Part shown: positions 1-64,000 of the stretch, piece after piece
Position numbering within the stretch: the first letter of the stretch is position 1
How the letters are laid out: every line of letters begins with the position of its first letter
Virus record (IMG/VR): IMGVR_UViG_3300035698_028218
Span: 7,745 to 71,744 of that record
Source: a virus
Direction: 5' to 3' (one strand)
Length of the DNA stretch: 64,000 bases
Translations under genes and position numbers: made by a program
The notes under the pieces: model-generated
Told to the model about the DNA's origin: nothing
The model's database searches: none
The model's input: only the letters and a program-made list of their open reading frames with translations

Positions 1-2428
1 AAACATTATTTTCTACAACTGATTGAAACCCTTCTGGATATAATTCATTAACTGTGTGTTCATTAAATGTAGATGAGATACCCTTCATTGAACTCTTACT
101 TAGTAAATTTCTTTTCTTTGAAATTGAATTTAATTGACCTTCAAGGTCTTTAATTCTCGCTTTGTCTTCAACACTAATATTATCTATTCTTTGTGTTACA
201 TTCCCATTATTAAAAAATAAAATTTCAACAGTTCTTTCTTTTTTAACTATTTCATTGGCGATATTTTCAGATGACTCACCAAGAGAACCTGCGTCTTGAG
301 AACCTCTTGGAAGAGTTCTTATTATATTACCATTTCTAAGCTTATTAATGAAATTATCATTTGGATATGCAATTTCAAATTGATCTATAATATATTCCTT
401 GACCGCCTGAATTCTTCTACTACTTAGTTCTTGATTATATTCTTCAGATATAGTTATATCAGAATTATTAAACAATCTACTTGATCTACCAATTAATTCT
501 ATAGTCACTTGACCTCTCTTTTCCTCAGAAAATAGATCAACAACAATATCTTTGATTCTACTATTAAAATCCTCATTTAATCCAAAGTCCCAACCTTGAT
601 CTATTACTGTTTGGTTTCCTTGACCATTCTCATATATCTCACCACCAATCTCAGTTGTAGTATCAACATAATTTTCTATGTAACCAGTAACACCAAAAAC
701 ACCACTAACATAAGGTTGATCATTAGGGAAAAACACATTAATATCACTTGGTATTTCTAATTCAATTGGTTCTAATTCAATTGTATCACTAAGTATTTCT
801 AATTCAGTTAGAATTTCGATTTCCTTAGCAATTAAATCAAAATCATCACCATAAATAATTTCTTCATTTAATGAAGCAGTACTACCAAAATCAAAGAAAT
901 TTGCTATCTCTCTGTGTGATTTCATTTTTTTCACATGTGAAGGGTGATCAACTAATAACTTAAAACTAAGCGTTGCTGATCTTTCGGTTGAATTATATGA
1001 ATAGATTGGTTCACCTCTACCAATAAAATTGGTTGTGTCATGCTTTACTGATACTTGTTCAATTACTCTAACATCATAAGGTGCAAACCACATTACTCTA
1101 CCATTGAAACCCTTTTCATGTTCTGGTAATCTACTAAAAATTTCGCTTTCTCTATCGAATGCTAAATTTTCCATTGAAAACATAACATTCAAATTAACAC
1201 CAGTATCATTTGGGCTAGGTGCATACTTAGGTACAACATTATTATAAATTACTGAATTGGGGTTTTGGTTATAAACCTTATTACCTTCAAACCTAATTGC
1301 CTTTGCAAAATTATTATATGGATCATCAATTGTGTGTTGTCTTACACCATCACCTTCCCTTAACATATTGGGAAATGCTGTATCTGGTACATAATACAAA
1401 CCTGAACCCTGTTTACCTTCTATTGAACCATCAATCTCAGATTTAATTATTTTTTCATTACCACCTAATCCATTTCTTTTAATTTTATGTAATCCTTGAT
1501 GAAGCTTTAATAATCCAACTTTGGCATTTGAACCATTCTCTAAACCTACTCCCCATCTTAAATCATCATTATTAAATCCAAATCTTGGGTTATTAACACC
1601 ATCGCCATTTCTTAATACATCTTCAACTAAAGCAAGATTACGTGTTTTACCGTAGATATTATTTTTACCATATGCATCTTCCAATTTTCCATACTCTTGA
1701 GTATTATTAGTTCCATAATGTAAAATAAGTGAGTTACGATAATCAATATTTATGTTTTCAATTTTTGAATTGATATCAGGAAAATATATTTGATTTGTTG
1801 GAAAGAAATCTCTATTTGATATATACCTATCAATACGTTTAAGATTTAATTTATCACTTTGGAGATTACGTGTAAATGGTATATCAGTTCTCTTATAATA
1901 GTTACTATCCAATTGATTTACTAATATTCCTAATTGACCTTTACCAGTATTCTTTAATAGATCAATATCATTATGAGTATATGTATTGACAATACGTGGT
2001 AATTTTCCAGTACTAAATGAGGTTAATTTTTCTACTAATAAACCAAATGTTGTTTGATTTTCTCTTCTTGTTATTTCAAAATCAATCTTCTTAGTAAGAA
2101 AACCAGTATTGGGATCACCATCAACTAGGTTTTTAATGTTAAATGTAGGTACAAACTCAGCTTTAGCCCTATTGGATACTGTCTTTTGTAGTTGATCACT
2201 TAATATTTGAACTCCTATTTGTTGTATTGGTGTTAATGGTGTTGTTAATCTACCTAATACTGTATTTGTAAAGTCAAAACTTTCAACTGGTTTTATAATA
2301 CCAGAAATACTATTGATTGCATCAACAAACTTTGGATTTTCAACATTGTACGGATCATCAGGGGAATATAAATTCCTAGATAGTATCTGGTTTCTTAATT
2401 CTTTTGAATTATCTAAAAGTCTTGACAT
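1..2428 (-). CDS. Large baseplate/virion structural protein with OmpA-like domain (runs off window start; absent from ORF track)
   Basis: ATG at 2428 (MSRLLDNSKELRNQILSRNLYSPDDPYNV); frame open wherever spot-checked. Contains GRVMWFAPYD..FIGRGEPIYSYNSTERSATLSFKLLVDHPS and an OmpA-like segment VTIELIGRSSRL..SEEYNQELSSRRIQAVKEYI..KKERTVEI. GTATTTAT motif upstream; follows the tape measure gene. Confidence 0.7.
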   Translation of the reverse strand, partial: MSRLLDNSKELRNQILSRNLYSPDDPYNVENPKFVDAINSISGIIKPVESFDFTNTVLGRLTTPLTPIQQIGVQILSDQLQKTVSNRAKAEFVPTFNIKNLVDGDPNTGFLTKKIDFEITRRENQTTFGLLVEKLTSFSTGKLPRIVNTYTHNDIDLLKNTGKGQLGILVNQLDSNYYKRTDIPFTRNLQSDKLNLKRIDRYISNRDFFPTNQIYFPDINSKIENINIDYRNSLILHYGTNNTQEYGKLEDAYGKNNIYGKTRNLALVEDVLRNGDGVNNPRFGFNNDDLRWGVGLENGSNAKVGLLKLHQGLHKIKRNGLGGNEKIIKSEIDGSIEGKQGSGLYYVPDTAFPNMLREGDGVRQHTIDDPYNNFAKAIRFEGNKVYNQNPNSVIYNNVVPKYAPSPNDTGVNLNVMFSMENLAFDRESEIFSRLPEHEKGFNGRVMWFAPYDVRVIEQVSVKHDTTNFIGRGEPIYSYNSTERSATLSFKLLVDHPSHVKKMKSHREIANFFDFGSTASLNEEIIYGDDFDLIAKEIEILTELEILSDTIELEPIELEIPSDINVFFPNDQPYVSGVFGVTGYIENYVDTTTEIGGEIYENGQGNQTVIDQGWDFGLNEDFNSRIKDIVVDLFSEEKRGQVTIELIGRSSRLFNNSDITISEEYNQELSSRRIQAVKEYIIDQFEIAYPNDNFINKLRNGNIIRTLPRGSQDAGSLGESSENIANEIVKKERTVEILFFNNGNVTQRIDNISVEDKARIKDLEGQLNSISKKRNLLSKSSMKGISSTFNEHTVNELYPEGFQSVVENNV

Positions 2429-2673
2429 TTAGTTTTCTTATAAATACGATTAGGTATTTTTTACATAAAAAAAAAATAGTTCTATCCCCTGACACAATTC
2501 ATTGTAACTTATACTGATTAAGTTATTGATTCTTTTTTTCATAGAGAAAAAGAATTATGCTTTTATGCTGTGGCTTAAAGTTCATTAATATTGTTTGAAA
2601 TAACCTAGAATACGTAGTATTTTAGTGTTATAAGTATTACTGAAATGAATGTTATTGTGCTAACTGGTGAGTC

Positions 2674-2707
2674 TGCGAAGTTACAACAAAAAAACGATAG
2701 ATGCAAG
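2674..2707 (-). promoter_or_regulatory. Bacteroidetes-type sigma70 promoter (variant)
   Basis: Minus strand CTTG-N20-TAACTTCG; core GTTGTAACTTCGCA resembles GTTGTAGGTTTGCA of the two tRNA-array promoters. Confidence 0.45.
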
Positions 2708-2726
2708 TATATAGAAAAAATAATTA

Positions 2727-5093
2727 CTAACTAGCTGCACTTATTTGATTTTTTTGATCTGATTGTTGTATTTCCAAACGTCTAGCTAAATTAAGACCCT
2801 CACTAACCTTGTCACTATCTAGGTACATATCAACTTGTAAATTCATTGCAACTTCCTTATTTGAGAACTCAACTTTTAGTGGTTTAGATAAAATACCTGC
2901 TAGTGATGAGAATGAAGATGAATTAGTTTGTAGTCTAGAAATATCTTGTAATAATCCTCTTATTTCAGTTAAATTAGATGTGTCACTTTTTAGTAAAGTA
3001 TTTAATGGTTCTAATCCTGCACCTAGTTTTTGTATACCATCTGCATGTTTTGCCATTCCAGATATTGATTTATTCAATGTAATTGCACCTATTATACCCA
3101 TTGGGTTACCCATCATTAATGATGCTGCACCAATTCCTGCCATACCAACTCCAATTCCATTTATATTTACATTATCTAATTTACTAAGACCCTCAGCCAT
3201 TTTACCTATACCAGAAGCAGCAATACCAATTCCAGCACCAATCATAGTAACTGTACCGCCTAACGCAAGCATACCCACTGCACCAGCTGTTGCTGCTGCA
3301 CCAACAATTGGTAGTATTACCATTAAATTTCCTAATCCTAATCTAATTTCTTTTAGTGCTTTTAATTGTTTATCGTCAAGTCCTTTTAATGAATCGGAAA
3401 TCATAGAAATACCTTTCCCTGCCATCATTATTCCTGCACCAGTACCAGCAGTAGCTAATCCAATTCCAGCACCGCCTTTTAGCATTCCACCTCCACCTTT
3501 TAACATACCAGCACCACCACTACCGCCCAGAGCCATGCTACCTAATTTAAATGCTCCTTTTAGAAGACCACCAGCACCAATTAGTGCAACTGCAACGGCA
3601 CCTGCCATTTTCCATGATGTATTTAAATCGTCTACCCATTTAACACCTCTTTCAACAACGGGTCTCATTTTTTCAAGAACTTTATTTACACCAGTTAATA
3701 CTGGTAGTAATGTTGCTTTTAGTGATTGTATTGTATTTTGAAATGCATCTTCAAAGTTTTGTGCTGCTTTTGCTCTTTCTTCAAGTGATTTACTTTGTGA
3801 TACTACCGCATCAAGTTGTGACTTAGTTAATGTGCCTATGTCTTTAGTAACACCAGCAATTGAGAACTTACCTGTTTTATTATTAAGCCTTGCCATACCC
3901 TCAACAGCTTCTTTTTGTTCCCTACTGAACCCACTATTAATCATTTCTGATCTCATTTTCTGAATTAGAGTCATTTGCTTTGCTTGATTTACAAGCTGAC
4001 CAGTATCCATACCCAATGCTTGACCAACTCTTTCAAGTCTATCAATATCAACTGCCGAAACAAATGTTTCAAAAGTACCATCCGCATTTTTCTTAAAGGT
4101 TGCAACACCTTTAGTCATCTCATTAATTTTTTGAGTGAACTTAGCTGGATCGTTACGTGATAAGAAAAGTAATTCAAATGGATCACTTTTTGCAAACTCA
4201 CCACCCATAACTTGTAATTGTGCTGCTAGGTCTACAGCACCTTCTAATGTTCTTGCTCTACCAGCAGAATCTATCATAGACCCCATATCGATCTTAAACT
4301 TCTCACTATATGCTGCCATTTTAGCAAAATCTTTGACACCATTTCTGAATGTCATTGTTTGTAGTCTATTAAAGTTAGCTGATATATTTTTGAATACCTT
4401 AGTCGCATTCACGCCCATTCTGTCGGTGGTATTTAATATTTGTTCTATGTTCGATGCAGAATTTTCTGCATTTAGTCCCATTAATTCAAACTGACCCGCA
4501 AGTTTAGCTGCGTTTTCTATACCTAATCCAGTCCCAGCACCAATTAATGCTATTGATTTATATGATTCTGCTGAAAGTAATGCTGCTCTACCCGTCTCGT
4601 CTGCGTAAATTTTTGCTGCAACAGCTAATTCTCCAGTACTTATACCTAACTGTGCTGAAAATGATGCTGCTCCCTCGATTGATGATCTTACTATTTGAGA
4701 TTTGGCTGCGGTAATACCAAATTCAAGGCTGATTGACTTAATCGCCTTATCTGATTGCATTAAATAATCTCTGGTTGATTTGGTTTTATTCCAAATTTTA
4801 CCTAAAACATCAGATATATTTCTTTCGGTTTTAAGTTTTTTATCTAAATTTCTTAGTTCTTCTCTTTGGGTCTTTAATATATCTCTTTTTTTAATTAACT
4901 CACTCCCAGTAAGACTTAAACTTTCCTTCTCTGATTCAACAAGTATTTTTTGTAGTAACCCTCTTTTTTCTTCAATTAGGTATTGTTTTTTCCTAGTATT
5001 GAGAGATAATGACATCGCATCTAACTCTTTTTTATTAAGTTCTAGACTTTCTCGTAAATTTTTAATTCTATTTTCCGAATTATCTTCTGCCAT
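2727..5093 (-). CDS. Tail tape measure protein
   Basis: 788 aa, helical N-terminus, Ala/Gly-rich hydrophobic C-terminal half, directly downstream of a frameshifting chaperone pair. Confidence 0.85.
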   Translation of the reverse strand: MAEDNSENRIKNLRESLELNKKELDAMSLSLNTRKKQYLIEEKRGLLQKILVESEKESLSLTGSELIKKRDILKTQREELRNLDKKLKTERNISDVLGKIWNKTKSTRDYLMQSDKAIKSISLEFGITAAKSQIVRSSIEGAASFSAQLGISTGELAVAAKIYADETGRAALLSAESYKSIALIGAGTGLGIENAAKLAGQFELMGLNAENSASNIEQILNTTDRMGVNATKVFKNISANFNRLQTMTFRNGVKDFAKMAAYSEKFKIDMGSMIDSAGRARTLEGAVDLAAQLQVMGGEFAKSDPFELLFLSRNDPAKFTQKINEMTKGVATFKKNADGTFETFVSAVDIDRLERVGQALGMDTGQLVNQAKQMTLIQKMRSEMINSGFSREQKEAVEGMARLNNKTGKFSIAGVTKDIGTLTKSQLDAVVSQSKSLEERAKAAQNFEDAFQNTIQSLKATLLPVLTGVNKVLEKMRPVVERGVKWVDDLNTSWKMAGAVAVALIGAGGLLKGAFKLGSMALGGSGGAGMLKGGGGMLKGGAGIGLATAGTGAGIMMAGKGISMISDSLKGLDDKQLKALKEIRLGLGNLMVILPIVGAAATAGAVGMLALGGTVTMIGAGIGIAASGIGKMAEGLSKLDNVNINGIGVGMAGIGAASLMMGNPMGIIGAITLNKSISGMAKHADGIQKLGAGLEPLNTLLKSDTSNLTEIRGLLQDISRLQTNSSSFSSLAGILSKPLKVEFSNKEVAMNLQVDMYLDSDKVSEGLNLARRLEIQQSDQKNQISAAS

Positions 5094-5131
5094 TAGATGG
5101 AATATTTACATATAAATACTATGATTGTTTT

Positions 5132-5335
5132 TTATGATCTCCCTCTACGTGCTTTATCATACGCCTCTTCTTGTTCCTTCATTTCTTCTCTGAAAAGGGT
5201 TAAATAATATCTTCTATTATGTACTGGTATTTTTTTTATGTACTCTGCTGAAAAATTAGCATGTTTAGTTAGAAGATAAATCTCCTGCATCACAATTTTT
5301 TTGTACTCACCTAAAAGAGACTTGGGAAAAAAAAA
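5132..5335 (-). CDS. -1 frameshift extension of the tail assembly chaperone (T4 gp51-like / lambda GT-like)
   Basis: The -1 frame from the T9 run reads FFFPKSLLGEYKKIVMQEIYLLTKHANFSAEYIKKIPVHNRRYYLTLFREEMKEQEEAYDKARRGRS*; internal ATG at 5290. Confidence 0.75.
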   Translation of the reverse strand, partial: FFFPKSLLGEYKKIVMQEIYLLTKHANFSAEYIKKIPVHNRRYYLTLFREEMKEQEEAYDKARRGRS

Positions 5336-6213
5336 TCCTCACCGACACTTAATTTTGACATAAATTTAAATCCATCTTTTGTTGAAAATTCATAACTCAT
5401 ATCAACATCTGGCATCACTTCCAGATATTTTCTCTTTATTACATTAACATCTCCTGCTCTCATTACATCAACAAACTTCCCGATATACTCTTTATCTGTT
5501 TTTCCATCGATTGATTGTATTCTTGCTTTTAATAAATCAGTACCAAACGTATCATAATCCTTATTATATGTTTTCTTGATTTCAATAGCATTTTCAAAAA
5601 TAAATTCTTCCTCACCAGAAGTTAATAATCTAAATTTTATTGTTTTACCTGACATTGGTAGGGTTTGTGAAAAAAGTCCATCACCATCAGGTAGTTCATC
5701 AACCTCCTTATATTTTAATTTTGTAAGGTCAACTACTGTTTCAAAACTATTTCCTGTTCTTGGGTCAGTAACAACTACATCGTAATTATTACCATATGAA
5801 GACATTCTAAGAAATAGTAGTATTGCATTTCTATCACCGCTAAGTAATTCATAAGGTCTAATATTTTTGTCTTTTAATTTTCGTTCAATTATAACGTCCA
5901 TCATTTTGCCCTTCTCATTTAAAGATGGTGATGTTATTATATCCTCATCTTCAGAAGTTAAATAACCAACAGTAACTTCAGAAATATTATTCTTATAAAA
6001 AAGACCCTTAGATGGTAAATCAATAATCTCTGAAGACATAATCAAATCTGGATCAGTTTCAGATGTTGCCTGAGAATAATAATCCTTCTTAGGATTAATT
6101 GGGTTACTCTCTACTTTTGTGTTATTGATAACATTATTATCACCTTCTTTTTCTTCAGTACCTCTGATATTATCAAAGTTACTTAGTGCATCCTGTAAAT
6201 TCTGTTCTGGCAT
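5311..6213 (-). CDS. Tail assembly chaperone / T4 gp26-like baseplate hub assembly protein
   Basis: IDLPSKGLFY..LTSEDEDII..GDRNAILLFLRMSSYG..TLPMSGKTIKFRLLT, C-terminal FFFP; upstream of tape measure. Confidence 0.75.
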   Translation of the reverse strand: MPEQNLQDALSNFDNIRGTEEKEGDNNVINNTKVESNPINPKKDYYSQATSETDPDLIMSSEIIDLPSKGLFYKNNISEVTVGYLTSEDEDIITSPSLNEKGKMMDVIIERKLKDKNIRPYELLSGDRNAILLFLRMSSYGNNYDVVVTDPRTGNSFETVVDLTKLKYKEVDELPDGDGLFSQTLPMSGKTIKFRLLTSGEEEFIFENAIEIKKTYNKDYDTFGTDLLKARIQSIDGKTDKEYIGKFVDVMRAGDVNVIKRKYLEVMPDVDMSYEFSTKDGFKFMSKLSVGEDFFFPSLF

Positions 6214-6354
6214 ACTATAATCTGTATAAATTTTTATAATTAATTATAAACTCATAGAGTTGTAATAATAAATACATGTTTTTTATAAAAAATACAATTT
6301 AATTCAAGATTAGTTAAATATGTACGTATAACAATATATAAATTTAAGAATTAT

Positions 6355-7119
6355 ATGACAAGAATAAGTAATAGAAAATCAATAAAAGGTGATATTCATT
6401 CAGAATATGATGAATATAGGGAAGGTGTAATACAAAGAGAAAAAAGCGATTTATCTAAAATTCTTAAAAGAGACTTAAAAATAAGAGCAAAAAACAATAG
6501 TCAAATTGACTTAATAAAAAGTGTTAAACACAATGATGTGACAATATGTGCTGGTAAAGCTGGAACAGGGAAAACCTTTGTTGTATTGGCAACTGCTTTG
6601 GAATTATTAAGAAAAAGACAAAGCCCATACACAAAAATTTATCTAGTGAAATCCGTCACAACATTAAAGGGTGAAGAAATTGGTTACTTAAAGGGTGGTT
6701 TAGACGAGAAGATCGAACCATTTATGATGAGCTATAAATTTAATTTAAATAAGTTACTAGATAGTGTTGATGTTAGTGCATTATTATCTAGTAAAGTAAT
6801 AGAGCCATTTCCATTGGCATTTGCAAGGGGTGTTAGTTTAGATAATTGCATTGTTATTGTTGATGAAATGCAAAATGTTAGTTTAACAAACGCAAGAACT
6901 ATTTTAACTAGAATGGGTGAAAATTGTAAGATGATATTAATGGGAGATACAAATCAGGTTGATATGAAAAACGCTGGTGATAGTTCATTAAATAGTCTTT
7001 TAAATATGTTTAGTAATTCAGAGGGTATTGGAGTTGTTGAAATGGACTCTAAATATGTTAATGTTAGAAATCCATTAATTGATATTATTGAAAGGGGGTT
7101 TGATAACTATGGAAAATAA
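6355..7119 (+). CDS. phoH: PhoH-like ATPase
   Basis: GKAGTGKT Walker A, IGYLKGGL.EK, FARGVSL, IVDEMQN, LTRMGEN, GDTNQVD. Confidence 0.95.
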   Translation: MTRISNRKSIKGDIHSEYDEYREGVIQREKSDLSKILKRDLKIRAKNNSQIDLIKSVKHNDVTICAGKAGTGKTFVVLATALELLRKRQSPYTKIYLVKSVTTLKGEEIGYLKGGLDEKIEPFMMSYKFNLNKLLDSVDVSALLSSKVIEPFPLAFARGVSLDNCIVIVDEMQNVSLTNARTILTRMGENCKMILMGDTNQVDMKNAGDSSLNSLLNMFSNSEGIGVVEMDSKYVNVRNPLIDIIERGFDNYGK

Positions 7120-7372
7120 AAAACTACTTGCTATTTACGTTGGTATTGCTGATACAGTAGGTGACAGTAATGATTTTTTAGAATCAGTTACAGAAACTCT
7201 TGGAAAAATTATAGACGAAAATAATTATACTACTATAATTATACCAAGGATTGACTCATCAACAATAAAGATTGAATGTATTGACCCTCAATATATCACT
7301 AAAGAAGAATTAATAAAAGAGAATGAAAAAGCTCTTCTTGATTTAACAAAAAAAATAATAGAGCTAATATGA
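7109..7372 (+). CDS. Hypothetical protein
   Basis: ORF overlapping phoH stop; ATG at 7109 preferred. Confidence 0.65.
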   Translation: MENKKLLAIYVGIADTVGDSNDFLESVTETLGKIIDENNYTTIIIPRIDSSTIKIECIDPQYITKEELIKENEKALLDLTKKIIELI

Positions 7373-7791
7373 GTGAATTTAATGACGATAATTTTATGGA
7401 TGATGAGGAGATGAGTAGTTTTCTAGAAAATCTATGGGAGAGATTAACCAAAGAGGGAAAAATGGATAGAATTGAGAATTTACAAGAGGAGTTATATGAT
7501 CTAATTGGTCACCCTATTGAAATAAATATTCTATTAGATCAGTTTGTTGAGAAATATAAGATGGATACTGGTTTAGTCCCAGCCAATGCATTTTTTAATG
7601 AAGAGATAATCGGTGACCCAATTACTGTTGGAGAATTGGTTGATAAACTTAGCATGGAAGAAGATAATAGAATAATAGCAATAGACCCAATATATCTTAA
7701 AGATGGATTAAATCTTATTGATGATATGCTACTTATCGACAGTGAAGACAGCTTAATAATAGTACCAAAAAAAATTAAAGAAAATGAGTAA
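7369..7791 (+). CDS. Hypothetical acidic protein
   Basis: 140 aa ORF, ATGA-coupled to neighbours. Confidence 0.7.
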   Translation: MSEFNDDNFMDDEEMSSFLENLWERLTKEGKMDRIENLQEELYDLIGHPIEINILLDQFVEKYKMDTGLVPANAFFNEEIIGDPITVGELVDKLSMEEDNRIIAIDPIYLKDGLNLIDDMLLIDSEDSLIIVPKKIKENE

Positions 7792-8530
7792 ACCTAGAAT
7801 TGCAATAGATATAAATGAAGTACTTAGAGGTACTTTTCAGTCCTTTTTGAGACATTATGAATCAGAATATGGACTTATTGATGATGATGAAATTGTTTAT
7901 AGTTACGACTATTTCAAAGACTATGAATGGGCAGAAGAAGAACTAATTGAGGAAATTCTAAGAGAAGACCTAGATGAAACTATTTCACCTAATGAATATG
8001 TAATTGATGAGGCGACAGGGAGAGCACCTGTAGATGCAATTGCATTTAGAAAAGAGGTAACTCTTTTATCACCAGAGGATGTTTTTAATGAATTTATGTA
8101 CGTTGAATATGTATACCAAATTTTTGGAGGTGCCCCTGAAGCATATAGAAATCTATCTGCTGATTTTCAGATTTTTCATAAAAAATATAGTGAAGATTAC
8201 GATCTAATTTTAGTGTCTAAGGACAATCCAATTGTAGTACCCTCGACATTATTCTTTTTATCTAAGATTAAAACAAAGATTTCTACAATTAAGTTTGTAA
8301 AAAGTTCGGAGGAAATGTGGAACTCGTGTGATATTTTAATCACTACCGATCCAGATATTGTTAACTCTGAAGTACCAAAAGATAAATCACTAGTTAAATT
8401 TTCTAGACCCTATAATTCAGAATCTGAGGTTGATGGAGATTTCTTACAGCTTTGTGATTTGGTCGATGAAGAGAATAAAAAAGAAAAAGTAAATAAATTT
8501 AAAAAAATATTAAAAAAATATGGAAAATAA
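7784..8530 (+). CDS. HAD-fold 5'(3')-deoxyribonucleotidase-like protein
   Basis: N-terminal RIAIDINEVLR, C-terminal DILIT..RPYN; second Asp of DxD is Asn, so activity is uncertain. Confidence 0.55.
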   Translation: MSKPRIAIDINEVLRGTFQSFLRHYESEYGLIDDDEIVYSYDYFKDYEWAEEELIEEILREDLDETISPNEYVIDEATGRAPVDAIAFRKEVTLLSPEDVFNEFMYVEYVYQIFGGAPEAYRNLSADFQIFHKKYSEDYDLILVSKDNPIVVPSTLFFLSKIKTKISTIKFVKSSEEMWNSCDILITTDPDIVNSEVPKDKSLVKFSRPYNSESEVDGDFLQLCDLVDEENKKEKVNKFKKILKKYGK

Positions 8531-9650
8531 TATGACACCCCTTAAAGAAAAGGAATTGATTGTTTCATCTATCAAAGCTATTGATGAATCCAAATCAAAA
8601 TTCATGTTCTATGTACCAACGGTACAAACCCCCAACACTTCTGTTTATGAAGTCTATTTTCAAGCAAATGTATTAATGAAATTAGGTTATGATGTTACTA
8701 TGTTAACCGATGGTCAATTTGTAAAACCAGATTATATAGAATCTGAATTACTTCAAGTACCTCACGTATCAAGTGATAAAAATAAACTAACAGTATCTAA
8801 TTATGATGTTTTAGTTATTCCAGAGACATATAGTAATGTTCTTGAGATGACCAAAAATCTGCCGTGTATTAGAGTTGGTTTATTGCAATCATTCGATTAT
8901 ATGCTTAATGCATTAACTGTTGGTATGGGATGGCAACAAATGGGAATAAAAAATATATTAACCACAAGTAATGAGGTTAAAAAACTGATGGTAGAGTATT
9001 ACGGTGAAAACACATTTGATATTAAATCATATCAAGTTGGAATACCAGAATACTTTAAAAAACCAACAAAACCTAAACAACCAGTAATTGGAATCGTAGG
9101 GAGAAACTCAAATGAAATGAGCAAAGTAATTAAACTTTTTTATGCTAAAAATCCTCATTTGAATTTTGTGACTTTTGATACTATCATGACAGAAACAAAT
9201 CCACCTAAACATACGGATAGGGAGAATTTTGCAAAGAGAATTAGTAGCTTTTTTGCTGTTCTTTGGATTGATAGAATTTCTTCTTTTGGTACACTACCAC
9301 TAGAAGCAATGAAGACGGGAACAATCCCTGTTGGTATAGTTCCAGACATTACACCAGATTATCTCATTGGTGAGGATGGTAAATCTATTAATTGTGGTGT
9401 TTGGGTCAATAATCTATATGACTTACCTATTATATTGGGTGATGTATTAGATGCGTTTTTAAATGACTCAATCCCAGATGAAACATATGAAAAAATGGAG
9501 GAGGTGTCTAGTATATACACTCAAGAAAATTCAAGTCAACAATTGACTGAATATTATAAAGGTCTTCTATTAGAAAGAAGAGAATCACTTGTAAATAGAT
9601 TAGAAGTAATTGAAGAATCATTAGGTAAAGAAGAATCTACCCAAGCATAA
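8520..9650 (+). CDS. GT-B fold glycosyltransferase
   Basis: DVLVIPE and SFGTLPLEAMKTGTIPVG motifs. Confidence 0.75.
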   Translation: MENNMTPLKEKELIVSSIKAIDESKSKFMFYVPTVQTPNTSVYEVYFQANVLMKLGYDVTMLTDGQFVKPDYIESELLQVPHVSSDKNKLTVSNYDVLVIPETYSNVLEMTKNLPCIRVGLLQSFDYMLNALTVGMGWQQMGIKNILTTSNEVKKLMVEYYGENTFDIKSYQVGIPEYFKKPTKPKQPVIGIVGRNSNEMSKVIKLFYAKNPHLNFVTFDTIMTETNPPKHTDRENFAKRISSFFAVLWIDRISSFGTLPLEAMKTGTIPVGIVPDITPDYLIGEDGKSINCGVWVNNLYDLPIILGDVLDAFLNDSIPDETYEKMEEVSSIYTQENSSQQLTEYYKGLLLERRESLVNRLEVIEESLGKEESTQA

Positions 9651-9661
9651 AATATATAAAA

Positions 9662-10474
9662 ATGAATTTAACAGTAATAGTACCCGTACATGAATTTGAC
9701 GAATCAGTTAAACCACTATTCGACACAGCACTCACATCTTTAGATGTTCAAGGAAAAGAAGTGGATATTTTGGTGGTTGTACCTGAGTCAATTCAGGATA
9801 AAATGCAGAAGCATTTAAATGAAGATTATAAACACTCAAAACTAAAAATTAAAATAATTAGTAATACTGGAGATACTGACTTTCAAAGCCAAATTAATTT
9901 AGGTGTTGAAAATACAGAAACAAAATATTTCTCTTTTTTGGAATTTGATGATGAGGTTGATAAAAAATATCTTCAAAGAATAGATGAATATGTAGAGTCT
10001 TATGATGATGTTGATATGTTCTTAACCACAGTAGTACAATTTGATGCAGAAACAAATAAACCAGTTGGTACAACTAATTTGGATATATGGTCAAAATCGT
10101 TTGTTGGTGATAATGGTAGAATTGGGTTTCTTTCCGAAAATATACTTAAGGAATATAGTGTGTTTAGTATTAACGGTGCAGCGATTAGTGTTGATCACTA
10201 TAAAAAAATTGGAGGGCTTAAAAAGAATATTAAATTATCATTTGTATATGAATTCTTATTAAGATCAGCTCAAATGGGTAGTACAATTTTTGTTATACCA
10301 AAATATATCTATAAACATGTAAATGGTAGAGAAGGATCATTGTTTTCAACATATAATGATGTGATGAGTATGGTAGAAAGAAAGTTTTGGTTTGACACAG
10401 CTAAAAGAGAATCACATTTTACTGACGATAGGACTGTTGAGTATGTCGAAACTAAAATGGAAGTAACTGACTAA
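9662..10474 (+). CDS. Family 2 (GT-A) glycosyltransferase
   Basis: LTVIVPVHE start, QINLGV..TKYFSFLEFDDE, IGGL, EFLLR. Confidence 0.85.
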   Translation: MNLTVIVPVHEFDESVKPLFDTALTSLDVQGKEVDILVVVPESIQDKMQKHLNEDYKHSKLKIKIISNTGDTDFQSQINLGVENTETKYFSFLEFDDEVDKKYLQRIDEYVESYDDVDMFLTTVVQFDAETNKPVGTTNLDIWSKSFVGDNGRIGFLSENILKEYSVFSINGAAISVDHYKKIGGLKKNIKLSFVYEFLLRSAQMGSTIFVIPKYIYKHVNGREGSLFSTYNDVMSMVERKFWFDTAKRESHFTDDRTVEYVETKMEVTD

Positions 10475-10501
10475 TAACTAAAAGTATCTAGGCAATGAAA
10501 T

Positions 10502-11263
10502 ATGCAAACAAGAAAAAGAAGAAAAAAGCAACAATACTTTGGTGAATGTGAAGAACAGGCAGTTGTTGACTATATAAACGGTAGTTCATCTGATAGGGAT
10601 AGAATCTATAGGGAAATACTAGATGAGCCATTTAGAAAAATGGTTGAGTCTATCCTAAGAAGATATCCAATTTATATAGGTAACAATACAATGCAAGAAG
10701 TGGAGGTTAGTTGTTTGTCTCATTTAATACAAAAAATGGTTCAATTTAATCCAGAAAAGATTACAAAAAATGGTAAAAAAACTAAGGCGTTTAGCTACCT
10801 ACAAACAATTGTAAGAAATTATTATAGAGATCATAATAAGGATTCATATAAGAATAGACTTAGAGATTTAAATTTTGAGGACTACTCTAGTGAAATTCTA
10901 AATAGAGATGAATATCTCTATAGAATCGATGATGATGATATTTCGGAAATTGACGAACTAATTAAGATAGTATTGGTGGAGATTAATGGTGTACTTAATA
11001 CACATAAAGATTTAAAGAAAAATGAAATAATTGTTGGTAATGCAATATTAGAGATATTTGAAAATTGGGATACAATCTTCATGGAGGATACTTCTAATGG
11101 TAGGTATGATAAAAAAATCAGCAATAACTTTACTAAAAATAAAATATTATTGATGTTAAACGACATTACTGAATTGAATACTAAAGAAATAAGAACAAAC
11201 ATGAGGAAATTTAAAACCATTTATAATTTTGAAAAACATAGATTTTATAATCCTAATGATTAG
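10502..11263 (+). CDS. Phage sigma-like factor (gp55-type late sigma candidate)
   Basis: Basic N-terminus with YF, PFRKMVESI, FNPEK..KAFSYLQTIVRNY resembling sigma region 2 of T4 gp55-like proteins. Confidence 0.6.
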   Translation: MQTRKRRKKQQYFGECEEQAVVDYINGSSSDRDRIYREILDEPFRKMVESILRRYPIYIGNNTMQEVEVSCLSHLIQKMVQFNPEKITKNGKKTKAFSYLQTIVRNYYRDHNKDSYKNRLRDLNFEDYSSEILNRDEYLYRIDDDDISEIDELIKIVLVEINGVLNTHKDLKKNEIIVGNAILEIFENWDTIFMEDTSNGRYDKKISNNFTKNKILLMLNDITELNTKEIRTNMRKFKTIYNFEKHRFYNPND

Positions 11264-11270
11264 TATTTAT
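11263..11270 (+). promoter_or_regulatory. GTATTTAT late-promoter motif (representative; about 19 sites listed in findings)
   Basis: GTATTTAT 16 nt before ATG 11287; the same octamer precedes most structural operons. Confidence 0.7.
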
Positions 11271-11286
11271 TAATAAAGAATTTATT

Positions 11287-11712
11287 ATGGCAGGGGGTAG
11301 ACCACAAAAGAAAAAATTACAATTAAACAACGAGGAAACAGTTAATAAGATTCTTCAGGAAATTTATAATGAAAATCTAGAACTTAAAAGCTCAATTAGA
11401 AAACTCTATGTGAAGTGGGAAAGATATGTGATTAGTGAAACTGAAGTTGGGGCAATTGGTAAAAATATATATGATATACTAAACCTACTACAAAGACATC
11501 ACACAACAAAGTTGGATATCTTAAAATTCATGAGAGATTATAATCTAGATAGTAATAAAATTACATTAGGATACGACAAACTTCAAGTAGAGAAAGATAA
11601 TATTGAAGGTAAGTCCGAAGATGCTTCTCAGGGCAATGAAGTTATGAGTGCTGCTAGAAAATCTGAACTAAGAAAAATGGTTGAAGATGCAAATAAAAGA
11701 AAGAGTTTATAA
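11287..11712 (+). CDS. Hypothetical protein (late)
   Basis: 141 aa ORF after GTATTTAT motif. Confidence 0.75.
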   Translation: MAGGRPQKKKLQLNNEETVNKILQEIYNENLELKSSIRKLYVKWERYVISETEVGAIGKNIYDILNLLQRHHTTKLDILKFMRDYNLDSNKITLGYDKLQVEKDNIEGKSEDASQGNEVMSAARKSELRKMVEDANKRKSL

Positions 11713-11720
11713 ATTAGATA

Positions 11721-13004
11721 ATGGGTCTTGTTGATGATAAAAGAAATGTAATAAATAATATTGCTGCATTAGACTCTCTTGGGTCTATTAATGACGGTAT
11801 ATTGTCTAGTAATTTATCATCAATAAACACAGAAAAAAATGTACCTAATTTCCTAATTGACGTATTGACTGTAATTGTTGGTAGTGAATCCCTTAAAGGT
11901 TTATTAGGTGACTTCATTAATGGTGTTGCTGAAGATTTAGAACCAACAATAAAAACTTCACTAAAAAAACAATTAACACAGTTTGATAGTGAGGAACAAC
12001 TCCCATCTGATTTTGAAACGAATGGTTATGTAATACCTGTAAGTGATATTGATTTAAATGACATATTAAGAGAAGACCCAGCATCTAGTGTTGGTGAATT
12101 AATTTACTCGGATGTTAGTGATGGTTTCTTAAGAAAAATGAAGGAATCAATAACATCGGAAAGTGAAATTATATATAAAAATATTACAATTACTTATAGT
12201 GAAGCATCGGACACACTAACCTTTAAACCACTTACATCTGGTCAAAGTAAATTTCAATTTATTAATGATTTTATTGATGATATCGATATTATTGATGGTT
12301 CACTCATCGCAATTTTAATTGTTGATTTAATTTTTGGAACAATACAGTCTAATAGAAAAAAATCTAAAGAGAAACTCTTAATAGAAGAAAAAAATAGGAG
12401 ACTAAAAAGGAAATTTTTATCCGATCAAGTTATTATGATAACTCAAGACGAGTTAAACGAAATTAATGGGATTGTTGAAGATAAATTTAACGGTGTTTAT
12501 AGTTATGATATTGGTTGTGGTGTATTGGAGTCTGAATTAAGTATTGAAGATTTAAATACCCTTAAAAATAATATTTCTGGCGTTACAGATAATATTAATA
12601 TTATAAATGAGTATGCAGATATTCTTAATAAATCACTATCAAACCATAATTTTGAGGATGATAGGAAAACAATTGAGGATAATTTTTTTAAGGGGTTAAT
12701 TGAAAGATTTATCGAGGCTATTATTGACTCTATAACTGCAACACCCCAAGCAAGAATTATCTATATTTTATCTGAATCAATCAAACAGGGAGAAGTAGTG
12801 ATAAATAGTTTAGGAGATCAACTAAATAACAATATAAATCAATATAAATGCATAAAAAATGATGTAACATCAGAGATAAATGAGTTTATATTTGATTTAG
12901 TTAAGGGTGAGATAGAAAAATTGGTTATCCCATTAAGTAAAAAAATATTAACAGAAAAAATAAATCAGAACCAAAGTATAATTAAAAGTTTAGTAAGAAT
13001 ATAA
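11721..13004 (+). CDS. Hypothetical virion-associated protein
   Basis: 427 aa ORF in late operon upstream of baseplate gene. Confidence 0.7.
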   Translation: MGLVDDKRNVINNIAALDSLGSINDGILSSNLSSINTEKNVPNFLIDVLTVIVGSESLKGLLGDFINGVAEDLEPTIKTSLKKQLTQFDSEEQLPSDFETNGYVIPVSDIDLNDILREDPASSVGELIYSDVSDGFLRKMKESITSESEIIYKNITITYSEASDTLTFKPLTSGQSKFQFINDFIDDIDIIDGSLIAILIVDLIFGTIQSNRKKSKEKLLIEEKNRRLKRKFLSDQVIMITQDELNEINGIVEDKFNGVYSYDIGCGVLESELSIEDLNTLKNNISGVTDNINIINEYADILNKSLSNHNFEDDRKTIEDNFFKGLIERFIEAIIDSITATPQARIIYILSESIKQGEVVINSLGDQLNNNINQYKCIKNDVTSEINEFIFDLVKGEIEKLVIPLSKKILTEKINQNQSIIKSLVRI

Positions 13005-13411
13005 TGTCAGTAGATTTTAATAATATTAATTCAGTTATTGAAGCACTTGATAAGGTTTTAAAATTAAAACCAATTGGGGGTAATTCATCTATTCCTGCAC
13101 CAATAATTATACTTGGTGTACCAAGAAGAAGTGGAATATCACCAACTAAAGTTGCAAGTAAGATAATCGCTAGACAGAGTGAGGCTGGAATACCCGTAGG
13201 GGCATTACCTTCTGGTGCGATAAATCCAAATGAAATAATGATTAGGATTATGGTAGAGGAGATAGTTAAAAGTTTACAGGAAGATGCAATTATTGAGGTT
13301 GGTATACCAGCAGGAACTACATTAACGGCAAGTGGTGCCAGTCCAGCAGGACCTGTATCGGTTGTCGGATCAACAATATCAATTACAAAGGGTTATGGAG
13401 TCATTAAATAA
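13004..13411 (+). CDS. Hypothetical baseplate-associated protein
   Basis: 135 aa, Gly/Pro-rich C-terminal beta segment, TAATG-coupled. Confidence 0.65.
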   Translation: MSVDFNNINSVIEALDKVLKLKPIGGNSSIPAPIIILGVPRRSGISPTKVASKIIARQSEAGIPVGALPSGAINPNEIMIRIMVEEIVKSLQEDAIIEVGIPAGTTLTASGASPAGPVSVVGSTISITKGYGVIK

Positions 13412-13610
13412 TAAAACTGAAATTGAACTTAATAATCTTTTCAATAAACTTCGTGACGAACACGAATCTAAAAAAGAAGAGATTGAGTCACTAACATATA
13501 AATTAGATGAGATAGTAAAATCAATTGAGGAGTCCGAAAAAGAATTAATATTAATTGAAAAGAATTATACCAATTTAGTTAAATTCATATATAATAGGAA
13601 AAATGTATAA
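13395..13610 (+). CDS. Small coiled-coil hypothetical protein
   Basis: ATG 13395 (MESLNNKTE), heptad pattern. Confidence 0.6.
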   Translation: MESLNNKTEIELNNLFNKLRDEHESKKEEIESLTYKLDEIVKSIEESEKELILIEKNYTNLVKFIYNRKNV

Positions 13611-14484
13611 CGAAAAACATCTACTTAAGAACAATTCCATATATAATAAGTCTCAAAACAAGCAGGATGAGACTAGGAGAATGTATGATGCAGAAGTCAT
13701 TAGTATTGACGATGTTTTAGATGGTGGTAGAATTAAAGTTAGAATTCCTGAATTAGATAAGGATGCATCTAATGCCGATCTACCTTATTCATATCCACTA
13801 CTACCTAAAATTTTTCATTTCTACCCTAAAATTGGTGAATGTGTAAGAGTATTAGTTGAAAATAAAGCGACTCCACAAACAGGTAGACTTTGGGTTGGGT
13901 CTGTATTCTCACAATTAAGTAAAATTAATTTTGAATCAAAATATACTGCATTATCCACAACAGGTAAAGGTGTATCAACTCCAGATATTGCACCATCTAC
14001 AATTACCGAAGCTAATGGTGTTTTCCCTAAATTAGACACTATTGCTATCTTAGGAAGAAATAATGCTGATCTTCAATTTAGAAATCAAGAGGTCGAACTA
14101 AGAGTTGGTCAACATGAAATTGATAACCCCCTAAAAAGGAATATAAAGAACACTGGATCAATCTTAATGAGTTATCATGGTGATGACACCCCATACACCT
14201 CAACTATCATTAGATCGGATAAAATTGCCCTTATTAGTCATAATGGTAATCCAAAAATTAAATCAACCGATTTAACAAATACAGATATTGATGATATATT
14301 CAATATATGTCATCCAACTGTTAGAGGTGATGTACTTGTAAAAATCATGGATGTTTTTAGACAGGCAATTATTGGTCATATACATGGTTATTCCAATATA
14401 TCAGCAGATAAAAATGACATAATAAATGATCTTGAGAAATTAAATTTAGAGAGTCTACTTCAAAAGAATATTGTAATAAATTAA
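13603..14484 (+). CDS. Baseplate spike protein with gp5/gpV-type N-terminal OB fold
   Basis: AEVISIDDVLDGGRIKVRIPELD..SYPLLP..PKIGECVRV..WVGSV; C-terminal HIHGY. Confidence 0.7.
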   Translation: MYNEKHLLKNNSIYNKSQNKQDETRRMYDAEVISIDDVLDGGRIKVRIPELDKDASNADLPYSYPLLPKIFHFYPKIGECVRVLVENKATPQTGRLWVGSVFSQLSKINFESKYTALSTTGKGVSTPDIAPSTITEANGVFPKLDTIAILGRNNADLQFRNQEVELRVGQHEIDNPLKRNIKNTGSILMSYHGDDTPYTSTIIRSDKIALISHNGNPKIKSTDLTNTDIDDIFNICHPTVRGDVLVKIMDVFRQAIIGHIHGYSNISADKNDIINDLEKLNLESLLQKNIVIN

Positions 14485-14491
14485 ATTACAT

Positions 14492-14499
14492 TATATTTG
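14492..14499 (+). promoter_or_regulatory. Bacteroidetes -7 element TATATTTG just upstream of ATG
   Basis: TAnnTTTG consensus 6 nt before ATG 14506. Confidence 0.55.
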
Positions 14500-14505
14500 C
14501 CCTAT

Positions 14506-15291
14506 ATGATATCACTACCAGTTAATGTTTTTGATGTATTCAATGACATCACATACTTTGACGAACCACATAAGTATTATGATGATGAGGGAATCCCCTA
14601 CATATCAACAACTACGTTAATACATGAGTATCTACCTGAGTTTGATGGTGAATTACATAGTGAAAATTATGCAATAAAGCATAACCTAACTCAAAATCAA
14701 GTAAAATATGCATGGGAATTCCTTAATTATTACGGAACAAGAAAAGGTAGTGCTGCTCATGATTATGCCGAAAATCTTCTTATTAATAAAGTTTTTAATC
14801 CATATGATGTAAATCAAATTATTGGTGATTATGGATATGATATAATTTCAGGAGGTTTTAAAAGATCAAAAAAAATTATAGATAAATTTTATTCTGACAT
14901 AAAGGGTAAATTAATACCAGTTAGAACTGAATTAGTTGTATTCGATAGGGATTTTGGTATTGCAGGAATGCTTGACCTACTTGTTTTTAATGTAAAAACA
15001 GGAAAACTGGAAATATGGGACTATAAGACAAATAAGAATATAACAACTCGCAATGATTTTGGTAGAACATTATCTGGTTGCTTATCACATATAGATGATT
15101 GTGATTTAGAAATTTACTCACTTCAGTTGTCTATTTATAAAAAAATAATTGAAAAAAACACTGGTTTGGAACTAGGTGATTCTTATTTAGTATGGGTTAA
15201 CGAATCTAATGATTCATATAAAGTAATAAAAACAAACAATAGACAACTAGAAGTAAAACTAATGATTAATGACATAAAAAAAGCTACATAA
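14506..15291 (+). CDS. PD-(D/E)XK exonuclease
   Basis: FDEPHKY, STTTLI, GSAAHDYAE, IAGMLDLL..IWDYKT, YSLQLSIY. Confidence 0.85.
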   Translation: MISLPVNVFDVFNDITYFDEPHKYYDDEGIPYISTTTLIHEYLPEFDGELHSENYAIKHNLTQNQVKYAWEFLNYYGTRKGSAAHDYAENLLINKVFNPYDVNQIIGDYGYDIISGGFKRSKKIIDKFYSDIKGKLIPVRTELVVFDRDFGIAGMLDLLVFNVKTGKLEIWDYKTNKNITTRNDFGRTLSGCLSHIDDCDLEIYSLQLSIYKKIIEKNTGLELGDSYLVWVNESNDSYKVIKTNNRQLEVKLMINDIKKAT

Positions 15292-15306
15292 AGCAGCTTA
15301 GTTTTT

Positions 15307-15795
15307 TTAGAAGTTATGTATACACCTCCAAGGTTGAACAGTTAGTTGTAGTTTTTTAACTTCTTTTGATGAGTAATCACTATTACCAAAATCAGCAGTT
15401 ACAATTTGACACTGTTCTAATGTCCATTTATTTACAGTAATACCAGTTGGGTCAAGTTCTTTATAAATTAAGTTTTTCTTATATCCAATAGCATAACCCT
15501 GTCTACCTGATAAAGACTCAGCATGTAATCTAACCCACTCCATTAGTTGTGTAGTTGTTCTACTCCCGATAGTATCAATAAAAGTAATATCGATTGGCTC
15601 CCACTTAAAACCATTAGCTAAATAATTAGTTTCATTCATAAATGGAATTTCTGTTGAATTTATATTCATCGTAGGGGACTTAACAGATTGTACTTTCCAA
15701 ACTTCAACAGCTAATTCTGATGGAAATTCAACAAAGAATCTATTTTCTACTAACGGCTCGTATTCAAATGGAATACTTCTAAGCATATTTGACAT
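15307..15795 (-). CDS. Tail tube protein (gp19-like)
   Basis: YEPLVENRFFVEFP..KWEPIDITFID..MEWVR..LDPTG..WTL; downstream of sheath. Confidence 0.9.
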   Translation of the reverse strand: MSNMLRSIPFEYEPLVENRFFVEFPSELAVEVWKVQSVKSPTMNINSTEIPFMNETNYLANGFKWEPIDITFIDTIGSRTTTQLMEWVRLHAESLSGRQGYAIGYKKNLIYKELDPTGITVNKWTLEQCQIVTADFGNSDYSSKEVKKLQLTVQPWRCIHNF

Positions 15796-15838
15796 AGTGA
15801 TCTATTTTTTGGTGTTCTTTTTTATTTATTATAAATAC

Positions 15839-16042
15839 TTATGATCTTTTTTTTCTTCTTAGTTCGGATTTAGAAAGAACAGTTAAAACTTCTTCTTTCT
15901 TGATTACCTTCACTACTTTTTCTTCGATCATAGGAGTAGTTTCTTTTTCAGTAACTACTGTTTCTACTACTAATTCTTTTTCTACTTTCTTAATGGTAGA
16001 TTTTTTCTTACCCATTAATTTATCTGTTATACTTTTTGTCAT
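15839..16042 (-). CDS. Small basic hypothetical protein
   Basis: 67 aa ORF between sheath and tube. Confidence 0.55.
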   Translation of the reverse strand: MTKSITDKLMGKKKSTIKKVEKELVVETVVTEKETTPMIEEKVVKVIKKEEVLTVLSKSELRRKKRS

Positions 16043-16056
16043 ATCCCTGTTTTATT

Positions 16057-18786
16057 TTATATGTTCTGGAACGATGCACCAGAAGGTGAAATAGTAAATG
16101 AAATACCAATATTTTCAAGTGATTTGGTTGGTACTAATTCGATCTCACCAATTAATTCGTTTCTATCTCTAGATTCTGGAGTTAACTCCATTTTAATATT
16201 AAATGTCTCTAAACCTCTTTCTCTTTTAATACTTTCAAGAATTGGATTAGCTTTATCTAAGAACTGATCTACTGTTGTTTCATCAGCCTGTTCAAATAAT
16301 AATCTAACTGCTATGTTTGAAATCAATACTTTAAGTCTTAGTAATAATCTTCTTACATTAATTTTATTTAATGCACTATCTGCTTCCTGTAGTGTTTTCT
16401 GCCCCATGATTGCTACACCTGTATCAGTGTATTCTACCATTGGGTTTATGTTACCACTATAAAGTATATCTTTAGCACCTTGTGATAATTTATATTTTGC
16501 TTTACGTGAATCAGTTGCACCTCTTTGTAGACCCGCTGGAGCAAACCAAGGGAATGCAACGGTATCAGTAAATGCCATAGCCTTTACAACCTCACCAGTC
16601 GCAGGTAAATACATATTCATTGAAGTATCTGAATTATTTACTTGTATGTGAGGGAAATAAGTAGTAGCATAATTACTATCGATTTCTGTTGTACCTAAAA
16701 GGTCAACAATATCCTCTGCTGCAATAACATCATCCCTCTTATTGAATGTACCAACAACATTAATATCTGGCGAATCCACGATATATAATGTATCAGTTCT
16801 TTCATTTTCCATAATGTCAATAACCTCTTCAACTAATCCAAGATTATCAGACCAGTTTAGTGCTGGTGTAGCAAATAGGTTAATTGTTACTTCTTCTGGA
16901 TTTGCAAATGTTCTAAATGCAGTAGACCACGCAACGTAATCTGTTTTAGTTTCACTTGGAGTAGATACACTATCATAAACATTACCTACCTTATAAAGGT
17001 CAGTATTTGTTCTAGAACCTCTATGTCCATTCCAACCATCAAATCCCCCTGAAGGAACTAATGTAAACTTAGCCGAATTTCTTTCGCCATAAATTGAACC
17101 ATCTGCAATGTCAGCAGAATCTCTTAATTCACCAGCACCAACCTCGAATTGACCTATTGATGTCTCACCATCAAAATAAGTTCCAGTTGCACCAGAATCA
17201 AGGTGGAATCCTTTAGATTTAACTAACGAAGAAGCATCTTCCTGTCTTTTGTATGTAAAGAAATCACTAGCGATACCATCACCAACAAGTCCAGCACCGT
17301 CATATGCTCTTTCAGACACACCTAAGTATGTTCTATTTACTTTATCAGTAGAAGAGTATGATTGTTTAAAATGAATTTTTGGAGCAACACCACTATTAGC
17401 TGAGGTTGTAGCAGAAATCGCCCAGTTATTTTGAAGGTAACCCTCAAAACCTGCTGGATATGCATCTTGCGGTGCATTTTGATCTAGTTCAACCATTACA
17501 TAGCTACTATTAAGTGAATAATCACCATTTGTTGTACCTATTCTCTTACCAATAAAATTATTGGAAGACTCTACCATTGTACATCTCTGGAATGACTCCA
17601 ATAATACAATGTTTTTATCTGTATCATTAAAATCCCTAATAACCACGTCAAACTCTTTTGTGATTGGATTAATATTTTGTAATGATATTTTTATCTCTTT
17701 GTTTGCAGAAGCACCATCAGATATCGATACTAATTTAAATAATCTAGATACATCATTACCTCTTAATTCAGAAACAATATATGGAGTTTCTGGTGTTTGG
17801 TATTGTTGTGTATAATCAGTAAATATGTTTGAGTCAGCATCCACTAAATCATTCTGGATACCAAAAATATTTTCGTCAGCATCTAATTTCTTAATTAATT
17901 CTGGATAGATTTTATCTACATATAATTTTGTGTTTTTGTTTCTTGGAGAATCTCCTAAAACATTAACAATATAATCTCTTGAATTGGGATTCAATGAAAC
18001 TGTATAGGTCTCACTTGAAGAATCAACCGAATTATTTGCAGTGATTACAAATGTACCTAATGGATCACCAGTGTTGATGATTGTGTTATTTGATGAGATT
18101 GTAATACTATCCGCATTAAAACTTGTTGTAGATGGTAAATCAATATTATCAGTAATTGTTGCTCTTGATCTTAAGACCATAACCACCATATCATCGTAAG
18201 CACTTAATGTAGCACCACTAATAACTTCAACCGTTTCATCGAGAGTACCAACACCGTCAAGTGGATTAATTGAAGTTACAGTAAAACTATATCTGTTCCC
18301 CACATAATTCACACCGTCAATTTCAAACCCACCAAATGTACTACCTGAAGCACCGTTTGATGATAATGTAACACCTCTATATACGAAGTTACTGAAGGTT
18401 TCACCAGTTGTAGTGGTTGAAGTAACACCAGTTGTGGTTAAATCAACACCACCTTTTGTTTTAACGCCCCATGCAGTACCTGCATCGTAGCCATCAAGAC
18501 CCAATACTCTAGTTACATATAACTGATTTGATTCTTCTAAATATGTTTTTCCAACATATGCTGTTTGATACCTGAATTCACCATTCTCATATTTTTCTGA
18601 AGTCATACCTCCAAATTTTAGATCGAAATCCGATTTATCGGATACTAATACTGGTTCGAAAGCAGGACCTTTAACTGTCTCACCAACAAGACCTAATGTA
18701 GTAATTGATGTAGACTCGGTAACGAAGGTTAAGTTTCTTTCTCTAAACTTAACACCGGGTGATGTGAAAATAAAATCGTTTGCCAT
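16057..18786 (-). CDS. Contractile tail sheath protein (gp18-like)
   Basis: MANDFIFTSPGVKFRE, GETVKGPAFEP, PWFAPAGLQRG, LYSGNINP, GQKTLQ..SALNKINVRRLL, LLFEQ. Confidence 0.95.
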   Translation of the reverse strand: MANDFIFTSPGVKFRERNLTFVTESTSITTLGLVGETVKGPAFEPVLVSDKSDFDLKFGGMTSEKYENGEFRYQTAYVGKTYLEESNQLYVTRVLGLDGYDAGTAWGVKTKGGVDLTTTGVTSTTTTGETFSNFVYRGVTLSSNGASGSTFGGFEIDGVNYVGNRYSFTVTSINPLDGVGTLDETVEVISGATLSAYDDMVVMVLRSRATITDNIDLPSTTSFNADSITISSNNTIINTGDPLGTFVITANNSVDSSSETYTVSLNPNSRDYIVNVLGDSPRNKNTKLYVDKIYPELIKKLDADENIFGIQNDLVDADSNIFTDYTQQYQTPETPYIVSELRGNDVSRLFKLVSISDGASANKEIKISLQNINPITKEFDVVIRDFNDTDKNIVLLESFQRCTMVESSNNFIGKRIGTTNGDYSLNSSYVMVELDQNAPQDAYPAGFEGYLQNNWAISATTSANSGVAPKIHFKQSYSSTDKVNRTYLGVSERAYDGAGLVGDGIASDFFTYKRQEDASSLVKSKGFHLDSGATGTYFDGETSIGQFEVGAGELRDSADIADGSIYGERNSAKFTLVPSGGFDGWNGHRGSRTNTDLYKVGNVYDSVSTPSETKTDYVAWSTAFRTFANPEEVTINLFATPALNWSDNLGLVEEVIDIMENERTDTLYIVDSPDINVVGTFNKRDDVIAAEDIVDLLGTTEIDSNYATTYFPHIQVNNSDTSMNMYLPATGEVVKAMAFTDTVAFPWFAPAGLQRGATDSRKAKYKLSQGAKDILYSGNINPMVEYTDTGVAIMGQKTLQEADSALNKINVRRLLLRLKVLISNIAVRLLFEQADETTVDQFLDKANPILESIKRERGLETFNIKMELTPESRDRNELIGEIELVPTKSLENIGISFTISPSGASFQNI

Positions 18787-18840
18787 TTTATAGTGTTTTT
18801 TTTTATTCTTTATTGAATCCAAAGTGGATTAGTATTTTTT

Positions 18841-18891
18841 ATAAATACTGATTTTTTACTCAAAATCAATTATTAAAGCAATAGTATTTAT
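18841..18891. promoter_or_regulatory. Back-to-back GTATTTAT late motifs
   Basis: ATAAATAC 18841-18848 (faces sheath) and GTATTTAT 18884-18891 (faces 18910). Confidence 0.65.
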
Positions 18892-18909
18892 TAATGTATA
18901 TATTTGGGT

Positions 18910-20931
18910 ATGAATAAGAGTAAAAGAATTAATGTGGATATTAATAGTGGTAATGACCAGAACATTATCCTTAAGTTGGAACAAGATATCAATACATTGG
19001 ATATCCTTTCATTAAATATAAACCAAAAAGACACTTACCAATTTTTTAATTCAGACTATGGTGTGTTAGTGGGTAGAGTTCTTGCTAATGGTGGATTAGG
19101 TGTTGAGAACGTCAGAATTTCTATTTTTATACCAATATCTGAAGAGGATAAGAATAGGGGTGATATTACTGCATTATATCCATATACAAAACCTACTGAT
19201 AAAGATTCAACAGGGAAAAGATATAATCTCTTACCAAGAGTTAGTAAGAAAAACGATAATGGCATTTTTAAACCAAAACAACCATTCGGATCGATACCAA
19301 TAAGAGAAGAAATCATTTCTAATGATACACTTTTAGAGGTGTATGAAAAATATTATAAGTATACAACAATAACCAATAGTTCTGGTGATTATATGCTGTT
19401 CGGGGTTCCCGTAGGTATACAAACAGTCCATATGTCAGTAGACATAACCGACATCGGTGAATATTCAATGACACCCTCTACAATGGTTTCTTCTTTAGGA
19501 TATTCCTCTAATCTTTTTAATGAAGAGGGTAATGCAATTAAAGAGTCTGATGATTTGGATGACCTACCTAATATCGAGACCCAAGAAGTATCTGTTGATG
19601 TTATTCCATATTGGGGTGACCTTGAAAATTATGAAATTGGAATTACAAGACAAGATTTTAGAATAAGAGCACAAATTTTACCGTCATTTATTTTCTTCGG
19701 TACTTCTTTTAGTGATGGTGATAACCATATGTGGTCTCAAGATAAGGGTGGTGATGCTAAACAGTGGATGCTTTATAGAGCAAGGGATGCAGATGGTGTT
19801 GGTCAAAACTCATACTCAATTGCAAATAAAAGAGTTGGTGAATTATCTGAAAATATATACTATTACCCACCTTCAATTACCGATAATGAATTAAATAGTA
19901 ATAATTTCGTACCTGAAAGAGATTCAATATTGATGAATAATTCACAATATAGTAAGTTCTTTAGAAATGGTGATTTTATATATGTTGTACCATGTAATAG
20001 AAAAAAAATAATAACAAGTGAGTTTGGTAACCCAATTGAGGTAGATTCGACTAATCCCAACGGTGTATTCACTGAATTTGCTGGATTTATGACATTCTCT
20101 ATCGAGAATACTATTCTACCTATGAATTTTAGTGAAAGTTTAGGTAATAATTTAGATATTGAACCCATACGTTATAAATATAAAATACCTCAATCTGCTG
20201 AGTTGGGTAGTCCATTTACTAGTGATGATTCTAATGGTGATACAATACTATGGAAACAACAATTTGCTAGATTTCAGAGTAATAAAATTTATAGTTTAAG
20301 TAAGTTTCAGGGAACAGTTTTTAATAGTGAAAGTAATAGGGCAGATTTAAATGAGCTGTATTTTCTAAACAAGGATGAAAGAAATGACATTAATAGAGAC
20401 GCAAATAATACGGTTGGGGTAATTGCCGTTAGTAATAATTATTTACCAAATAATAATTCTGACTTCGATTTCCCATCTAATATTGATAACGGTGATCTAT
20501 TTGGTGCCCAATGGATAAATTTCTGTCTACATTTTAATCAAGTAGGTGCAATAACAGGTGAAAGTAGAGACACAATTAATGATTTTCATACAAATACTCA
20601 TTTTACTAGTAGTCCCAATAGTCGATTTTTCCTAGACCCTAATAGTCAAATTATTGGTGGTAATATCCCAAATACACAATTTTTCGCAAGGAATGATATT
20701 AATAAAATTGACATTATTGAAGTACCAATAGAGGATTTACTAAAAATCAGTGAAGAACTAAAGAATAGAAAGGGGTTTACTAGTGAAGATATTTCGTTAA
20801 GTGGTACATATAAAAATGGTGGTACAATAAATGGTAATCCATCTAATGGTATTGATCCTAATTTCTATTTCTTTAAGGGACTTGGAGATGCAGATTGTAT
20901 TAATTATTTGTTTGATTTAGATATATTATAA
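18910..20931 (+). CDS. Virion structural protein (hypothetical)
   Basis: DYGVLVGRVLANGGLGVENVRISIFIP..TNSSGDYMLFGVPVG beta-sandwich-like N-terminal part; late motif upstream. Confidence 0.7.
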   Translation: MNKSKRINVDINSGNDQNIILKLEQDINTLDILSLNINQKDTYQFFNSDYGVLVGRVLANGGLGVENVRISIFIPISEEDKNRGDITALYPYTKPTDKDSTGKRYNLLPRVSKKNDNGIFKPKQPFGSIPIREEIISNDTLLEVYEKYYKYTTITNSSGDYMLFGVPVGIQTVHMSVDITDIGEYSMTPSTMVSSLGYSSNLFNEEGNAIKESDDLDDLPNIETQEVSVDVIPYWGDLENYEIGITRQDFRIRAQILPSFIFFGTSFSDGDNHMWSQDKGGDAKQWMLYRARDADGVGQNSYSIANKRVGELSENIYYYPPSITDNELNSNNFVPERDSILMNNSQYSKFFRNGDFIYVVPCNRKKIITSEFGNPIEVDSTNPNGVFTEFAGFMTFSIENTILPMNFSESLGNNLDIEPIRYKYKIPQSAELGSPFTSDDSNGDTILWKQQFARFQSNKIYSLSKFQGTVFNSESNRADLNELYFLNKDERNDINRDANNTVGVIAVSNNYLPNNNSDFDFPSNIDNGDLFGAQWINFCLHFNQVGAITGESRDTINDFHTNTHFTSSPNSRFFLDPNSQIIGGNIPNTQFFARNDINKIDIIEVPIEDLLKISEELKNRKGFTSEDISLSGTYKNGGTINGNPSNGIDPNFYFFKGLGDADCINYLFDLDIL

Positions 20932-22037
20932 TGGATTTAAATATAAAAACAGTACTCGGTAGTAGTTTATCAGTAACATCTCAAATTAAGGATATTAATA
21001 TTCCCTTAAATTTAAGTGGGTTTGAGGTGACAAAGGAAGGAGATAACGAACAAAATCAAATATCCGCAACAGAGCTGGCAAACATAGAAAGACAATCGAT
21101 TAGAAAACATAAAATATATGGAACAATAGACTATCTTTCACAATTAGATGGTATTACTAAAGATTATACTTCATTGAGTGACTTCTTCAACACAAACGTA
21201 AGTAATACTAAAAAATTTATTGATGATTTTAATGTCTTACTATTAAAACCACATAATGAATTCATTGAAATTAGTGGTAATACTTATATTAGACAATATG
21301 AAGTGTTAACCTCAATAGATACTATTGATATATTACGGTCTGGGTTTTCCAAAAACTTATTTAACACACAAAACCTAAATTTCTTATTCAATGATACGTT
21401 TGATTTACTTGATAAATATGATGGATTAGAATATCCAATCACTGACTTGGTTTTGTATTTCCATTATAGAAAAAATGGCTCGGAAACTCTTTCTGGAAAA
21501 ACATATAACAATCTGAATGAGGAAATATTTATTGAATTAACTGATGTCCCAGAAAAGGGTGATATTATAAAGGGAGAAATTTTTACTCACAGTCCATCAC
21601 AATATCTACAAACCAATAACAATAAGTTAGAACATATTATTGAGACACCATATGATAGTGGCTCACTCAAGTGGACATACAACCCGTTTGTAAATATTAA
21701 ACTTCTAGAATATTCAAACACATTAAATATTGTTAATATTAAAACAACAAATGTTGATAAGGAACAATCAATTCCATTTAATGCAAATAGAATTGATGAT
21801 ACTTTTTACTGGAGAGATGTGTTGGATGTTGGGTACATTGACCCAATAACTAACTCAGGCGTTAACTACCCATTTACTAATGGTATTCATTATGTATTTA
21901 TTAATATAGTGTTTAGTGTAAGACCATATTTTCAGGATGATAATACTTTTAATGTATTTGAAAACGTTATATTAGAAACAAACACAATAAAAAGGTATCA
22001 ACCAGATACACTAAACGGAATTGGTGGATTATGTTAA
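20931..22037 (+). CDS. Hypothetical structural protein
   Basis: 368 aa, coupled; WRDVLDVGYID..GVNYPFTNGIHYV. Confidence 0.65.
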   Translation: MDLNIKTVLGSSLSVTSQIKDINIPLNLSGFEVTKEGDNEQNQISATELANIERQSIRKHKIYGTIDYLSQLDGITKDYTSLSDFFNTNVSNTKKFIDDFNVLLLKPHNEFIEISGNTYIRQYEVLTSIDTIDILRSGFSKNLFNTQNLNFLFNDTFDLLDKYDGLEYPITDLVLYFHYRKNGSETLSGKTYNNLNEEIFIELTDVPEKGDIIKGEIFTHSPSQYLQTNNNKLEHIIETPYDSGSLKWTYNPFVNIKLLEYSNTLNIVNIKTTNVDKEQSIPFNANRIDDTFYWRDVLDVGYIDPITNSGVNYPFTNGIHYVFINIVFSVRPYFQDDNTFNVFENVILETNTIKRYQPDTLNGIGGLC

Positions 22038-22756
22038 ATAAATATAAATTTGGGGTCAATAAAGATTTAAATATTACACTTAATCTTTCAACTAATGTTA
22101 ATTTAGAGGGTGATAATGGTAGATCATTATTGGAAAATGAAACTAATTCGTCAATTAATGAAGCTAGAAGTGGTGATAAAATTAGAATAAAGAAATTAAA
22201 TAATACAACAGTAAGATTTAATTTTTATGATGGTGATGGTTTTATCCCCAACCTAAGTGGTGCTGGCTTCACTGATAGTGACCTAACTACTATTGGTGAA
22301 AATGTATTTAGTAGTTTTTTCTTTTTTAGGGTTTATGATACCCCTAATCTATCACAAGGTAATTTACTTCATACATCATATTTGAATGGTTATCAAATCT
22401 ACACTCAATATAGAAGCTCGACTGTGATAAGTTTAAGTGGTGTCCAAGAATATAATAATATCTACCTTCAAGAAAGATTAGTTGATACTAATATTGCGTA
22501 TGTGAAATTTAATTATTATAACGCTAAAACAGGTATTATTCATAATTTTATTTCAGATGAGACTAATGGTGAATTAGTTGAAATAAATATCATAAATAAT
22601 GAGTATAATTTTGTTGATACAGTAGTAAATCTTACTGAAAATACTAATATATCATATAATACTAATATTAATGATAATAATAAATCAAACACAATAGAAA
22701 CACCTAACTACCCACCACAGAAAGGCTTCGATAATGGTGATTATGTATTAATTTAA
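22031..22756 (+). CDS. Hypothetical structural protein
   Basis: 241 aa ORF at end of late operon. Confidence 0.65.
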   Translation: MLNKYKFGVNKDLNITLNLSTNVNLEGDNGRSLLENETNSSINEARSGDKIRIKKLNNTTVRFNFYDGDGFIPNLSGAGFTDSDLTTIGENVFSSFFFFRVYDTPNLSQGNLLHTSYLNGYQIYTQYRSSTVISLSGVQEYNNIYLQERLVDTNIAYVKFNYYNAKTGIIHNFISDETNGELVEINIINNEYNFVDTVVNLTENTNISYNTNINDNNKSNTIETPNYPPQKGFDNGDYVLI

Positions 22757-23517
22757 ATGCCCGTACCTAATTTTGGTCTTCTTGTTGTTTTGGTTAATTC
22801 ATAGTCTTCTTCATTAATAATAAAACCATGAATTGTAATATTAAATGAGGAGACAAACATTTTATCTGCCTCACCTACTTCTTGTACAGTATCCTTTTCT
22901 TCGACAGACTCCATTGTTAATCTAACTGGATATTTTTGAATTTCTACATATTTTTGTTCCTCAGAAAACAATGTAAACATATTTTCATCATAAAAATTAA
23001 CCATCTCCCTGTCTTTTGAGAATAGACTAATTTCATACGTTAAATCGACATTTACTGGTTGTGGGACTTTATATCTAAGGTTTATCCTTTCACCATCTTC
23101 TATAATTGGAACATCCATATATTTTCCCTTAAAAAAGGGTATTCTCGCCCTCTCTTCTCCCATTCTTGTACCCTTTTTCTTATCTATTCTTTTCACTGTA
23201 ATAAACGGAGTTAGAATATTCTTGTCACCATCACTTATTTTCCATGTTTTTTCGAATTCACCCCATCTTTCATTATCCATATAAATTGTTGGGATATCCT
23301 TACCATCCCAAGCAATCTTACCATCGCCACCGTTAACAAACTCAAAAACAGCATCATCAAGCTCAAAAAACCCAACTGTTTTAGGTAGGTATTTTGTATT
23401 ATCATTAGTCTGTTCCATTAGATCAGCAACTCTATCAAAGTCATAATCCCTGAATTTACCCGAATCAAGTATTTCTACTCTAGGTTGTAAATTTTTTTTT
23501 CTCTTAGGTAATGCCAT
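22753..23517 (-). CDS. Tail completion/terminator protein (gp15-like)
   Basis: LDDAVFEF..IPTI..ERW..PFITVKR..PQPVNVDLTYEISLFS pattern; late motif. Confidence 0.6.
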   Translation of the reverse strand: MALPKRKKNLQPRVEILDSGKFRDYDFDRVADLMEQTNDNTKYLPKTVGFFELDDAVFEFVNGGDGKIAWDGKDIPTIYMDNERWGEFEKTWKISDGDKNILTPFITVKRIDKKKGTRMGEERARIPFFKGKYMDVPIIEDGERINLRYKVPQPVNVDLTYEISLFSKDREMVNFYDENMFTLFSEEQKYVEIQKYPVRLTMESVEEKDTVQEVGEADKMFVSSFNITIHGFIINEEDYELTKTTRRPKLGTGI

Positions 23518-23545
23518 GTTATTTTTTTATAAATACTTATTTTAG

Positions 23546-23553
23546 TATATTTG
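23546..23553 (+). promoter_or_regulatory. Bacteroidetes -7 element TATATTTG just upstream of ATG
   Basis: TAnnTTTG 5 nt before ATG 23559. Confidence 0.55.
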
Positions 23554-23558
23554 TAATT

Positions 23559-24263
23559 ATGATAAAAGCAAATGAGTCTAAGGACGAAAATAGTAGGTGG
23601 TATGTCGAGTCTTCGAATATACTTATGATAGAGTATAATAAGATAACCTTAATTATGGAAGTCTACTTTAAAAATGGTGGTGTATATGAGTATCAGAATG
23701 TTGATATGGATACTGTTTTGAGTTTTGTTAACTCCGATAGTCAAGGTAGATACCTGAATACGGTAATTAAAAAGGGTGATTTCCCATCAAAAAAACTATA
23801 TACACTTAAAGATTTCGAAATTGAACAAATAATTGAGGATGGTAATAAGGATGGTGATGATGAAGAAATAAGTGAAAATTCGTGGGGTAAAGAGTTGGAA
23901 TTAACGGAATACCAGACCAAAGCAATTAGAACTAGAGCACCATTAGTTGATCAATATAAATATATGGATACCCTTCATATGTTACTTGGATTAACAACTG
24001 AGATTGGTGAACTATCCGACCCATTTAAAAAACACTTAGCCTATGGAAAAGAGATTGATTGGGTTAATGTAAAGGAAGAATTAGCAGATATTATGTGGTA
24101 TGTTGTTAATTTTTGTGATCTACATAATATTAATCTAAAAGAAGAAATGGGTATTAATATTAAAAAACTAGAAGCTAGATTTCCAGAAAAGTTTTATACA
24201 TCTAACGGTGCAATAAATCGTGATTTGGATACAGAAAGAAAGATTTTAGAAGGGGGAAAGTGA
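23559..24263 (+). CDS. KTSC domain - MazG-like nucleotide pyrophosphohydrolase fusion
   Basis: N: VESSNILMIEYN..EVYFKNGGVYEYQNV..SDSQGRYLN (KTSC). C: LLGLTTEIGELSDPFKKHLAYG..KEELADIMWY..NIKKLEARFP (MazG-like). Confidence 0.85.
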   Translation: MIKANESKDENSRWYVESSNILMIEYNKITLIMEVYFKNGGVYEYQNVDMDTVLSFVNSDSQGRYLNTVIKKGDFPSKKLYTLKDFEIEQIIEDGNKDGDDEEISENSWGKELELTEYQTKAIRTRAPLVDQYKYMDTLHMLLGLTTEIGELSDPFKKHLAYGKEIDWVNVKEELADIMWYVVNFCDLHNINLKEEMGINIKKLEARFPEKFYTSNGAINRDLDTERKILEGGK

Positions 24264-24286
24264 ATTTATTCAAAATAAATAAATGA

Positions 24287-24532
24287 ATGACGATACTTTG
24301 GGTTCTTATTATAGTATTATTGGTTGTGATTATTGCTTTAGTTGTTGCTCTACTTCGAGTAATATCTAAAGCAACATATCTCTCAAAAAAAGATATTGAT
24401 TTTGTGAGTTTTGCAATAAAGATGTATATTGCATATGCCGAAGAATTTAATATTGGTGCTGGTGATAAGCATGAATATTTAGTTGAGCAACTAGAAAGAA
24501 TTAAGAAAGATAGTTTAGGAAAAGAAAAATAA
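24287..24532 (+). CDS. Small membrane protein
   Basis: N-terminal hydrophobic helix. Confidence 0.7.
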   Translation: MTILWVLIIVLLVVIIALVVALLRVISKATYLSKKDIDFVSFAIKMYIAYAEEFNIGAGDKHEYLVEQLERIKKDSLGKEK

Positions 24533-25053
24533 TGAAAAAAGAATTAGAATTAAGAATGTATTTCTTAGTGCCATATAATATTAGTGAAATACAAAAAGGT
24601 ATCCAATCAGGACATGCTGCGTTAGAATATGCTAGAAAATATGGTGGTGATGAAGAATTTAAGAATTTTGTTGATGACTATAAAACATGGATAATACTTA
24701 ATGGTGGGACAACTGGTTCTGCTAGGGATAGTAATAATGTGTGTCATGGTACATTAGATCAGTTTGGTGATTTCTTAAGTGATATTGATTATAAATTTGC
24801 TTCATTTAATGAACCAGACTTAAATGGAGCACTAAGTGCACTTAGTTTTATTTGTGACGAAAGGGTTTTTAATAATGAAGACTATCCAGATTTTGAAACT
24901 TGGGTTAGAAATAATAATGGTCAATGGAATGGTATTGGTGCTGAATTAGTTTTAGTTGACCATAATAAATGGCTTAATGATTATATTGATTTTATTGGTG
25001 GTGCTAAAATTTATTCATTGAAATCCAGATTACGAAACTATAAACTTGCATAG
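24532..25053 (+). CDS. Peptidyl-tRNA hydrolase 2-like protein
   Basis: RMYFLV..QKGIQSGHAALEY..KTWIILNGG..FNEPDLNGALSAL..LKLA-like end. Confidence 0.6.
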   Translation: MKKELELRMYFLVPYNISEIQKGIQSGHAALEYARKYGGDEEFKNFVDDYKTWIILNGGTTGSARDSNNVCHGTLDQFGDFLSDIDYKFASFNEPDLNGALSALSFICDERVFNNEDYPDFETWVRNNNGQWNGIGAELVLVDHNKWLNDYIDFIGGAKIYSLKSRLRNYKLA

Positions 25054-25054
25054 T

Positions 25055-25750
25055 ATGTTTATTGAGCAAGACTATGAATCCTATACTGAGGAAGATCACT
25101 ACGTATGGAATAAACTCTATACTAGACAAACAGAAAACTTAGTATACAAAACAGTACCAGAATTTTGGTCTGGTATTTCATTACTTGAAATTGATGAGAA
25201 AATACCGAATATTATAAATATTAATGAAAAGCTAAAAATTTTAAATGGTTGGGAAGTTATTGGGGTTAATGGTCTTATTGATGATGATGTTTTTTTTAAA
25301 TTACTTGGTGAAAGGAAGTTCCCGATTACCACTTGGATTAGGAAAAAAAATCAGATCGATTATATTGAAGAGCCTGATATGTTTCATGATCTTTTTGGTC
25401 ATGTACCATTTCTTGCAAACTCAAAATATACTAGCTTTTTAATTGATCTTTCTAAGAAGGCAAAGCCAATTTTTGAGTCAAATGATAAAGAAGCACAATA
25501 CAAAATGTCTAGATTGTATTGGTATACAATAGAATTTGGTTTATTGAAAGAATCGGATGGTAATTTTAAGATTTATGGTTCTGGTATTATTTCATCATAC
25601 AACGAAACAAACAGATCACTATCCAATGTATCAAAAAAAGTGAAGTACAATACAAAAAAATTATCTCTTCGTTTTGAAAAAGATAGTTTACAAGATTTTT
25701 ATGTATATATTGAAGATAATTTACAAAAGTTAAATACAATAAAATATTAA
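25055..25750 (+). CDS. phhA: Phenylalanine 4-hydroxylase
   Basis: QDYESYTEEDH.VW, DYIEEPDMFHDLFGHVP, RLYWYTIEFGL, IYGSGIISS; 2-His-1-Glu iron triad intact. Confidence 0.92.
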   Translation: MFIEQDYESYTEEDHYVWNKLYTRQTENLVYKTVPEFWSGISLLEIDEKIPNIININEKLKILNGWEVIGVNGLIDDDVFFKLLGERKFPITTWIRKKNQIDYIEEPDMFHDLFGHVPFLANSKYTSFLIDLSKKAKPIFESNDKEAQYKMSRLYWYTIEFGLLKESDGNFKIYGSGIISSYNETNRSLSNVSKKVKYNTKKLSLRFEKDSLQDFYVYIEDNLQKLNTIKY

Positions 25751-25752
25751 TT

Positions 25753-25984
25753 ATGTTAGAAGAAATAGAAGAAAGTAACCCAGAAGAAAATTGGTTTTGA
25801 TAATGCAATAATTGGTACATACGGTACTAAACTGGTATACTCTACTCAAAAGTGTATTAATATCTTAATCGAAGTCGAAGGCATGGAATATACTGATGCC
25901 ACTGAATATTTTTCATTCAATGTATCTGGAGCATATGTAGGTGAACAAACACCTATTTTTGTGGAGGATAGATATTCCTACTAA
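25753..25984 (+). pseudogene. Frameshifted small phage protein (GFDNAIIG..FNVSGAYVGEQTPIF)
   Basis: ATG 25753 frame stops at TGA 25798; protein-like sequence continues in the +1 frame to TAA 25984 without its own start. Confidence 0.6.
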
Positions 25985-25992
25985 AAAAATAA

Positions 25993-26538
25993 TTAAATAT
26001 CCAGTTCATCAAGGAAGGGTATAATATCCTCCTTGACTGGTCTTGCTTTAATTATTCTAAAGAATGGTCTCATTGATGCAATTGTTTGTGAAGTAACATC
26101 GGTCACATTTTGTGGATCGAACACCTCATAGTATCTATCTTTCTGTCCAGACATATTATATTTAACAATATCACCTTGATTAATATCAATATCCCTTTCT
26201 TCTAATTCTTTGAGGAAGAGCTTAACCGTTATATTGCCCGTATCGCTTCTCATAAGACCGCTATCGCCATAACTTTCCGATACTGATGGTTCTACCTCAA
26301 CCATAGCATTTAATGCAACAGGAGTCAAGAATTTGCGTTTACTTGAGGTCGTACCATATAGTTTGTTTGACTTGGTATTGATTATGTCAATTCTATATAA
26401 ATCAACGATTTGTTTAATATCATTTTCAATATAGTTTCTAGCAAATAGTATATCAGTTTCAAAACTTTTTTCAGTCATGAATAAACCAAATCTATCATCT
26501 TCCAGATCGTTGTGATTTTTTTGTTTTCTCTTTGCCAT
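25993..26538 (-). CDS. Head closure/neck protein (gp14-like)
   Basis: VDLYRID..KLYG..KFLTPV..GDIV..YYEV; adjacent to gp13-like gene. Confidence 0.6.
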   Translation of the reverse strand: MAKRKQKNHNDLEDDRFGLFMTEKSFETDILFARNYIENDIKQIVDLYRIDIINTKSNKLYGTTSSKRKFLTPVALNAMVEVEPSVSESYGDSGLMRSDTGNITVKLFLKELEERDIDINQGDIVKYNMSGQKDRYYEVFDPQNVTDVTSQTIASMRPFFRIIKARPVKEDIIPFLDELDI

Positions 26539-26539
26539 A

Positions 26540-27664
26540 TTACTTTAAGTGAATTGGTATTCTTGGTGGTTGAAAACTTCTTTCTGTATTAACATTTTGA
26601 GCAATTCTAGCCCTCTCGTCAGTTAAATTAACTAATGATAGTTTGTCTAGTGCCTCCTTAATATTATTTTCGGTAGTTTCTTTTAATTTTTCACCCTCAT
26701 CTAATAGATGTCTATAATCCATTTGAAGTGCCTTGTCAGTCGAACCAAGTTCCCCACTATAGAAACCTCTTATCCCGCCAATTGTAATTTTCATTCTAGA
26801 TATTAGTAAATCCCTAATATGAACTCTAGCTACTGTATTTACATCCTCCCAATCTAAAATATCAACTGGAACATCTGAAGGTAGTTTAACAATATCCTTA
26901 TTTTGACTTAAACAGTCATCTCTATTATCTTGGGTTTCATAATAAAAGTACCAAACCTTAGTACCTGCGTATCTTTTACCCCACTGAGAAGATATTTCCT
27001 CTCTAGTACCCGGTATTGGATAAAGATAAAGTAATTTTGTGCCATTAGCACCCCCAGTAATTCTATATGAAAGAGTTGATTGAAGAATTTTTTCTTTCAT
27101 TCTCCTATCTTGTGCACCCATTAATAGTGAATATGTTGGTTGTACGTACTGTGCTGGTCTACCTTGATATCCCCATCCCATTTGTCCTGCACTCCAATTA
27201 CCTAATGCAAAGGGATCACCCATACCCTGATCAATTGAAGGTGGTGTAACCCAAAGAACTTCATTAACCTCTCTACCTGCTGGTATCTCGTAAACCTGTG
27301 TGGTTGGTTCTATTGTAACAAAGTCTCTTTGTAGTTGCCACTTAGTACCCTCTGGGGCATTAGCACCTAAGCCAACCTGTTTTGAATATGCAAACGTAAA
27401 TGACCTCATAAAATCATTTGATTTTGTGGTAAAGGCATCAAATAAGTTTGTTGTATCGAGGTCAACACCCTGAAGTCCAACCCATTGTTGTGATATTAAC
27501 CAACTATTCATTATACTTGAATAATCTTCAATTGACATTTCAAAAAACGTATCCATCATATCATTTATTTCACTCTCAATTCCAAGTGGTCTTATTGGAT
27601 ATCCTAAGTCGTGTTTTACATGTCTATATAATCTTTCTTTATCTTTTTTTGAAATTACCGCCAT
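26540..27664 (-). CDS. Neck/head-tail adaptor (gp13-like)
   Basis: VKHDLGYP near N-terminus, IGGIRGFYSG..LQMDYRHLLDEG near C-terminus; late motif. Confidence 0.65.
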   Translation of the reverse strand: MAVISKKDKERLYRHVKHDLGYPIRPLGIESEINDMMDTFFEMSIEDYSSIMNSWLISQQWVGLQGVDLDTTNLFDAFTTKSNDFMRSFTFAYSKQVGLGANAPEGTKWQLQRDFVTIEPTTQVYEIPAGREVNEVLWVTPPSIDQGMGDPFALGNWSAGQMGWGYQGRPAQYVQPTYSLLMGAQDRRMKEKILQSTLSYRITGGANGTKLLYLYPIPGTREEISSQWGKRYAGTKVWYFYYETQDNRDDCLSQNKDIVKLPSDVPVDILDWEDVNTVARVHIRDLLISRMKITIGGIRGFYSGELGSTDKALQMDYRHLLDEGEKLKETTENNIKEALDKLSLVNLTDERARIAQNVNTERSFQPPRIPIHLK

Positions 27665-27709
27665 TTTACTTACATTTGAATTCAATTATAAATACTTAAA
27701 ATATATTAT

Positions 27710-28207
27710 ATGATACATAAGGGGAATCTTGGGTATGAAATATCCTTTACTGAAGACAAACAAGCAAAACTTAAAATAGATAATGAGTTAAGTAGTGAGG
27801 ATAGATATTTTATATTTGAAATTACTCGATACTTCATGAGTGACTTCTTAGAAAGGGAAGGTGAAAGAATAAAGAATGGTACCACTAGTATGAATGAAGA
27901 TGACATTAATAAAATGGCGATCTGTGAATCAGTATTAAATGGTATTGCACAGCAAATTGGATCGTTGATTTATGATACTAGAAATATGGGTAATGAGCTT
28001 AGTGATTTACTAAATAATGAACCATTACCTGATTATGATTTTAGTGTAAATAGTATTGATGACCTTAATAAGGTAAAATTCACTAGATTTCTAGTTAGTG
28101 ATAGATGGTTCCTTAGAGAAGAAGGGCTTAAGGTATTAGTAAAGGAAAACAACACTGTATTTGAATTACAAGGTGGTGTTAGTAACGAAAATTGGACAGA
28201 AATATGA
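27710..28207 (+). CDS. Hypothetical protein
   Basis: 165 aa ORF. Confidence 0.7.
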   Translation: MIHKGNLGYEISFTEDKQAKLKIDNELSSEDRYFIFEITRYFMSDFLEREGERIKNGTTSMNEDDINKMAICESVLNGIAQQIGSLIYDTRNMGNELSDLLNNEPLPDYDFSVNSIDDLNKVKFTRFLVSDRWFLREEGLKVLVKENNTVFELQGGVSNENWTEI

Positions 28208-28788
28208 TTTACTTATCAATAAATATTGAAACTACGGGTTTAAATGAGAGGAATAATCAAATGTTGGAGTTTGGGGCTATAATTGAGGATAGTAATAAAC
28301 TATTATCATTTGAAGATGCACCAAAATTTAGAGCAATATTACCTTACCAAGAATTGACTGGTTCTCCATTTGCACTTAATATGAATAAAGAACTTATTGA
28401 AATTATTAGTAAGTATTATTCATTTGTGGATAAAACAAAACAATCTGAGTTCGCTAGAGAAAACAATATTATTCACCCAGAGAACCTACCTCTCGCATTT
28501 TTTAATTTCTTAGACGATAATGGTCTTTCTGATTTACAAATACCAGTAGCAGGTAAAAATTTTGAAGATTTTGATAAGAAATTTATTGACAAGATTTTTG
28601 TTGTGTATGAGACTTTTTATCATAGGAGATTTATTGATCCAACCACATCGTTTATTGATTTTAATAAAGATAAACATAGCCCATCTCTGTTAGAATGTAA
28701 AAAAAGAGCAGGATTAAGCTCAGTGGTATCACATACTGCCCTTGGAGATGCATGGGATATGATTGAACTTTTAAGAAAAAAATACTAA
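28204..28788 (+). CDS. DEDDh-family 3'-5' exonuclease (first Asp replaced by Asn)
   Basis: SINIETTGL (ExoI), AGKNFEDFD (ExoII), HTALGDA (ExoIII). Confidence 0.8.
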   Translation: MIYLSINIETTGLNERNNQMLEFGAIIEDSNKLLSFEDAPKFRAILPYQELTGSPFALNMNKELIEIISKYYSFVDKTKQSEFARENNIIHPENLPLAFFNFLDDNGLSDLQIPVAGKNFEDFDKKFIDKIFVVYETFYHRRFIDPTTSFIDFNKDKHSPSLLECKKRAGLSSVVSHTALGDAWDMIELLRKKY

Positions 28789-28790
28789 TT

Positions 28791-30329
28791 ATGGTACATA
28801 AACCAACAGTAGAGCAACAAGATGTTTACGATGCAATACAATATACTGATGATAATCTACTCATAAATGCGTTGGCGGGTAGTGGAAAAACGACCACAAT
28901 AGTTAATGCATGTAAGTATATACCTGAAGATAAAAAAACAACATTTTTAGCTTTTAATAAGCATATAAAAAATGAGCTTTCAGAAAAACTACCCGCCCAC
29001 ATTAGGAGTAGTACTACACATGGTGTGGGTCTTTCTGCAATTAAAAGAAAGTATGGAGATACAATTAAACTTGATGAATTTAAAGTACAGAATGCACTAA
29101 AAAAACTACTAAAATCAAGATCAGAAATCTGGAGACTTGAAGATGTTTATGAACTTGAAATAGACTTAACTGTATATAAGAGAGACCTAAAGAAAATGGT
29201 TGATCTGTGTAGATCAACGTTAACATTTAAAGATAAATATATTGGCTTTTTATATGAGAAGTATAATTTTAATAATAGATACAATCAAGAACTTTTTATA
29301 AAAAGAACAAAAAAAATACTGGAGATTGTAAGTGAAGACACAAAAACATTTGATTTCACTGACATGATTTATATACCAGCAACAAATAATAAGATTTTCT
29401 TATTTCCACAGGATTATGTTATTGTTGATGAGGTTCAAGACATCAATAGAGCACAACAAGAAATGATAAGAAAAATGCTAAAAAAGGATAAGGCAGGCGA
29501 AATTATCGGCAGATTAATATCCGTAGGTGACCAACATCAAAATATTTATGGTTTTACAGGTACTGGTGATCGATCATTCGATTGGTTTGTAAACTTTCCA
29601 AATACAAAGGTGTTCCCACTAACAACAACATTTAGGTGTTCGAAAAGTGTGGTTGCTCATGCAAATAAACTTGTACCAAATTTAAAGCCATTAGATAATG
29701 CACCAGAAGGTCAAGTAAGATTAGATGGTGATGTTTTTTCCGAGCCAGTTGATGGTGATTTTATTCTATGTAGGAAAACAGCACCTCTGATGAAGATATT
29801 CCTACACTTAATAATAAACGGCAAGAGAGCGACAATAAAGGGAAGTGATATTGGTAGAAATCTTATTGAAATGGTAGGTAATAAGGCAACGATTAGTGAC
29901 GTTATTAGGGATACTCAAAACAAAATTAATGATGCACAGTTTTTATTACTACAAAGAGGAATATTAAATCCTGAAGATGATATGGGGTTTGTTACACTTT
30001 CTGATCAAGCATCTACTTTGATTTTCTTATCTAAAATTTGTAAAACCGTTGATCAACTTAAAAATAGAATAGGTAAGATATTTAAAGACGATGTGGAAGG
30101 AATTGTATTAAGTACAATACATAAATCAAAGGGATTAGAAGCTGATAGGGTTTTTATAATAAGACCAGATTTAATACCATTAAAGACACCAAAAGCATGG
30201 GAGGCACAACAAGAAAAAAATCTTGAGTATGTTGCAATAACTAGAGCTAAAAAAGAATTAATTTATGATTATGAGTATAACGATGAGGAAATATCATTGG
30301 AAGATATTCAAAAACAAACATATATGTAA
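28791..30329 (+). CDS. UvrD/Rep SF1A helicase
   Basis: ALAGSGKTT, IVDEVQD, VGDQHQNIYGF, TFRC, STIHKSKGLE, YVAITRAK. Confidence 0.95.
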   Translation: MVHKPTVEQQDVYDAIQYTDDNLLINALAGSGKTTTIVNACKYIPEDKKTTFLAFNKHIKNELSEKLPAHIRSSTTHGVGLSAIKRKYGDTIKLDEFKVQNALKKLLKSRSEIWRLEDVYELEIDLTVYKRDLKKMVDLCRSTLTFKDKYIGFLYEKYNFNNRYNQELFIKRTKKILEIVSEDTKTFDFTDMIYIPATNNKIFLFPQDYVIVDEVQDINRAQQEMIRKMLKKDKAGEIIGRLISVGDQHQNIYGFTGTGDRSFDWFVNFPNTKVFPLTTTFRCSKSVVAHANKLVPNLKPLDNAPEGQVRLDGDVFSEPVDGDFILCRKTAPLMKIFLHLIINGKRATIKGSDIGRNLIEMVGNKATISDVIRDTQNKINDAQFLLLQRGILNPEDDMGFVTLSDQASTLIFLSKICKTVDQLKNRIGKIFKDDVEGIVLSTIHKSKGLEADRVFIIRPDLIPLKTPKAWEAQQEKNLEYVAITRAKKELIYDYEYNDEEISLEDIQKQTYM

Positions 30330-30769
30330 TGGATAATAAAACAAGACAAAACATAGTACTATATCTCGACCCTGTGGATGGTGTTGAGCGTAGAATTAGA
30401 ATTTTAAAGAATTATAGAAAACTTTTTATCGATATAGCCTTATTCATTGAGGAAAGAATGGTTGAACATAAAAGACCTGACTGGACTTATTCCTATTGTG
30501 AATCAAATATTGTTCTCAAGAATATAAATCCTGATATTAATAAGAGTGACTTCGTTGTTGATTATGAAGGAATCACACCTAATAAAATTAATATTGTGAA
30601 GGTAGATGAATTCTCACTTATTGATATAGTGAGGGAATTTTATAAATCGTATGAGAAAGCTGTTGATATGGCTCGTGAGATGAATAAAGACGCTAAATTT
30701 ATTGAAGAATTTAACGAAGAAATAACAGAAGAAATTGAGGAGTTATCTCAATCTGAACTTGAACTTTAA
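30329..30769 (+). CDS. Hypothetical protein
   Basis: 146 aa ORF coupled to helicase. Confidence 0.7.
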   Translation: MDNKTRQNIVLYLDPVDGVERRIRILKNYRKLFIDIALFIEERMVEHKRPDWTYSYCESNIVLKNINPDINKSDFVVDYEGITPNKINIVKVDEFSLIDIVREFYKSYEKAVDMAREMNKDAKFIEEFNEEITEEIEELSQSELEL

Positions 30770-31059
30770 TCATTACCAAAACCCCCTGCACTAGGTATAG
30801 AGTTTAAATTATTTAAATCACTAAATCTAGTTGATAGTACGGTTACCGTTGTATTTACTGATGAAAGGTTAGAATTAAGATTATCAACATCTTCTTTAAC
30901 TTCTACTACCTTTTCAATAATATTTTTTTCTGTATTTTCCATCTTAGGGACAATAACAAGCTGATAAAATCCAATAAAAATACCTAGTATTGTTACTATT
31001 AAACTAAGAAACGATTTAATAGTAAATTCTATTTTTGTTTCTGGCGTTATTCTATTCAT
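30766..31059 (-). CDS. Membrane-anchored coiled-coil protein
   Basis: One TM helix (FLSLIVTILGIFIGFYQLVIV) then coiled coil; late operon. Confidence 0.65.
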   Translation of the reverse strand: MNRITPETKIEFTIKSFLSLIVTILGIFIGFYQLVIVPKMENTEKNIIEKVVEVKEDVDNLNSNLSSVNTTVTVLSTRFSDLNNLNSIPSAGGFGND

Positions 31060-31507
31060 TATTACCTCCTCCTCTTGGATCATAAACTGCGTTATCCCAA
31101 CTTAATCTAAATCTAGGTGTATCATCATTTGACTTTAAATAGTAAAAATGTATAGGTCTATGTATTGCAGCATAGGTCATTCCCAGTGGATATGCATCTC
31201 TTGTGATTTCATTGTTATTAACAATTACTTTTAAACCATAAAACCAAGTGCTTGCAGCAATAGGACTATTTGATCCACTATTAACGCTTGATTGGCTAAC
31301 TAAATAAAATTTATACTCCCATTTATGGTATTGATCTTTACTTGCAAAACTTCTAGTTACATACGCATTGAACTTAGTGTATGTAAGGGGATCACTAGTT
31401 AACTGTTGATTACTACCCCAGTTAATATACACTTCTTCTTGCTGACGTGCTGAAGATGTGAATAGTAACAATACTAGTGTAAATAACAATATTCTAAACG
31501 CTTTCAT
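31052..31507 (-). CDS. Secreted hypothetical protein
   Basis: Signal peptide MKAFRILLFTLVLLLFTSSA; GTATTTAT upstream. Confidence 0.7.
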   Translation of the reverse strand: MKAFRILLFTLVLLLFTSSARQQEEVYINWGSNQQLTSDPLTYTKFNAYVTRSFASKDQYHKWEYKFYLVSQSSVNSGSNSPIAASTWFYGLKVIVNNNEITRDAYPLGMTYAAIHRPIHFYYLKSNDDTPRFRLSWDNAVYDPRGGGNNE

Positions 31508-31525
31508 ATTAATAAATACTTTTTT

Positions 31526-33025
31526 TTATTCATAATAAAAAAAATAATTTCCTTTATTTTTTGACTTACCTGAACACCTTCTGGATATCGTTGATTGACT
31601 TTCAGCTAGGAATTTAGAGGCTTCAGACGTACTGTCGTATATTGCAATACACTCTCCTTGGGGTGTTTTAACTAAAACCCTTTTACATATTGCTCTTTTT
31701 TGTTCATCAGATAATCCCATCTCCAGTTTAGTTTTTGAAATCTTATTTTTGGTTATCTCTGATCTATTTTTACCTTCCCAATATTTTGGTGACACCTTAC
31801 TTAAATGTTCTTTTTCTTCTTCTGTTTTTAATCTACCATATTTTTTTGCTTCCTCAGACCCCTTCTTTGATATTCTATTGCTAATCCAAGTTTCAGATTG
31901 TTTAGTGCCTTGTAATCTATTTGATAGTGCTAGTCTTTGTGTTATTGATGGGCTTGAATTTTTACCACCAACTTCTAGGTTATAACCCAACTCTCTATTT
32001 GTGGAGTCATAAGTTTCTATATATTCAATCTCTTTCTTATTTAGATCATAAATATTTGGTGCATTATCAATTATTTCAAATATAAAATTGTTAAAACCAT
32101 ATTTATTAAATGCACTTTGTAGGTATTTATTATTAAGAACACCTCTTTTTGCCGAACTTTTATATTCATAAATTCTTTTATTGAGGGGTCTAGAAGTTTG
32201 ACCAATATAAACCTTAGAATTAATCTTATTTTTAATTCTATAAATAAAACCGTAGATGGGTTTTTGATTCTCTCCAATTAATAATTCATATTTTATTTTA
32301 CCACAATCCCAAATTTTTATGAGTTTTGAAATGAATTCAGAATATTGCTCATTAGATAAATTTTTTGTCTTTTTATATTTTGTGCCATAAGTAATTCTAT
32401 GATTAGTTTTATTTAGTTCTGGGTTATACCACTTAAAATCAGGTGGTAGTGTATTAATTCTCTTAAAATTATTTTTCTCATATATGTTACTATCTGACAC
32501 ATATTTTAAATCAGCAAAACTAATTACTGAGGTTGGTTTATATAATTCTATAAAATTTTTGAGGATTTTAGAAAAAATTCCAGTAATAATTTTACCTGAT
32601 TTTATTGAAAATCTAGATAATTCATATTGATTTTTTTTAAGTGAGCCATTTACACCTCTTTTTTCATTAAAGTTCATAACCCCAATAAGCTCATCGTTAT
32701 AATAAGCACCAAATCTTATGTTTGACTTATCTGAACCTTGGATGTGATTTTCATTTAAGAAAATATTTACCTCATCATTAGATGCATATTTTATTATACA
32801 TTTTCTTGCATATATAATTTCTTGATTACTAAATTTGAGTTTATTTAGTTTATCTTTTATTAGTTTTTTAGATGACTTAACATCAAAGTAATTATATATT
32901 ATTACTGACTCAAATTTACTTGAGTAAACTAGTTTTATTTTCTTTAAGTCTGATTTTTCTAAATTTATTGTTTCTTTGTAGTTTAAAAAAAGAACAATTG
33001 TATTATTAAATTTAAATTCCTTCAT
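31526..33025 (-). CDS. GIY-YIG homing endonuclease with N-terminal Hef-associated domain and NUMOD-like C-terminus
   Basis: YGFIYRIKNKINSKVYIGQT..R..E..GYN; N-half ARKC..FLNENHIQG..ELSRF..SFAD..IWDCG; basic C-terminal repeats and HTH-like end. Confidence 0.8.
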   Translation of the reverse strand: MKEFKFNNTIVLFLNYKETINLEKSDLKKIKLVYSSKFESVIIYNYFDVKSSKKLIKDKLNKLKFSNQEIIYARKCIIKYASNDEVNIFLNENHIQGSDKSNIRFGAYYNDELIGVMNFNEKRGVNGSLKKNQYELSRFSIKSGKIITGIFSKILKNFIELYKPTSVISFADLKYVSDSNIYEKNNFKRINTLPPDFKWYNPELNKTNHRITYGTKYKKTKNLSNEQYSEFISKLIKIWDCGKIKYELLIGENQKPIYGFIYRIKNKINSKVYIGQTSRPLNKRIYEYKSSAKRGVLNNKYLQSAFNKYGFNNFIFEIIDNAPNIYDLNKKEIEYIETYDSTNRELGYNLEVGGKNSSPSITQRLALSNRLQGTKQSETWISNRISKKGSEEAKKYGRLKTEEEKEHLSKVSPKYWEGKNRSEITKNKISKTKLEMGLSDEQKRAICKRVLVKTPQGECIAIYDSTSEASKFLAESQSTISRRCSGKSKNKGNYFFYYE

Positions 33026-33380
33026 TATAAATTCTATTTAGTAAAATTTTTGTTCTCTTTGATGGTTCTTTAGTTAAGAAACTCCTACATCTACCTTCAT
33101 TATAATCTAAAGAAAAATTAAACTGATTTTTGGTGATATCAATTATTTCACCTGTCTTAAATTTTAAGACCCAATGAGTAATACCATTTACTTTTAGCGT
33201 CATTGCTTTTGTATTGTGTTTATCCTCATCATTAAGAATATGAAATAGTGTTTCTGTTGCAATATAGCAGTGCCCCCATAGTGGATTAGAATTACCTCTG
33301 TATTCTTTTTTTAATAGATCAGAAGATAGATTATCTAAAATTGATTTTATTTCATAGTTATATTTCTGTTTATACTTCAT
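33012..33380 (-). CDS. Hypothetical protein (GHCY..THW..IIDIT.NQF)
   Basis: 122 aa ORF with possible Cys-His-Asp triad. Confidence 0.65.
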   Translation of the reverse strand: MKYKQKYNYEIKSILDNLSSDLLKKEYRGNSNPLWGHCYIATETLFHILNDEDKHNTKAMTLKVNGITHWVLKFKTGEIIDITKNQFNFSLDYNEGRCRSFLTKEPSKRTKILLNRIYNEGI

Positions 33381-33403
33381 ATGTATTTATTCAAAACGAA
33401 AAT

Positions 33404-33439
33404 AAATAAAAAGGGTTTATAAAACAACCCTTTTTATTT
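33404..33439. terminator. Bidirectional intrinsic terminator after major capsid gene
   Basis: AAATAAAAAGGGTT-tataaaac-AACCCTTTTTATTT. Confidence 0.75.
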
Positions 33440-33456
33440 TTAAATATTACTTAACC

Positions 33457-35106
33457 TTATGTTAAGTCACCAATACCGAACGTTTGAAGTCCTTGAACTA
33501 GAATTTTACCGTAGTATCTGTTAAGAATCATCTTCTTAGCATATCTAGTCATAATACCTCTGATTGGTTTGAAATCGAATGGATTATACATTACAGGAGT
33601 TAACTGCATTGGCACGTATGGTGCGTAAATATATCCGGATTCTAGGATTGAAGAACCTTTATGACCAATCAACATAGTGTTAGCTGGAGCATAAGGGTCT
33701 CTGAAAACTTGGTATCTGTTAGACAGTACACCTATTTTCTCAATACCCATGTTATATTGATCTTGCTCTGGAGAAGCATTAGATACGTGGAAGTATTCTA
33801 AGTCATCAAGTACAGCAGAAATCTCTGGAGAAACAACTACCCAAGATGCACCACCTCTAAGCACCGCTTTGTGGATTTGTGCAGAAATTTGGTTAATCTT
33901 AGTCATCAACACTTGGTTGTAATCTTTTTGAGTACCGTAGTACTGTGCAGATTGCTTTCTAAGACCGTTATAATCCCACTTCAATGTCCATGCAGCTCCT
34001 CTTCTAAGGTCTCTCAAGATTTCTCTATCGATCTCAGCAGCCATTTGCTCTGAAAGAAGTGCAGTTAATTCAGCTTCAGCATCAATGTTGTGGAATGCAC
34101 TAACATCTTGAGCTAATTCTGGAGTCCATTGTGATCTCATTTTTCTTGTTTCAACAGAAACAGTTACTTCATCAAGACCGAAGGTTACTTCAGCCATTTC
34201 TGAATCTTCTTCCAAATCATCATACACTCTGTATGTTGCAGTGAAAGTAGGTGCAGTTGCAGCACTAAGACCAACATATGCATCACCAGTTGAATAAGTT
34301 GTGTCAATAACAACTAATAATTCACCACTTGCATTTACCATTGCTTGACCATACTTTTGAACTTTTACGTTAAAAGGAACAGACTCACCAATAGCGATAT
34401 TATCCTCTGCATATGCAGTTGGAGCTACAAGAGCTACGTCAGATGTAATTTTCATAGATGCTAAGAAAGACTCAGTATCCATAGGAACTCCTTGAGGTCC
34501 TACAAGCTCACCTGTATTAGTCGTTGAGAAACCATTGATAGTTAAAACAGCAGATGCATCACCAGCAGTCCAGCCACTTGAAACCAATGCAGTTGTAGTT
34601 TCAGCAAATCTACCTTTAGAAATATCAAATAAGCTATTTCCTTCTTCACCATACTCACTTGAGTAGAATGCATCATAAAGTGATCTTTCTTCAAATGAAG
34701 TACTTGACCCAGCAGTTGCTGCGTTAGAGTATGCTCCATCAGGAGATGTGTGACCAGTATTATTAACTCTTACAGAAATCTTAGGATTAATGTAGTATAA
34801 TTTACCGATTGGCAAGTTTAATGCTTGTACAGATACAAGATCGTTAGCCAAAAGTTTAGCGAATACCCTTCTAATTACAGGGAATGCTACAGTCTCAAAT
34901 TGACCAGACGAAGCTGAATCAGTAGACTCATTAATCATTGTTGAAAGCTGATTCTCAAATAATTGAGCACAGTTTTCTTTGATGTGTCCATCAAGACCTT
35001 CTAAAAGTCCGATGCTTTCCCATCTATTTGTGATAACTTCTCTTTGTTCTCTTAATTGCTTAAGACCAATGTTACCAATACTATTGTTTTCAGTTAAAAA
35101 ACCCAT
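33457..35106 (-). CDS. Major capsid protein (T4 gp23-like)
   Basis: FPVIRRVF..DLVSVQ, TRKMRSQWTPELAQDVSAFHNIDAEAELTALLSEQMAAEIDREIL, YAPYVP..FKPIRGIMTRY. Confidence 0.97.
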   Translation of the reverse strand: MGFLTENNSIGNIGLKQLREQREVITNRWESIGLLEGLDGHIKENCAQLFENQLSTMINESTDSASSGQFETVAFPVIRRVFAKLLANDLVSVQALNLPIGKLYYINPKISVRVNNTGHTSPDGAYSNAATAGSSTSFEERSLYDAFYSSEYGEEGNSLFDISKGRFAETTTALVSSGWTAGDASAVLTINGFSTTNTGELVGPQGVPMDTESFLASMKITSDVALVAPTAYAEDNIAIGESVPFNVKVQKYGQAMVNASGELLVVIDTTYSTGDAYVGLSAATAPTFTATYRVYDDLEEDSEMAEVTFGLDEVTVSVETRKMRSQWTPELAQDVSAFHNIDAEAELTALLSEQMAAEIDREILRDLRRGAAWTLKWDYNGLRKQSAQYYGTQKDYNQVLMTKINQISAQIHKAVLRGGASWVVVSPEISAVLDDLEYFHVSNASPEQDQYNMGIEKIGVLSNRYQVFRDPYAPANTMLIGHKGSSILESGYIYAPYVPMQLTPVMYNPFDFKPIRGIMTRYAKKMILNRYYGKILVQGLQTFGIGDLT

Positions 35107-35140
35107 TGTTATATTTTTTTAAAATTATTATTTATTATTA

Positions 35141-36778
35141 TTATTTTTTATTCACATAGTCCATGACCTTTTTGATCTTGTCTATATGACTGTTAGAATA
35201 CGCTGTTTTTTCTTGCGCCTCACCCAACAAATCTTTTGAAGCTTTACCACCAACAGATTCAGATAATACCTCTTCGATACTTACTGCATCCTTAGTTTTT
35301 GCTTCATTCATCACACTTATGAATGCTCTATGCTTGTCTTCAGATTCTTGAATTGTTTTTACATTTCTAAATTCTTCGGTTAGTTTATCAATCTCCTCTT
35401 TGCTCAACTTAGATTCTTTAATTAGAATATCATTTGAATAGGCAAGGCTACTATTGAACACTGCCATTTCTTGAAGTTGTTTTCTATACTTACCAAGAAC
35501 TTCGTTATACTTACCGTTCTTTTCTGTTGACTCGTTAAGATTTTTTCTTAAGTCATTTAATTTTTTAGTTACTTTTTTGGTTTCTTGAATTTGATTCTTC
35601 AATTTGGTTTGTGATTCATTAGACCATTGTGGTCTATTTCTTGATGTTGTAGCATTTTCTCTATCTTCATTTCCATGACGACCAGCATTCACTTTTCCGT
35701 CAGAAAAAGAAACACCATGCTTTTCATCAACCATTTCGTCTTCTTCTCTTTCACCTTCACCAGTTCCTTCCGTAACCTCCAGTTCTCCCTCTAAATTAGA
35801 TTCTCCAATTCCTGTACCACCGATATTAGCTGTTGTACCCGCTGAATCTGATGCTGCCGATGCTAATCTCTCAATCGCAGTTGCAGCCTCTGGATGCTTA
35901 CTCTTCAAATATTTCATGAATTCGTTAGCAGCCATACCAGCAGGAACTATTAGTGTTGCAAGTGCAGCAGCAATTTCTGGGCTTACACTTTCTGACAACG
36001 ACTCTGCCATATCAGGAACTTCACTATTAATCTCATTACCAATACCATTCATTCCATGTTTTTTTGCTTTAGGATCATTCATTGCATTCGCAACTTCAGC
36101 CTCAGCATTTGCAACTTCAGTTTCAGTATCGAAATCCTCAGTTAATTCGTCTTTTGAACATACAGATTCAAACATTTCTTGAACTCTACCTTCACCAAAG
36201 GTTTCTTTATAACCTTCACCGAAAGCCTCAACCATTTTATGGTTAAACTCATTAAATTTCTCATCTTTCTGTGCAGACGCTTGGATTTCTTGGACTTTTT
36301 GTGTCATTGTTTCGTACATTTTTTGTATTTCATCTAAGGGATTTGATGATTCTTGTTCGGCTTCATCTGAGATAGCAGTTTCATCTTTTTGTGAAAGTTC
36401 TTTTTGTACATCATCAAAATTGATTGTTTTGAATTCGTCAACGAAATTTGCATCGTCATACGCTTCCTCAATTTCTTCTGCTGATGCATTCTCAAGATCA
36501 ATCACTTCATTCGATTCTTTGATATCTTTTTTTACCTCATCTTTAGATTTGTCAGATTTGTCAATCACTTCTTGTGATTCTTTTGTTTCACCTTCATTAA
36601 CAGGTTCTTTAACTGACTCTTTTTTTATTTTTTGAATTTCTTCTTCAATTAGATTATTAAATGAATTCATATTCGACTCATTCATTTTTTTAGCAACGCT
36701 TTTTTCAGCTAATGAAAGAATACTTTCAATATCCGTTACTGCATTCTTTAGACTATCCTTGTTCTCGTTACTAGGCAT
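35141..36778 (-). CDS. Prohead scaffolding/core protein
   Basis: Acidic coiled coil between protease and capsid genes. Confidence 0.75.
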   Translation of the reverse strand: MPSNENKDSLKNAVTDIESILSLAEKSVAKKMNESNMNSFNNLIEEEIQKIKKESVKEPVNEGETKESQEVIDKSDKSKDEVKKDIKESNEVIDLENASAEEIEEAYDDANFVDEFKTINFDDVQKELSQKDETAISDEAEQESSNPLDEIQKMYETMTQKVQEIQASAQKDEKFNEFNHKMVEAFGEGYKETFGEGRVQEMFESVCSKDELTEDFDTETEVANAEAEVANAMNDPKAKKHGMNGIGNEINSEVPDMAESLSESVSPEIAAALATLIVPAGMAANEFMKYLKSKHPEAATAIERLASAASDSAGTTANIGGTGIGESNLEGELEVTEGTGEGEREEDEMVDEKHGVSFSDGKVNAGRHGNEDRENATTSRNRPQWSNESQTKLKNQIQETKKVTKKLNDLRKNLNESTEKNGKYNEVLGKYRKQLQEMAVFNSSLAYSNDILIKESKLSKEEIDKLTEEFRNVKTIQESEDKHRAFISVMNEAKTKDAVSIEEVLSESVGGKASKDLLGEAQEKTAYSNSHIDKIKKVMDYVNKK

Positions 36779-36876
36779 TTTTTTCTTCTTTAACTATAAA
36801 TACATTATTAAATCAAAAAAGTACATTTTTTTATAATTCCTATAGTGGTTTTTTTTAGAAAAATCAAATTAAATTA

Positions 36877-37578
36877 TTAATTTAATAGAAATCTATCTAA
36901 TGCACTTAGTATTTTTGTATCTTCTTTTATTAATTTATTCTTATTTATTGTTGCTTCTCCCATTTGTAATTCGTTTTTCTCTGGGAATAAGTAAGCACCT
37001 GTTGTTGAAGGGGAAGAAACTAAATCGAAACAAATAAGCTCGAAATCTTCTTGTACTTCATTTTGACCATTAACCTCTTTAAGAGAACCAACTCCTCTTG
37101 AAGAAATACCTAATCTATATCCTCTTCTTAAATATTCAGCTATTTTATCACCGACCATGCAAACAATTCCTTGTTTCATATATGCTGGTGAAGTAATGAT
37201 TTCTAATTGTCCATAAAGTACATGTTGATTTTCACCTTGTCCCCACCACATTTTTTTTATTCCATGTGATATGTTATCCAAAGAAACCACACTTGAATCA
37301 GGGTGATCTGCTTCGTTCATTGCAGAGTTAGTGTTAATTTGTTCTTGGTATCTCTCTACTTCTCTAATAAGTATATCCTTTGGATAAACCCTTCCATTCT
37401 TATTTTTCACTCCCCACTTCTGAAGAATACAATTAATAAGTAGTGGTTGATCTGGATTTATTTTAAATGACTCGTTAATTACTTTTTCATTATTTAGAGA
37501 AGACCCATCAATATAGCCAGCATCTCTCTCAATGAGTAATCCAAAACCAGTTTCATTTACACCAAGTACTTTAGACAT
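36877..37578 (-). CDS. Prohead protease (gp21-like)
   Basis: KNKNGRVYP, EADHPD, ISH, LGISSRGVGSL, FDLVSSPST. Confidence 0.95.
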   Translation of the reverse strand: MSKVLGVNETGFGLLIERDAGYIDGSSLNNEKVINESFKINPDQPLLINCILQKWGVKNKNGRVYPKDILIREVERYQEQINTNSAMNEADHPDSSVVSLDNISHGIKKMWWGQGENQHVLYGQLEIITSPAYMKQGIVCMVGDKIAEYLRRGYRLGISSRGVGSLKEVNGQNEVQEDFELICFDLVSSPSTTGAYLFPEKNELQMGEATINKNKLIKEDTKILSALDRFLLN

Positions 37579-37674
37579 AATTTCTTTACTATTTCTAATA
37601 AATACTCGTAACTTTATATAAATTAACAGTAAAGTAGGAAAATACTATAACTGTATTTATTAGAAATAGAATAT

Positions 37675-40600
37675 ATGGCAACTAAAAGCAATGTCAATTT
37701 AATTGACCCTAATGAAGTTATAGGTATTTTACCTGTGGAGGATAATGGTATTGGGTCGTATGAAGATTTGACCATTTTTGCTGAATTAAAGGCAATTAGG
37801 AAAAGTAGATCAATATTAATTGATGATGGCGTTGCGTTAAAAACTCAAAGTAGTTTTAATAATGACTCAGTTAAAATAAACCTAATGGGGTTTGATCAGT
37901 CTGAGGAAAATAACTATCAACATACAACAAAATGGTCGGAAAACTATAATATAAATCCAACTGAAACTAAATATGAGGGTTTTGGGATTACAAACATTAA
38001 GGTATTAATAAACTCATCATATGTGCCTACGGTGACAATAGATTTTGAGGATGTTAGGGGTTTGGTTTTATTTAATGAGGGCAAGGATTCACCATATAGT
38101 ATTTTATTTGACTTTCCACCTCCAATTTTTGAGTTAACATTAAAGGGTTTCTATGGTAAGGCAATTAAGTATGATCTACACTTAACTAAAATTGACACTA
38201 ATTTTAATGGTGATAAATCAACTTTTACCGTTAGTGCTAAGTTTATTGTTAGAACATTTGCTCCTTTAAGTGATGTATTATTTAAATATAGCCTAATTAG
38301 TAGTTTAATGGAATTAGATGAAAGGGGAGAGGTATCTTCAATAAGTTCTGATCCTACTGGTGTGCCTAAGAATACCTATGAGTACATAAAAAAACTAGAA
38401 ACACTATATGAAGGTATTAATGATCTAGCAAAAGCAGGAGATATAAATAAAAAATTAGAGGAGAATAGAACTCTTCTAGAAAGACTTCAAGAAATAAGGG
38501 GGTCAGTAAATAAATTTTGGCTTCATGCTAATGACTCTAGTAGAGATGAAAGTAATTCAAAAATAATTATATATAGTTCTGTTGTTGGTACTGTTGTTGA
38601 GCCAAGCGATACGTATGAAATAATTGGAAATACTGGAAAATTTGAAGCGTTAATTAATAACGAAGGGACATCGAACGTTAATCTAGTAACAAACAATAAA
38701 ATTTATATAGGTTTTAAAAATAGTGATGACAATAGTTTTAATGAAAGACTATTAGAAAGTATTAGAGAAAAACTCAACATACTCTCTTTTGGTATTATAG
38801 AATATACAATACCAGAGAATTTTATAACTATTGGTGGTGGATTAAATTCTAAATTACCTGAAAAATATTTTGTTTTAGATATTACTGATTTCTATATAAG
38901 AATACTGAAGGAACTGAATAGTGTATCAGATCGAATTAAAAAATCGAATGAGGATTTCACTGATGAGGTTAATAGTATTGCAAGAAAAGAGCTTGGTGAT
39001 GAAGGTTACCCAACAATAGGTAATGTTTTTAGATTTCTTTGTAATGACGTTGATTCATTTTACAATAAACTAAGAGACGTTGGTATTAGAGCAGAAAGAC
39101 ATCATAATGAATATTTCAATACCATCTCTTCAGATTCATCAATTAAAGAAAAGAATAAACAAAAGATAGTTACGGCATTTCCACTTTATGTTGTTGAAGA
39201 GAATATAATTGATATCAATCAATGTGCAACAAAAAGACAAGAAAAAAGAATACCTGAGAAATTAAGTAATAACCTATCTGAACCTTTTCCAGAGGTAGAA
39301 TTTGTGAATGAATTTATTAGTAAATTTGTTGATTACACTGCAATAGATAATATATCTAATCTAAAGAAACAAACTGACGATCAGGGTAATAATAAATGGA
39401 TACCACTAAATCCAATGGATTCTAAATTAAATGAATTAAATGGGTTAAACTATGAGTCTCCATATATATTAGATAACACAAAAAACAACCCTAGTGATAT
39501 TATTGATCGTATGTTGGAGAGATTTTATGTGTTTACACAATATTCCTATTCCAATGCTTTTGATGGTGAAATTGAGCGTAATATTTTAGAATTTGGAGGT
39601 AAATCAGACGCAGCCAATTTAATAAACTCATTAGACGATAGTGAGTTAATTGGTTTAACGTCCCAATCGATTAATAAAACGTCAAATTTATTTAAAACTG
39701 ATGTTGATGAATTTTATAAATTCCTGAAAAGGGAAGAAGAAAATGGAAATATTAATAATTATTCTTCATTACCTTCAGGTGATACTACAAAAAAATATAC
39801 TACATTGGGTGGTACGGATCAAAAGTTTTTTAGAGACCCATCTAATGACGGATATAATCGAGGGTTTACTTCTGTATCTAGAAATGATATTGAGGTTAAG
39901 GTTGAAAATGGTAATACAATAGTTGATGAGTTTCAAGAATCATTAGCACCGTCTCTTTTCCAGAAATTTGTTAAATTCATTGGTCTTACAACTAATAATC
40001 TGGTTGTTGATGAATTTTCCAAAGAAAATATACCATTATTTTTAGATAGTGAGGATGAGTATGATTCAAAGTTCACCACTAATCTTTTGGATAATGAAAG
40101 TATTCTAGATAAATGGGTAGATGTATTGTCTTTACATTCCACTTATCTTATTGATGTTTTGGGAGATAAAACAGAAGAGAATGTATTCTTTTTATTGTCT
40201 AGTTTTGGTATTGCGAACGGTATCCAAAAGGATAAATATAGACAGTATTTCTTAATACCATCGATACTTGAGGTACCTAATTTTTTAATTCCTTATATGG
40301 GTGGCTATATTAAATACCATACAGATAATGTTTTTAAAGAAAGTTATAATGAGTTATTTATTGATAATACAGTATTATTTGAGGATAATATAATTATAAC
40401 TGAAATTGAGGATGATAGTGAAGAAAATATTAATAAGGTATTGAATTTATCTAAAAATGATAGGGATTTCTTCTTAGATGCTTTTGATGAAACATTTAAT
40501 AGTGAAGATTATGAAGTTTTTTTGGTTAATCTTTTAGTACTTTTAACTACAATTAGGGATAACTCACTAAGTGAAGGCGAAATTAGAGACGAGCTAAAAA

Positions 40601-41973
40601 ATAATGAATTATTATTAGGGTATCTTATTGGTAAACCAAATAATAATTATTTATTGTCTAATTCTGATTCATTACTATCGGGAAAAGCAAACTACCCAGA
40701 TTACCAAACATTAGACGAGATAATTGATAATGATAAAAAGGAATATGCTGATATATATTTCGAATCATTTTTTACTTACTTTAGCGAAAATATTAAAAAC
40801 AGAAGAGATGAAATAACTGAGGAAAAGGAAAGAATAAAATCTAGAGTTAATGATAGTGATATAAAGACAGAATTATATTACTCGTTTAAAAATATTTACG
40901 ATAAATGGATTGCTGGTGAAGGGTCAGTGGCAAGAGGATTCCCTACAAATCAAAACGGAAGTACATTATTCGATTCATTTGTATTTGTGGATAGGGCATT
41001 TAATGATATCGGTGGTGTAAATAGTGTTGTTGGTGATAAAACCCAAAGAGGGTGTGTTATTTCAGTGGATCAATTGGTGGATGCTTCCAAGGACTTTAAT
41101 ATAAATATGTTTTCATTAATGTCACAAATTTTATCTGTAAATAATTTTGAGTTCTTCCCATTAAGTACTTTCCTTAGTTTTAAGGAGGGGGATTGGGAAG
41201 ATTCCTTTAGAACCTTTACTAGTCTAGAACAAACAGCACAGCAATCATTTGTGTGTATGTATATTGGTGGTACCTCTAGTGTCTTAGATAATGGTAACGA
41301 TGAGTTTGGTGAAGATGGTATTGTTAGCTTAACAGAAGACCTACCATCAGATTTTAGTAATGGTTGTATAGACAGTACACCACAACCATTAAATCCTAAT
41401 TACGGTGATGGTAAATACGGTCAAGTGAGAGCATTTAGAATTAGATTCGGGAGTCAGGCACAGTCGGTATTCACTGATATTAAATTTGCATCTAGAGAGT
41501 ATACAGAAACTAATGAGTCTTTACAAATCTTATCTAGGATTGCACAAGACGAAAGTAAATCAACACCAGTACCTAAAGGTCAAAATCTGTTTTCTGTATA
41601 CGAAAATAGAGCGTATTCATCCACAGTAACAATGATGGGTAATATGATGATACAACCAACACAATATTTTCAAATAGAGAATATTCCATTATTTAATGGT
41701 GCATATATAATTACAAAAGTGACACATGATTTTAGTCCAAATACTGCAAAAACTAGTTTTGAAGGTACTAAGATTGTTAGATATCCAGTTCCATTTGTTT
41801 ATGATTTTGCGACCTCTATGCGATTAAAAGGAAGTACAATACTTTCTGCTGGTGAGGGTTTATCTAATGGTGGTACAATCACAATAAATCCAGATAAGAA
41901 TGGGAATACTGATTTAGGTAATATTGGTGGTGCTGTTTTTGTTGGAATGAATGAATTAAAAATAATACGATAA
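37675..41973 (+). CDS. Large baseplate hub-like protein
   Basis: FGITNIKV..FEDVRG N-terminus; C-terminal MMGNMMIQPTQYFQIENIPLFNGAYIITKVTH resembles gp27/late-control D hub ends. Confidence 0.65.
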   Translation: MATKSNVNLIDPNEVIGILPVEDNGIGSYEDLTIFAELKAIRKSRSILIDDGVALKTQSSFNNDSVKINLMGFDQSEENNYQHTTKWSENYNINPTETKYEGFGITNIKVLINSSYVPTVTIDFEDVRGLVLFNEGKDSPYSILFDFPPPIFELTLKGFYGKAIKYDLHLTKIDTNFNGDKSTFTVSAKFIVRTFAPLSDVLFKYSLISSLMELDERGEVSSISSDPTGVPKNTYEYIKKLETLYEGINDLAKAGDINKKLEENRTLLERLQEIRGSVNKFWLHANDSSRDESNSKIIIYSSVVGTVVEPSDTYEIIGNTGKFEALINNEGTSNVNLVTNNKIYIGFKNSDDNSFNERLLESIREKLNILSFGIIEYTIPENFITIGGGLNSKLPEKYFVLDITDFYIRILKELNSVSDRIKKSNEDFTDEVNSIARKELGDEGYPTIGNVFRFLCNDVDSFYNKLRDVGIRAERHHNEYFNTISSDSSIKEKNKQKIVTAFPLYVVEENIIDINQCATKRQEKRIPEKLSNNLSEPFPEVEFVNEFISKFVDYTAIDNISNLKKQTDDQGNNKWIPLNPMDSKLNELNGLNYESPYILDNTKNNPSDIIDRMLERFYVFTQYSYSNAFDGEIERNILEFGGKSDAANLINSLDDSELIGLTSQSINKTSNLFKTDVDEFYKFLKREEENGNINNYSSLPSGDTTKKYTTLGGTDQKFFRDPSNDGYNRGFTSVSRNDIEVKVENGNTIVDEFQESLAPSLFQKFVKFIGLTTNNLVVDEFSKENIPLFLDSEDEYDSKFTTNLLDNESILDKWVDVLSLHSTYLIDVLGDKTEENVFFLLSSFGIANGIQKDKYRQYFLIPSILEVPNFLIPYMGGYIKYHTDNVFKESYNELFIDNTVLFEDNIIITEIEDDSEENINKVLNLSKNDRDFFLDAFDETFNSEDYEVFLVNLLVLLTTIRDNSLSEGEIRDELKNNELLLGYLIGKPNNNYLLSNSDSLLSGKANYPDYQTLDEIIDNDKKEYADIYFESFFTYFSENIKNRRDEITEEKERIKSRVNDSDIKTELYYSFKNIYDKWIAGEGSVARGFPTNQNGSTLFDSFVFVDRAFNDIGGVNSVVGDKTQRGCVISVDQLVDASKDFNINMFSLMSQILSVNNFEFFPLSTFLSFKEGDWEDSFRTFTSLEQTAQQSFVCMYIGGTSSVLDNGNDEFGEDGIVSLTEDLPSDFSNGCIDSTPQPLNPNYGDGKYGQVRAFRIRFGSQAQSVFTDIKFASREYTETNESLQILSRIAQDESKSTPVPKGQNLFSVYENRAYSSTVTMMGNMMIQPTQYFQIENIPLFNGAYIITKVTHDFSPNTAKTSFEGTKIVRYPVPFVYDFATSMRLKGSTILSAGEGLSNGGTITINPDKNGNTDLGNIGGAVFVGMNELKIIR

Positions 41974-42800
41974 TGGGTGCATTGAAGGGTGATTTAACAA
42001 TAAAGGGAATAGATTTCATTGAGTCTACTTGCAATAATGATGCGAACATATTATCAGGTAAAAGAGATACCCCATTTGGGTATCTCGGTGAGGATATTAC
42101 TTATACATCAATAATTAATTATAATGGTTTGGAGATTACAACACCACAACAATATTCAAAACTATTAATAGAATCATTTAATAAGTACGGTAGGGAATAT
42201 GGTTTGGATTCTAATATACTTGCAGCTCAAGCATATCAAGAGAGTTCATTTAGACCTTGGAATTACTCTAGTGGAAATGCTATGGGTGTATCTCAATTTA
42301 TTCCTATATCTGCATATGATGTTCTAATTAATAATCCCGCAACGAAAAAAGATTTTTCATCAGAAGAGTTAGGTAAATTATTAAATGGATTAGTAGACCC
42401 AATATATAAAAATAAAAGATATTGGAAACTCCCTCTTGGTAATTCTCAAACAGAAGATCAGCAAGTGAGAAATAATGTAAATCAAGTGTTTGAAAACTTA
42501 AGAAATAATCCTGATTTATGTATTAAAATGCAAGCATCATACATGAGATTTATTTCATTAAATAATAATGGTTTGGCTTCAAGTACATTGATGGCATATA
42601 ATAGAGGTGGCTACTATAGAAGTAAGACATATGGTGGAATGATAAATAATGTTATTAATGGTAAAACTAAGATTGAAGAGGGTGCAAATTATGTTGAAAG
42701 AATCTTTAGAAATCTAGGTAATTCATTTGGTTACGAAGATATGATCGATTTCAATATAATTGACATAACAAAAAATTCAAAACCCTTATTTTTAGAATAA
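41973..42800 (+). CDS. Lytic transglycosylase (SLT)
   Basis: AQAYQESSF, AMGVSQFIP, AYNRG, NYVERI. Confidence 0.9.
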   Translation: MGALKGDLTIKGIDFIESTCNNDANILSGKRDTPFGYLGEDITYTSIINYNGLEITTPQQYSKLLIESFNKYGREYGLDSNILAAQAYQESSFRPWNYSSGNAMGVSQFIPISAYDVLINNPATKKDFSSEELGKLLNGLVDPIYKNKRYWKLPLGNSQTEDQQVRNNVNQVFENLRNNPDLCIKMQASYMRFISLNNNGLASSTLMAYNRGGYYRSKTYGGMINNVINGKTKIEEGANYVERIFRNLGNSFGYEDMIDFNIIDITKNSKPLFLE

Positions 42801-43529
42801 GGATTCGTATAGTCTATATATCTCAATCATATTGTCCTCCGAATATTCGAGTGAATTTGTTTTATTAAGCGTCTCCTGAATCTTTGACTTCATTGCTGGT
42901 GTTTCTTCAGTGTAGTCATTAAGCATTCCAACAACCTCGTTCTTACAGCTTTCAAATAGCTCTACTTTTCTTTCTTGGTTAGAATAAATAAGAATGTTCA
43001 TTATTTTTCTCTCATTCTCATTAAGATTTGAATACTTGTTATTAAAAATTTTGATCGATTCATCGAGTAAGTCGGTAAAATCTATATTAGTATTTAATGA
43101 AGATTCTTCTATAGCTTCTTCTGGTCTAAGTAAGTTTTCGAGTATTATATTATAACAACTAGTTATTTTCTTTGGATTAGGTATAGTACTTATTTCTTCT
43201 CTAATTAACATATCGACTGCATCATATAAAGCTTCAGTATCCTTGTTTATTTCTTTATCAGTGTTGAACCTACTAATCTTCTTATTCTCACTTAAGTAAT
43301 CAGACTCATTAAAGTCTATGATTCTTCTATTGTCATCAATAAATTTAATTGCAAGTGCTTCGTTAGTGAATTTTTCGTTCTCTAGGTTGCTATAAATAGA
43401 AAATTCTTTTTGTAAAGTTTTTGACTCTTTTATGACGTTAATATAATCCAAAACATCTTTTTGTGTTTCAGTTTTAGCTAACTTTGTTGCCATCCTGTTA
43501 TTTATTTTACCAAAATTTAAAATTTCCAT
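42792..43529 (-). CDS. Hypothetical head-associated protein
   Basis: 245 aa downstream of portal; late motif. Confidence 0.7.
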   Translation of the reverse strand: MEILNFGKINNRMATKLAKTETQKDVLDYINVIKESKTLQKEFSIYSNLENEKFTNEALAIKFIDDNRRIIDFNESDYLSENKKISRFNTDKEINKDTEALYDAVDMLIREEISTIPNPKKITSCYNIILENLLRPEEAIEESSLNTNIDFTDLLDESIKIFNNKYSNLNENERKIMNILIYSNQERKVELFESCKNEVVGMLNDYTEETPAMKSKIQETLNKTNSLEYSEDNMIEIYRLYESLF

Positions 43530-43556
43530 CCTATATAACTTTTATATAAATACTCA

Positions 43557-45518
43557 CTAATTATCTATTTCAGGACTATCTAAATTTAATTCATCAATAT
43601 TAACATTTTCGATATCGTCAACCCATTTTTTCATAGGTACTTCCTTAAAATTAGATTTAATTTTATCATCCTCATCAATAAGATTATCGATCTCTTCTAC
43701 CATCTTATTTACAACACTATTATCAATATTCATTTTTTCAACACTAGTGTTTTTCTTTTCAGCCTCCATGAGGCTAATTCTTTCTGCCTCAAGTTGTTTA
43801 TTCTGTCCCGTCTTTGAGACTGATATTATCTCATTTAAATATGAGTCAATAGATATTTTCACTTGACGTTTCTTACCTTCTCCTTGTACTGGTGGTAAAT
43901 CATTAGGGGTGTCGAAATCACCATCACCACCTGCTCCTGTTGGACTTGGGTTTGATTCAAAATCACCTTCTCCTTGTTCACGATCCTCATCACTTGGTGC
44001 TTCACCTGTTCCATACTTGTCTTCAATCACACTGAATAATCCTGTGTCCTTAACTATGAATGGTGCATCTTGTAATTGTTGTGCCAAAGCCCTTTCCATA
44101 TATTGTACCTTAAGGTCATTAACAATTTCCTGATCAGACATACGGAATATTTTCTTTTTTGCTAACGTATGTGACATACCAGCAATCCCATTTTCACTTC
44201 TAGTTAGATCGTTATAGATTTGTCCTTTGGTACTTAAAATTTCATTTTCTAAAATTTCATTCTGTCTAGATGGGTTATTTAAAGAAATATCGAAATCTTT
44301 CATATCTTCTTTCTTAAACCCACATAAGAATAAATGAATTATGGCAATCTTCTTAAGTTCTTGAACCATAGCAACCTGAACCCTATTCACCATTTTGGTG
44401 AATCTAATATCCATTTGTGCCATGTTTTTACCTTCACCAGCAGAACCTTGAAAACTAAGAAATTGCTTAGGAACACCTAAACCAGTGTATAAATTATCTC
44501 TTAGATATTCAATATCTTGTATTTGATCTAGGTTAGAAGCACCTTGTAATGTATCAATACCTGTTTGAGTATTTCCGTTTCTAACTGGTAAAAAAATATC
44601 TTCGTCATTACCTAAAATATTAAATTTATAATCGATATTTCCATTCTCTGGAAATACGTTTGCAGTTCTTTTAAAGTTGTTTGCAACTTGAGCAATATAT
44701 GGTTCGATATCATCATCATCCATATTACCTACATCAATCTTAAAGACTCTTTTTTCTCCAGCCCTTAAAATTCTATATGTAAGCATAGCATCTTCTGCCA
44801 TAATTAGCTGCCTAAATACTCTTCTAAGTTTATTAAGAATAGATGATCCGTATGGTAAATATTTATCGTCACCTAAAACCCTGAAATGTGCAATTTCAAA
44901 TATATTAAATTCATTTTTACCGTCTCTTTCTGTGAATTTAACGGTTAATTTACCATTAGTGATTGTTTCTTTTCTTTCAACATCATAGTTGGTAAGTTGT
45001 TTCGCATGAACTATTCCCTTTGTCTTCTCACCTAATAAATAAACAAAGTTATCACCATATTTTATTGTATTTCTAGTCCATAGAGGTAAAGTAACATTTA
45101 CATTAAGTTTATCGTAAAATAGACTTTCTAGTTGATCTTTAATTCTATCTTTATCACTATATATGTTTAACATTTTACCAGTCTCTCCAATGGTAGTTGC
45201 TTCTTCAGCAATTAGATCGAGTGCTCTACCGATTATTGGGTAATACTCCATACCCTCGTAATCAAGATATGCTGGTAGTCTCTGTGCTTCAAATTGCATT
45301 GATTTTTGATACGCCTTATCTGTGGTATCAAAAAATTTCTTCTGATTTTTTTGTGCTTGCTGAAGTTCTCTGCTTTTTCTTAGAATATCTTCAGGCTTAT
45401 TACCTCTAATTACAATCTTCTTATTTTGCTGATCTTCACCAGATGGCATACCAGACTCTTCAAACTGTAGGTATTGTGTTATTTTTTCTAAAATCGTACT
45501 ATTTGTTCTGTCTGCCAT
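43557..45518 (-). CDS. Portal protein (gp20-like)
   Basis: DYEGMEYYP, PYGSSIL, AEDAMLTYRILRAGEKRVFKIDVGN, EDIFLPVR, IDTLQG, DIEY, DIRF. Confidence 0.96.
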   Translation of the reverse strand: MADRTNSTILEKITQYLQFEESGMPSGEDQQNKKIVIRGNKPEDILRKSRELQQAQKNQKKFFDTTDKAYQKSMQFEAQRLPAYLDYEGMEYYPIIGRALDLIAEEATTIGETGKMLNIYSDKDRIKDQLESLFYDKLNVNVTLPLWTRNTIKYGDNFVYLLGEKTKGIVHAKQLTNYDVERKETITNGKLTVKFTERDGKNEFNIFEIAHFRVLGDDKYLPYGSSILNKLRRVFRQLIMAEDAMLTYRILRAGEKRVFKIDVGNMDDDDIEPYIAQVANNFKRTANVFPENGNIDYKFNILGNDEDIFLPVRNGNTQTGIDTLQGASNLDQIQDIEYLRDNLYTGLGVPKQFLSFQGSAGEGKNMAQMDIRFTKMVNRVQVAMVQELKKIAIIHLFLCGFKKEDMKDFDISLNNPSRQNEILENEILSTKGQIYNDLTRSENGIAGMSHTLAKKKIFRMSDQEIVNDLKVQYMERALAQQLQDAPFIVKDTGLFSVIEDKYGTGEAPSDEDREQGEGDFESNPSPTGAGGDGDFDTPNDLPPVQGEGKKRQVKISIDSYLNEIISVSKTGQNKQLEAERISLMEAEKKNTSVEKMNIDNSVVNKMVEEIDNLIDEDDKIKSNFKEVPMKKWVDDIENVNIDELNLDSPEIDN

Positions 45519-45583
45519 TTTTATATAAAATTATACTTTTTTATAAATACTATTAATATCTATTAAAATCATTAATAAATACT

Positions 45584-47647
45584 TTATCTCTTCTTCTTTT
45601 CCAATCCTTTGAATAACCATCCATGACCACCATATGGATTTTGTCTTGAACTTGAAAAATCTGGTGACCTAGTATTTGAATTATCTCTTATGTGTTGTTG
45701 AACTTTGTCAATAGTATTAGTATACTTAGCCATAGCCTCAAGTATTTTTTTTGTTTTATTATTATCTGCTTTAAGGTCTACCATGTCAAAATTAACAACA
45801 TAACAAGCAATTGCACATCCCATTAATGAATCATCATGAAATGATCTTTTGTGATCTGCAACTCTACTTCCACTTACGGTAACAAATGTATCCATCTCAT
45901 CTGATGTTCTTTTTGACCTAATTGTAACATCTTTCATTCTAACACTTCTTTCAAACTCATGTAATATCGACCCCCTGTTAGAACCAATCATAAAACCGGG
46001 TATTAAGTCCACTTTTTTATATGAACCGTCTGGATTTTGCTTATTAATTGTTTTTACATAAGACCCTAATACATTAGTTGTTGGTTTGTGTGTTATTTCC
46101 GAGTAGTGTACATTATCATGACCCATTTCCAATAGTTTATCTACTGTCTGTGTACCATGACCACCAGTTACATCAACAATAACATAACCATCGTTATAGT
46201 GCCCCGCATAGTGCTGTGCAATATCTCCCAATTGTTGTGGATTTAATTTACCATAGTATTCCGCAACCTGTTCTAATTTATGGGAGTTAACCATTTTCTT
46301 TTTATTCCTACCGTTTTTCCTGATCATCTTCTCAGCGACAACCTTCCTAATTTTAAAAACGTTAAGTGTGGAATAGTCCTCACCATGACCAGAAGATGCG
46401 TCTAGTGAAATAATATACTCCTCACCATCGATAGGGTCTTCCCATATCCACATATTCTTATCGAGCCATTCTTCACGAATAGGTTTTTGATGTTCTTCGT
46501 CTTTAATTCTTTTAAGGTGCTCTTCAGATATGAAGTTATCACCTGACCCTAGAAACGAACATAGAAGCTCCTGAGCGAGTTTCTTTGGGTTGTCTTGATA
46601 ATCTATTAACTGAAGGGCAAACCAACTTGAGGTAGGCTTAAAATCATCCTCAATGAATTGTTTTCTTTTTTTAATTGTAAAGTCCTCATCTTTGATACTA
46701 ATCTCATTATCAAGACCCTTATTTTTTACCCATTTAAGATCATGATCTCCAGTTTCTTTGTTTCTTGTATATCTAGGGTCATTATACCACCAAAGTTCAA
46801 TTGCATTAAAATTACTTTGCTTTTTTGAATCACTTGCCTCATTAAAGTTCTTATAGTAAACTGGGTCAAGACCATTTGGTGTACTAACGAAAATAACGCT
46901 ACCCCCTGTTTGTAGTGTTGGTTTTGCTGATGTCCAAAACTGTAAACTTTTATCACACCACGCAACCTCGTCCCAAAAAACAAGTGTTGGGGTAAGACCC
47001 CTCATACCGTTTGCGTTTGCAGCAAATGCACCTATCTTACAACCATTATCATAAATTTTTAATTTATTGGTGTCTTTTACTGTTGGAAATATTTTTATAT
47101 AATGAGGACAATCAGCAATAAAGTTTGCAATGTCTTTTAATAGTTCTTCCTCTGCTGTTGTTACTTTATCTGCAACCACACCAACCTCTCTATTTTCATT
47201 AAACATGAGATACCATGCAATATATGCACAGGTACTTGTTGATACTCCTGCCTGTCTATATTTGTTTGTTATGTTCCATCTATTATCTCTATAACTATTA
47301 ATTAATTCCTCTTGAAATGGGAATAATTCAAACGGAACAATCTCACCAGAATATCCAGCAGTTTGGTCAAAAATAGTAAAATATGTTTTAATGCAATATA
47401 TTGGATCAATGGAACATCTTAAGAATTCATGATCTTGTTCATCGGGTGTTAATTGGTCAGGTGTTTTAAGTTCACCAGTTGAAGTATGTATTATTGGTAC
47501 ATAATGAGGGGTTTCTTCTCTTAGTTTTTTGGCATATAGCCTTCTTTCCCTTTTTAATTGTTCAATTTCATCATTAACTGGGAATAGTGGCTTGTGATCA
47601 ACACCACCACTGGTTTCATTATTTAAAGTTTCATGTACTTTAGACAT
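45584..47647 (-). CDS. terL: Terminase large subunit (gp17-like)
   Basis: PFELFPFQ, KYRQAGVST, FWDEVA, VSTPNG, QELLCSF, ISLDASSGHGEDYS, HDDSLM. Confidence 0.96.
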   Translation of the reverse strand: MSKVHETLNNETSGGVDHKPLFPVNDEIEQLKRERRLYAKKLREETPHYVPIIHTSTGELKTPDQLTPDEQDHEFLRCSIDPIYCIKTYFTIFDQTAGYSGEIVPFELFPFQEELINSYRDNRWNITNKYRQAGVSTSTCAYIAWYLMFNENREVGVVADKVTTAEEELLKDIANFIADCPHYIKIFPTVKDTNKLKIYDNGCKIGAFAANANGMRGLTPTLVFWDEVAWCDKSLQFWTSAKPTLQTGGSVIFVSTPNGLDPVYYKNFNEASDSKKQSNFNAIELWWYNDPRYTRNKETGDHDLKWVKNKGLDNEISIKDEDFTIKKRKQFIEDDFKPTSSWFALQLIDYQDNPKKLAQELLCSFLGSGDNFISEEHLKRIKDEEHQKPIREEWLDKNMWIWEDPIDGEEYIISLDASSGHGEDYSTLNVFKIRKVVAEKMIRKNGRNKKKMVNSHKLEQVAEYYGKLNPQQLGDIAQHYAGHYNDGYVIVDVTGGHGTQTVDKLLEMGHDNVHYSEITHKPTTNVLGSYVKTINKQNPDGSYKKVDLIPGFMIGSNRGSILHEFERSVRMKDVTIRSKRTSDEMDTFVTVSGSRVADHKRSFHDDSLMGCAIACYVVNFDMVDLKADNNKTKKILEAMAKYTNTIDKVQQHIRDNSNTRSPDFSSSRQNPYGGHGWLFKGLEKKKR

Positions 47648-47665
47648 ACTTTTTTAGTATAAATA

Positions 47666-48139
47666 CTAGGATTTGATTTCTCCATTATAAATTAGGTTTT
47701 CACCATCCAAAACAAAGTCTCTTTCACCTAAAATTTCTAACACTTGAGTTTTTGACATTGCATAATGAAAAACAAGTATTGGTAGATCATTCCATAAAAC
47801 AGCATTATCGTCTAAATTATTATCATCATCCTCACCATTATAGTCTTCATAAGCAATTGCATGTATAGAGAAAAACCCATGTTCGTATGGTCTATCGTCA
47901 GATTCATGTAAACAAATTAAATTAAACTTTTTGGTTTTAAGTTTCACCATGTCATTAACATACTCAAGTGGTATTAAAGTATCGATAAAATTTGATGCTG
48001 GTAATTCTCCCCAGTCATAATTATCTGTTTCAATATCATATGGTGCTTTACTGAAAAGGAATTCATAAATCCCTTCTTTTTTTGCATTATAACCAACTTT
48101 TAATATAAAAATTAATTTTAATTCATCATTTTTTGTCAT
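47666..48139 (-). CDS. Hypothetical protein
   Basis: 157 aa ORF upstream of terL. Confidence 0.7.
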   Translation of the reverse strand: MTKNDELKLIFILKVGYNAKKEGIYEFLFSKAPYDIETDNYDWGELPASNFIDTLIPLEYVNDMVKLKTKKFNLICLHESDDRPYEHGFFSIHAIAYEDYNGEDDDNNLDDNAVLWNDLPILVFHYAMSKTQVLEILGERDFVLDGENLIYNGEIKS

Positions 48140-48169
48140 AACCTATTATTATTATTTTATAAATATAAC

Positions 48170-48190
48170 AAAAAATCCCCTTACGGGGAC
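48170..48190 (-). terminator. Intrinsic terminator
   Basis: Minus strand GTCCCC-GTAA-GGGGAT followed by T run. Confidence 0.75.
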
Positions 48191-48194
48191 TCTT

Positions 48195-50672
48195 TTATTT
48201 GGAAAAGTTTTTGAGATGTTGATCAATCAACTTATCAATTAGTTGGGAGGTTTGTGATTCATTTAGTGAATTCTTACCTTCGACCCTTTCTTGTAGTTTT
48301 TTTCTAACGTATCTCCTTAATTGATCTTCTTTAGATTCAGTTACTGTCATATTAACAGTATCGTTTGCTAGATCAATATTTATACTCTTTGATTTCGGTG
48401 GTGTACCAACCCCCATAATAGTACCCGCTGGTGCCATTGCACTAGGAGCCTCTTCATGATGCTCAGGCATATCTGAATTTGATACCTCATCATCATCATC
48501 TTCACCTAAAGGTTCACCCGTTAAGTCATTACTCTGAACTGCACCATAGTCAAACAAACTACCTTCTTCCACCTTTGGTAATTGATCAACATAATCCGCA
48601 TGTCCATATTCAGCTAATTCAGCAGCAACTTCTGGTGTTACATAAATCGCAACTCTTTCAAAGTCACCGTCATTTTCACCTTCATTATAGTCGTTAGCAA
48701 AAGAACTAATAAGGTTTGCTGCTTCCATTGAAGAAGCACCACCCATGCCTTCGTATCCTTTATCTTGAATAAATGAATCAAATCCACCTTCGTCAGAAAC
48801 TTCACCACCACCTAGTGCATCAATTTGTGCATCGATATTAGTTTCTTCTTCATCAGAAAGTCCACTATCATCAGTTGATTCCTCAACTTCTCCTGTTTCA
48901 GGAGCACCGTTAGCGTCAGTAATTTTATCTGCAATCTCTTCTTTATCAATTGTCTCCATTTGAGCAAGCTCATCTTCAACAGATGCAGTTATACTATTAA
49001 TCATTGCCTTTACATCCTCTGCTGGCATATTCATATTTCTAGCGATTTCAGCAGCTTTACCAATGTATTTATCTAGTTCTTGTTTTTCAAGTGAGTTATC
49101 ACCATTTTCTTCACCAGCTTCAACTTCAGGTTCAGAGGCATCAACAGTATTAATATCAATATCATCTAAATCACCATTTTCTTCACCAGCTTCAACTTCA
49201 GGTTCAGAGGCATCTAGATCATCAAGAGAATCAATAGCAGCTTCAATTTCATCGCCACCATCACCATCCATTGACGCTTCATCTTCGTCTTCAAGTCCCT
49301 CATTCACTGATAGTGACTTAGGTTGCTTAAGTTCTGCTGGCATTGAATCAGTAGCGTTAGCTTTTTCTGCATTTTTCTTTGCATTACTATCGTTTACTGG
49401 TGCATCAGCAGATTCCTTTTTATCTTTTTTGTTTGGCATGATATCACCATCAACAATTTCAGAATCTTTAGTTGTCAAATCTTCTGCCTCTGCAACTACA
49501 TCTACTTTAGATGGTTCTTTTTTTAGTGCCTCGCCCGATTCTTCTTTATATCCCTTTTCTGGTTGTGTTTTATCTGAATAATCAGAATCTGCCGTTTCAG
49601 ATTTAGTTTCATTATCAACTCTATCTCCATCGGTATGATCAGAATCAGCAGTTATAATATCACTACCGCTATCTGTTGCTTTTTTATCGAAAGGTGTTCC
49701 TTTATCAACATCTTCACTAACTACATCATCCTTAGTTTTAGCACTATTTACAGATAATGATTCAGGTTGCTTAAGTTCTGCTGGCATTGAATCAGTAGCG
49801 TTAGCTTTTTCTGCCTCAGATTTCGCATTCTCATCATTAACAGGTGCCTGAGCTGTTTCGTGTTTTTCGTTTTCTTTATTAACAAGTGAATCAGAAATAG
49901 TAATTTCAGAATCAGCAGTTGATAAATCTTCTGCTTCATTAACCTTTGCCTCAGTTGGAATAGAATCCTTAGCCTGAGCTTTATCCGCTTCAGATTTCGC
50001 ATTCTTATCATTTACTGGTGACTGAGACTCTTCCTTACCTTTTTTGGTATTAACATCATCAGAATCTTTTCTTTCAGAATCAGCAGTTATAATTTCCTCA
50101 CTTTCAGAAACAAGACCCAATGCTTTTTGTATTGAGTTTTTTGCGGTTTCGTTTAATACTCTATCATCATCTTTAGCTTTAAAAGACTCCTGAATATTTT
50201 TTTCTAACCTTTTTTTAAATGCCTCGTTAGTACTAGTCATTACCTGTTTTCTACCTTCTAGAATTCTATTAGTGATTACATTATTAGAAGTTACTGTGGT
50301 TTCAGGCTTAGTGTCACTAGATTCTTTTTTAGTCTCAAGAGAGAAAGATTCGTCAATAGTGCTTTTAAACATATTTCTTCTCTTCTGAGCATCATGTAGT
50401 GTGGTATATTTATATAAATTTTTGTTCTCAAGCCCATTAATAAACGCAAAATCACTTTCGTTTAATATATTATCTTGTGAGGTACTAACTTTTATGAAGT
50501 AATCGTGATTTTCTTTAACAATACCATATGCTGTTCCACTATTGCTTCTTACATAATCTATAAGAGTGGTATTAATTATTGATTTGTTTTCGTTTACGTG
50601 GTCTTTTGTGCCGTATTTAGCTAATTCTCTGACTCTTGCGTAAAAATTATTGTTAGAAGTATCTTTCTTCAT
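48195..50672 (-). CDS. Highly acidic, repeat-containing head/internal protein
   Basis: 825 aa, YGIVKENHDYFIK N-domain, repeated TADSE/PVND.NAK units; late motif. Confidence 0.75.
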   Translation of the reverse strand: MKKDTSNNNFYARVRELAKYGTKDHVNENKSIINTTLIDYVRSNSGTAYGIVKENHDYFIKVSTSQDNILNESDFAFINGLENKNLYKYTTLHDAQKRRNMFKSTIDESFSLETKKESSDTKPETTVTSNNVITNRILEGRKQVMTSTNEAFKKRLEKNIQESFKAKDDDRVLNETAKNSIQKALGLVSESEEIITADSERKDSDDVNTKKGKEESQSPVNDKNAKSEADKAQAKDSIPTEAKVNEAEDLSTADSEITISDSLVNKENEKHETAQAPVNDENAKSEAEKANATDSMPAELKQPESLSVNSAKTKDDVVSEDVDKGTPFDKKATDSGSDIITADSDHTDGDRVDNETKSETADSDYSDKTQPEKGYKEESGEALKKEPSKVDVVAEAEDLTTKDSEIVDGDIMPNKKDKKESADAPVNDSNAKKNAEKANATDSMPAELKQPKSLSVNEGLEDEDEASMDGDGGDEIEAAIDSLDDLDASEPEVEAGEENGDLDDIDINTVDASEPEVEAGEENGDNSLEKQELDKYIGKAAEIARNMNMPAEDVKAMINSITASVEDELAQMETIDKEEIADKITDANGAPETGEVEESTDDSGLSDEEETNIDAQIDALGGGEVSDEGGFDSFIQDKGYEGMGGASSMEAANLISSFANDYNEGENDGDFERVAIYVTPEVAAELAEYGHADYVDQLPKVEEGSLFDYGAVQSNDLTGEPLGEDDDDEVSNSDMPEHHEEAPSAMAPAGTIMGVGTPPKSKSINIDLANDTVNMTVTESKEDQLRRYVRKKLQERVEGKNSLNESQTSQLIDKLIDQHLKNFSK
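49098..49214. repeat. 45-bp exact direct repeat, 72-nt period
   Basis: ATCACCATTTTCTTCACCAGCTTCAACTTCAGGTTCAGAGGCATC at 49098 and 49170 (DASEPEVEAGEENGD). Confidence 0.9.
49320..49814. repeat. 51-bp exact direct repeat
   Basis: AGGTTGCTTAAG..CTTTTTCTGC at 49320-49370 and 49764-49814 (AEKANATDSMPAELKQP). Confidence 0.9.
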
Positions 50673-50747
50673 CTTTTTAAAAGTTAATCTTTAGTGTAAT
50701 TACATTTTTTTATAAATACTTAATTTAAGTAGAAAAGTAAGTTTTTA

Positions 50748-50981
50748 TTATCTGGGTGAATATATTTCTTTTATTTTTGTAAAAATCTTATCATCCAATA
50801 ATCCCCGTTTCCTATATTTAAGTAATGTATCTGTAACTGCATCGTTTAATTGTTTACCCTCATGAAGAAATTTTATTTTTTTATCCATCTCTTCACATAT
50901 GGATTTTATTATTCCATTCCTTTTTTTCTTGGTTTCAACAAGTGCATCTATTTGCTCCTTAGTTACTATATATGTTTTCAT
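50748..50981 (-). CDS. Small hypothetical protein
   Basis: 77 aa ORF, ATGA-coupled. Confidence 0.65.
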   Translation of the reverse strand: MKTYIVTKEQIDALVETKKKRNGIIKSICEEMDKKIKFLHEGKQLNDAVTDTLLKYRKRGLLDDKIFTKIKEIYSPR

Positions 50982-52270
50982 TTTCCAAAATAAGCTTTAA
51001 CTCCGCTATCGATCCATTCTTTAGCTTGATTTATTATTTCATCAGCGATCCCAGCATCCTTAAGATCGTTAGAGGTATAGTCAGCAGCTAGTAACGCAAC
51101 AACCATCCCTAATCCGACAGTACCCTTTTTTAGTTTATCCTTTAAACCACCCTCAGATAGATTTTCCAGTGTTAAATCTTGAGTTAGATTATTTTTCTTT
51201 ATTTCCGAAATCTTTTCAAGATAACCACTTCTTCTAAGTAATTTAAATACAAGGTTTTCAACAGAGTATTCACCTTCTGATTGTAGACCAGATTTTCTGT
51301 ATTCACCCAATCTATCCATTAACTTATCTGCCTCAAGATTTGCAACTTCTGGGTCTTGTATATTTAGAAGCTCGTCAATTTCATTCATGTAGTCAGATGC
51401 CTTTAATTGTATTGAAGGCATATCCAAATTAATCATTGTTTTCTGTGGTTTACTTGACCACTCATTATTAAAAATAGAATAAATACCTGTAGATGAATGA
51501 TCTTCAGAGGTATCCTGAGCATATAATTCAACAGGCAATCCCTTAACTCTAACTTCTTCTATTTTTTGGTTCCAGTTTCTTTTTTTCTCTCTAAAATAAT
51601 CAGAAACAAATTCTCTATCACTTGAAATTTGACCAAAATCAAATAAAATATGAATATCTAAATCACTGTGTTCTGACCAATTGAAATTAGCTATTGATCC
51701 AGTTAAAATAATATCTTTATATTCTACATCTTCTAGATTAGAATATTTAATAAACTCAAGAACGTTCTTTAAAAGAAATTTTCTAACTTCTTCGTGCATA
51801 TGTTGTTCTTCATCCCAAATCAATGGGTTAAGCTCATCCTTCATAGGTAAGCTAGTTACATCAATACTTTCAGGTTCAATAACCTCACCTAAAAGCTCGG
51901 AAACTGACTTATCTGACCAAAATTTACTAGACCAGTATCTTGGTTTTTTAGTTTCATCATCTTTAGTTTCTATGTTTTTTTCACTAATATTAGTTACTGA
52001 AGGTTTGTTAAAATCAACATCCTTACCGTCATATTCAGATTCATTAAGTGAGGTGTTCTTCGGAATAATTATTATATTATGTTTTGACTTACATGTTAAG
52101 TTTTGGGTCTTAGTTTCATTTATAAATAAACCCATTGCTTTGTCAATCTCACTTCTAAAGTTTTTATGAAACTTCTCATCTAACTTTAAAATAAAGCTAT
52201 TGTTATCTTCAGTTAGACTAAAGTTTTTTGTATATGACTCAGCAATTGCTTTAATTTTATTAATGTTCAT
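50978..52270 (-). CDS. Pol-beta superfamily nucleotidyltransferase
   Basis: DIILTGSIANFNWSEHSDLDIH, PVELYAQD, GEYSVENLVFKLLRR. Confidence 0.85.
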   Translation of the reverse strand: MNINKIKAIAESYTKNFSLTEDNNSFILKLDEKFHKNFRSEIDKAMGLFINETKTQNLTCKSKHNIIIIPKNTSLNESEYDGKDVDFNKPSVTNISEKNIETKDDETKKPRYWSSKFWSDKSVSELLGEVIEPESIDVTSLPMKDELNPLIWDEEQHMHEEVRKFLLKNVLEFIKYSNLEDVEYKDIILTGSIANFNWSEHSDLDIHILFDFGQISSDREFVSDYFREKKRNWNQKIEEVRVKGLPVELYAQDTSEDHSSTGIYSIFNNEWSSKPQKTMINLDMPSIQLKASDYMNEIDELLNIQDPEVANLEADKLMDRLGEYRKSGLQSEGEYSVENLVFKLLRRSGYLEKISEIKKNNLTQDLTLENLSEGGLKDKLKKGTVGLGMVVALLAADYTSNDLKDAGIADEIINQAKEWIDSGVKAYFGK

Positions 52271-52273
52271 GAC

Positions 52274-52525
52274 TTAAAACGGTAAATATTTTTTTTGTAC
52301 TGCATTAAATATATCTTGTTTTACATATCTAAATTCATCTTCACCATATTCAATAATTTTAACTGGATCGGAAATTTCAATGAAATAACCATACTTCTCC
52401 ACTAATGAAGCTAAATCATTAATAAAATTATTTGCTGTACCATCACCAACTTCGTTTATATTTTGTTCTGGTGCACCACCAATACTTGACATTCTCTCAA
52501 ATAATAATTGTTTATCGCTTCGCAT
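52274..52525 (-). CDS. Small hypothetical protein
   Basis: 83 aa ORF after late motif. Confidence 0.65.
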   Translation of the reverse strand: MRSDKQLLFERMSSIGGAPEQNINEVGDGTANNFINDLASLVEKYGYFIEISDPVKIIEYGEDEFRYVKQDIFNAVQKKYLPF

Positions 52526-52582
52526 ATATATAGTTTTTTATAAATACTCCTAATTATTAAGTATTTATCTAAAACGAATTAA

Positions 52583-54421
52583 ATGTCTAATAAGATTACA
52601 AAAAGTTTAACAACAGAGGGACTTGTTTCTAGTATAGATATATCAAATATCAGTTCATGGGATTTAAATAGTGGTTTAAGTGTTGTGAGTTTAAATCAAT
52701 GGGATTTAGCAATAAGTAAAACACAAACCATTAATGATTTTGGATTAACTGCTATTGATAATGGTAGAACAGATAATCCATATAATAAACTAATATTAAA
52801 TGAAGGTGATAAATCTCTTTCATTATTTAGAATTGGTGAATATACCCCTAATGGTGTTGATTATAGTAATTATGCAATGTCTGGAGTAACTGACCAAACA
52901 ATAGGTAATTATTTTACTTTAGACGGTGGTTATTTACAGGGATTCTTTAAGTTAGATGGATATAGCTATGAGGTATTACCGTCTAGGTATGGTTCTGGGG
53001 TAACTCTTGAGACATTAATATATCTAGATCAAGACACAAAAGGAATATTGTTTTTTCTGGGTACAAGATCAGAAGATAAATATAATTCTTTTTATGAGGG
53101 TGAAGTAAATAGGATCAGCACTGAAGTTGAAACTACGGTACCCAATGGTGTTCTCGGTCAAACACACACCAAAGTAGAGACAGTCATTACGTATAGTGGG
53201 GTTACAACCAGTGAAGGTAACTACCTCAACTCAATTAAGTATGTTGACCAACAGAAAAAAGCAATTAGAAATTTAGATGAACCAACTGAAAGTGTAGAAA
53301 TTTTCGAAGAAAAAAATTCAATTAACGATAATGCTGTTGCTATTGGTATTGATGTTCAAAAAAGACTTTTTTATAGATATGTTAATGAGAATGGTATAAC
53401 TAGAGAACTAACAACAACTAAAATACTCACCACTACTGGATGGACAACGGTTACATTCACATACACACCAAACGTATTATTAGAAGAGGATGATCCCAAA
53501 TGTAGTGAGAGGAGAATTGGCACAATATCATTCTATATAAATGGGAGATTGTTTGAAAGTATTGATAATATTAATGAATTCTATTTTACTGCTATATCAA
53601 ATACTAGGGATAAACAAATAGGTGTGCCGTATAATATTTCATGGGGTGGTGGTAGTGAAGGTCTAAAGAACTCATACCATTTCGATGGTCAGGTAACTGA
53701 TCTCTATACTGGTAATACACAACAAAATATTGACGATAATTTTACTGTTTTAAGTGGTGAAACAACACCATCAAATAACTTAACTTTATTGAATGATAAC
53801 ATAACGTTTAGTGAAAATGTGATTGAGGTGGTACCTACCTCTGGTACATCATTTAGCGACAACTACTTTATTAGACTAAATGAATTTATTGACGTAAAAC
53901 CAAACAAAGACTATGTTTTTTCCGTATCTATATTTGATTCGGGTATATTCTCATCTAGTTTATCTGAAATAAAATTAGTTTTATTGGGCAGTGACGGTAA
54001 GTTAGTTAAAACACAAACAATATATTCACCACTCCCAAATATGAGTGATGATAGTGTTGAATATAAAAGGGGTTTAAATGAATGGCATATTCTATCCAGT
54101 AAAATTCTTTTAGAAGAAAATGATACCACTGGGGTATTTCAATTAGCGTTAGAATTAACAACGATTACTGATCTTAACTTAGATAAACAAATTTATTTAC
54201 GTAACTTTGAGTTCTTAACACAAGATTTACTAGTGAAAGACCCAGATAAAAGTAACTTAACCATTGAGAATGGGTTTGCTGATTCATTTAATGGTTCACT
54301 ACAAAAATTAAGAATATATAATAGGGCATTAAATAGTGGTGAAATACTAGATAATACACTATTTGAGTCTACAACAAAACCGATAAATATTAACAAAGGT
54401 GGTAGGCTTATTTATAGGTAA
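52583..54421 (+). CDS. LamG/concanavalin-like virion protein
   Basis: GVTLETLI..GILFFLG, GWTTVTFTY..SFYINGRL, FNGSLQKLRIYNRALNSGEI. Confidence 0.7.
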   Translation: MSNKITKSLTTEGLVSSIDISNISSWDLNSGLSVVSLNQWDLAISKTQTINDFGLTAIDNGRTDNPYNKLILNEGDKSLSLFRIGEYTPNGVDYSNYAMSGVTDQTIGNYFTLDGGYLQGFFKLDGYSYEVLPSRYGSGVTLETLIYLDQDTKGILFFLGTRSEDKYNSFYEGEVNRISTEVETTVPNGVLGQTHTKVETVITYSGVTTSEGNYLNSIKYVDQQKKAIRNLDEPTESVEIFEEKNSINDNAVAIGIDVQKRLFYRYVNENGITRELTTTKILTTTGWTTVTFTYTPNVLLEEDDPKCSERRIGTISFYINGRLFESIDNINEFYFTAISNTRDKQIGVPYNISWGGGSEGLKNSYHFDGQVTDLYTGNTQQNIDDNFTVLSGETTPSNNLTLLNDNITFSENVIEVVPTSGTSFSDNYFIRLNEFIDVKPNKDYVFSVSIFDSGIFSSSLSEIKLVLLGSDGKLVKTQTIYSPLPNMSDDSVEYKRGLNEWHILSSKILLEENDTTGVFQLALELTTITDLNLDKQIYLRNFEFLTQDLLVKDPDKSNLTIENGFADSFNGSLQKLRIYNRALNSGEILDNTLFESTTKPININKGGRLIYR

Positions 54422-54594
54422 TGAGTTATAATGATAGAGATTCACATAGGATTATTTCAAAAAAGAAAATTCTATGCACATCGAAAAAAAAAATCGATAA
54501 ATTAATAAATTATTTATCTGAGGAACATGGTCTGTCGTATGACGATTCTAGATTCACTCTTATTGAAATTCTAAAAGACATTGAGTGTGATTAA
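54421..54594 (+). CDS. Small hypothetical protein (57 aa, not in track)
   Basis: TAATG-coupled ORF MSYNDRDSHR..IECD*. Confidence 0.5.
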   Translation: MSYNDRDSHRIISKKKILCTSKKKIDKLINYLSEEHGLSYDDSRFTLIEILKDIECD

Positions 54595-54793
54595 AGACAT
54601 AATCGAGGGTTGGGCTAAACAAATTGCTGAGGGCTTGATGACTGAGGAGGAAAGGGAACTAGCACAAAGTAGAATAGAAACCTGTATTGAATGTGAACAC
54701 TTCACCCCTGTAAAATCATGTACTCAATGTGGTTGTTATATGCCAGCAAAAACTAAAGTAGTTAATGCAAATTGTCCACTAAAAAAATGGTAA
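54581..54793 (+). CDS. Small Cys-rich protein
   Basis: RIETCIECEH..CTQCGC..KT..CPLKKW. Confidence 0.75.
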   Translation: MSVIKDIIEGWAKQIAEGLMTEEERELAQSRIETCIECEHFTPVKSCTQCGCYMPAKTKVVNANCPLKKW

Positions 54794-54796
54794 ATC

Positions 54797-54961
54797 ATGT
54801 TAAAAACAATAGCTCAGACTTGTACAAGTAAAGAATGTAAAGAATACTTTAAGGACTATATTTCTAAATCATCAGAAGCAATAGTAACACCTCAAAAACT
54901 AAATGAGAAAACGGGTAAATATTTTTGTATTTATTGTGGGGAGTCACCCAATAAAAGATAG
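54797..54961 (+). CDS. Small zinc-ribbon protein (54 aa, not in track)
   Basis: CTSKEC..FCIYCG; fills the gap between ORFs. Confidence 0.55.
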   Translation: MLKTIAQTCTSKECKEYFKDYISKSSEAIVTPQKLNEKTGKYFCIYCGESPNKR

Positions 54962-54963
54962 AT

Positions 54964-55434
54964 ATGAAAGGAATATTCAAAATACTCGCAATTTTAGGGT
55001 TATTAATGATCACCTCATGTGTGAAACACGAACCTAATGAACTAGCACTATTTAAATTAAACAATCTGTATTTCTTAAAAACGGAGATAAACAATAAAAA
55101 AGCATTTTTATTGATTGATACTGGTGCATCAATAACAATACTTGATATTAATCAATCTGAAAAATATGGATTTTCTGTTGGGAATAGAATTGGTAATGGT
55201 ATGACCACTGGTATTAATGGCTCAAGATCGATGTACAGAATTTCAAACTACAGGATTAGTGCTCAAGACAATGAATTTCAAATGCAAGTTGCGGGTATTG
55301 ATATTAATGAAATTGTGAGTAAGTTTAAAAAACTAGGAATTGGTGTTGTTGGTGTTCTAGGTTCTGACTTTTTCCACGATACGAACGCAAATATATCATA
55401 CAAGAAGGGTACTATTGAATTACACCCAGAATAG
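54964..55434 (+). CDS. Retropepsin-like aspartyl protease, lipoprotein
   Basis: LIDTGAS, GVLGSDF; lipobox ITSC. Confidence 0.85.
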   Translation: MKGIFKILAILGLLMITSCVKHEPNELALFKLNNLYFLKTEINNKKAFLLIDTGASITILDINQSEKYGFSVGNRIGNGMTTGINGSRSMYRISNYRISAQDNEFQMQVAGIDINEIVSKFKKLGIGVVGVLGSDFFHDTNANISYKKGTIELHPE

Positions 55435-55520
55435 CGCAACCGATTGTGTAAAAAATTGTCACAGAAGTTAACTTTATCAATACTATTTACGTATTTCGTT
55501 ATATAAACAATTATATAATA

Positions 55521-55988
55521 ATGAAGTTATTGAGAATCATTTTTTTTACATTAGTAATAATACTAACTACATCAATTAGTGAACCCATTAATAAAAATTC
55601 ACATGAATTTAAATTATATGAAAAAAAGGGTCTCTATTTTGTAAGACTAACACTTAATGGTTATATCGGTAATTTTTTATTAGACACAGGTGCGACCATA
55701 TCTATTATTGATATTAATCAGTCTAAGAATTATAAATTTAAATATCATACTACTAATTCTGAATTATCTGGGATTGGTGGTAGTTTAATTAAATATAGAA
55801 TTACAAATACAATGGTTAGTGATAGGGATTATATATTAAACATTAAATTTAGTGGCATTGATTTAAAACCAGTAATTAGTGATCTTAGAAAAAGAAATAT
55901 GCACGTTATTGGAATTATTGGTGGGGATTATCTAACTCACTGTTCTGCGGTGATAAACTATAAAGAAAAAACATTAACAATTTATTAG
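55521..55988 (+). CDS. Retropepsin-like aspartyl protease, signal peptide
   Basis: LLDTGAT, GIIGGDY; paralog of upstream gene. Confidence 0.85.
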   Translation: MKLLRIIFFTLVIILTTSISEPINKNSHEFKLYEKKGLYFVRLTLNGYIGNFLLDTGATISIIDINQSKNYKFKYHTTNSELSGIGGSLIKYRITNTMVSDRDYILNIKFSGIDLKPVISDLRKRNMHVIGIIGGDYLTHCSAVINYKEKTLTIY

Positions 55989-56031
55989 TTTAATCAAAAC
56001 TTTTTCGATATTAATTCGTATTAATTGGTAT

Positions 56032-56718
56032 ATGAAAATATATTCAAATTTTAGAGACTATTATGATAGTGCATCTGCATTCGGTATTGATGAAACTATC
56101 CATTACAAAAGAAAGAAGCAAGAAATTAACATCGATAGAAATCAATATAGGTCATTCCCATCTCTTAATAAGTATGATGTTATTGGTTTTTGTGGTGAAA
56201 TTTACCCGTTCTTAAACCCTCGGTCATTAAAAATTCCCAATAAAAAAGAAAATACACTATTTGGTGATGATGCAATAATGTATACAGTCAATGATAAACA
56301 AATATTTTCATTTGGAGATTATTCTTTCGATGAAATTTTTGAGAAAGATAAGAACCAAAATTCGTGGTTTAGTAATGTAACATCACAAGAAACATATAAC
56401 ACATTAAAAATTAGTCAATCTCTAAAGAATTTGTTTGTGGAATTTAAAACACCAATCTTTTTTCTTAGTGGGTATAAGAAATTAATAATTAACCCCAATC
56501 TAGGTGATTTACATTTTTATAAAGTAAAAGATTCGGTAATGACATTTTCTGAGATTAGTCAATTCTTAAGTGGTGTGTTATCTATGGATGTTGAAATCGA
56601 TACTCCTGTTGGTGGTAATGAGGTTGTTGGAAGAAGTAAGGGGTTCGATGAGAACTCTTTCAGAAAGGAACCAACAAAGGACACTAAAGTAAGAAGAAAA
56701 AGAAAAAATAAAATATGA
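56032..56718 (+). CDS. Hypothetical phage protein
   Basis: MKIYSNFRDYYD..IGFCGEIYP..INPNL..GFDENSFR. Confidence 0.75.
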   Translation: MKIYSNFRDYYDSASAFGIDETIHYKRKKQEINIDRNQYRSFPSLNKYDVIGFCGEIYPFLNPRSLKIPNKKENTLFGDDAIMYTVNDKQIFSFGDYSFDEIFEKDKNQNSWFSNVTSQETYNTLKISQSLKNLFVEFKTPIFFLSGYKKLIINPNLGDLHFYKVKDSVMTFSEISQFLSGVLSMDVEIDTPVGGNEVVGRSKGFDENSFRKEPTKDTKVRRKRKNKI

Positions 56719-56755
56719 GTATTAGTGGTCACTTTAAAGATGACTTAGAATTATT

Positions 56756-56805
56756 GTGAACTACCCACCCACACTACGTGATGAGTGGGCTTTACGCTCA
56801 CTTTT
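56756..56805 (-). mobile_element. Single-hairpin IS200/IS605 miniature (PATE-like) element
   Basis: GTGAACTACCCACC shared with the IS end at 62493; minus strand TTAC|AAAAGTGAGCGT-AAAG-hairpin-TAGTTCAC. Confidence 0.7.
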
Positions 56806-56827
56806 GTAAATAAAAATTAATGCAGTA

Positions 56828-57151
56828 ATGAGTATATATAGAGTAAAGTTAATTGGTGAAGAAGGGGACATTGAACCAGTCATCAATAAACATAGTATTG
56901 TAATTCAAACTAAATGGAATGGTCTTAAAATGATGGATCACGCTACGTTTGATTTGTGGAATAGACTATTTATATTTCCAGATAACGAAAAGGCAGAATA
57001 CTTTTCTGAGAACTTTAAACATGACATGAACGACTTCAGAGAGGGTATGATGAAGGATGATTATGTTTTTCATATTGTTAATTTTAAATATCCACAAAAA
57101 GAAGAGCTATATGCTGATCAAATGCGAATGACTAAGGATTATAAATATTAA
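56828..57151 (+). CDS. Hypothetical protein
   Basis: 107 aa ORF. Confidence 0.65.
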   Translation: MSIYRVKLIGEEGDIEPVINKHSIVIQTKWNGLKMMDHATFDLWNRLFIFPDNEKAEYFSENFKHDMNDFREGMMKDDYVFHIVNFKYPQKEELYADQMRMTKDYKY

Positions 57152-57244
57152 ATGTGATATGAGTGAACAAAGACGTTATTGGTCATTTGATGAATGTTGT
57201 CAACATATGGTTTGTGGTAGATAATTAGAATTAATATTAACTAG

Positions 57245-57330
57245 ATGGTCTGGTGGGACTCGAACCCACAAGAGCGATGTGCTCATCAGAATCAAAACCT
57301 GACGTGTTTAGCCAATTCCACCACAGACCA
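57245..57330 (-). tRNA. tRNA-Gln(UUG) with long variable arm
   Basis: Acceptor TGGTCTG/CAGACCA; anticodon arm TCAGG-TTTTGAT-TCTGA; variable arm GAGC-ACATC-GCTC; T arm GTGGG-TTCGAGT-CCCAC. Confidence 0.85.
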
Positions 57331-57456
57331 TTGTTTAAATAAAAGTTGTTCCTACAAAAGTTCTCTACTACTAAGGCAAGTCCTCCATTTGGGGTTCCGT
57401 TAACTACTTTATGAGTTTATAACCCCTGACGGAACAAGCAAGGTAACTATTATTTT

Positions 57457-57537
57457 GGCAGGCAGTTGGACTTGAACCAACGTAACTAGTATACGCCAAC
57501 AACCAACCCCCAGCTTCGGGAGAATTTGTTTACCTGC
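57457..57537 (-). ncRNA. tRNA-like RNA without a clear anticodon arm
   Basis: Acceptor GCAGGTA/TGCCTGC and T arm GTTGG-TTCAAGT-CCAAC; atypical interior. Confidence 0.6.
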
Positions 57538-57542
57538 ATTTG

Positions 57543-57602
57543 GGTATAAGACGAGGAACGAACTCGCATCTACAGAGACCACAACTCTAAGCTACTTACA
57601 CC
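57543..57602 (-). tRNA. D-armless tRNA-His(GUG)-like RNA
   Basis: GGTGTAAG-TAGCT-TAGAG-TTGTGGT-CTCTG-TAGAT-GCGAG-TTCGTTC-CTCGT-CTTATACC (60 nt, G-1:C73). Confidence 0.65.
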
Positions 57603-57611
57603 ATATATTTG

Positions 57612-57684
57612 ATGCTCTATTCAGAATCGAACTGAATTTTTTCGGATCAAAACCGAACGTAATAAACCACTATACGATAGAGCA
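57612..57684 (-). tRNA. tRNA-Gln(UUG)
   Basis: TGCTCTA/TAGAGCA; TTCGG-TTTTGAT-CCGAA; TTCAG-TTCGATT-CTGAA. Confidence 0.9.
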
Positions 57685-57714
57685 ATATAAATAAGTCTCT
57701 CATATAGAGACATC

Positions 57715-57790
57715 TGGGGTGTCAACGGGGATCGAACCCTGTTCTCTCGATTCACAGTCAAGCGTAATAACCTGTTATACTTTTGACACC
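57715..57790 (-). tRNA. tRNA-His(GUG)
   Basis: G-1; GTGTCAA/TTGACAC, C73 and encoded CCA; CTTGA-CTGTGAA-TCGAG. Confidence 0.9.
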
Positions 57791-57832
57791 ATTTTAAAAA
57801 AATATTATCACATTGTGTTTCCACTAACTTTG

Positions 57833-57905
57833 TCGGGTATGCCAGATTTGAACTGTATCTCGTAGACCCAAACTACGCATGTTACCTGATTACACCACAT
57901 CCCCG
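57833..57905 (-). tRNA. tRNA-Pro(UGG), apparent 8/4 fold
   Basis: CGGGGATG/CATACCCG; CGTAG-TTTGGGT-CTACG; short T stem ACAG-TTCAAAT-CTGG. Confidence 0.8.
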
Positions 57906-57919
57906 ATATTTTCTAAAAT

Positions 57920-57937
57920 CAATATTTCAAATAACTT
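57920..57937 (-). promoter_or_regulatory. boxA-like antitermination motif
   Basis: AAGTTATTTGAAATATTG, 15/18 identical to 60819-60836. Confidence 0.55.
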
Positions 57938-57942
57938 TATTG

Positions 57943-58016
57943 TCTAAGTGGTGAGAGTCGAACTCACAATAACCCTCCTTCCAAGGGAGGTAACCATGCC
58001 AGTGGATCACACCTAG
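57943..58016 (-). tRNA. tRNA-Pro(UGG)
   Basis: CTAGGTG/CACTTAG A73; CCTCC-CTTGGAA-GGAGG; GTGAG-TTCGACT-CTCAC. Confidence 0.85.
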
Positions 58017-58027
58017 TTTTTGGACAT

Positions 58028-58057
58028 AAAAAAACCCATTCATTACTGAACGGGTTT
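58028..58057 (-). terminator. Attenuator terminator of array 1
   Basis: AAACCCGTTCA-GTAA-TGAATGGG-T7, between leader ORF and first tRNA. Confidence 0.9.
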
Positions 58058-58086
58058 AGCTATATTTTATTAAGTTTTATTCCTTA

Positions 58087-58173
58087 TTAAATATGCATAG
58101 TTTCCCCGTTCAACATTCTTTGCGGATGCTGTGCTTGGGGTTGATGTGCGATATTTAATAAAACTGTTTTCAT
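58087..58173 (-). CDS. His/Gln/Pro-rich leader peptide (28 aa) of array 1
   Basis: MKTVLLNIAHQPQAQHPQRMLNGETMHI*; contains TGAACGGG complementary to terminator 5' arm. Confidence 0.85.
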   Translation of the reverse strand: MKTVLLNIAHQPQAQHPQRMLNGETMHI

Positions 58174-58194
58174 TACTTTAATTTTCTTCTTTTG

Positions 58195-58225
58195 CAAACC
58201 TACAACAATATTTGAGGTTTCCAAA
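58195..58225 (-). promoter_or_regulatory. Bacteroidetes sigma70 promoter of array 1
   Basis: TTTG-N19-TAGGTTTG, exact consensus. Confidence 0.85.
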
Positions 58226-58321
58226 ACTTTTTTTTACAAAAAGCAATAATTTTTACTACTTCACCAATAAATACGTTAAAAAAACTAATTTGTTTAAAAA
58301 AGTTTAGTATTTATTTTTAAA

Positions 58322-58699
58322 ATGGATGATTTAGATTTTTGGAACATAGATAAAGAAAGAAAAGAGAGAATTCCTTTAGACATTATTAATACTAAAGAAT
58401 TTCAAGTAAAATTTATCGTTGATCTATTAAATGATTCCCCCTCTATTGTTAGTCGTGAATCTATTGAGACCCATAGACAAAACGACATATACACCAGTGA
58501 TATGACCATACTAAAGGTTTTTAATATTGAGTATTCATATGAAAAAATATTAATTCCAATTGATATTGTTGTGGTGACTGACGAAGGTAAAAATGATTTT
58601 AATCTAAAGTTTTCTACCATAGAAAATAAAGACATTGATTTTGGCTGGATAGATAAAAATATTGCGTTAGAAAAAAAAGTTTTGAATTCTCTTATATAG
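58322..58699 (+). CDS. Hypothetical protein
   Basis: 125 aa; GTATTTAT at 58307. Confidence 0.65.
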   Translation: MDDLDFWNIDKERKERIPLDIINTKEFQVKFIVDLLNDSPSIVSRESIETHRQNDIYTSDMTILKVFNIEYSYEKILIPIDIVVVTDEGKNDFNLKFSTIENKDIDFGWIDKNIALEKKVLNSLI

Positions 58700-58715
58700 T
58701 TACTATCTTTACTAG

Positions 58716-58973
58716 ATGAATAATGATAATTATGAATTGGTGAATGTGGGGGTTAGTAAAAATTCAAATTCATTCAATGTAACTACGAATGGTGGTGCAT
58801 TATTTAGTATTAAATCAAAGTATGATTTACATCTTCAATGGAAACCCAAGCCTAATATTACTACTTTTGAATTAGCACAATCAATCCCATATATTTTTAT
58901 GGGAGAAGTTGAATCTTCATCAATAGACCAAAATGAAAAATTTTGGAGAAACTTTAATATAACACCAAGATGA
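58716..58973 (+). CDS. Hypothetical protein
   Basis: 85 aa, WKPKPNITTFELA. Confidence 0.65.
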   Translation: MNNDNYELVNVGVSKNSNSFNVTTNGGALFSIKSKYDLHLQWKPKPNITTFELAQSIPYIFMGEVESSSIDQNEKFWRNFNITPR

Positions 58974-59377
58974 AGATTTTTTTAGACGACTATAGAATCC
59001 CCTTAGATGCGTGGATGTATATGAAAGAAAAACAATATCAAGATAGGGATTGGGTGATTGTTAAGAATTACGATGAATTTGTAAGACTACTAAATATGAC
59101 TAAACCAGAAAATATCGAGAGAATTTCTTTTGATCATGATTTAGCACCTGAACACTATGCCCCAAAAGAACATTGGATTAATTATGATGCTTGGGAAGCT
59201 ACACAAGACTTTGAATTTAAAACAGGTTTAGATTGTTGTGATTACTTCATAGAGTATATGAAAAAAAACAATATTAAAACCCTGCCTAAATATTCTTGTC
59301 ATTCAAAAAATATTGGAAGAAGAATAAGAATTTTACATCAATTAACTCACTATAGAAATGGGAGCACCGAAATTTAA
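58970..59377 (+). CDS. Cyclic-phosphate-processing receiver-domain protein
   Basis: KIFLDDYRIP, WVIVKNYDEF, ISFDHDL, KTGLDCC, HSKN. Confidence 0.8.
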   Translation: MKIFLDDYRIPLDAWMYMKEKQYQDRDWVIVKNYDEFVRLLNMTKPENIERISFDHDLAPEHYAPKEHWINYDAWEATQDFEFKTGLDCCDYFIEYMKKNNIKTLPKYSCHSKNIGRRIRILHQLTHYRNGSTEI

Positions 59378-59636
59378 ATTAAAAGAAAATATATTAACTA
59401 TCACATATGACTTTAATGAGGTTTATTTGGAAACATTATTACTTGTTAAGTCAAATAATGGTATTGTGGAGTTTATTAATAGAGAAGAATTCACATCTGA
59501 CATCGATCATTTAGAATTAAGTTGGGTAATATGTGATGAGCTTGTTAGTATGGGTCTTTTATTTGAAGACTTAGAAGCTATGAATGTCACATATGAATTA
59601 ACCAAAGAAAGTGAAGACTTAATAAATAGTATATAA
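59358..59636 (+). CDS. Hypothetical protein
   Basis: 92 aa ORF. Confidence 0.6.
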   Translation: MGAPKFKLKENILTITYDFNEVYLETLLLVKSNNGIVEFINREEFTSDIDHLELSWVICDELVSMGLLFEDLEAMNVTYELTKESEDLINSI

Positions 59637-59862
59637 GGAGCAGGTATATGGTACAACGAGAAAGAACCATATGAAGGCACCACAGACATATTAAGGAAGG
59701 TAGGTGCCATTTGTATACAAATGGGAGAGCAATACTCAATGACAGAAAGAAAGTTCCTTGAGAAGCAAATATTAGGGTGAAAAAAATTTAAAAACCTAAT
59801 CCTCTGTAAATCAAAGTGTTGGGTTTTTATTAGACTTTTTTTTAAAAAAATAAAAACATTTA

Positions 59863-59893
59863 CTTGTTCTTTGCGTATTTAGTTGTAGGTTTG
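59863..59893 (+). promoter_or_regulatory. Bacteroidetes sigma70 promoter of array 2
   Basis: CTTG-N19-TAGGTTTG; shares GTTGTAGGTTTGCA and AGAAAATTAAA with array 1 leader region. Confidence 0.85.
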
Positions 59894-59924
59894 CATAAGC
59901 AAATACAAAAAACAGAAAATTAAA

Positions 59925-60053
59925 ATGAAAAATTTATTCGACATCTTATTAAACACCTTAGAAGCGTTAGCTAACGTGGTGCTAGATGCAGTCCTTATGG
60001 ATGATGCTGAATGGGATAGGAATGGGTTTTCTAAAATAGATGATGTGAGTTAA
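59925..60053 (+). CDS. Ala/Leu/Asp/Glu/Val/Trp-rich leader peptide (42 aa) of array 2
   Basis: MKNLFDILLNTLEALANVVLDAVLMDDAEWDRNGFSKIDDVS*; GGGTTTTCTA (60024-60033) complementary to TAGAAAACCT (60073-60082). Confidence 0.85.
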   Translation: MKNLFDILLNTLEALANVVLDAVLMDDAEWDRNGFSKIDDVS

Positions 60054-60075
60054 AAACTTAAATAATCGAAACTAG

Positions 60076-60107
60076 AAAACCTGATCCGAAAGAATCAGGT
60101 TTTTTTT
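60076..60107 (+). terminator. Attenuator terminator of array 2
   Basis: AAAACCTGATCC-GAAA-GAATCAGG-T8. Confidence 0.9.
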
Positions 60108-60126
60108 GTTTATAGGGGTTTAAGTT

Positions 60127-60441
60127 ATGTCACAAAGAAAAAAACAAATAAGAGAGAAATTCAGAAATGATGTCTTCTCTAGAGATAATCACAGATGTAA
60201 GGTTTGTGAAGAAGATAGTGAAAAATTAGATGCTCATCATATCACCGATAGAAATGAGATGCCGAATGGAGGTTATGTAAGTGAGAATGGAATCTCATTA
60301 TGTGAACCATGTCACGAAAAAGCAGAAGTTTGGCATTCAAGTTTAAAAGATGATTTTGTAGATGGGTATCAACCAAATGATTTATATGTGTTAATAAATA
60401 GTAATTATGATTTAGCACATAAAAAATCAGAGCAATTATAA
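60127..60441 (+). CDS. HNH endonuclease
   Basis: VFSRDNHRCKVC..LDAHHI..ENGISLCEPCHEKAE. Confidence 0.9.
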   Translation: MSQRKKQIREKFRNDVFSRDNHRCKVCEEDSEKLDAHHITDRNEMPNGGYVSENGISLCEPCHEKAEVWHSSLKDDFVDGYQPNDLYVLINSNYDLAHKKSEQL

Positions 60442-60555
60442 TTGAGAATGTACTGTGGTGACATAGTACCTCCAACCAGTAAAGAAGTACCACTTACGGA
60501 GTTACCTAAGTTCGCAGGGGAGTAAGGAAGTTGGTCTGGGTGATATGTCTCAATT
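60440..60555 (+). ncRNA. Unidentified structured RNA
   Basis: Closing stem AATTGAGA/TCTCAATT, hairpin GTACTGTG-GTGA-CATAGTAC, CCAAC/GTTGG, CTTAC/GTAAG. Confidence 0.45.
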
Positions 60556-60559
60556 AAAT

Positions 60560-60634
60560 GGGGGTGTAGCAAGTGTTGGCTATTGCAACTGCTTTGCAAG
60601 CAGTAGATCGTGGGTTCAATTCCCATCACTTCCA
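60560..60634 (+). tRNA. tRNA-Ala(UGC)
   Basis: GGGGGTG/CACTTCC with G3:U70, A73; ACTGC-TTTGCAA-GCAGT. Confidence 0.9.
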
Positions 60635-60729
60635 CTGGCTTGGGTTATATGAATCCAAGTAAAAATAGAAAGTTGGGATTATGGTTTGTCTGTACCACCA
60701 GTACCGTTATAAAGGTAACAGACGCAAAC

Positions 60730-60809
60730 GCCTCTGTGGTTAATGCAAATTGGTACAGCTACTGGTTTTAGAAACCAGACCCTTGTAGGTTCGAATCCTA
60801 TTAGAGGTA
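60730..60809 (+). tRNA. tRNA-Leu(UAG) lacking long variable arm
   Basis: GCCTCTG/TAGAGGT A73; CTGGT-TTTAGAA-ACCAG; GTAGG-TTCGAAT-CCTAT; enlarged D region. Confidence 0.8.
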
Positions 60810-60818
60810 CAAAGAAAT

Positions 60819-60836
60819 AAGTTCATTGAAATGTTG
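60819..60836 (+). promoter_or_regulatory. boxA-like antitermination motif
   Basis: AAGTTCATTGAAATGTTG, resembles Bacteroidetes rRNA-operon boxA as recalled. Confidence 0.55.
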
Positions 60837-60860
60837 GTAATAAAGTAATTAAAATACGAA

Positions 60861-61041
60861 ATCTTGAAGCGAAAGGCAAAAGAAACATTGAGTGGGTTAG
60901 ATGCCCAACAGGTTCTAGATATTGAAAACTGGTCAGTAAATTAAATAAGTAGGTGTATTAGTAGCGAACGCTCATTAACCAAAAGAGAGTAGGCACATTA
61001 AACCTTAATCCCTGCGCACTGGTTCGATTCCAGTCAAGATA
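60861..61041 (+). ncRNA. Long tRNA-like RNA (~180 nt)
   Basis: ATCTTG/CAAGAT closing stem stacked on T arm ACTGG-TTCGATT-CCAGT. Confidence 0.55.
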
Positions 61042-61062
61042 AAGTTAGAATGTGTAATTTTT

Positions 61063-61133
61063 GGAGGGCGTAGTGTAACGGTAGCATGTGTCACTGTCTA
61101 TGACAAGGAGGGGTTCGAATCCCACGCTTTCTG
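61063..61133 (+). tRNA. tRNA-Asp(GUC), apparent 8/4 fold
   Basis: GGAGGGCG/CGCTTTCT G73; TGTCA-CTGTCTA-TGACA; GGGG-TTCGAAT-CCCA. Confidence 0.8.
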
Positions 61134-61143
61134 CTAAATAAAT

Positions 61144-61217
61144 AAGAATGAGGTGTGTACTAGCATTTTCTGTATGTCACGCAGATAGGTTTAGGGTGAA
61201 ATTCCTTTACGTTCTTA
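61144..61217 (+). tRNA. Degenerate tRNA-Asp(GUC)-like RNA
   Basis: AAGAATG/CGTTCTT; TCTGT-ATGTCAC-GCAGA; non-canonical T loop. Confidence 0.55.
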
Positions 61218-61223
61218 TTAAAT

Positions 61224-61299
61224 GGAGTGTTGGTCTAGTTTGGCTTAGGATGTCCCCCTGTCACGGGGAAGGTCACGGGTTCAAATCCCGTACATTCCG
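61224..61299 (+). tRNA. tRNA-Asp(GUC)
   Basis: GGAGTGT/ACATTCC G73; TCCCC-CTGTCAC-GGGGA; ACGGG-TTCAAAT-CCCGT. Confidence 0.95.
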
Positions 61300-61378
61300 C
61301 AATACTACTCCCTCTAGCGAAAACTAGTGAAATAATATAACTACATATATCACTGGTTATATTATGTGGGAGAATTTT

Positions 61379-61499
61379 GGAAGTATTCCTTTGTAAAGTA
61401 TGAGCTTAAAGCAGAATACGGGATAAATCAAGGCGTTGATTAAATTCTAGGAGTAACGAGGTGAAAATGCATTTGTTGGTTCGAGTCCAACTACTTCCG
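61379..61499 (+). ncRNA. Expanded tRNA-like RNA (121 nt)
   Basis: GGAAGTA/TACTTCC G; T arm GTTGG-TTCGAGT-CCAAC; interior hairpins including AATCAA-GGCG-TTGATT. Confidence 0.65.
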
Positions 61500-61511
61500 C
61501 AAATAATACAC

Positions 61512-61584
61512 ACATCATAGCATAACGGTATGCAGCAGGTCTCCAAAACCTCGCATAGACAGGGTTCGATTCCTTGATGGTGTG
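61512..61584 (+). tRNA. tRNA-Trp(CCA)
   Basis: ACATCAT/ATGGTGT G73; AGGT-CTCCAAA-ACCT; CAGGG-TTCGATT-CCTTG. Confidence 0.8.
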
Positions 61585-61585
61585 C

Positions 61586-61761
61586 AAAGGGGGTGTCTAA
61601 TGATAAAATCTTGTCATATAACAGGTATAGTCGTTTTTAGATATCAAAAACCATGTAGATTTGGCGTGGGATATGGGTCGGGGTAGGTACCCGAAATTGT
61701 TCTTCAAATCGGAACACTAGTAAGAAAACTCCATATATGAGTATATTTAAAACACCCTTTT
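61586..61761 (+). ncRNA. Unidentified multi-hairpin RNA
   Basis: Closing stem AAGGGGGTGT/ACACCCTTTT enclosing TCGGG/CCCGA, TGTTC/GAACA, ACTC/GAGT and GTTTTT/AAAAAC hairpins. Confidence 0.5.
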
Positions 61762-61765
61762 ATTT

Positions 61766-61837
61766 ATTCCGTTCGTCTAACGGCAAGGACATTGGATTTT
61801 CAATCCAGAAATAGGGGTTCGATTCCCCTACGGAGGA
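61766..61837 (+). tRNA. tRNA-Glu(UUC)
   Basis: TTGGA-TTTTCAA-TCCAG; AGGGG-TTCGATT-CCCCT; acceptor ATTCCGT/ACGGAGG. Confidence 0.9.
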
Positions 61838-61852
61838 CAATATTTAAATATT

Positions 61853-61923
61853 GGAGATTAACTCAACTGGAAGAGTGCTTCCGTTACATGGAAGAAGTTG
61901 TGGGTTCGAATCCCTCATCTCCA
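61853..61923 (+). tRNA. tRNA-Val(UAC)
   Basis: GGAGAT/ATCTCC A73; CTTCC-GTTACAT-GGAAG; GGG-TTCGAAT-CCC. Confidence 0.85.
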
Positions 61924-61929
61924 ACACAT

Positions 61930-62061
61930 GCTGTAATGAAGTAGAGTGAACTTAAATGGATTGTACAGTCCTATTAAGGAATCTATCAGTCTAAGAGACA
62001 ATTGGCGTTAGCTACTTATAATGTTGTACAATATTCTAGGGTTCAAGTCCCCAATATGGCA
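61930..62061 (+). ncRNA. Expanded tRNA-like RNA (~130 nt)
   Basis: GCTGTA/TATGGC A; T arm GGG-TTCAAGT-CCC; anticodon arm replaced by ATTGTACA/TGTACAAT stem with sub-hairpins. Confidence 0.55.
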
Positions 62062-62066
62062 CAAAT

Positions 62067-62138
62067 TCTCCGTTCGTCTAGGGGTCAGGACACTGGGTTT
62101 TCATCTCAGCAACAGGGGTTCGATTCCCCTACGGAGGA
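62067..62138 (+). tRNA. tRNA-Glu(UUC)
   Basis: TCTCCGT/ACGGAGG; CTGGG-TTTTCAT-CTCAG; 3' part identical to 61766 copy. Confidence 0.92.
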
Positions 62139-62148
62139 CAATATTTAA

Positions 62149-62460
62149 ACATCTATTAATTTTATTAAAAAACCTAATCACCAATATTCATATACCTTAA
62201 CACTATCTAGTGGTGAGGTAGGTGATGAAATTAGAGACTGGATTAATGGTCTTTTCACTAAGATAACATGTGGTGTGGATTCATTGGAAGAACTAATGGA
62301 TTTATATAACAAGGCGAAGGAAATGAATTTACCTGTCTCTTTAATTGAAGATGCTGGGTTAACGGAATTTAATGGTGAAAAAACAATCACCGCAATTGCA
62401 ATTGGTGCAGCGTCTTCCGAAAGAATAGATAAATTAACAAAAAATTTAAAGTTACTTTAA
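62149..62460 (+). pseudogene. 5'-truncated peptidyl-tRNA hydrolase Pth2
   Basis: Open frame ..WINGLFTKITCGVDSLEEL..LIEDAGLTEF..TITAIAIG..IDKLTKNLKLL; N-terminal VRxDL..GK..AQ..HA motif absent, stop at 62146. Confidence 0.75.
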
Positions 62461-62497
62461 CCAACGTTCAATAGAAATTGAAAAATTAGTTAGTGAA

Positions 62498-63694
62498 CTA
62501 CCCACCTACACCAAGAGGTGATAGATGGGCTTCGGGTTTCACAGGATGTGCATTGCTAACAATGTCTGATTTTTCCTCCACCTTTGTAATGGCAAGTTCC
62601 TCACCATATATTTTTAATCCTTCTTTTAGAATATTGATACTTGCGTTTAAATCACGGTCTAATTTATGACCATTTTTGCAAGTCCATTCTCTATCTGAAA
62701 GGTTTAAATCTTGATTTATATATCCACAAACATTGCAAGTTTTTGATGAAGGATACCAACGATTAATCTTAACAACAGTTTTATCGTTCCAATTTGCCTT
62801 GTATTCAACAAATCGAACAAATGTACCCCAACTTGCATCTGCAATATGTTTAGATAGTTTTCTATTTTTAATCATTCCTTTGATATTCAAATCTTCAAGG
62901 CAAATTATATCATAATTAGATACAATATCGTTACTCACTTTATGTAATACATCTTGTCTTGTGTTTGCTATTTTCTCGTGAATTAAGGCAACTTTACGTT
63001 TTTGTTTTTCAAACATATTGCTACCTTTTGTTTTACGAGAAAGATGTTGTTGTGCTTTTTTTAATTGTCTTTCATATCTTTTTGTGTATCTATTGTTTTT
63101 GTATTTAATTCCATCAGAAGTGATTGCAAAGTCTTTAATTCCTAAATCTATTCCTATCGTTTTACCAGTTTTTTTGCTTGGTACATATTCTTGTTCAGTT
63201 AAAATGGAAACGAAATATTTACCTGTTGGTGTTTTAGATATTGTGAATTTACCTATTTCACCTTTAACTTCTCTATGAATATTTACTTTAATACCACCCT
63301 TGAACTTTGGTGCATATATTCTATCATTAACTACTTTAGTATGTTGCGGTACTGTAAACGTATTCTTTTTACGTTTAGATTTAAACTTTGGAAACATTGC
63401 ATTTCCACGAAAGAAATTAACATAAGCAGTATCTAAACTTCTTAAAGCAAATTGCAAAGTTTGAGAATTAACTTCTTTTAACCAAATAGTATCTTCTTTT
63501 TTCTTTAGTTCAGTTAAAGTTTTTGCTTGTCCGTAATAATTATCAGTTTTTTTATCTGCTTGATATTGTTCCTTTCTTTCGTTTAAAAAGTGATTGTAAA
63601 TATATCTAACACAACCGAAGTGCTTATCCAATAAGGTTTTCTGTTCCTCATTAGGTAGTAATTCAAATTTATATGACCTATGTATATTCTTCAC
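62498..63694 (-). CDS. tnpB: TnpB RNA-guided endonuclease
   Basis: HFGCVRYIYN HTH, GIDLGIK (RuvC-I), LEDL (II), SSKTCNVCG zinc finger, DRDLNAS (III). Confidence 0.95.
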   Translation of the reverse strand: MKNIHRSYKFELLPNEEQKTLLDKHFGCVRYIYNHFLNERKEQYQADKKTDNYYGQAKTLTELKKKEDTIWLKEVNSQTLQFALRSLDTAYVNFFRGNAMFPKFKSKRKKNTFTVPQHTKVVNDRIYAPKFKGGIKVNIHREVKGEIGKFTISKTPTGKYFVSILTEQEYVPSKKTGKTIGIDLGIKDFAITSDGIKYKNNRYTKRYERQLKKAQQHLSRKTKGSNMFEKQKRKVALIHEKIANTRQDVLHKVSNDIVSNYDIICLEDLNIKGMIKNRKLSKHIADASWGTFVRFVEYKANWNDKTVVKINRWYPSSKTCNVCGYINQDLNLSDREWTCKNGHKLDRDLNASINILKEGLKIYGEELAITKVEEKSDIVSNAHPVKPEAHLSPLGVGG

Positions 63695-63841
63695 TCTATT
63701 ATTAAATAGTCTAATATTCTGTAAAAGAACATATTTCTATACGAAATGTAAAGGTTTTTGTAAATATATTTTAATTAATACCGTATTTAATTTAAATCAT
63801 TCCGTCTTTGGTTGTAAATAATTTAAACTAAATACTACATT

Positions 63842-64000
63842 ATGCAATCAAATTACATTTCTACAAATCATTCAAAACATTACTTAAAAGCACATATCAT
63901 TTTAGTTACTAAATATCGTAAACCATTATTGGTTAATCAACTTAAACAAGATATGTACACAATATTCAACAATATTATAGATAACTCAGATTTTAGCGTA
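63842..64000 (+). CDS. tnpA: IS200-type Y1 transposase TnpA (partial)
   Basis: MQSNYISTNHSKHYLKAHIILVTKYRKPLL. Confidence 0.85.
   Translation, partial: MQSNYISTNHSKHYLKAHIILVTKYRKPLLVNQLKQDMYTIFNNIIDNSDFSV

What the first reader, a model, noticed from the sequence alone, without database searches (positions are those of the whole stretch)
57245..62138. Two phage tRNA arrays each gated by a codon-matched leader-peptide attenuator
Seen: both divergent arrays have the same layout: a Bacteroidetes promoter sharing GTTGTAGGTTTGCA, then AGAAAATTAAA-(GT)A-ATG, a short ORF, a GNRA-loop terminator with U tract, and tRNAs. In both, a segment late in the ORF (at Asn-Gly codons) is complementary to the terminator 5' arm. 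The clustered codons match the downstream tRNAs and differ between arrays: H/Q/P make up 8 of 9 codons before Pro, Pro, His, Gln, His-like and Gln tRNAs; A/L/D/E/V/W make up 18 of 20 codons before Ala, Leu, Asp x3, Trp, Glu x2 and Val tRNAs. Established: this is the geometry of trp/his/pheST-type ribosome-mediated attenuation. Inference: the phage senses shortage of specific charged tRNAs (anticodon-nuclease defence or starvation) and transcribes the matching replacement set. I know of no description of attenuators controlling phage tRNA arrays.
Basis: partly seen in the sequence, partly recalled or inferred. Interest (0 to 1): 0.97.

Follow-up and report, generated by a model that had tools for sequence, protein, structure and literature searches.

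The report
Leader-peptide attenuators gating phage tRNA arrays
Each of this salt-lake phage's two tRNA gene clusters sits behind a tiny "test" gene, spelled mostly in the amino acids those tRNAs carry and wired to a switchable transcription stop, so the phage probably makes a tRNA set only when ribosomes run short of it.

Summary
Both units have a Bacteroidetes-type promoter, a short ORF with a gene-like start context, an intrinsic terminator, and an in-ORF segment complementary to the terminator's 5' arm. Across all six frames of the 71.7-kb phage genome, the left leader holds the single best His/Gln/Pro 9-codon window (8/9). The right leader holds the only 20-codon window with at least 17 Ala/Leu/Asp/Glu/Val/Trp (18/20). 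In ribosome-masking folds the antiterminator is available only while the ribosome sits in the matched cluster. No other consensus promoter lies in the tRNA region, and the first left tRNA starts 11 nt after the U-tract.

The predicted covariation exists. I found the same layout with differently partitioned, matching leaders in Cellulophaga phage phi38:1 (3 units), Maribacter phage Panino (2), two IMG/VR phages, and more weakly in Caulobacter phage phiCbK (2 of 3 blocks).

Corrections: two Asp tRNAs, not three; the "His-like" tRNA is weak; an HNH gene lies between the right terminator and its tRNAs. Nothing is shown experimentally, and the trigger (defence nuclease, starvation or host shut-off) is speculation.

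Nine literature searches found no published account. Earlier unchecked AI notes of this scan report the same thing on other phage DNA.

The parts
58195..58224 (-). Left promoter: TTG, 19-nt spacer, TAnnTTTG-type -7 box (the -7 box and the shared 14-mer lie at 58193-58206)
58087..58173 (-). Left leader ORF, 28 codons plus stop. Its start context scores at the 97th percentile of all 2717 ATGs of the genome
58120..58146 (-). Left regulatory cluster, codons 10-18: 8 of 9 are His, Gln or Pro. This is the genome-wide six-frame maximum for that set
58105..58112 (-). Left antiterminator 5' strand (region 2), in the Leu-Asn-Gly codons. It is complementary over 8 bp to the terminator 5' arm. In the free RNA it is also paired with the cluster (a 1:2-type helix)
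58028..58057 (-). Left intrinsic terminator: arms 58057-58047 and 58042-58032, 4-nt loop, U-run 58034-58028. The first tRNA starts 11 nt later
57244..58016 (-). Left tRNA array: Pro(UGG) 58016-57942, Pro(UGG) 57905-57832, His(GUG) 57790-57716, Gln(UUG) 57684-57611, weak His-like 57615-57542, Gln(UUG, 87 nt) 57330-57244
59864..59893 (+). Right promoter: TTG, 19-nt spacer, TAnnTTTG-type -7 box (shared 14-mer at 59882-59895)
59925..60053 (+). Right leader ORF, 42 codons plus stop. Its start context scores at the 98.5th percentile of all ATGs
59958..60017 (+). Right regulatory cluster, codons 12-31: 18 of 20 are Ala, Leu, Asp, Glu, Val or Trp. It is the only six-frame window of the genome with 17 or more
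60019..60033 (+). Right antiterminator 5' strand (region 2), codons 32-37 (Arg-Asn-Gly-Phe-Ser-Lys)
60073..60107 (+). Right region 3 and intrinsic terminator: antiterminator partner 60073-60087, terminator arms 60077-60087 and 60092-60102, U-run 60100-60107
60127..60441 (+). HNH endonuclease ORF (104 aa) between the right terminator and the tRNAs. It would be gated together with them
60560..62139 (+). Right tRNA array: Ala(UGC) 60560-60635, Leu(UAG)/'Ser(ACU)' 60730-60810, Asp(GUC) 61063-61134, Asp(GUC) 61224-61300, Trp(CCA) 61512-61585, Glu(UUC) 61766-61838, Val(UAC) 61852-61925, Glu(UUC) 62067-62139

Best explanation
Each tRNA array is the output of a multivalent leader-peptide (ribosome-mediated) transcription attenuator. 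Host RNA polymerase starts at a Bacteroidetes-type promoter and transcribes a short ORF that ribosomes load onto at once.

If the ribosome reads smoothly through the cluster of codons cognate to the array (His/Gln/Pro on the left; Ala/Leu/Asp/Glu/Val/Trp on the right), it covers or has passed the Asn-Gly segment (region 2) by the time the terminator is made. The terminator hairpin then forms and transcription stops before the tRNAs. If decoding of those codons is slow because the matching charged tRNAs are scarce, the ribosome stalls in the cluster. Region 2 stays free and pairs with the terminator's 5' arm, and the polymerase reads through into the tRNA genes. On the right it also reads through the HNH gene. 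The new tRNAs restore decoding and shut the switch again, so each tRNA set is under negative feedback.

Shown by computation on the sequence: the promoter motifs, the start context, the ORFs, the matched clusters, the terminators, the alternative pairing and its position, the absence of other consensus promoters, and the recurrence with matched composition in other phages.

Inferred: that the ORFs are translated, that stalling causes read-through, and what depletes the tRNAs.
For: (1) Composition. In a six-frame scan of the whole 71,744-bp genome (1697 stop-to-stop segments of 20 aa or more), the left leader is the unique maximum for His/Gln/Pro in 9 codons (8/9). The right leader is the only 20-codon window with 17 or more of its set (18/20). 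With window-free maximal-segment scoring they rank 1-2 and 2 (2-4 if Leu is left out of the right set or Ser is added to it). Against 200,000 random peptides drawn at proteome frequencies, p <= 5e-6 for the left and 1.5e-5 for the right. The right leader has 0 of 41 His/Gln/Pro residues.

(2) Codon level. The own array decodes 8/27 codons against 3/27 for the other array (left leader), and 16/41 against 0/41 (right leader), under strict wobble.

(3) Switch geometry. When the ribosome footprint is removed from the RNA, the terminator 5' arm is predicted to be paired upstream with probability 0.72-0.74 for A-site codons 10-17 of the left leader and 0.00-0.29 from codon 19 to the stop. For the right leader the values are 0.87-0.89 for codons 1-28 and 0.00-0.28 for codons 31-43. 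The three phi38:1 leaders show the same step at the end of their clusters. Duplexes were tested against 2000 shuffles (left 0/2000; right 3/2000 with a 6-nt flank).

(4) Dependence on read-through. Only these two TTG-N17-21-TAnnTTTG promoters lie in 57200-62200. tRNA-Pro starts 11 nt after the left U-run.

(5) Translatability. Both ATG contexts score like the 53 long-ORF starts, at the 97th and 98.5th percentile of 2717 ATGs.

(6) Covariation elsewhere. phi38:1 has three repeated promoter + sORF + terminator units. They stand before Lys-Ile-Gly-Met-Asp-Thr-Val-Arg-Ile, before Tyr-Ser-Ser-Asn-Trp-Phe-Cys, and before Pro-Glu-Gln-His-Leu-Arg. The matched runs score p = 0.008, <= 5e-6 and <= 5e-6. 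Panino has two units, and IMG/VR loci L089/L106 and L110 have one each. In phiCbK, 2 of 3 terminator-preceded blocks show enrichment at p = 0.0002-0.009.
Against: There is no expression, ribosome-profiling or termination data, and the host is unknown. No sequence variants or close relatives of this phage were found, so no compensatory changes could be scored for these two leaders.

The right set consists of common helix-forming residues. An acidic low-complexity protein outranks the right leader in the window-free test.

The right antiterminator is not significant if only the strict 10-nt terminator arm is used (713/2000).

At equilibrium the left terminator stays favoured (P >= 0.61) at every ribosome position, so the switch must be kinetic. 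The free right leader already favours the antiterminator (P(terminator) 0.45), which implies a leaky default.

The clusters hold non-cognate codons: Ala on the left, Asn and Met on the right. Two of the four Leu codons in the right cluster are UUA, which a UAG anticodon cannot read.

In the other phages the duplex test is weak for 2 of 7 leaders with the strict arm (Pan_B 905/2000, L089 329/2000). Two other phage arrays that I held (L018, L109) have no such leader. One phiCbK block has none matching (2/29).
Confidence: 0.75

Rival explanations
1. The leaders are translated and codon-matched, but the read-out is not classical antitermination. Leader translation might tune Rho-type polarity, transcript stability or tRNA processing, or might even work with the opposite sign (good decoding promotes array expression).
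For: The composition match demands only a translation-linked sensor, not a particular output. At equilibrium the left terminator is predicted to stay folded at all ribosome positions. In the free right leader the antiterminator is already competitive.
Against: In 5 of 5 leaders folded with a ribosome mask, the alternative pairing of the terminator 5' arm switches off exactly at the end of the matched cluster. The in-ORF complement of the terminator arm is more than chance (Fisher combined p = 5e-9 over 9 leaders with the 6-nt flank, 2.7e-6 with the strict arm). This is what antitermination by stalling requires, and other read-outs would have no use for it.
Confidence: 0.1
2. The short ORFs encode small proteins with their own function, or are not translated at all. 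The terminators are then ordinary leaky terminators, and the tRNAs are made constitutively by read-through. The composition match would be a by-product.
For: The right ORF is 42 codons long with a helix-like acidic and hydrophobic composition. Small conserved proteins do sit next to such arrays: a 48-49 aa protein is shared by phi38:1 and Panino. Some phage arrays lack leaders.
Against: The match is the genome-wide extreme for both sets. It recurs with different amino-acid sets in 7 further leaders. The peptides are not conserved in sequence between units, only in being cognate to their array (matrix). A terminator 11 nt before the first tRNA, with no other promoter, would be a wasteful constitutive design.
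Confidence: 0.07
3. The leader RNA senses tRNAs directly, T-box-like, by codon-anticodon contacts without a ribosome.
For: The logic is the same (tRNA status controls an antiterminator). The codon clusters offer many potential specifier triplets.
Against: No T-box or any other riboswitch family matched at E <= 1 in 56800-62800. The matched triplets are all in one reading frame that opens with a gene-like ATG context and closes with a stop. One leader would have to bind 3 to 8 different tRNAs. As I recall, T-boxes are not known in Bacteroidetes; this was not tested.
Confidence: 0.05
4. Chance: AT-rich intergenic DNA happens to contain ORFs, hairpins and matches.
For: The genome is 31% G+C, so A-rich start contexts are common.
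Against: The window-free scan still ranks the leaders 1-2 and 2 among all six-frame segments. The shuffle tests on pairing and the independent recurrence in other phages also argue against chance.
Confidence: 0.02

Closest known systems
Leader-peptide transcription attenuators of amino-acid operons (trpL, hisL, leuL, pheL; multivalent thrL and ilvGMEDA leader) - textbook knowledge, recalled
   Same: A promoter-proximal short ORF, a cluster of regulatory codons, an intrinsic terminator, and a mutually exclusive antiterminator whose upstream strand is freed by a ribosome stalled at the regulatory codons. The multivalent leaders mix several amino acids.
   Different: The regulated genes are tRNAs themselves, not biosynthetic enzymes, so the signal (decoding speed) is corrected directly. 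Three to eight amino acids are sampled per leader. The element is viral and present in several differently keyed copies per genome. Region 2 lies inside the ORF, 5-6 codons before the stop. There is no sequence similarity to the Rfam leader families (best hit Leu_leader, 22 bits against a gathering score of 50).
pheST (pheM leader) attenuator of E. coli - recalled
   Same: Leader-peptide attenuation applied to a gene of the translation apparatus and keyed to the cognate codons.
   Different: It controls a synthetase, uses one amino acid, and is chromosomal.
T-box riboswitches
   Same: Shortage of a specific charged tRNA converts a terminator into an antiterminator upstream of translation-related genes.
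   Different: T-boxes bind uncharged tRNA directly and have no leader ORF. No T-box match was found here.
Stress-induced long tRNA array (trn operon) of Anabaena PCC 7120 (PMC8421152, passages by term search; PMC10272220, abstract)
   Same: A spare tRNA gene array is kept silent and switched on when translation is impaired. Homing endonuclease and RNA-repair genes lie near such arrays.
   Different: Control is by a protein repressor, TrcR (abstract of PMC10272220). The 2021 paper contains none of the words attenuat-, leader or terminator.
tRNA arrays of Cellulophaga phage phi38:1 and Maribacter phage Panino (GenBank NC_021796, PP540027)
   Same: The same promoter type, a leader that often opens Met-Lys-Thr, a terminator with an in-ORF complement, and a leader composition cognate to the sub-array.
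   Different: The tRNAs are partitioned differently: Pro-Glu-Gln-His-Leu-Arg, Tyr-Ser-Asn-Trp-Phe-Cys, and Lys-Ile-Gly-Met-Asp-Thr-Val-Arg. The phages are otherwise unrelated: DNA matches to the window are confined to single tRNAs, covering at most 3% of the query. In the records these leaders are annotated as hypothetical proteins or not at all.

Membership tests
Ribosome-mediated (leader-peptide) transcription attenuator | Short ORF directly behind a promoter, with a credible translation start | tested here: met
   ORFs of 28 and 42 codons start 22-29 nt after the -7 box. Their start-context scores are at the 97th and 98.5th percentile of 2717 ATGs and within the range of 53 long-ORF starts.
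Ribosome-mediated (leader-peptide) transcription attenuator | Cluster of codons cognate to the regulated product | tested here: met
   8/9 His/Gln/Pro and 18/20 Ala/Leu/Asp/Glu/Val/Trp, both genome-wide six-frame extremes. p <= 5e-6 and 1.5e-5. Codon-level own array against the other array: 8 vs 3 and 16 vs 0.
Ribosome-mediated (leader-peptide) transcription attenuator | Intrinsic terminator between the leader and the regulated genes, with no promoter in between | tested here: met
   Hairpins of -13.3 and -9.4 kcal/mol followed by 7 and 8 U. No other consensus Bacteroidetes-type promoter in 57200-62200. Non-consensus or phage-specific promoters cannot be excluded.
Ribosome-mediated (leader-peptide) transcription attenuator | Antiterminator that excludes the terminator and is free only when the ribosome stalls at the regulatory codons | tested here: met
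   Caveat: the right duplex is significant only when 6 nt 5' of the stem are included (3/2000, against 713/2000 for the strict arm).
Ribosome-mediated (leader-peptide) transcription attenuator | Protector (1:2) pairing that sequesters region 2 in untranslated RNA | tested here: inconclusive
   The left leader's minimum-energy fold pairs the cluster with region 2 and gives P(terminator) 0.94 in free RNA. In the right leader the free RNA has the antiterminator competitive, with P(terminator) 0.45.
Ribosome-mediated (leader-peptide) transcription attenuator | Read-through rises when the cognate charged tRNA is scarce | not testable with these tools
   No RNA run holds this DNA. Needs Term-seq or reporters.
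Rfam leader families (Leu_leader and the like) | Covariance-model score above the gathering threshold | tested here: not met
   Best hit is Leu_leader at 58028-58091 (-), 22 bits against a gathering score of 50, E = 0.4.
T-box riboswitch | Match to the T-box covariance model (specifier loop and T-box bulge) | tested here: not met
   No T-box hit at E <= 1 in 56800-62800 on either strand.
Bacteroidetes housekeeping-sigma promoter | -33 TTG and -7 TAnnTTTG about 19 nt apart (consensus recalled from the literature) | tested here: met
   Both units have a 19-nt spacer. There are 14 such sites in 64 kb, and only these two in the tRNA region.

The most novel reading that the evidence does not exclude
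The leaders are decoding-capacity sensors that make each tRNA array an inducible replacement kit. When a host defence (an anticodon nuclease or another tRNA-depleting system) or phage-driven host shut-off removes a particular group of tRNAs, only the array that replaces that group is switched on, and it shuts off again once decoding recovers. The grouping of tRNAs into arrays would then reflect which tRNAs are lost together. The device would be a widespread viral regulatory principle, present in phages of at least Bacteroidota and Alphaproteobacteria. The neighbouring cyclic-phosphate RNA-repair-associated receiver domain and the peptidyl-tRNA hydrolase remnant would belong to the same translation-rescue toolkit.
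Probability: 0.3. Interest if true: 0.95.

Novelty: new variant of a known kind. Interest (0 to 1): 0.85.

Why it matters
Phage tRNA genes are usually discussed as constitutive codon-usage helpers or, more recently, as counter-measures to tRNA-cleaving defences. A built-in attenuator keyed to the very codons an array decodes would mean that phages measure the host's decoding capacity codon group by codon group, and supply tRNAs on demand with negative feedback.

That extends a textbook bacterial mechanism to a new class of regulated genes (tRNAs) and to viruses. It gives a direct read-out of which tRNAs matter during infection. It explains many mis-annotated 'hypothetical proteins' next to phage tRNAs.

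It can also be tested at once, because the same layout exists in cultured pairs: Cellulophaga baltica with phi38:1, Maribacter with Panino, and Caulobacter with phiCbK. The leaders could serve as compact sensors of the availability of specific tRNAs.

Tried and rejected
Close relatives of this phage.
- blastn of 57200-62200 against 50,697 phage records matched 28 records, all only over single tRNAs (at most 3% of the query covered).
- The search for related loci in IMG/VR with the 135-aa receiver-domain protein gave 7 loci at 32-37% identity, and 0 of 7 had tRNAs. Of 5 whole records behind them, 1 (G002) had a tRNA array, and that array has no leader.
- The 125-aa and 228-aa neighbouring proteins found nothing.
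- The portal protein found 4 short contigs at 46-60% identity and only distant GenBank phages at 36.6% identity or less.
- The shared promoter/start motif gave 0 matches in IMG/VR.

Sequencing runs. 14 DNA runs, all labelled salt lake metagenome, hold the stretch; no RNA holder is listed. Contigs of 4 runs laid on 57200-62200 showed no differences in either leader. The only differences (60588-60667) come from other organisms' tRNA-Ala contigs. So no natural variants were available for a covariation test.

Cross-matrix of ORF against terminator-arm duplex energies. It was not diagnostic, because the G/C-rich arms of different phages resemble each other. In that call the left leader was also one base out of register; this was corrected.

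Relaxed 'U34 reads all four' decoding. It is over-inclusive for split codon boxes, so I rely on the strict table.

Generic screen of all other held loci for terminator + sORF + tRNA run: 0 further cases. The positive controls were recovered.

Literature. Nine full-text searches found no description of leader-peptide attenuation of tRNA genes in phages or bacteria. I read passages of PMC8421152 and PMC5335546 by term search and the abstract of PMC10272220. Supplements were closed and not seen; the supplementary datasets of PMC5335546 (phi38:1 RNA-seq) could bear on read-through. Subscription-only papers are not covered.

Not used: structure prediction, fold search, complex prediction, the metagenome contigs and genome-contig scans, and the protein-atlas search. 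No query promised more than random hits or a bearing on the question.

Full report
What is there. The window is the last 64 kb of a 71,744-bp virus record with 30.8% G+C. It is a tailed phage with a sheath, a T4-like portal and a large terminase. It is held, with identical sequence, by DNA runs labelled salt lake metagenome. All of its tRNA genes lie in 57244-62139, in two divergent groups. ARAGORN and Rfam together give the following:
- On the minus strand: Pro, Pro, His, Gln and Gln, plus a weak His-like call at a lowered threshold.
- On the plus strand: Ala, a long tRNA read as Ser(ACU) by default but as Leu(UAG) in ARAGORN's mitochondrial mode, Asp, Asp, Trp, Glu, Val and Glu.

The two leaders. 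Both copies sit in a TTG / 19-nt spacer / TAnnTTTG arrangement, the Bacteroidetes promoter consensus as I recall it. Only 14 such arrangements exist in 64 kb, and only these two lie in the tRNA region. Each promoter is followed by:
- an A-rich stretch;
- an ATG whose context scores like the starts of the phage's 53 long ORFs (97th and 98.5th percentile of all 2717 ATGs);
- an ORF of 28 or 42 codons;
- an intrinsic terminator 24-29 nt after the stop, with a 4-nt GNRA loop and 7-8 U.

On the left, tRNA-Pro starts 11 nt after the U-run. On the right, a 104-aa HNH endonuclease ORF comes first and tRNA-Ala follows at 60560.

Is the codon match more than chance? I translated the whole genome in six frames (1697 stop-to-stop segments of 20 aa or more). 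The left leader holds the only 9-codon window with 8 His/Gln/Pro. The right leader holds the only 20-codon window with 17 or more Ala/Leu/Asp/Glu/Val/Trp; it has 18. The left leader ranks 1 or 2. The right leader ranks 2, behind an acidic low-complexity protein. Against 200,000 random peptides at proteome frequencies the scores give p <= 5e-6 and 1.5e-5. The right leader has no His, Gln or Pro at all. Under strict wobble the own array reads 8/27 (left) and 16/41 (right) leader codons, against 3/27 and 0/41 for the other array.

Is the switch geometry there?
- Left leader. ORF nt 58112-58105 (Leu-Asn-Gly) is a perfect 8-bp complement of the terminator's 5' arm (-13.8 kcal/mol; 0 of 2000 shuffled ORFs do as well). 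In the free RNA the same segment pairs with the His/Gln/Pro cluster. This is the classical 1:2 / 2:3 / 3:4 topology.
- Right leader. ORF nt 60019-60033 pairs over 14 bp with 60073-60087, which overlaps the terminator arm (-16.2 kcal/mol, 3 of 2000). With the strict stem alone the test is not significant (713 of 2000).
- Ribosome masking. I folded the RNA left 3' of a ribosome footprint for every A-site codon, up to the terminator loop. On the left, the 5' arm is paired upstream with probability 0.72-0.74 while the ribosome is at codons 10-17, 0.52 at codon 18, and 0.00-0.29 from codon 19 to the stop. On the right, it is 0.87-0.89 for codons 1-28 and 0.00-0.28 for codons 31-43. So the antiterminator is available precisely while a ribosome is held in the matched cluster, and is lost once the ribosome moves on.
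- Weak points. At equilibrium the left terminator remains favoured at every ribosome position, so the decision must be kinetic. The untranslated right leader already favours read-through.

Does leader composition follow array content elsewhere? No close relative of this phage could be found. However, a tRNA-level hit led me to Cellulophaga phage phi38:1.
- phi38:1. A repeated promoter occurs three times, each followed by a 25-29-codon ORF, a strong terminator and a sub-array. The first unit precedes Lys-Ile-Gly-Met-Asp-Thr-Val-Arg-Ile, and 18 of its 24 leader residues are cognate. The second precedes Tyr-Ser-Ser-Asn-Trp-Phe-Cys, and its leader has a run of 16 of 16 cognate residues. The third precedes Pro-Glu-Gln-His-Leu-Arg, with a run of 13 of 13. 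The scan-statistic p values are 0.008, <= 5e-6 and <= 5e-6.
- Maribacter phage Panino has two such units. A degenerate promoter/start pattern pulled two more from IMG/VR: L089/L106 before Tyr-Ser-Asn-Trp-Phe-Cys, and L110 before Pro-Glu-Gln-His-Leu-Leu-Arg.
- In 7 of 7 leaders from the three phages with more than one unit, the own array decodes more leader codons than any other array of the same phage.
- The window phage partitions its tRNAs differently. Glu, Leu and Trp sit with Ala/Asp/Val, and Pro/His/Gln stand alone. Its leaders follow that partition.
- The in-ORF complement of the terminator arm is present in most leaders (Fisher combined p = 5e-9 over 9 leaders with the flank, 2.7e-6 with the strict arm). 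It is individually weak in some.
- Outside Bacteroidota, phiCbK has annotated terminators before three tRNA blocks. Two are preceded by sORFs enriched in the block's amino acids (p = 0.0002-0.009). The third has no matching ATG-ORF.
- Two other arrays that I held (L018, L109) have no leader, so the device is common but not universal.

Mechanism. The best reading is a multivalent leader-peptide attenuator. Slow decoding of the cluster codons holds the ribosome upstream of region 2. Region 2 then captures the terminator's 5' arm, and the polymerase runs into the tRNA genes. Fast decoding lets the ribosome cover or pass region 2, and the terminator forms. Because the products are the very tRNAs that are tested, the loop is self-limiting. 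What lowers the cognate tRNA pool is not addressed by any result here; it could be a defence nuclease, amino-acid starvation, host shut-off or simply high phage demand. Suggestive context only: a cyclic-phosphate-processing receiver domain protein lies between the arrays, a peptidyl-tRNA hydrolase remnant lies right after the last tRNA, and an HNH gene lies inside the right unit.

Comparison with what is known. Functionally this is the trp/his/ilv type of attenuation, and all four sequence-level defining features are met. The experimental one cannot be tested here. It is not a member of any Rfam leader family, nor a T-box. The nearest published case of a regulated spare tRNA array that I found is the Anabaena trn operon, which is induced by translational stress through the repressor TrcR, not by attenuation. 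Nine full-text searches found no account of leader-peptide control of tRNA genes. The phi38:1 transcriptome paper discusses only host tRNA genes in the passages I saw.

Earlier notes of this scan. Unchecked AI notes report the same device in other phages. I read them only after finding phi38:1 and Panino. I used them as leads for the Anabaena papers and for phiCbK, and I do not count them as support.

Verdict. It is a new variant of a known mechanism in a new place, of high interest, and directly testable in cultured phage-host pairs.

Noticed in passing
window 62149-62460 (+): The open frame matches only the C-terminal half of peptidyl-tRNA hydrolase PTH2 (profile positions 57-115 of 115). 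It opens directly after the last tRNA-Glu and has no ATG before a GTG at 62275. It looks like a 5'-truncated or oddly started gene.
   Followed up: partly
window 58970-59377 (+): A 135-aa protein with a cyclic-phosphate-processing receiver domain (cREC_REC, E = 2.4e-15) lies between the two arrays. This domain is associated with RNA-repair systems (association recalled). Seven IMG/VR homologues at 32-37% identity have no tRNAs nearby.
   Followed up: partly
window 62498-63694 (-): A 398-aa IS605 OrfB/TnpB-like protein (OrfB_IS605, Cas12f1-like TNB and HTH domains) lies just beyond the right array, near the contig end.
   Followed up: no
window 60127-60441 (+): An HNH endonuclease gene is inserted between the right leader terminator and tRNA-Ala. 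Homing endonucleases beside tRNA arrays are noted for T4 SegB and for Anabaena (passage of PMC8421152).
   Followed up: no
window 57331-57541, 60811-61062, 61301-61511, 61586-61765, 61926-62066: Unusually long gaps (140-250 nt) separate the tRNAs. By eye, some show acceptor-like and T-arm-like pieces flanking 50-100 nt of extra sequence. At a lowered threshold ARAGORN calls a His-like tRNA (57542-57615) and an intron-bearing tRNA with anticodon UUA (61930-62062). No Rfam family matches. They may be degenerate or interrupted tRNAs, or other structured RNAs.
   Followed up: partly
window 57244-57330 (-) and 60730-60810 (+): Two atypical tRNAs. One is an 87-nt tRNA-Gln(UUG) with a long extra arm. 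The other is an 81-nt tRNA whose anticodon is read as ACU (Ser) or UAG (Leu) depending on the fold chosen.
   Followed up: partly
L023 (phi38:1, NC_021796) 4959-5066, 6989-7108, 7869-8000: Several annotated 'hypothetical proteins' in the record are either the leader ORF with a wrong upstream start (gp066) or overlap tRNA genes that are not annotated (gp068, gp071). ARAGORN at a lowered threshold finds 23 tRNAs where the record annotates 15 in this stretch.
   Followed up: partly
L023 4768-4914 and L028 8187-8336: A conserved 48-49-aa hydrophobic small protein lies directly upstream of one leader unit in both phi38:1 and Panino. Its function is unknown.
   Followed up: no
L148 (phiCbK) 1321-1367: An annotated terminator before the Glu-Asp block has no ATG-started sORF enriched in Glu or Asp (2/29). 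Other start codons were not examined.
   Followed up: no

Follow-up and report, generated by a model that had tools for sequence, protein, structure and literature searches.

The locus described here bears on the control of tRNA genes in phages and on the reason for which some phages carry dozens of such genes. In the window, which is the whole stretch of 64,000 nucleotides that was analysed, five tRNA genes (array 1) are preceded by a candidate promoter, a short open reading frame (ORF) rich in His, Gln and Pro codons, and an intrinsic terminator. The favoured reading, held with a probability of about 0.8, is that a ribosome-mediated (leader-peptide) transcription attenuator would gate this array.

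The window, a piece of a viral record whose estimated completeness is 20%, has a G+C content of about 30% and encodes a T4-type capsid protein, portal, terminase and sheath. The capsid protein is 70-80% identical to the capsids of IMG/VR records sized 180-357 kb; the nearest isolates by capsid are Flavobacterium phages, with an identity of only about 32%. Contigs from four DNA runs were identical to the window and contained zero variants. The -7 box ahead of the array-1 leader fits the flavobacterial sigma-A consensus, which is TAnnTTTG at -12 to -5 (PMC9723704). The host is likely a member of the Bacteroidota.

The coordinates of the array-1 unit, its tRNA genes and the sister unit are collected in the table below. 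The leader ORF had been described in an earlier note on this DNA, which reported the codons CAT CAA CCC CAA GCA CAG CAT CCG CAA between 58173 and 58087 and considered some of these synonymous choices unusual for the genome. Both observations were confirmed: the run occupies codons 10-18, and a count over 43 long ORFs from the window puts CCC and CCG at 8.1% and 3.7% of the Pro codons, respectively, and CAG at 20% of the Gln codons. CCC and CCG, the only Pro codons of the run, are the two rarest Pro codons of the window. His, Pro and Gln together account for 7.2% of the residues in the window's long ORFs, and among 127,948 nine-residue stretches read in six frames across the whole window this run alone holds at least eight His, Pro or Gln residues. 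The remaining codon of the run, codon 14, encodes Ala, and tRNA-Ala belongs to array 2. Homologous ORFs are found at the equivalent position in eight related phage records, and the leader ORF is presumably translated.

Table. Features of the array-1 attenuator unit, the array-1 tRNA genes and the sister unit (positions in the window)
Feature	Position	Strand	Description or basis
Upstream motif CGTATTTA	58268..58275	(-)	Putative second, perhaps phage-specific, promoter element
Candidate Bacteroidota sigma-A promoter	58195..58224	(-)	Pattern match: TTG + 19 nt + -7 box TAGGTTTG (58202-58195)
Leader ORF MKTVLLNIAHQPQAQHPQRMLNGETMHI	58087..58173	(-)	ATG, 28 codons + TAA; a second in-frame TAA follows
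Regulatory codon run HQPQAQHPQ (codons 10-18)	58120..58146	(-)	8/9 codons His/Gln/Pro
Hairpin 1 (anti-antiterminator, possibly pause hairpin)	58082..58163	(-)	Minimum free energy (MFE) structures
Antiterminator 5' arm (region 2)	58096..58113	(-)	TTGAACGGG (58113-58105) + CTATG (58100-58096)
TATAG	58064-58060	(-)	Partner of CTATG
Intrinsic terminator with shared arm	58028..58064	(-)	Terminator scan: 58057-58032, 11 pairs, loop 4
Terminator 5' arm AAACCCGTTCA (region 3)	58057-58047	(-)	Also the antiterminator 3' arm
Terminator loop GTAA	58046-58043	(-)	
Terminator 3' arm (region 4)	58042-58032	(-)	TGAATGGG at 58042-58035
T-run	58034-58028	(-)	Seven T
tRNA-Pro(UGG), first gene of array 1	57942..58016	(-)	ARAGORN; 12 nt past the T-run
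tRNA-Pro(UGG), second	57832..57905	(-)	ARAGORN + Rfam
tRNA-His(GUG) with G-1	57718..57790	(-)	Rfam, 46.5 bits; no ARAGORN call
tRNA-Gln(UUG)	57611..57684	(-)	ARAGORN + Rfam
87-nt tRNA with UUG anticodon, Gln-like	57244..57330	(-)	52 bits; last gene of array 1
Sister unit	59864..60113	(+)	Ahead of tRNA array 2

Several genes of array 1 have individual features. The first tRNA-Pro scores below the threshold of the Rfam tRNA model and is therefore regarded as atypical. The anticodon loop of tRNA-His, CUGUGAA, was taken from the Rfam alignment, and its G-1 was read from the sequence. The Gln-like tRNA has a long variable arm and a type-II shape, and an 87-nt counterpart was found in the related record G002 (L109 3498-3584). 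An array that consists of Pro, Pro, His, Gln and Gln-like tRNAs behind a leader run with eight of nine His, Gln or Pro codons indicates that the leader tests the codons that the array serves. Under plain wobble, the CCC codon of the leader is not read by the UGG anticodon. The first tRNA gene follows the T-run so closely, at 12 nt, that a separate promoter would not fit between them.

Transcription of the unit is predicted to start near 58190, which gives an A-rich 5' UTR of 17 nt before the leader ORF. The pattern of TTG and -7 box precedes both leaders of the window and most leaders in related phages. In the whole window the sigma-A pattern was found four times against 2.31 expected, and thus shows no overall enrichment; a scan for sigma-70 promoters was uninformative (27 sites against 28.8 expected). 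The CGTATTTA motif has six matches in the window against 2.29 expected, a number reached in 2 of 100 shuffles, with one copy ahead of each of the two window leaders. In the relatives, most leader ORFs have the pattern nGTATTTA in the 130 nt ahead of them.

The terminator consists of a perfect 11-bp stem of -13.9 kcal/mol and begins 30 nt past the leader stop codon (measured on a 10-pair stem), with an AU-rich spacer between them. The earlier note had proposed that TGAACGGG (58112-58105), which lies in the ORF, pairs perfectly with CCCGTTCA (58054-58047), that this helix can be extended by CTATG and TATAG, and that it competes with the terminator 3' arm TGAATGGG. The first two segments were found to be complementary and can form a helix of 8-9 bp, the extension was located at 58100-58096 and 58064-58060, and the terminator 5' arm also serves as the 3' arm of the antiterminator, which makes the two helices mutually exclusive. 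The extended antiterminator, in which TTGAACGGG (58113-58105) pairs with CCCGTTCAG (58054-58046) and CTATG with TATAG, has a predicted duplex energy of -16.8 kcal/mol. When the ORF is paired with the terminator 5' arm, the most stable duplex has -13.8 kcal/mol against -6.2 +/- 1.8 kcal/mol in dinucleotide shuffles, none of 300 of which attained this value. Folding of the leader gave a z-score of -3.6, which was equalled by none of 200 shuffles.

The free leader is predicted to fold into two hairpins, namely hairpin 1 and the terminator. Hairpin 1 pairs CCCC (58140-58137) of the codon run with GGGG (58107-58104) of the antiterminator arm, and its outer AU helix spans the leader stop codon. The isolated hairpin has an energy of -22.8 kcal/mol, and its inner part one of -11.3 kcal/mol. 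Folding with ribosome footprints was carried out on a transcript cut at the terminator loop, which represents the decision state before the terminator 3' arm is available. On the cut transcript without a ribosome, hairpin 1 keeps region 2 paired and region 3 free, so that the terminator can form. A ribosome with its A site at codons 8-17 leaves 58112-58105 to pair with the terminator 5' arm, which is what the earlier note had predicted for a ribosome stalled at codons 10-17. With the A site at codon 18, the antiterminator is partial, with five pairs only.

The earlier note had also proposed that a ribosome running on toward the stop codon masks the antiterminator arm, and no pairing was predicted with the A site at codons 19-28. 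At codon 29, the stop codon, the arm is uncovered and pairs again; this is a weak spot of the model, in which termination would then depend on the re-formation of hairpin 1 behind the ribosome. RNAfold with and without footprints had been named as the check, and it gave the predicted switch on the cut transcript but did not discriminate on full-length RNA, for which the terminator is the MFE structure at equilibrium at all tested footprint positions but one. The model consequently depends on co-transcriptional kinetics, by which the antiterminator would gain an advantage over the terminator.

The proposed mechanism may be summarized as follows. Transcription would start from near 58190, and a ribosome would read the 28-codon leader as RNA polymerase advances. 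A shortage of charged tRNA for His, Gln or Pro would make the ribosome linger at codons 10-17, melt hairpin 1 and free TTGAACGGG for the emerging CCCGTTCAG. The antiterminator would then block the terminator stem, and the polymerase would enter the genes for tRNA-Pro, Pro, His, Gln and Gln-like. During fast decoding the ribosome, at codons 19-28, would sit over the antiterminator arm, or hairpin 1 would re-form behind it, and the terminator would then form and end transcription 12 nt short of the first tRNA. Hairpin 1 would also yield termination at zero translation. Because the operon yields the very molecules that it senses, the unit would exert a negative, self-limiting feedback on the supply of exactly these tRNAs, and this feedback is its presumed physiological role. 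Transcription and translation would have to be coupled in the probable Bacteroidota host. Leader-peptide attenuation has been reported as likely in a Flavobacterium (PMC9723704).

The window contains a second unit of the same design. Its promoter (59864-59893) has a -7 box TAGGTTTG identical to that of array 1, and its leader (59925-60053, (+)) comprises 42 codons, among which Asp, Ala, Val, Glu and Trp are concentrated in one stretch. The antiterminator arm GGTTTTCT (60025-60032) is complementary to AGAAAACC (60074-81) of the terminator, which extends over 60074-60105 and is followed by T8 on the (+) strand. An HNH endonuclease ORF (60127-60441) is located between this terminator and the tRNAs. 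Array 2 begins at 60560 on the (+) strand and contains tRNAs for Ala, Asp, Asp, Trp, Glu, Val and Glu together with two doubtful calls (ARAGORN). The residues enriched in the leader thus match the tRNAs of the array. As a separate observation, terminator hairpins are frequent in 56500-63000, with 10 sites compared with 3.2 +/- 1.7 in shuffles.

Related units were sought in other phages. A blastn search with 57000-59000 gave zero matches in the phage collection, and the array-1 unit compared by blastn with five relatives matched tRNA pieces and nothing else. Of the neighbouring proteins used as anchors, two had no relatives and one led to seven distant loci, none of which contained tRNAs. A tblastn search of the phage collection with a Lys/Tyr leader also gave zero matches. 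The leaders were considered too diverged for a DNA search, and those of the relatives were therefore located via the tRNA arrays, which were found with the Rfam tRNA model before the regions upstream were read. A hand-picked first set comprised 17 units, with His (Rfam) added to the window array and Tyr (own reading) to one array of G001. In this set the leaders matched their own arrays better than in all 50000 within-genome permutations. An ATG-started open frame ends 14-39 nt ahead of the terminator in 17 units.

An automatic scan was then applied to 12 records. It accepted ATG-started ORFs of 15-60 codons if a hairpin of at most -8 kcal/mol lay 3-60 nt past their end, if there was a T-run of five or more, and if tRNAs lay within 1.3 kb. 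For each array only the closest such unit was retained, with tRNAs taken from ARAGORN alone, which yielded 34 arrays in 11 records of related jumbo T4-like phages. Leader residues matched the tRNAs of their own array in 483 of 1039 cases compared with 251 expected; the 34 units share descent, so that the independent support amounts to about five array classes and the re-assorted record G024. The summed -log10 p was 95.0, whereas the permuted values averaged 31.1 and went no higher than 71.0, and none of 50000 within-genome permutations reached the observed sum. The +1 and +2 frames gave 186 and 201 matches, respectively. Under G:U/U:G rules, 101 of the 483 matched codons have no tRNA in the array. 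Correspondence was weak (binomial p 0.14 to 1.0) in eight of the 34 units, which mostly belong to arrays that are cut by the end of the locus or contig or contain tRNAs missed by ARAGORN.

The arrays fall into recurring classes, namely Pro/His/Gln, Asp/Glu/Val/Ala/Trp/Leu, Lys/Tyr and Thr/Cys/Asn/Ile/Ser/Phe/Gly/Arg; a fifth class, Thr/Arg/Ile, is present in G001 only. The correct assignment of leaders holds inside genomes that contain four or five classes. G024, with a capsid identity of 55%, regroups its tRNAs, and its two leaders track the new groupings. A degenerate DNA pattern made from the Lys/Tyr leader matched 23 viral loci with 14 distinct peptides, three of these loci belonging to records that had been analysed before. 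The Lys and Tyr tRNAs come next in 21 of the 23 loci, 65-225 nt past the stop codon; of the remaining matches, one lies at the end of a locus and one outside any ORF.

Among clade arrays of at least three tRNAs, 21 of 30 have a unit within 200 nt; for several of the other nine, an inserted ORF lies between the array and its unit or the array before it. Among arrays with only one or two tRNAs, the count is 9 of 32. No unit was found in the seven arrays of G017 and G022, which have capsid identities of 52-53%. Flavobacterium phage immuto, with a capsid identity of 32%, has three tRNAs preceded by an ORF of 51 codons, and a hairpin with T-run was not seen on reading this region. The tRNAs of LR756508 are mostly scattered.

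The antiterminator was compared across the same units. In 27 of 34, a segment of the ORF is complementary to the terminator 5' arm beyond at least 95% of 300 dinucleotide shuffles. In nine aligned Pro/His/Gln leaders, 86% of the cells of the antiterminator helix pair, and compensatory changes occur at four of its seven pairs; for example, the pairs A-U, A-U and C-G of the window are C-G, U-A and U-A in G001 and G005. Covariation of the helix scores 0.336 compared with 0.121 in shuffled alignments (0 of 500 reach the observed value) and at most 0.131 in controls with a slid partner. RNAalifold, given the alignment of the nine leaders alone, returned the antiterminator helix as the consensus. 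Judged from these alignments, the antiterminator is conserved as a pairing and not as a sequence.

The footprint model gave a block of ribosome positions that permits the antiterminator in 32 of 34 units, and at least three further codons follow this block in 31 of 34. In 13 of 32 units the codon run and the permissive block end no more than two codons apart (median -1); where a leader matches many amino acids, the automatic definition of the run end is noisy. Without a ribosome, at most one antiterminator pair forms in nine of 34 units, including that of the window, whereas the antiterminator forms by default in 20 of 34. Untranslated RNA of the latter units would read through, and their control would rely on masking; in several of them the arm overlaps the stop codon.

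Other explanations share parts of this evidence. A leader-dependent unit might instead sense general translation capacity or amino-acid starvation, or might work with inverted logic, so that fast translation leads to read-through. Stalling cannot separate a missing tRNA from a missing amino acid, and both the default antitermination without a ribosome (20 of 34 units) and the exposure of the window unit's arm with a ribosome at the stop codon would suit such schemes. A general sensor, however, would not need a leader that matches its array class by class and in frame, a match kept after the re-assortment in G024, and inverted logic is opposed by the 31 of 34 units that permit the antiterminator before the end of the codon run and mask it afterwards, which is the classical polarity. 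These schemes are accordingly rated as unlikely. It is less likely again that a small gene of the ordinary kind is simply followed by its terminator here, or that the locus acts as a transcriptional insulator, with the tRNAs expressed by constitutive leaky read-through or the terminator being weak. The His/Gln/Pro run would then belong to a small peptide that has some function of its own, a view to which the similar N-termini of leaders across the classes and the local abundance of terminator hairpins (10 against 3.2 +/- 1.7 expected) lend some weight. This leaves unexplained why the composition of the peptide changes with the downstream tRNAs, why the ORF is complementary to the terminator arm in 27 of 34 units with covariation, and why a promoter should be followed at once by a terminator of -13.9 kcal/mol, 12 nt before the genes.

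The least probable of the alternatives is a translation-independent RNA switch, either T-box-like or with a leader that binds a protein or a tRNA and so chooses between the helices. Such a switch needs only two mutually exclusive helices, and leaders that sense tRNA exist (T-box). The signal is nevertheless frame-specific, an ATG-started open frame ends shortly before the terminator in each of 17 units, a single leader would need to recognise 3 to 10 different tRNAs, and in 57000-58400 no Rfam leader family, the T-box included, reached threshold in a search with E up to 10. Leader-peptide attenuation is thus preferred over these explanations for array 1.

A full-text literature search, in which subscription journals were thinly covered, did not find leader-peptide attenuators ahead of tRNA genes. 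The unit very probably represents the classical attenuation mechanism with a new target, tRNA genes, and with closed feedback logic. With a somewhat lower probability, a whole clade of jumbo T4-like phages may run its tRNA genes as demand-sensing regulons, with each array behind a leader written in its own codons. If this is true, the phage gauges the speed of the ribosome for each codon class and tops up only those tRNAs that are short, and the shortage could stem from a mismatch in codon usage, from decay of host tRNAs in infection or from host anticodon nucleases. These would be the first tRNA genes under leader-peptide attenuation, and the leaders would provide a direct read-out of the purpose of phage tRNAs. 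A sensor made of the codons that the downstream tRNAs decode implies demand-driven control of tRNA supply in a closed loop without a protein factor, and demand sensing would explain the sorting of the tRNAs of these phages into fixed groups. The range of leader-peptide attenuation would grow to include viruses, a new class of targets and a setting that is probably Bacteroidota. The unit, of about 170 nt, could serve as a simple portable test object for codon-specific tRNA shortage in cells, and leader composition could aid annotation, since it predicts the tRNAs that follow, including those missed by finders.

Known systems differ from the phage unit in several respects. The tRNA clusters of large phages, T4-like ones included, as they are commonly described, and the leaderless arrays of G017, G022 and immuto resemble the arrays studied here in being groups of tRNA genes in T4-like genomes with homing endonuclease ORFs among them. 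They stand behind plain promoters or ordinary genes and are without the unit of leader ORF and terminator. T-box riboswitches share with the phage unit a choice between antiterminator and terminator that is tied to tRNA status and placed upstream of translation-related genes, whereas the T-box binds one uncharged tRNA directly and free of translation, and the signal of the phage unit sits in a reading frame. A T-box riboswitch was considered for this locus and rejected, as its family model gave no match in 57000-58400 at E up to 10. In the same search, Leu_leader reached 22 bits against a threshold of 50 and PyrR 23.7 bits against 54, both matches covering mainly the terminator, and the other amino-acid leader families were absent.

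Attenuation of the phenylalanyl-tRNA synthetase operon pheST, with the leader pheM, is a further parallel. In both cases leader-peptide attenuation acts on a component of translation that serves the sensed codons; pheST concerns one synthetase and one amino acid in a cellular genome, whereas here whole viral tRNA arrays are concerned. The trp, his, phe, leu, thr and ilv operons of enterobacteria are controlled by classical leader-peptide attenuators. The phage unit shares with them a short ORF with clustered codons of the sensed amino acids, alternating predicted helices 1:2 (hairpin 1 in the window unit), 2:3 and 3:4, a terminator before the first regulated gene, and release of the antiterminator by a stall at the regulatory codons, which is predicted here by folding. 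Leaders for several amino acids are found in thr and ilv as well as in the phage units. Unlike the classical attenuators, the phage leaders would sense up to about 10 amino acids, and many units are without a 1:2 helix. The system is also phage-encoded and would regulate five tRNA genes rather than biosynthetic enzymes or synthetases, so that its output would feed directly back on the sensed pool.

The N-termini of the leader peptides are alike across the leader classes, including those of the distant T4-like relative G024, and follow a Met-Lys-Asn-Leu-Leu-x-Ile-like pattern. This likeness between classes suggests that duplication gave rise to the leader units, each a short open reading frame with clustered codons and a terminator ahead of a tRNA array, and that the codon run alone was re-written. 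The arrays are roughly sorted by the first codon letter, with C for Pro, His and Gln (as in array 1, on the minus strand) and G for Asp, Glu, Val and Ala (as in array 2, on the plus strand).

Array 2 has a unit of its own that comprises a candidate promoter, a leader and a terminator. An insertion like the HNH open reading frame of array 2 is present at the equivalent place in G024 (L130). The 499-residue open reading frame with a GIY-YIG nuclease domain probably encodes another homing endonuclease.

A motif, (C)GTATTTA, was found together with the TAnnTTTG box, a candidate Bacteroidota sigma-A -7 element, ahead of most leaders, in varying order and at varying spacing. The window contains 6 copies of CGTATTTA, where 2.29 are expected. 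The (C)GTATTTA motif may represent a second, phage-specific promoter.

Features of the window and of related phage records
Feature	Position	Strand	Remark
GIY-YIG open reading frame	31526-33025	-	adjoins capsid gene
Array 2 unit	59864-60560	+	
HNH endonuclease open reading frame	60127-60441	+	between array 2 terminator and first tRNA
(C)GTATTTA	58268-58275	-	
(C)GTATTTA	59874-59881	+	
(C)GTATTTA	2441-2448	-	
(C)GTATTTA, relatives	L109-L126		upstream of leaders
tRNA	57942-58016	-	ARAGORN
tRNA	60730-60810	+	ARAGORN
tRNA	61512-61585	+	ARAGORN
tRNA-His	57718-57789	-	Rfam match only
Internal gap of array 1, 280 nt	57331-57610	-	
87-nt tRNA	57244-57330	-	UUG (Gln) anticodon
87-nt tRNA, G002	L109 3498-3584		
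CUA/UCA-anticodon tRNAs, relatives	L110 12908-12982; L112 1672-1746; L114 16501-16573; L125 near 19292		

Single tRNAs with a CUA anticodon are present in the related records G001, G002 and G016, and G002 also contains one with a UCA anticodon. Being suppressor-like, these tRNAs hint that stop codons have been reassigned in some members of the clade. The open reading frames of the window read normally under table 11.

Three of the tRNAs called by ARAGORN in the window (57942-58016, 60730-60810 and 61512-61585) fall below the threshold of the Rfam tRNA model, and one of the three carries the odd anticodon ACU. Two stretches with acceptor-like and T-arm-like pairings were seen by eye in the internal gap of array 1. 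ARAGORN gave no call for these stretches, nor did Rfam at E up to 10; they may be tRNA genes that have decayed or are of an unusual kind. Contigs from several salt-lake metagenome DNA runs match window positions 57200-58330 and are identical where covered, which is only a hint of the habitat of the phage.

In the 87-nt Gln-like tRNA of array 1 the acceptor end is U1-A72 and the variable arm is long; the anticodon call of its 87-nt counterpart in G002 is identical. A long variable arm is the usual shape for Leu, Ser or Tyr tRNAs.

Follow-up and report, generated by a model that had tools for sequence, protein, structure and literature searches.

The DNA analysed here (hereafter the window) is 64,000 nucleotides long and forms the 3' part of an IMG/VR virus record of 71.7 kb, from a salt-lake habitat and with a completeness estimate of ~20%. 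The tail sheath, major head protein, portal, and large terminase are all encoded in the window, which is therefore a piece of a jumbo myovirus genome. Two divergent tRNA arrays are present, array 1 (57244–58016, − strand) and array 2 (60560–62139, + strand), separated by a 2-kb block of small genes. On the 3' side of array 2 lie an IS200/IS605 element and then the end of the contig. A contig from the DNA of other samples spans positions 57000–60956 with zero differences to the window; among 13 runs, none is listed as RNA that carries the sequence. The TnpB protein of the IS200/IS605 element was considered as a means of calling the host and was dropped because the taxa of its matches disagree: the best match (94%) belongs to a gammaproteobacterial MAG, and matches of 64–77% are found in Bacteroidota, Patescibacteria, and archaea. 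The neighbouring 92-aa and 612-aa ORFs have no close relatives among viral contigs.

The leader regions of arrays 1 and 2

The region ahead of array 2 (59863–60107) contains, on the + strand, a short translatable ORF between a promoter-like site and an intrinsic terminator, which is the arrangement of an attenuator. The promoter-like site (59864–59893), found by inspection of the sequence, consists of TTG (59864–59866), 19 nt, and TAGGTTTG (59886–59893), and includes the motif CGTATTTA (59874–59881). Exact copies of TTGTAGGTTTG occur at two places only, ahead of array 2 and of the other array, and GTTGTAGGTTTGC is likewise found in exact form at two sites only, ahead of the array 1 and array 2 leaders. 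The site may resemble the Bacteroidota −33/−7 consensus. The first ATG 3' of the promoter-like site opens a leader ORF of 42 aa (59925–60053; MKNLFDILLNTLEALANVVLDAVLMDDAEWDRNGFSKIDDVS), ahead of which no Shine-Dalgarno sequence is visible. Codons 18–31 of this ORF (59976–60017; VVLDAVLMDDAEWD) form the putative sensor, in which 11 of the 14 codons specify Ala, Asp, Glu, Val, or Trp, the amino acids of the tRNAs 3' of the leader. The original prediction for this region listed codons 12–31, with four Asp codons among them, and the list was exact when re-read from the sequence.

Downstream of the sensor codons, the 5' strand of the putative antiterminator (region 2; 60024–60033; GGGTTTTCTA) occupies the in-ORF codons Gly-Phe-Ser and pairs with region 3 (60073–60082; TAGAAAACCT), which overlaps the 5' arm of the terminator; together the two regions make a 10-bp antiterminator. 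The 17 nt between the end of region 2 and the leader stop codon correspond to the edge of a ribosome footprint, and the masking geometry is borderline here. The intrinsic terminator (60077–60107) is formed by AAACCTGAT and ATCAGGTTT with an 8-nt loop and a T8 tail, and its hairpin has a free energy of −10.1 kcal/mol. The arms at 60077–60085 and 60094–60102 pair as had been predicted, with the T8 at 60100–60107, and the hairpin was scanned as a 12-pair site. Terminator-like sites number 10 in the region versus 3.1 ± 2.1 in shuffled sequences. A long antiterminator excluding the terminator had also been proposed: its 10-bp helix does overlap the terminator 5' arm, whereas the inner helices are weaker, and one of them (GATGAT/ATAATC) contains a G-A mismatch but keeps 3 pairs in the fold.

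Ala, Asp, Glu, Val, and Trp account for 18 of the 42 leader residues, against 25.3% in the long ORFs of the window, and no other of the 313 small ATG ORFs in the window has such an enrichment. The density of 11 in 14 is matched by just 2 of 17,049 14-residue windows of the proteome. Sixteen of 41 codons are decodable by array anticodons under simple wobble. When all amino acids of the array are counted, including a doubtful Ser, the leader contains 20 of 41 versus an expected fraction of 0.33 (p = 0.03); among the significant units described below this one is the weakest, and its enrichment is modest when taken alone. The leader also has Asn, Met, Leu-TTA, Thr, Phe, Ile, and Lys codons, with a tRNA for none of these in the visible array.

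The tRNA and RNA-family searches, including a permissive ARAGORN run, gave the order of array 2 as Ala-UGC, an ambiguous gene, Asp, a degenerate Asp-like gene, Asp, a 121-nt tRNA-like element, Trp, Glu, Val, and Glu. The ambiguous second gene was read as Ser-ACU, or as Leu-UAG in the permissive run. Three tRNA-Asp genes had been expected 3' of the leader; two are confident, but the third is the degenerate gene (at about 61143–61218), which is called in the permissive mitochondrial mode of ARAGORN only. The Asn and Met codons of the leader do lack a matching tRNA in the visible array of the window, as the original prediction stated. The suggestion that relatives' arrays may carry such tRNAs was borne out for Met, present in the homologous array of two related phages (G001 and G006), but not for Asn, which was found in other arrays. 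The homologous array of these two phages has tRNA-Leu(UAA/CAA) and tRNA-Met genes, located at its far end in G001, and these tRNAs could explain the TTA and ATG codons in the 42-aa leader.

An HNH endonuclease ORF of 104 aa (60127–60441, + strand; Pfam PF01844, E = 2.4e-5) sits between the array 2 terminator and the first tRNA (60560) and is absent from this position in relatives. The gap between terminator and tRNA is 452 nt in the array 2 unit versus 4–185 nt in the other 23 units identified below. From this comparison the HNH gene is best read as an insertion into the transcript that the attenuator would control. The HNH ORF and the 118-nt spacer before tRNA-Ala could provide room for a second promoter. 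This ORF was absent from the earlier description of the region.

A sister attenuator lies ahead of the divergent array (58028–58202, − strand), as identified by ORF, terminator, duplex, and fold analyses. Its promoter element TAGGTTTG (58195–58202) is the same motif as in the array 2 unit, and its A-rich 5' UTR resembles that of the array 2 unit. The sister leader ORF of 28 aa (58087–58173; MKTVLLNIAHQPQAQHPQRMLNGETMHI) contains the segment HQPQAQHPQ, and a hairpin scan placed the terminator at 58028–58057. Within the leader ORF, the antiterminator strand TGTTGAACGGG is complementary to the terminator 5' arm CCCGTTCAGTA, with a duplex energy of −16.6 versus −8.2 ± 2.3 in shuffles. By tRNA and Rfam searches, array 1 consists of Pro-UGG, Pro-UGG, His-GUG, Gln-UUG, degenerate tRNA-like elements, and Gln-UUG. 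Its tRNA-His scores 46.5 bits in Rfam and is found by ARAGORN at a lower threshold, and its first tRNA begins 11 nt past the T-run of the sister terminator. His, Gln, or Pro is specified by 8 of 9 consecutive codons of the sister leader, which none of 17,054 9-residue windows of long ORFs equals. The two leaders show no cross-match: Pro, His, and Gln are found 0 times in the 42 residues of the array 2 leader, and Ala, Asp, Glu, Val, and Trp account for 4 of the 28 residues of the sister leader.

The 42-aa ORF has no Pfam match, and a word-indexed search among 5.8 billion proteins retrieved nothing other than this ORF. An exhaustive scan of 1.84 billion representatives of any length retrieved the ORF and one 957-aa repetitive, low-complexity protein. 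This match was read as spurious, the protein having six repeats that each share 11–13 of 26–31 residues with the leader. The possibility that the leader is a fragment of a known, conserved protein, the outcome that would have counted against the original prediction, was thus rejected, as the Pfam and protein searches yield no real homologue. Neither does the ORF qualify as a conserved small protein, the only homologues found being leaders of like design. At the RNA level, none of the Rfam leader, T-box, or riboswitch families matched 59863–60107 at E values up to 1; the sole Rfam leader match was Leu_leader (RF00512) on the sister terminator (58028–58091, − strand; 22 bits versus a cut-off of 50, E = 0.54). 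The exact promoter-plus-UTR pattern has 0 matches in viral contigs, and a DNA search of a phage collection returned nothing beyond tRNA-sized matches.

Leader composition and array identity in related phages

Relatives were gathered by their major capsid (head) protein and comprise one IMG/VR group with 70–80% identity, in which several contigs are 180–357 kb in length, and another with ~52% identity. The tRNA search covered ten records of the 70–80% group. Six of these have arrays, with 38 (G001), 65 (G002), 10 (G004), 23 (G006), 48 (G008), and 22 (G009) tRNA matches; G003 contains three tRNAs at scattered positions and G005 a single one, and the search found no tRNAs in the fragments G007 and G010. 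The arrays of the six records are sorted by amino-acid class, and most have a leader unit upstream, which consists of a TAnnTTTG motif, an ORF of 22–42 codons, and a G+C-rich hairpin with a T-run. In the five records searched from the 52% clade, only one (G011) has arrays, which are mixed and have no leaders.

The leaders repeat the residues of the tRNAs behind them. Those of Pro/His/Gln arrays contain the segments HIQPQHQPPQ, PQPKHQLQ, QHPQPQHPQ, and QPQPQQHPQ; those of Asp/Glu/Val/Leu/Ala/Trp arrays contain DILVVLSVAVLLWDDAAEE, DMAVVAEALVLDAEW, and SVMAVALNAVLLWDAVEDAL; and those of Lys/Tyr arrays contain TYYYTKKSYKKQ, KKYYYKKSSK, TYYYSKSYKKQ, and YYLYKSYKK. The segment ITITQITRIRGTKT is found at Thr/Arg/Ile arrays, and the leaders of Thr/Cys/Asn/Ile/Ser/Phe/Gly arrays are enriched in those same residues. 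G001 and G006 carry leaders homologous to the 42-aa ORF, in which the motif ..LDAEW..GFS is conserved. An eighth record (G025), reached by a short DNA match, has the leader MKNLLDILSLNLESVLLWAVNEDDLLIDVGLY ahead of Asp, Glu, Val, Leu, and Trp tRNAs; tRNA-Ala was not seen in 3 kb of this record, and its leader has a single Ala codon. In a BLAST search of the leader DNA against 20 related records, the matches were limited to G001 at 72% identity and three short ones; the leaders diverge fast in DNA sequence. The tracking is imperfect in G004, where the leader retains Ala and Trp codons although the tRNAs detected downstream of it are limited to Leu, Asp, and Glu. Some arrays of relatives have no leader within 450 nt, namely the Leu-UUR/Met and Thr/Arg/Gly arrays of G002. 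The former may be the tail of the preceding array, by comparison with the Leu-UAA, Leu-CAA, and Met tRNAs of G001.

Units were defined by a fixed rule. A hairpin with five or more T qualified when an ATG ORF of 12–60 codons ended at most 110 nt upstream of it or within its 5' arm and a tRNA lay no farther than 700 nt away. The terminator closest to the tRNA was then the only one retained, provided that it lay at most 500 nt away, ORFs overlapping tRNAs were removed, and the longest remaining ORF was kept. The rule gave 31 and then 24 units in seven records. The leaders of 20 of the 24 units exceed the expectation from the window proteome for the amino acids of their array (binomial p < 0.05). 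The mean excess over all 24 units is 0.209 versus 0.001 ± 0.031 when leaders and arrays are permuted, and 0 of 20,000 permutations were as high, although orthologous units among them are not independent observations. Within single genomes the classes are independent, and the Fisher-combined p per genome ranges from 3e-4 to 8e-11. The four misses are a hairpin internal to an array, without a leader; a unit whose Tyr and Lys tRNAs were overlooked by ARAGORN and whose anticodon loops (CTGTAAA and CTTTTAA) were read directly; a unit in which an overlapping ORF was chosen under the longest-ORF rule; and a unit whose array was shortened by the gap rule.

TAnnTTTG precedes 15 of the 24 leader units, and these 15 pass a stricter rule that takes the first ATG 3' of this motif as the start of the leader. 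Under the stricter rule, the ORFs encode 22–42 aa and the stop codon lies 19–38 nt upstream of the terminator. With simple wobble, the codon-level excess in the 15 units is 0.227 versus 0.029 ± 0.036 (0 of 20,000 permutations), and an array anticodon can decode 184 of the 218 sensor codons. The match is specific to the reading frame, with a value of 0.46 in frame versus 0.20 and 0.19 in the other two frames, and the true frame ranks first in 14 of the 15 units. The codon content of the leaders is statistically linked to the arrays that follow them.

The first tRNA begins at most 45 nt past the T-run in 18 of the 24 units, in some just 4–15 nt. Such distances leave little space for a separate promoter, and the arrays must accordingly be read through the terminator. 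To part a promoter from the only genes it serves by a terminator would be sensible if termination were conditional.

Pairing between leaders and terminators

Each leader carries a copy of the 3' arm of its own terminator. In a test of the best pairing between the 107 nt upstream and the terminator 5' arm in 23 units (the internal hairpin was left out), the duplexes with the unit's own terminator have a mean energy of −16.4 kcal/mol versus −10.8 with the terminators of other units, which 0 of 20,000 reassignments match. For the array 2 unit, the duplex energy is −17.4 kcal/mol versus −9.0 ± 2.0 in 200 dinucleotide shuffles (0 of 200 as good; z = −4.2). The terminator stems vary among the phages (CCCGTTCA, CCCCGTTC, CCCATTCAA, and CCCAAGCAA), and each time a matching copy is found in the last codons of the leader. 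Region 2 is always within the last codons of the ORF, with the sensor codons upstream of it. In four records the ORF ends in GTC GGG TAA, where GTCGGG is the antiterminator strand. As this strand abuts the stop codon, a ribosome at the stop codon would cover it, and the masking geometry is clear in this subclass.

An alignment of seven sequences of the Pro/His/Gln class has 82.6% pairing in the antiterminator, with three pairs changed on both sides, versus at most 54% in shifted registers; pairing in the terminator is complete (100%), and four of its pairs have changes on both sides. In the subclass of the array 2 unit (G000/G001/G006), 32 of 33 cells are paired with 2 two-sided pair changes, a result that 45 of 500 shuffles equal and that, with three sequences, is weak alone. 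The original prediction had set a conditional terminator against a constitutive one, and the comparison among leaders favours the former: leader content follows the array, and the antiterminator follows the terminator.

Thermodynamic folding gives a less uniform outcome. In equilibrium folds of the full terminator with a ribosome-sized mask, the terminator was kept at every codon position in 10 of 15 units and was lost or weakened at some positions in 5 of 15, clearly so in the array 2 unit, the Pro/His/Gln unit of G002, and the Asp/Glu-class unit of G001. A thermodynamic switch model was rejected on this ground, as masked equilibrium folding failed to flip most units; since these folds mostly keep the terminator, the switch would have to be kinetic, as in classical attenuators. 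As a kinetic proxy, the transcript was folded as if cut before the 3' arm of the terminator. The 5' arm was then paired upstream at 182 of 218 sensor-codon positions versus 125 of 226 other positions (Fisher p = 1e-10), a gap that is partly due to the early position of the sensor codons in the ORF. With the ribosome at the stop codon, upstream pairing was blocked in 9 of 15 units and persisted in 6. For the array 2 unit, the default state of the free RNA is ambiguous: one construct folded into the terminator, but a shorter construct folded into the antiterminator. In minimum-energy folds, region 2 pairs with the 5' part of the ORF, and a conserved helix between region 1 and region 2 is not established across units.

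Proposed regulation of phage tRNA supply

Based on these comparisons of sequence, the array 2 element is likely a functional ribosome-mediated attenuator of tRNA supply, and one of a set with one attenuator per amino-acid class. The original prediction of a leader-peptide attenuator that senses several amino acids for a tRNA array is thereby supported by comparative evidence. That the leader is translated, which way the switch turns, and what physiological signal it reads are inferred, and the mechanism would operate as follows. Transcription would begin at the promoter-like site, and the 42-codon leader would be translated at once. When the Val, Leu, Asp, Ala, Glu, and Trp aminoacyl-tRNAs are plentiful, the ribosome would reach the end of the ORF and cover or block region 2 (GGGUUUUCUA), and with region 2 masked the terminator hairpin would form and RNA polymerase would halt ahead of the tRNA genes. 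When any such aminoacyl-tRNA is scarce, the ribosome would stall in codons 18–31 and leave region 2 free to capture the emerging region 3, so that no terminator forms and array 2 and the HNH gene would be transcribed. The phage tRNAs would then build up, stalling would stop, and transcription would be turned off. Because the aminoacyl-tRNAs sensed are the products of the genes downstream, the circuit would amount to class-by-class negative feedback on tRNA supply.

The same attenuator might have evolved to sense amino-acid starvation of the host through uncharged tRNA, as in biosynthetic operons. A stalled ribosome is blind to the difference between a missing and an uncharged tRNA, as established for the trp, his, and leu attenuators, and the stall proposed here would read both alike. 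We nevertheless regard this signal as unlikely, as extra tRNA cannot relieve amino-acid starvation and the regulated genes are thus a misfit to it, whereas the codons sensed correspond one to one to the tRNA genes under control, in keeping with feedback on tRNA supply. An equally small probability attaches to the possibility that the leader is translated but the ribosome stalled on it or passing through it governs the 5' processing or stability of the pre-tRNA transcript or the access of Rho, or that the sign is reversed and a stall leads to termination. In line with such mechanisms are the lack of a clean thermodynamic switch in folding, the 6 of 15 units whose 5' arm stays paired when the ribosome has reached the stop codon, and the anti-antiterminator (1:2) helix, which would give termination of untranslated leaders and is not established across classes. 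On the other hand, the copy of the terminator 3' arm co-changes with the terminator and sits in the last codons, downstream of the sensor codons, a position that matches the classical layout, where stalling farther upstream leaves the antiterminator free, and the T-runs of 5–9 and G+C-rich stems are typical of intrinsic terminators. Finally, an ordinary small gene (for a 42-aa protein or a small RNA) with its own promoter and a constitutive, leaky terminator, where the tRNAs arise through read-through or from a promoter of their own and the codon match is fortuitous, is highly improbable: partial terminators are common between phage genes, the array 2 unit alone is enriched at p of about 0.01–0.03 only, the HNH gene and 118-nt spacer part its terminator from the tRNAs, and the equilibrium folds mostly keep the terminator, but composition follows the array over five or six classes in seven records (0 of 20,000) and in the ORF frame only, each leader copies the 3' arm of its own terminator, the peptide has only leaders of the same design as relatives, and 18 of 24 terminators are within 45 nt of the first tRNA.

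As an attenuator of tRNA supply, the array 2 element resembles the trpL, hisL, leuL, thrL, ilvL, and pheL leaders of Escherichia coli and its relatives in having a short ORF with a cluster of the relevant codons between a promoter and an intrinsic terminator; in both, the last part of the ORF supplies an antiterminator strand as a competitor of the terminator. The closest of these are the multivalent leaders of thr (Thr and Ile) and ilvGMEDA (Leu, Val, and Ile), where several amino acids are read by one leader. Unlike the E. coli leaders, this element belongs to a phage, targets tRNA genes rather than biosynthetic enzymes, and reads five or six amino acids at once; moreover, the phage set partitions the genetic code with one leader per tRNA array, and the array 2 element has no match to an Rfam leader family. 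The pheST operon of E. coli has a leader-peptide attenuator (pheM) for phenylalanyl-tRNA synthetase, and it is similar in that a component of the translation apparatus is controlled by the supply of its cognate aminoacyl-tRNA. It differs in that it controls a synthetase, reads a single amino acid, and is part of the chromosome of a bacterium. As a precedent, pheU and pheV, which encode tRNA-Phe in E. coli, were considered and set aside, as they have plain promoters with no upstream leader ORF or terminator. In T-box riboswitches, a conditional terminator/antiterminator likewise responds to the state of one particular tRNA and governs genes related to translation, but there the RNA itself binds the uncharged tRNA, by way of a specifier codon and the T-box sequence and without translation, whereas a putatively translated ORF performs the reading here.

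Clustering of phage tRNA genes is shared with the tRNA arrays of other large phages. In contrast to those known arrays, the arrays of this clade are sorted by amino-acid class, mostly with a class-specific leader. A full-text literature search gave no description of a dedicated sensor upstream of phage tRNA arrays. The novel features are that the target consists of tRNA genes, that each leader covers five or six amino acids, that one leader serves each codon class, and that the setting is a phage.

Why phages carry tRNA genes is an old question, and to our knowledge almost nothing is known about the regulation of these genes. It is conceivable, if somewhat short of probable, that this jumbo-phage clade runs a modular, on-demand tRNA supply in which each of ~six codon classes has its own array and translated sensor, so that shortages of host tRNAs would be detected in real time and only the missing host tRNAs replaced. 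The loss of host tRNAs might stem from a mismatch in codon usage, host shut-off, or cleavage by anticodon nucleases. Defences based on anticodon nucleases are reported to strike tRNAs such as Lys and Tyr. Three earlier studies (PMC10264068, PMC11555353, PMC11464382) associate the tRNAs of phages with codon compensation and with evasion of host defences that cleave tRNAs. Speculatively, escape from tRNA-cleaving defences is one use for such sensors.

If the modular supply is confirmed, it would be the first case in which ribosomes that stall on the codons read by a tRNA regulate the gene of that tRNA, and the leaders may be counter-defence sensors. Classical attenuation would be extended to a new kind of target, the gene of the sensed molecule itself, and the leaders would be compact natural sensors of specific aminoacyl-tRNA pools that could be used as reporters. 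The attenuators would favour the supply-and-demand accounts of phage tRNAs, such as codon compensation and the replacement of degraded or cleaved host tRNAs, and would make these accounts directly testable. The phage would then gauge decoding capacity by codon class and answer with the matching tRNAs.

The probable sister attenuator and a motif near the promoter-like sites of the leaders

The sister attenuator (58028-58202, minus strand), with the leader MKTVLLNIAHQPQAQHPQRMLNGETMHI, lies ahead of an array of Pro, Pro, His, Gln and Gln tRNAs (57244-58016, minus strand), and its statistics, taken by themselves, are clearer than those for the main unit (59864-60107). The motif CGTATTTA occurs ahead of the main array leader (59874-59881, plus strand) and at 58268-58275 (minus strand). 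In most tRNA-array leaders, including those at loci L082, L083, L086, L087, L089 and L103 in the relatives' records, this motif or its variant GTATTTA is found 4 nt ahead of, or 2-3 nt behind, the promoter-like TAnnTTTG. The window contains six copies of the motif, compared to 2.3 expected, and it could serve as a promoter or operator element specific to the phage.

Ambiguous and inserted elements in the arrays

An HNH endonuclease ORF (60127-60441, plus strand) is located between the main attenuator and the tRNAs. Because relatives lack such an ORF at the corresponding place, it looks like a homing-endonuclease insertion riding on the regulated transcript.

Among the well-formed tRNAs are several tRNA-like elements, at 61379-61499 and about 61143-61218 (plus strand) and at 57542-57615 and about 57420-57500 (minus strand). 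In one of these (22 bits against the Rfam tRNA model), the acceptor, D and T arms are retained, but the 17-nt anticodon arm is replaced by 66 nt. The others include a degenerate copy resembling tRNA-Asp and a short one resembling tRNA-His; the elements could be insertion-bearing tRNAs or decaying duplicates. The gene at 60730-60810 (plus strand) is ambiguous, being called as tRNA-Ser(ACU) by ARAGORN and alternatively readable, in a permissive run, as Leu(UAG) with the anticodon loop TTTAGAA, a reading that would fit CTA and CTT, two codons used in the 42-aa leader.

Neighboring genes and the window end

The neighbors of the arrays include a cREC_REC domain protein (58970-59377, plus strand; E 2.4e-15), a tandem pair of ORFs resembling retroviral-type aspartyl proteases (54964-55988, plus strand), and a nucleotidyltransferase-fold protein (50978-52270, minus strand), for which tRNA 3' ends might be the substrate. 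A 61-aa ORF (62275-62460, plus strand), in which only the C-terminal half of the peptidyl-tRNA hydrolase PTH2 was matched (E 1.7e-14), adjoins an IS200/IS605 element at the contig end. This element comprises TnpB (62498-63694, minus strand), whose closest match (94%) is in a Gammaproteobacteria MAG, and the start of a further ORF (63842-64000, plus strand) tentatively taken for its transposase TnpA. Across metagenome contigs, depth rises several-fold over the IS region, where variants are also numerous.

tRNA repertoire in related phages

Lone tRNAs with the suppressor-like anticodons CUA and UCA occur in relatives (L083:16907, L087:17500, L094:1291, and L085:1671-1745), a hint that stop codons are reassigned or read through in some members of the clade. 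The relatives' arrays are sorted by codon class, such as CCN/CAN, GAN/GUN/GCN/CUN/UGG, and AAR/UAY (loci L082, L083, L086, L087, L092, and L093; records G001, G002, and G008). Some of their genomes have near-complete isoacceptor sets, and the leaders there are spread over the matching synonymous codons. The more distant record G011 (294 kb), whose capsid is 52% identical, carries 26 tRNAs in arrays that are mixed rather than sorted (L099-L101), ahead of which no leader ORF with a terminator was seen. The attenuator system seems to be limited to the clade at 70-80% capsid identity.
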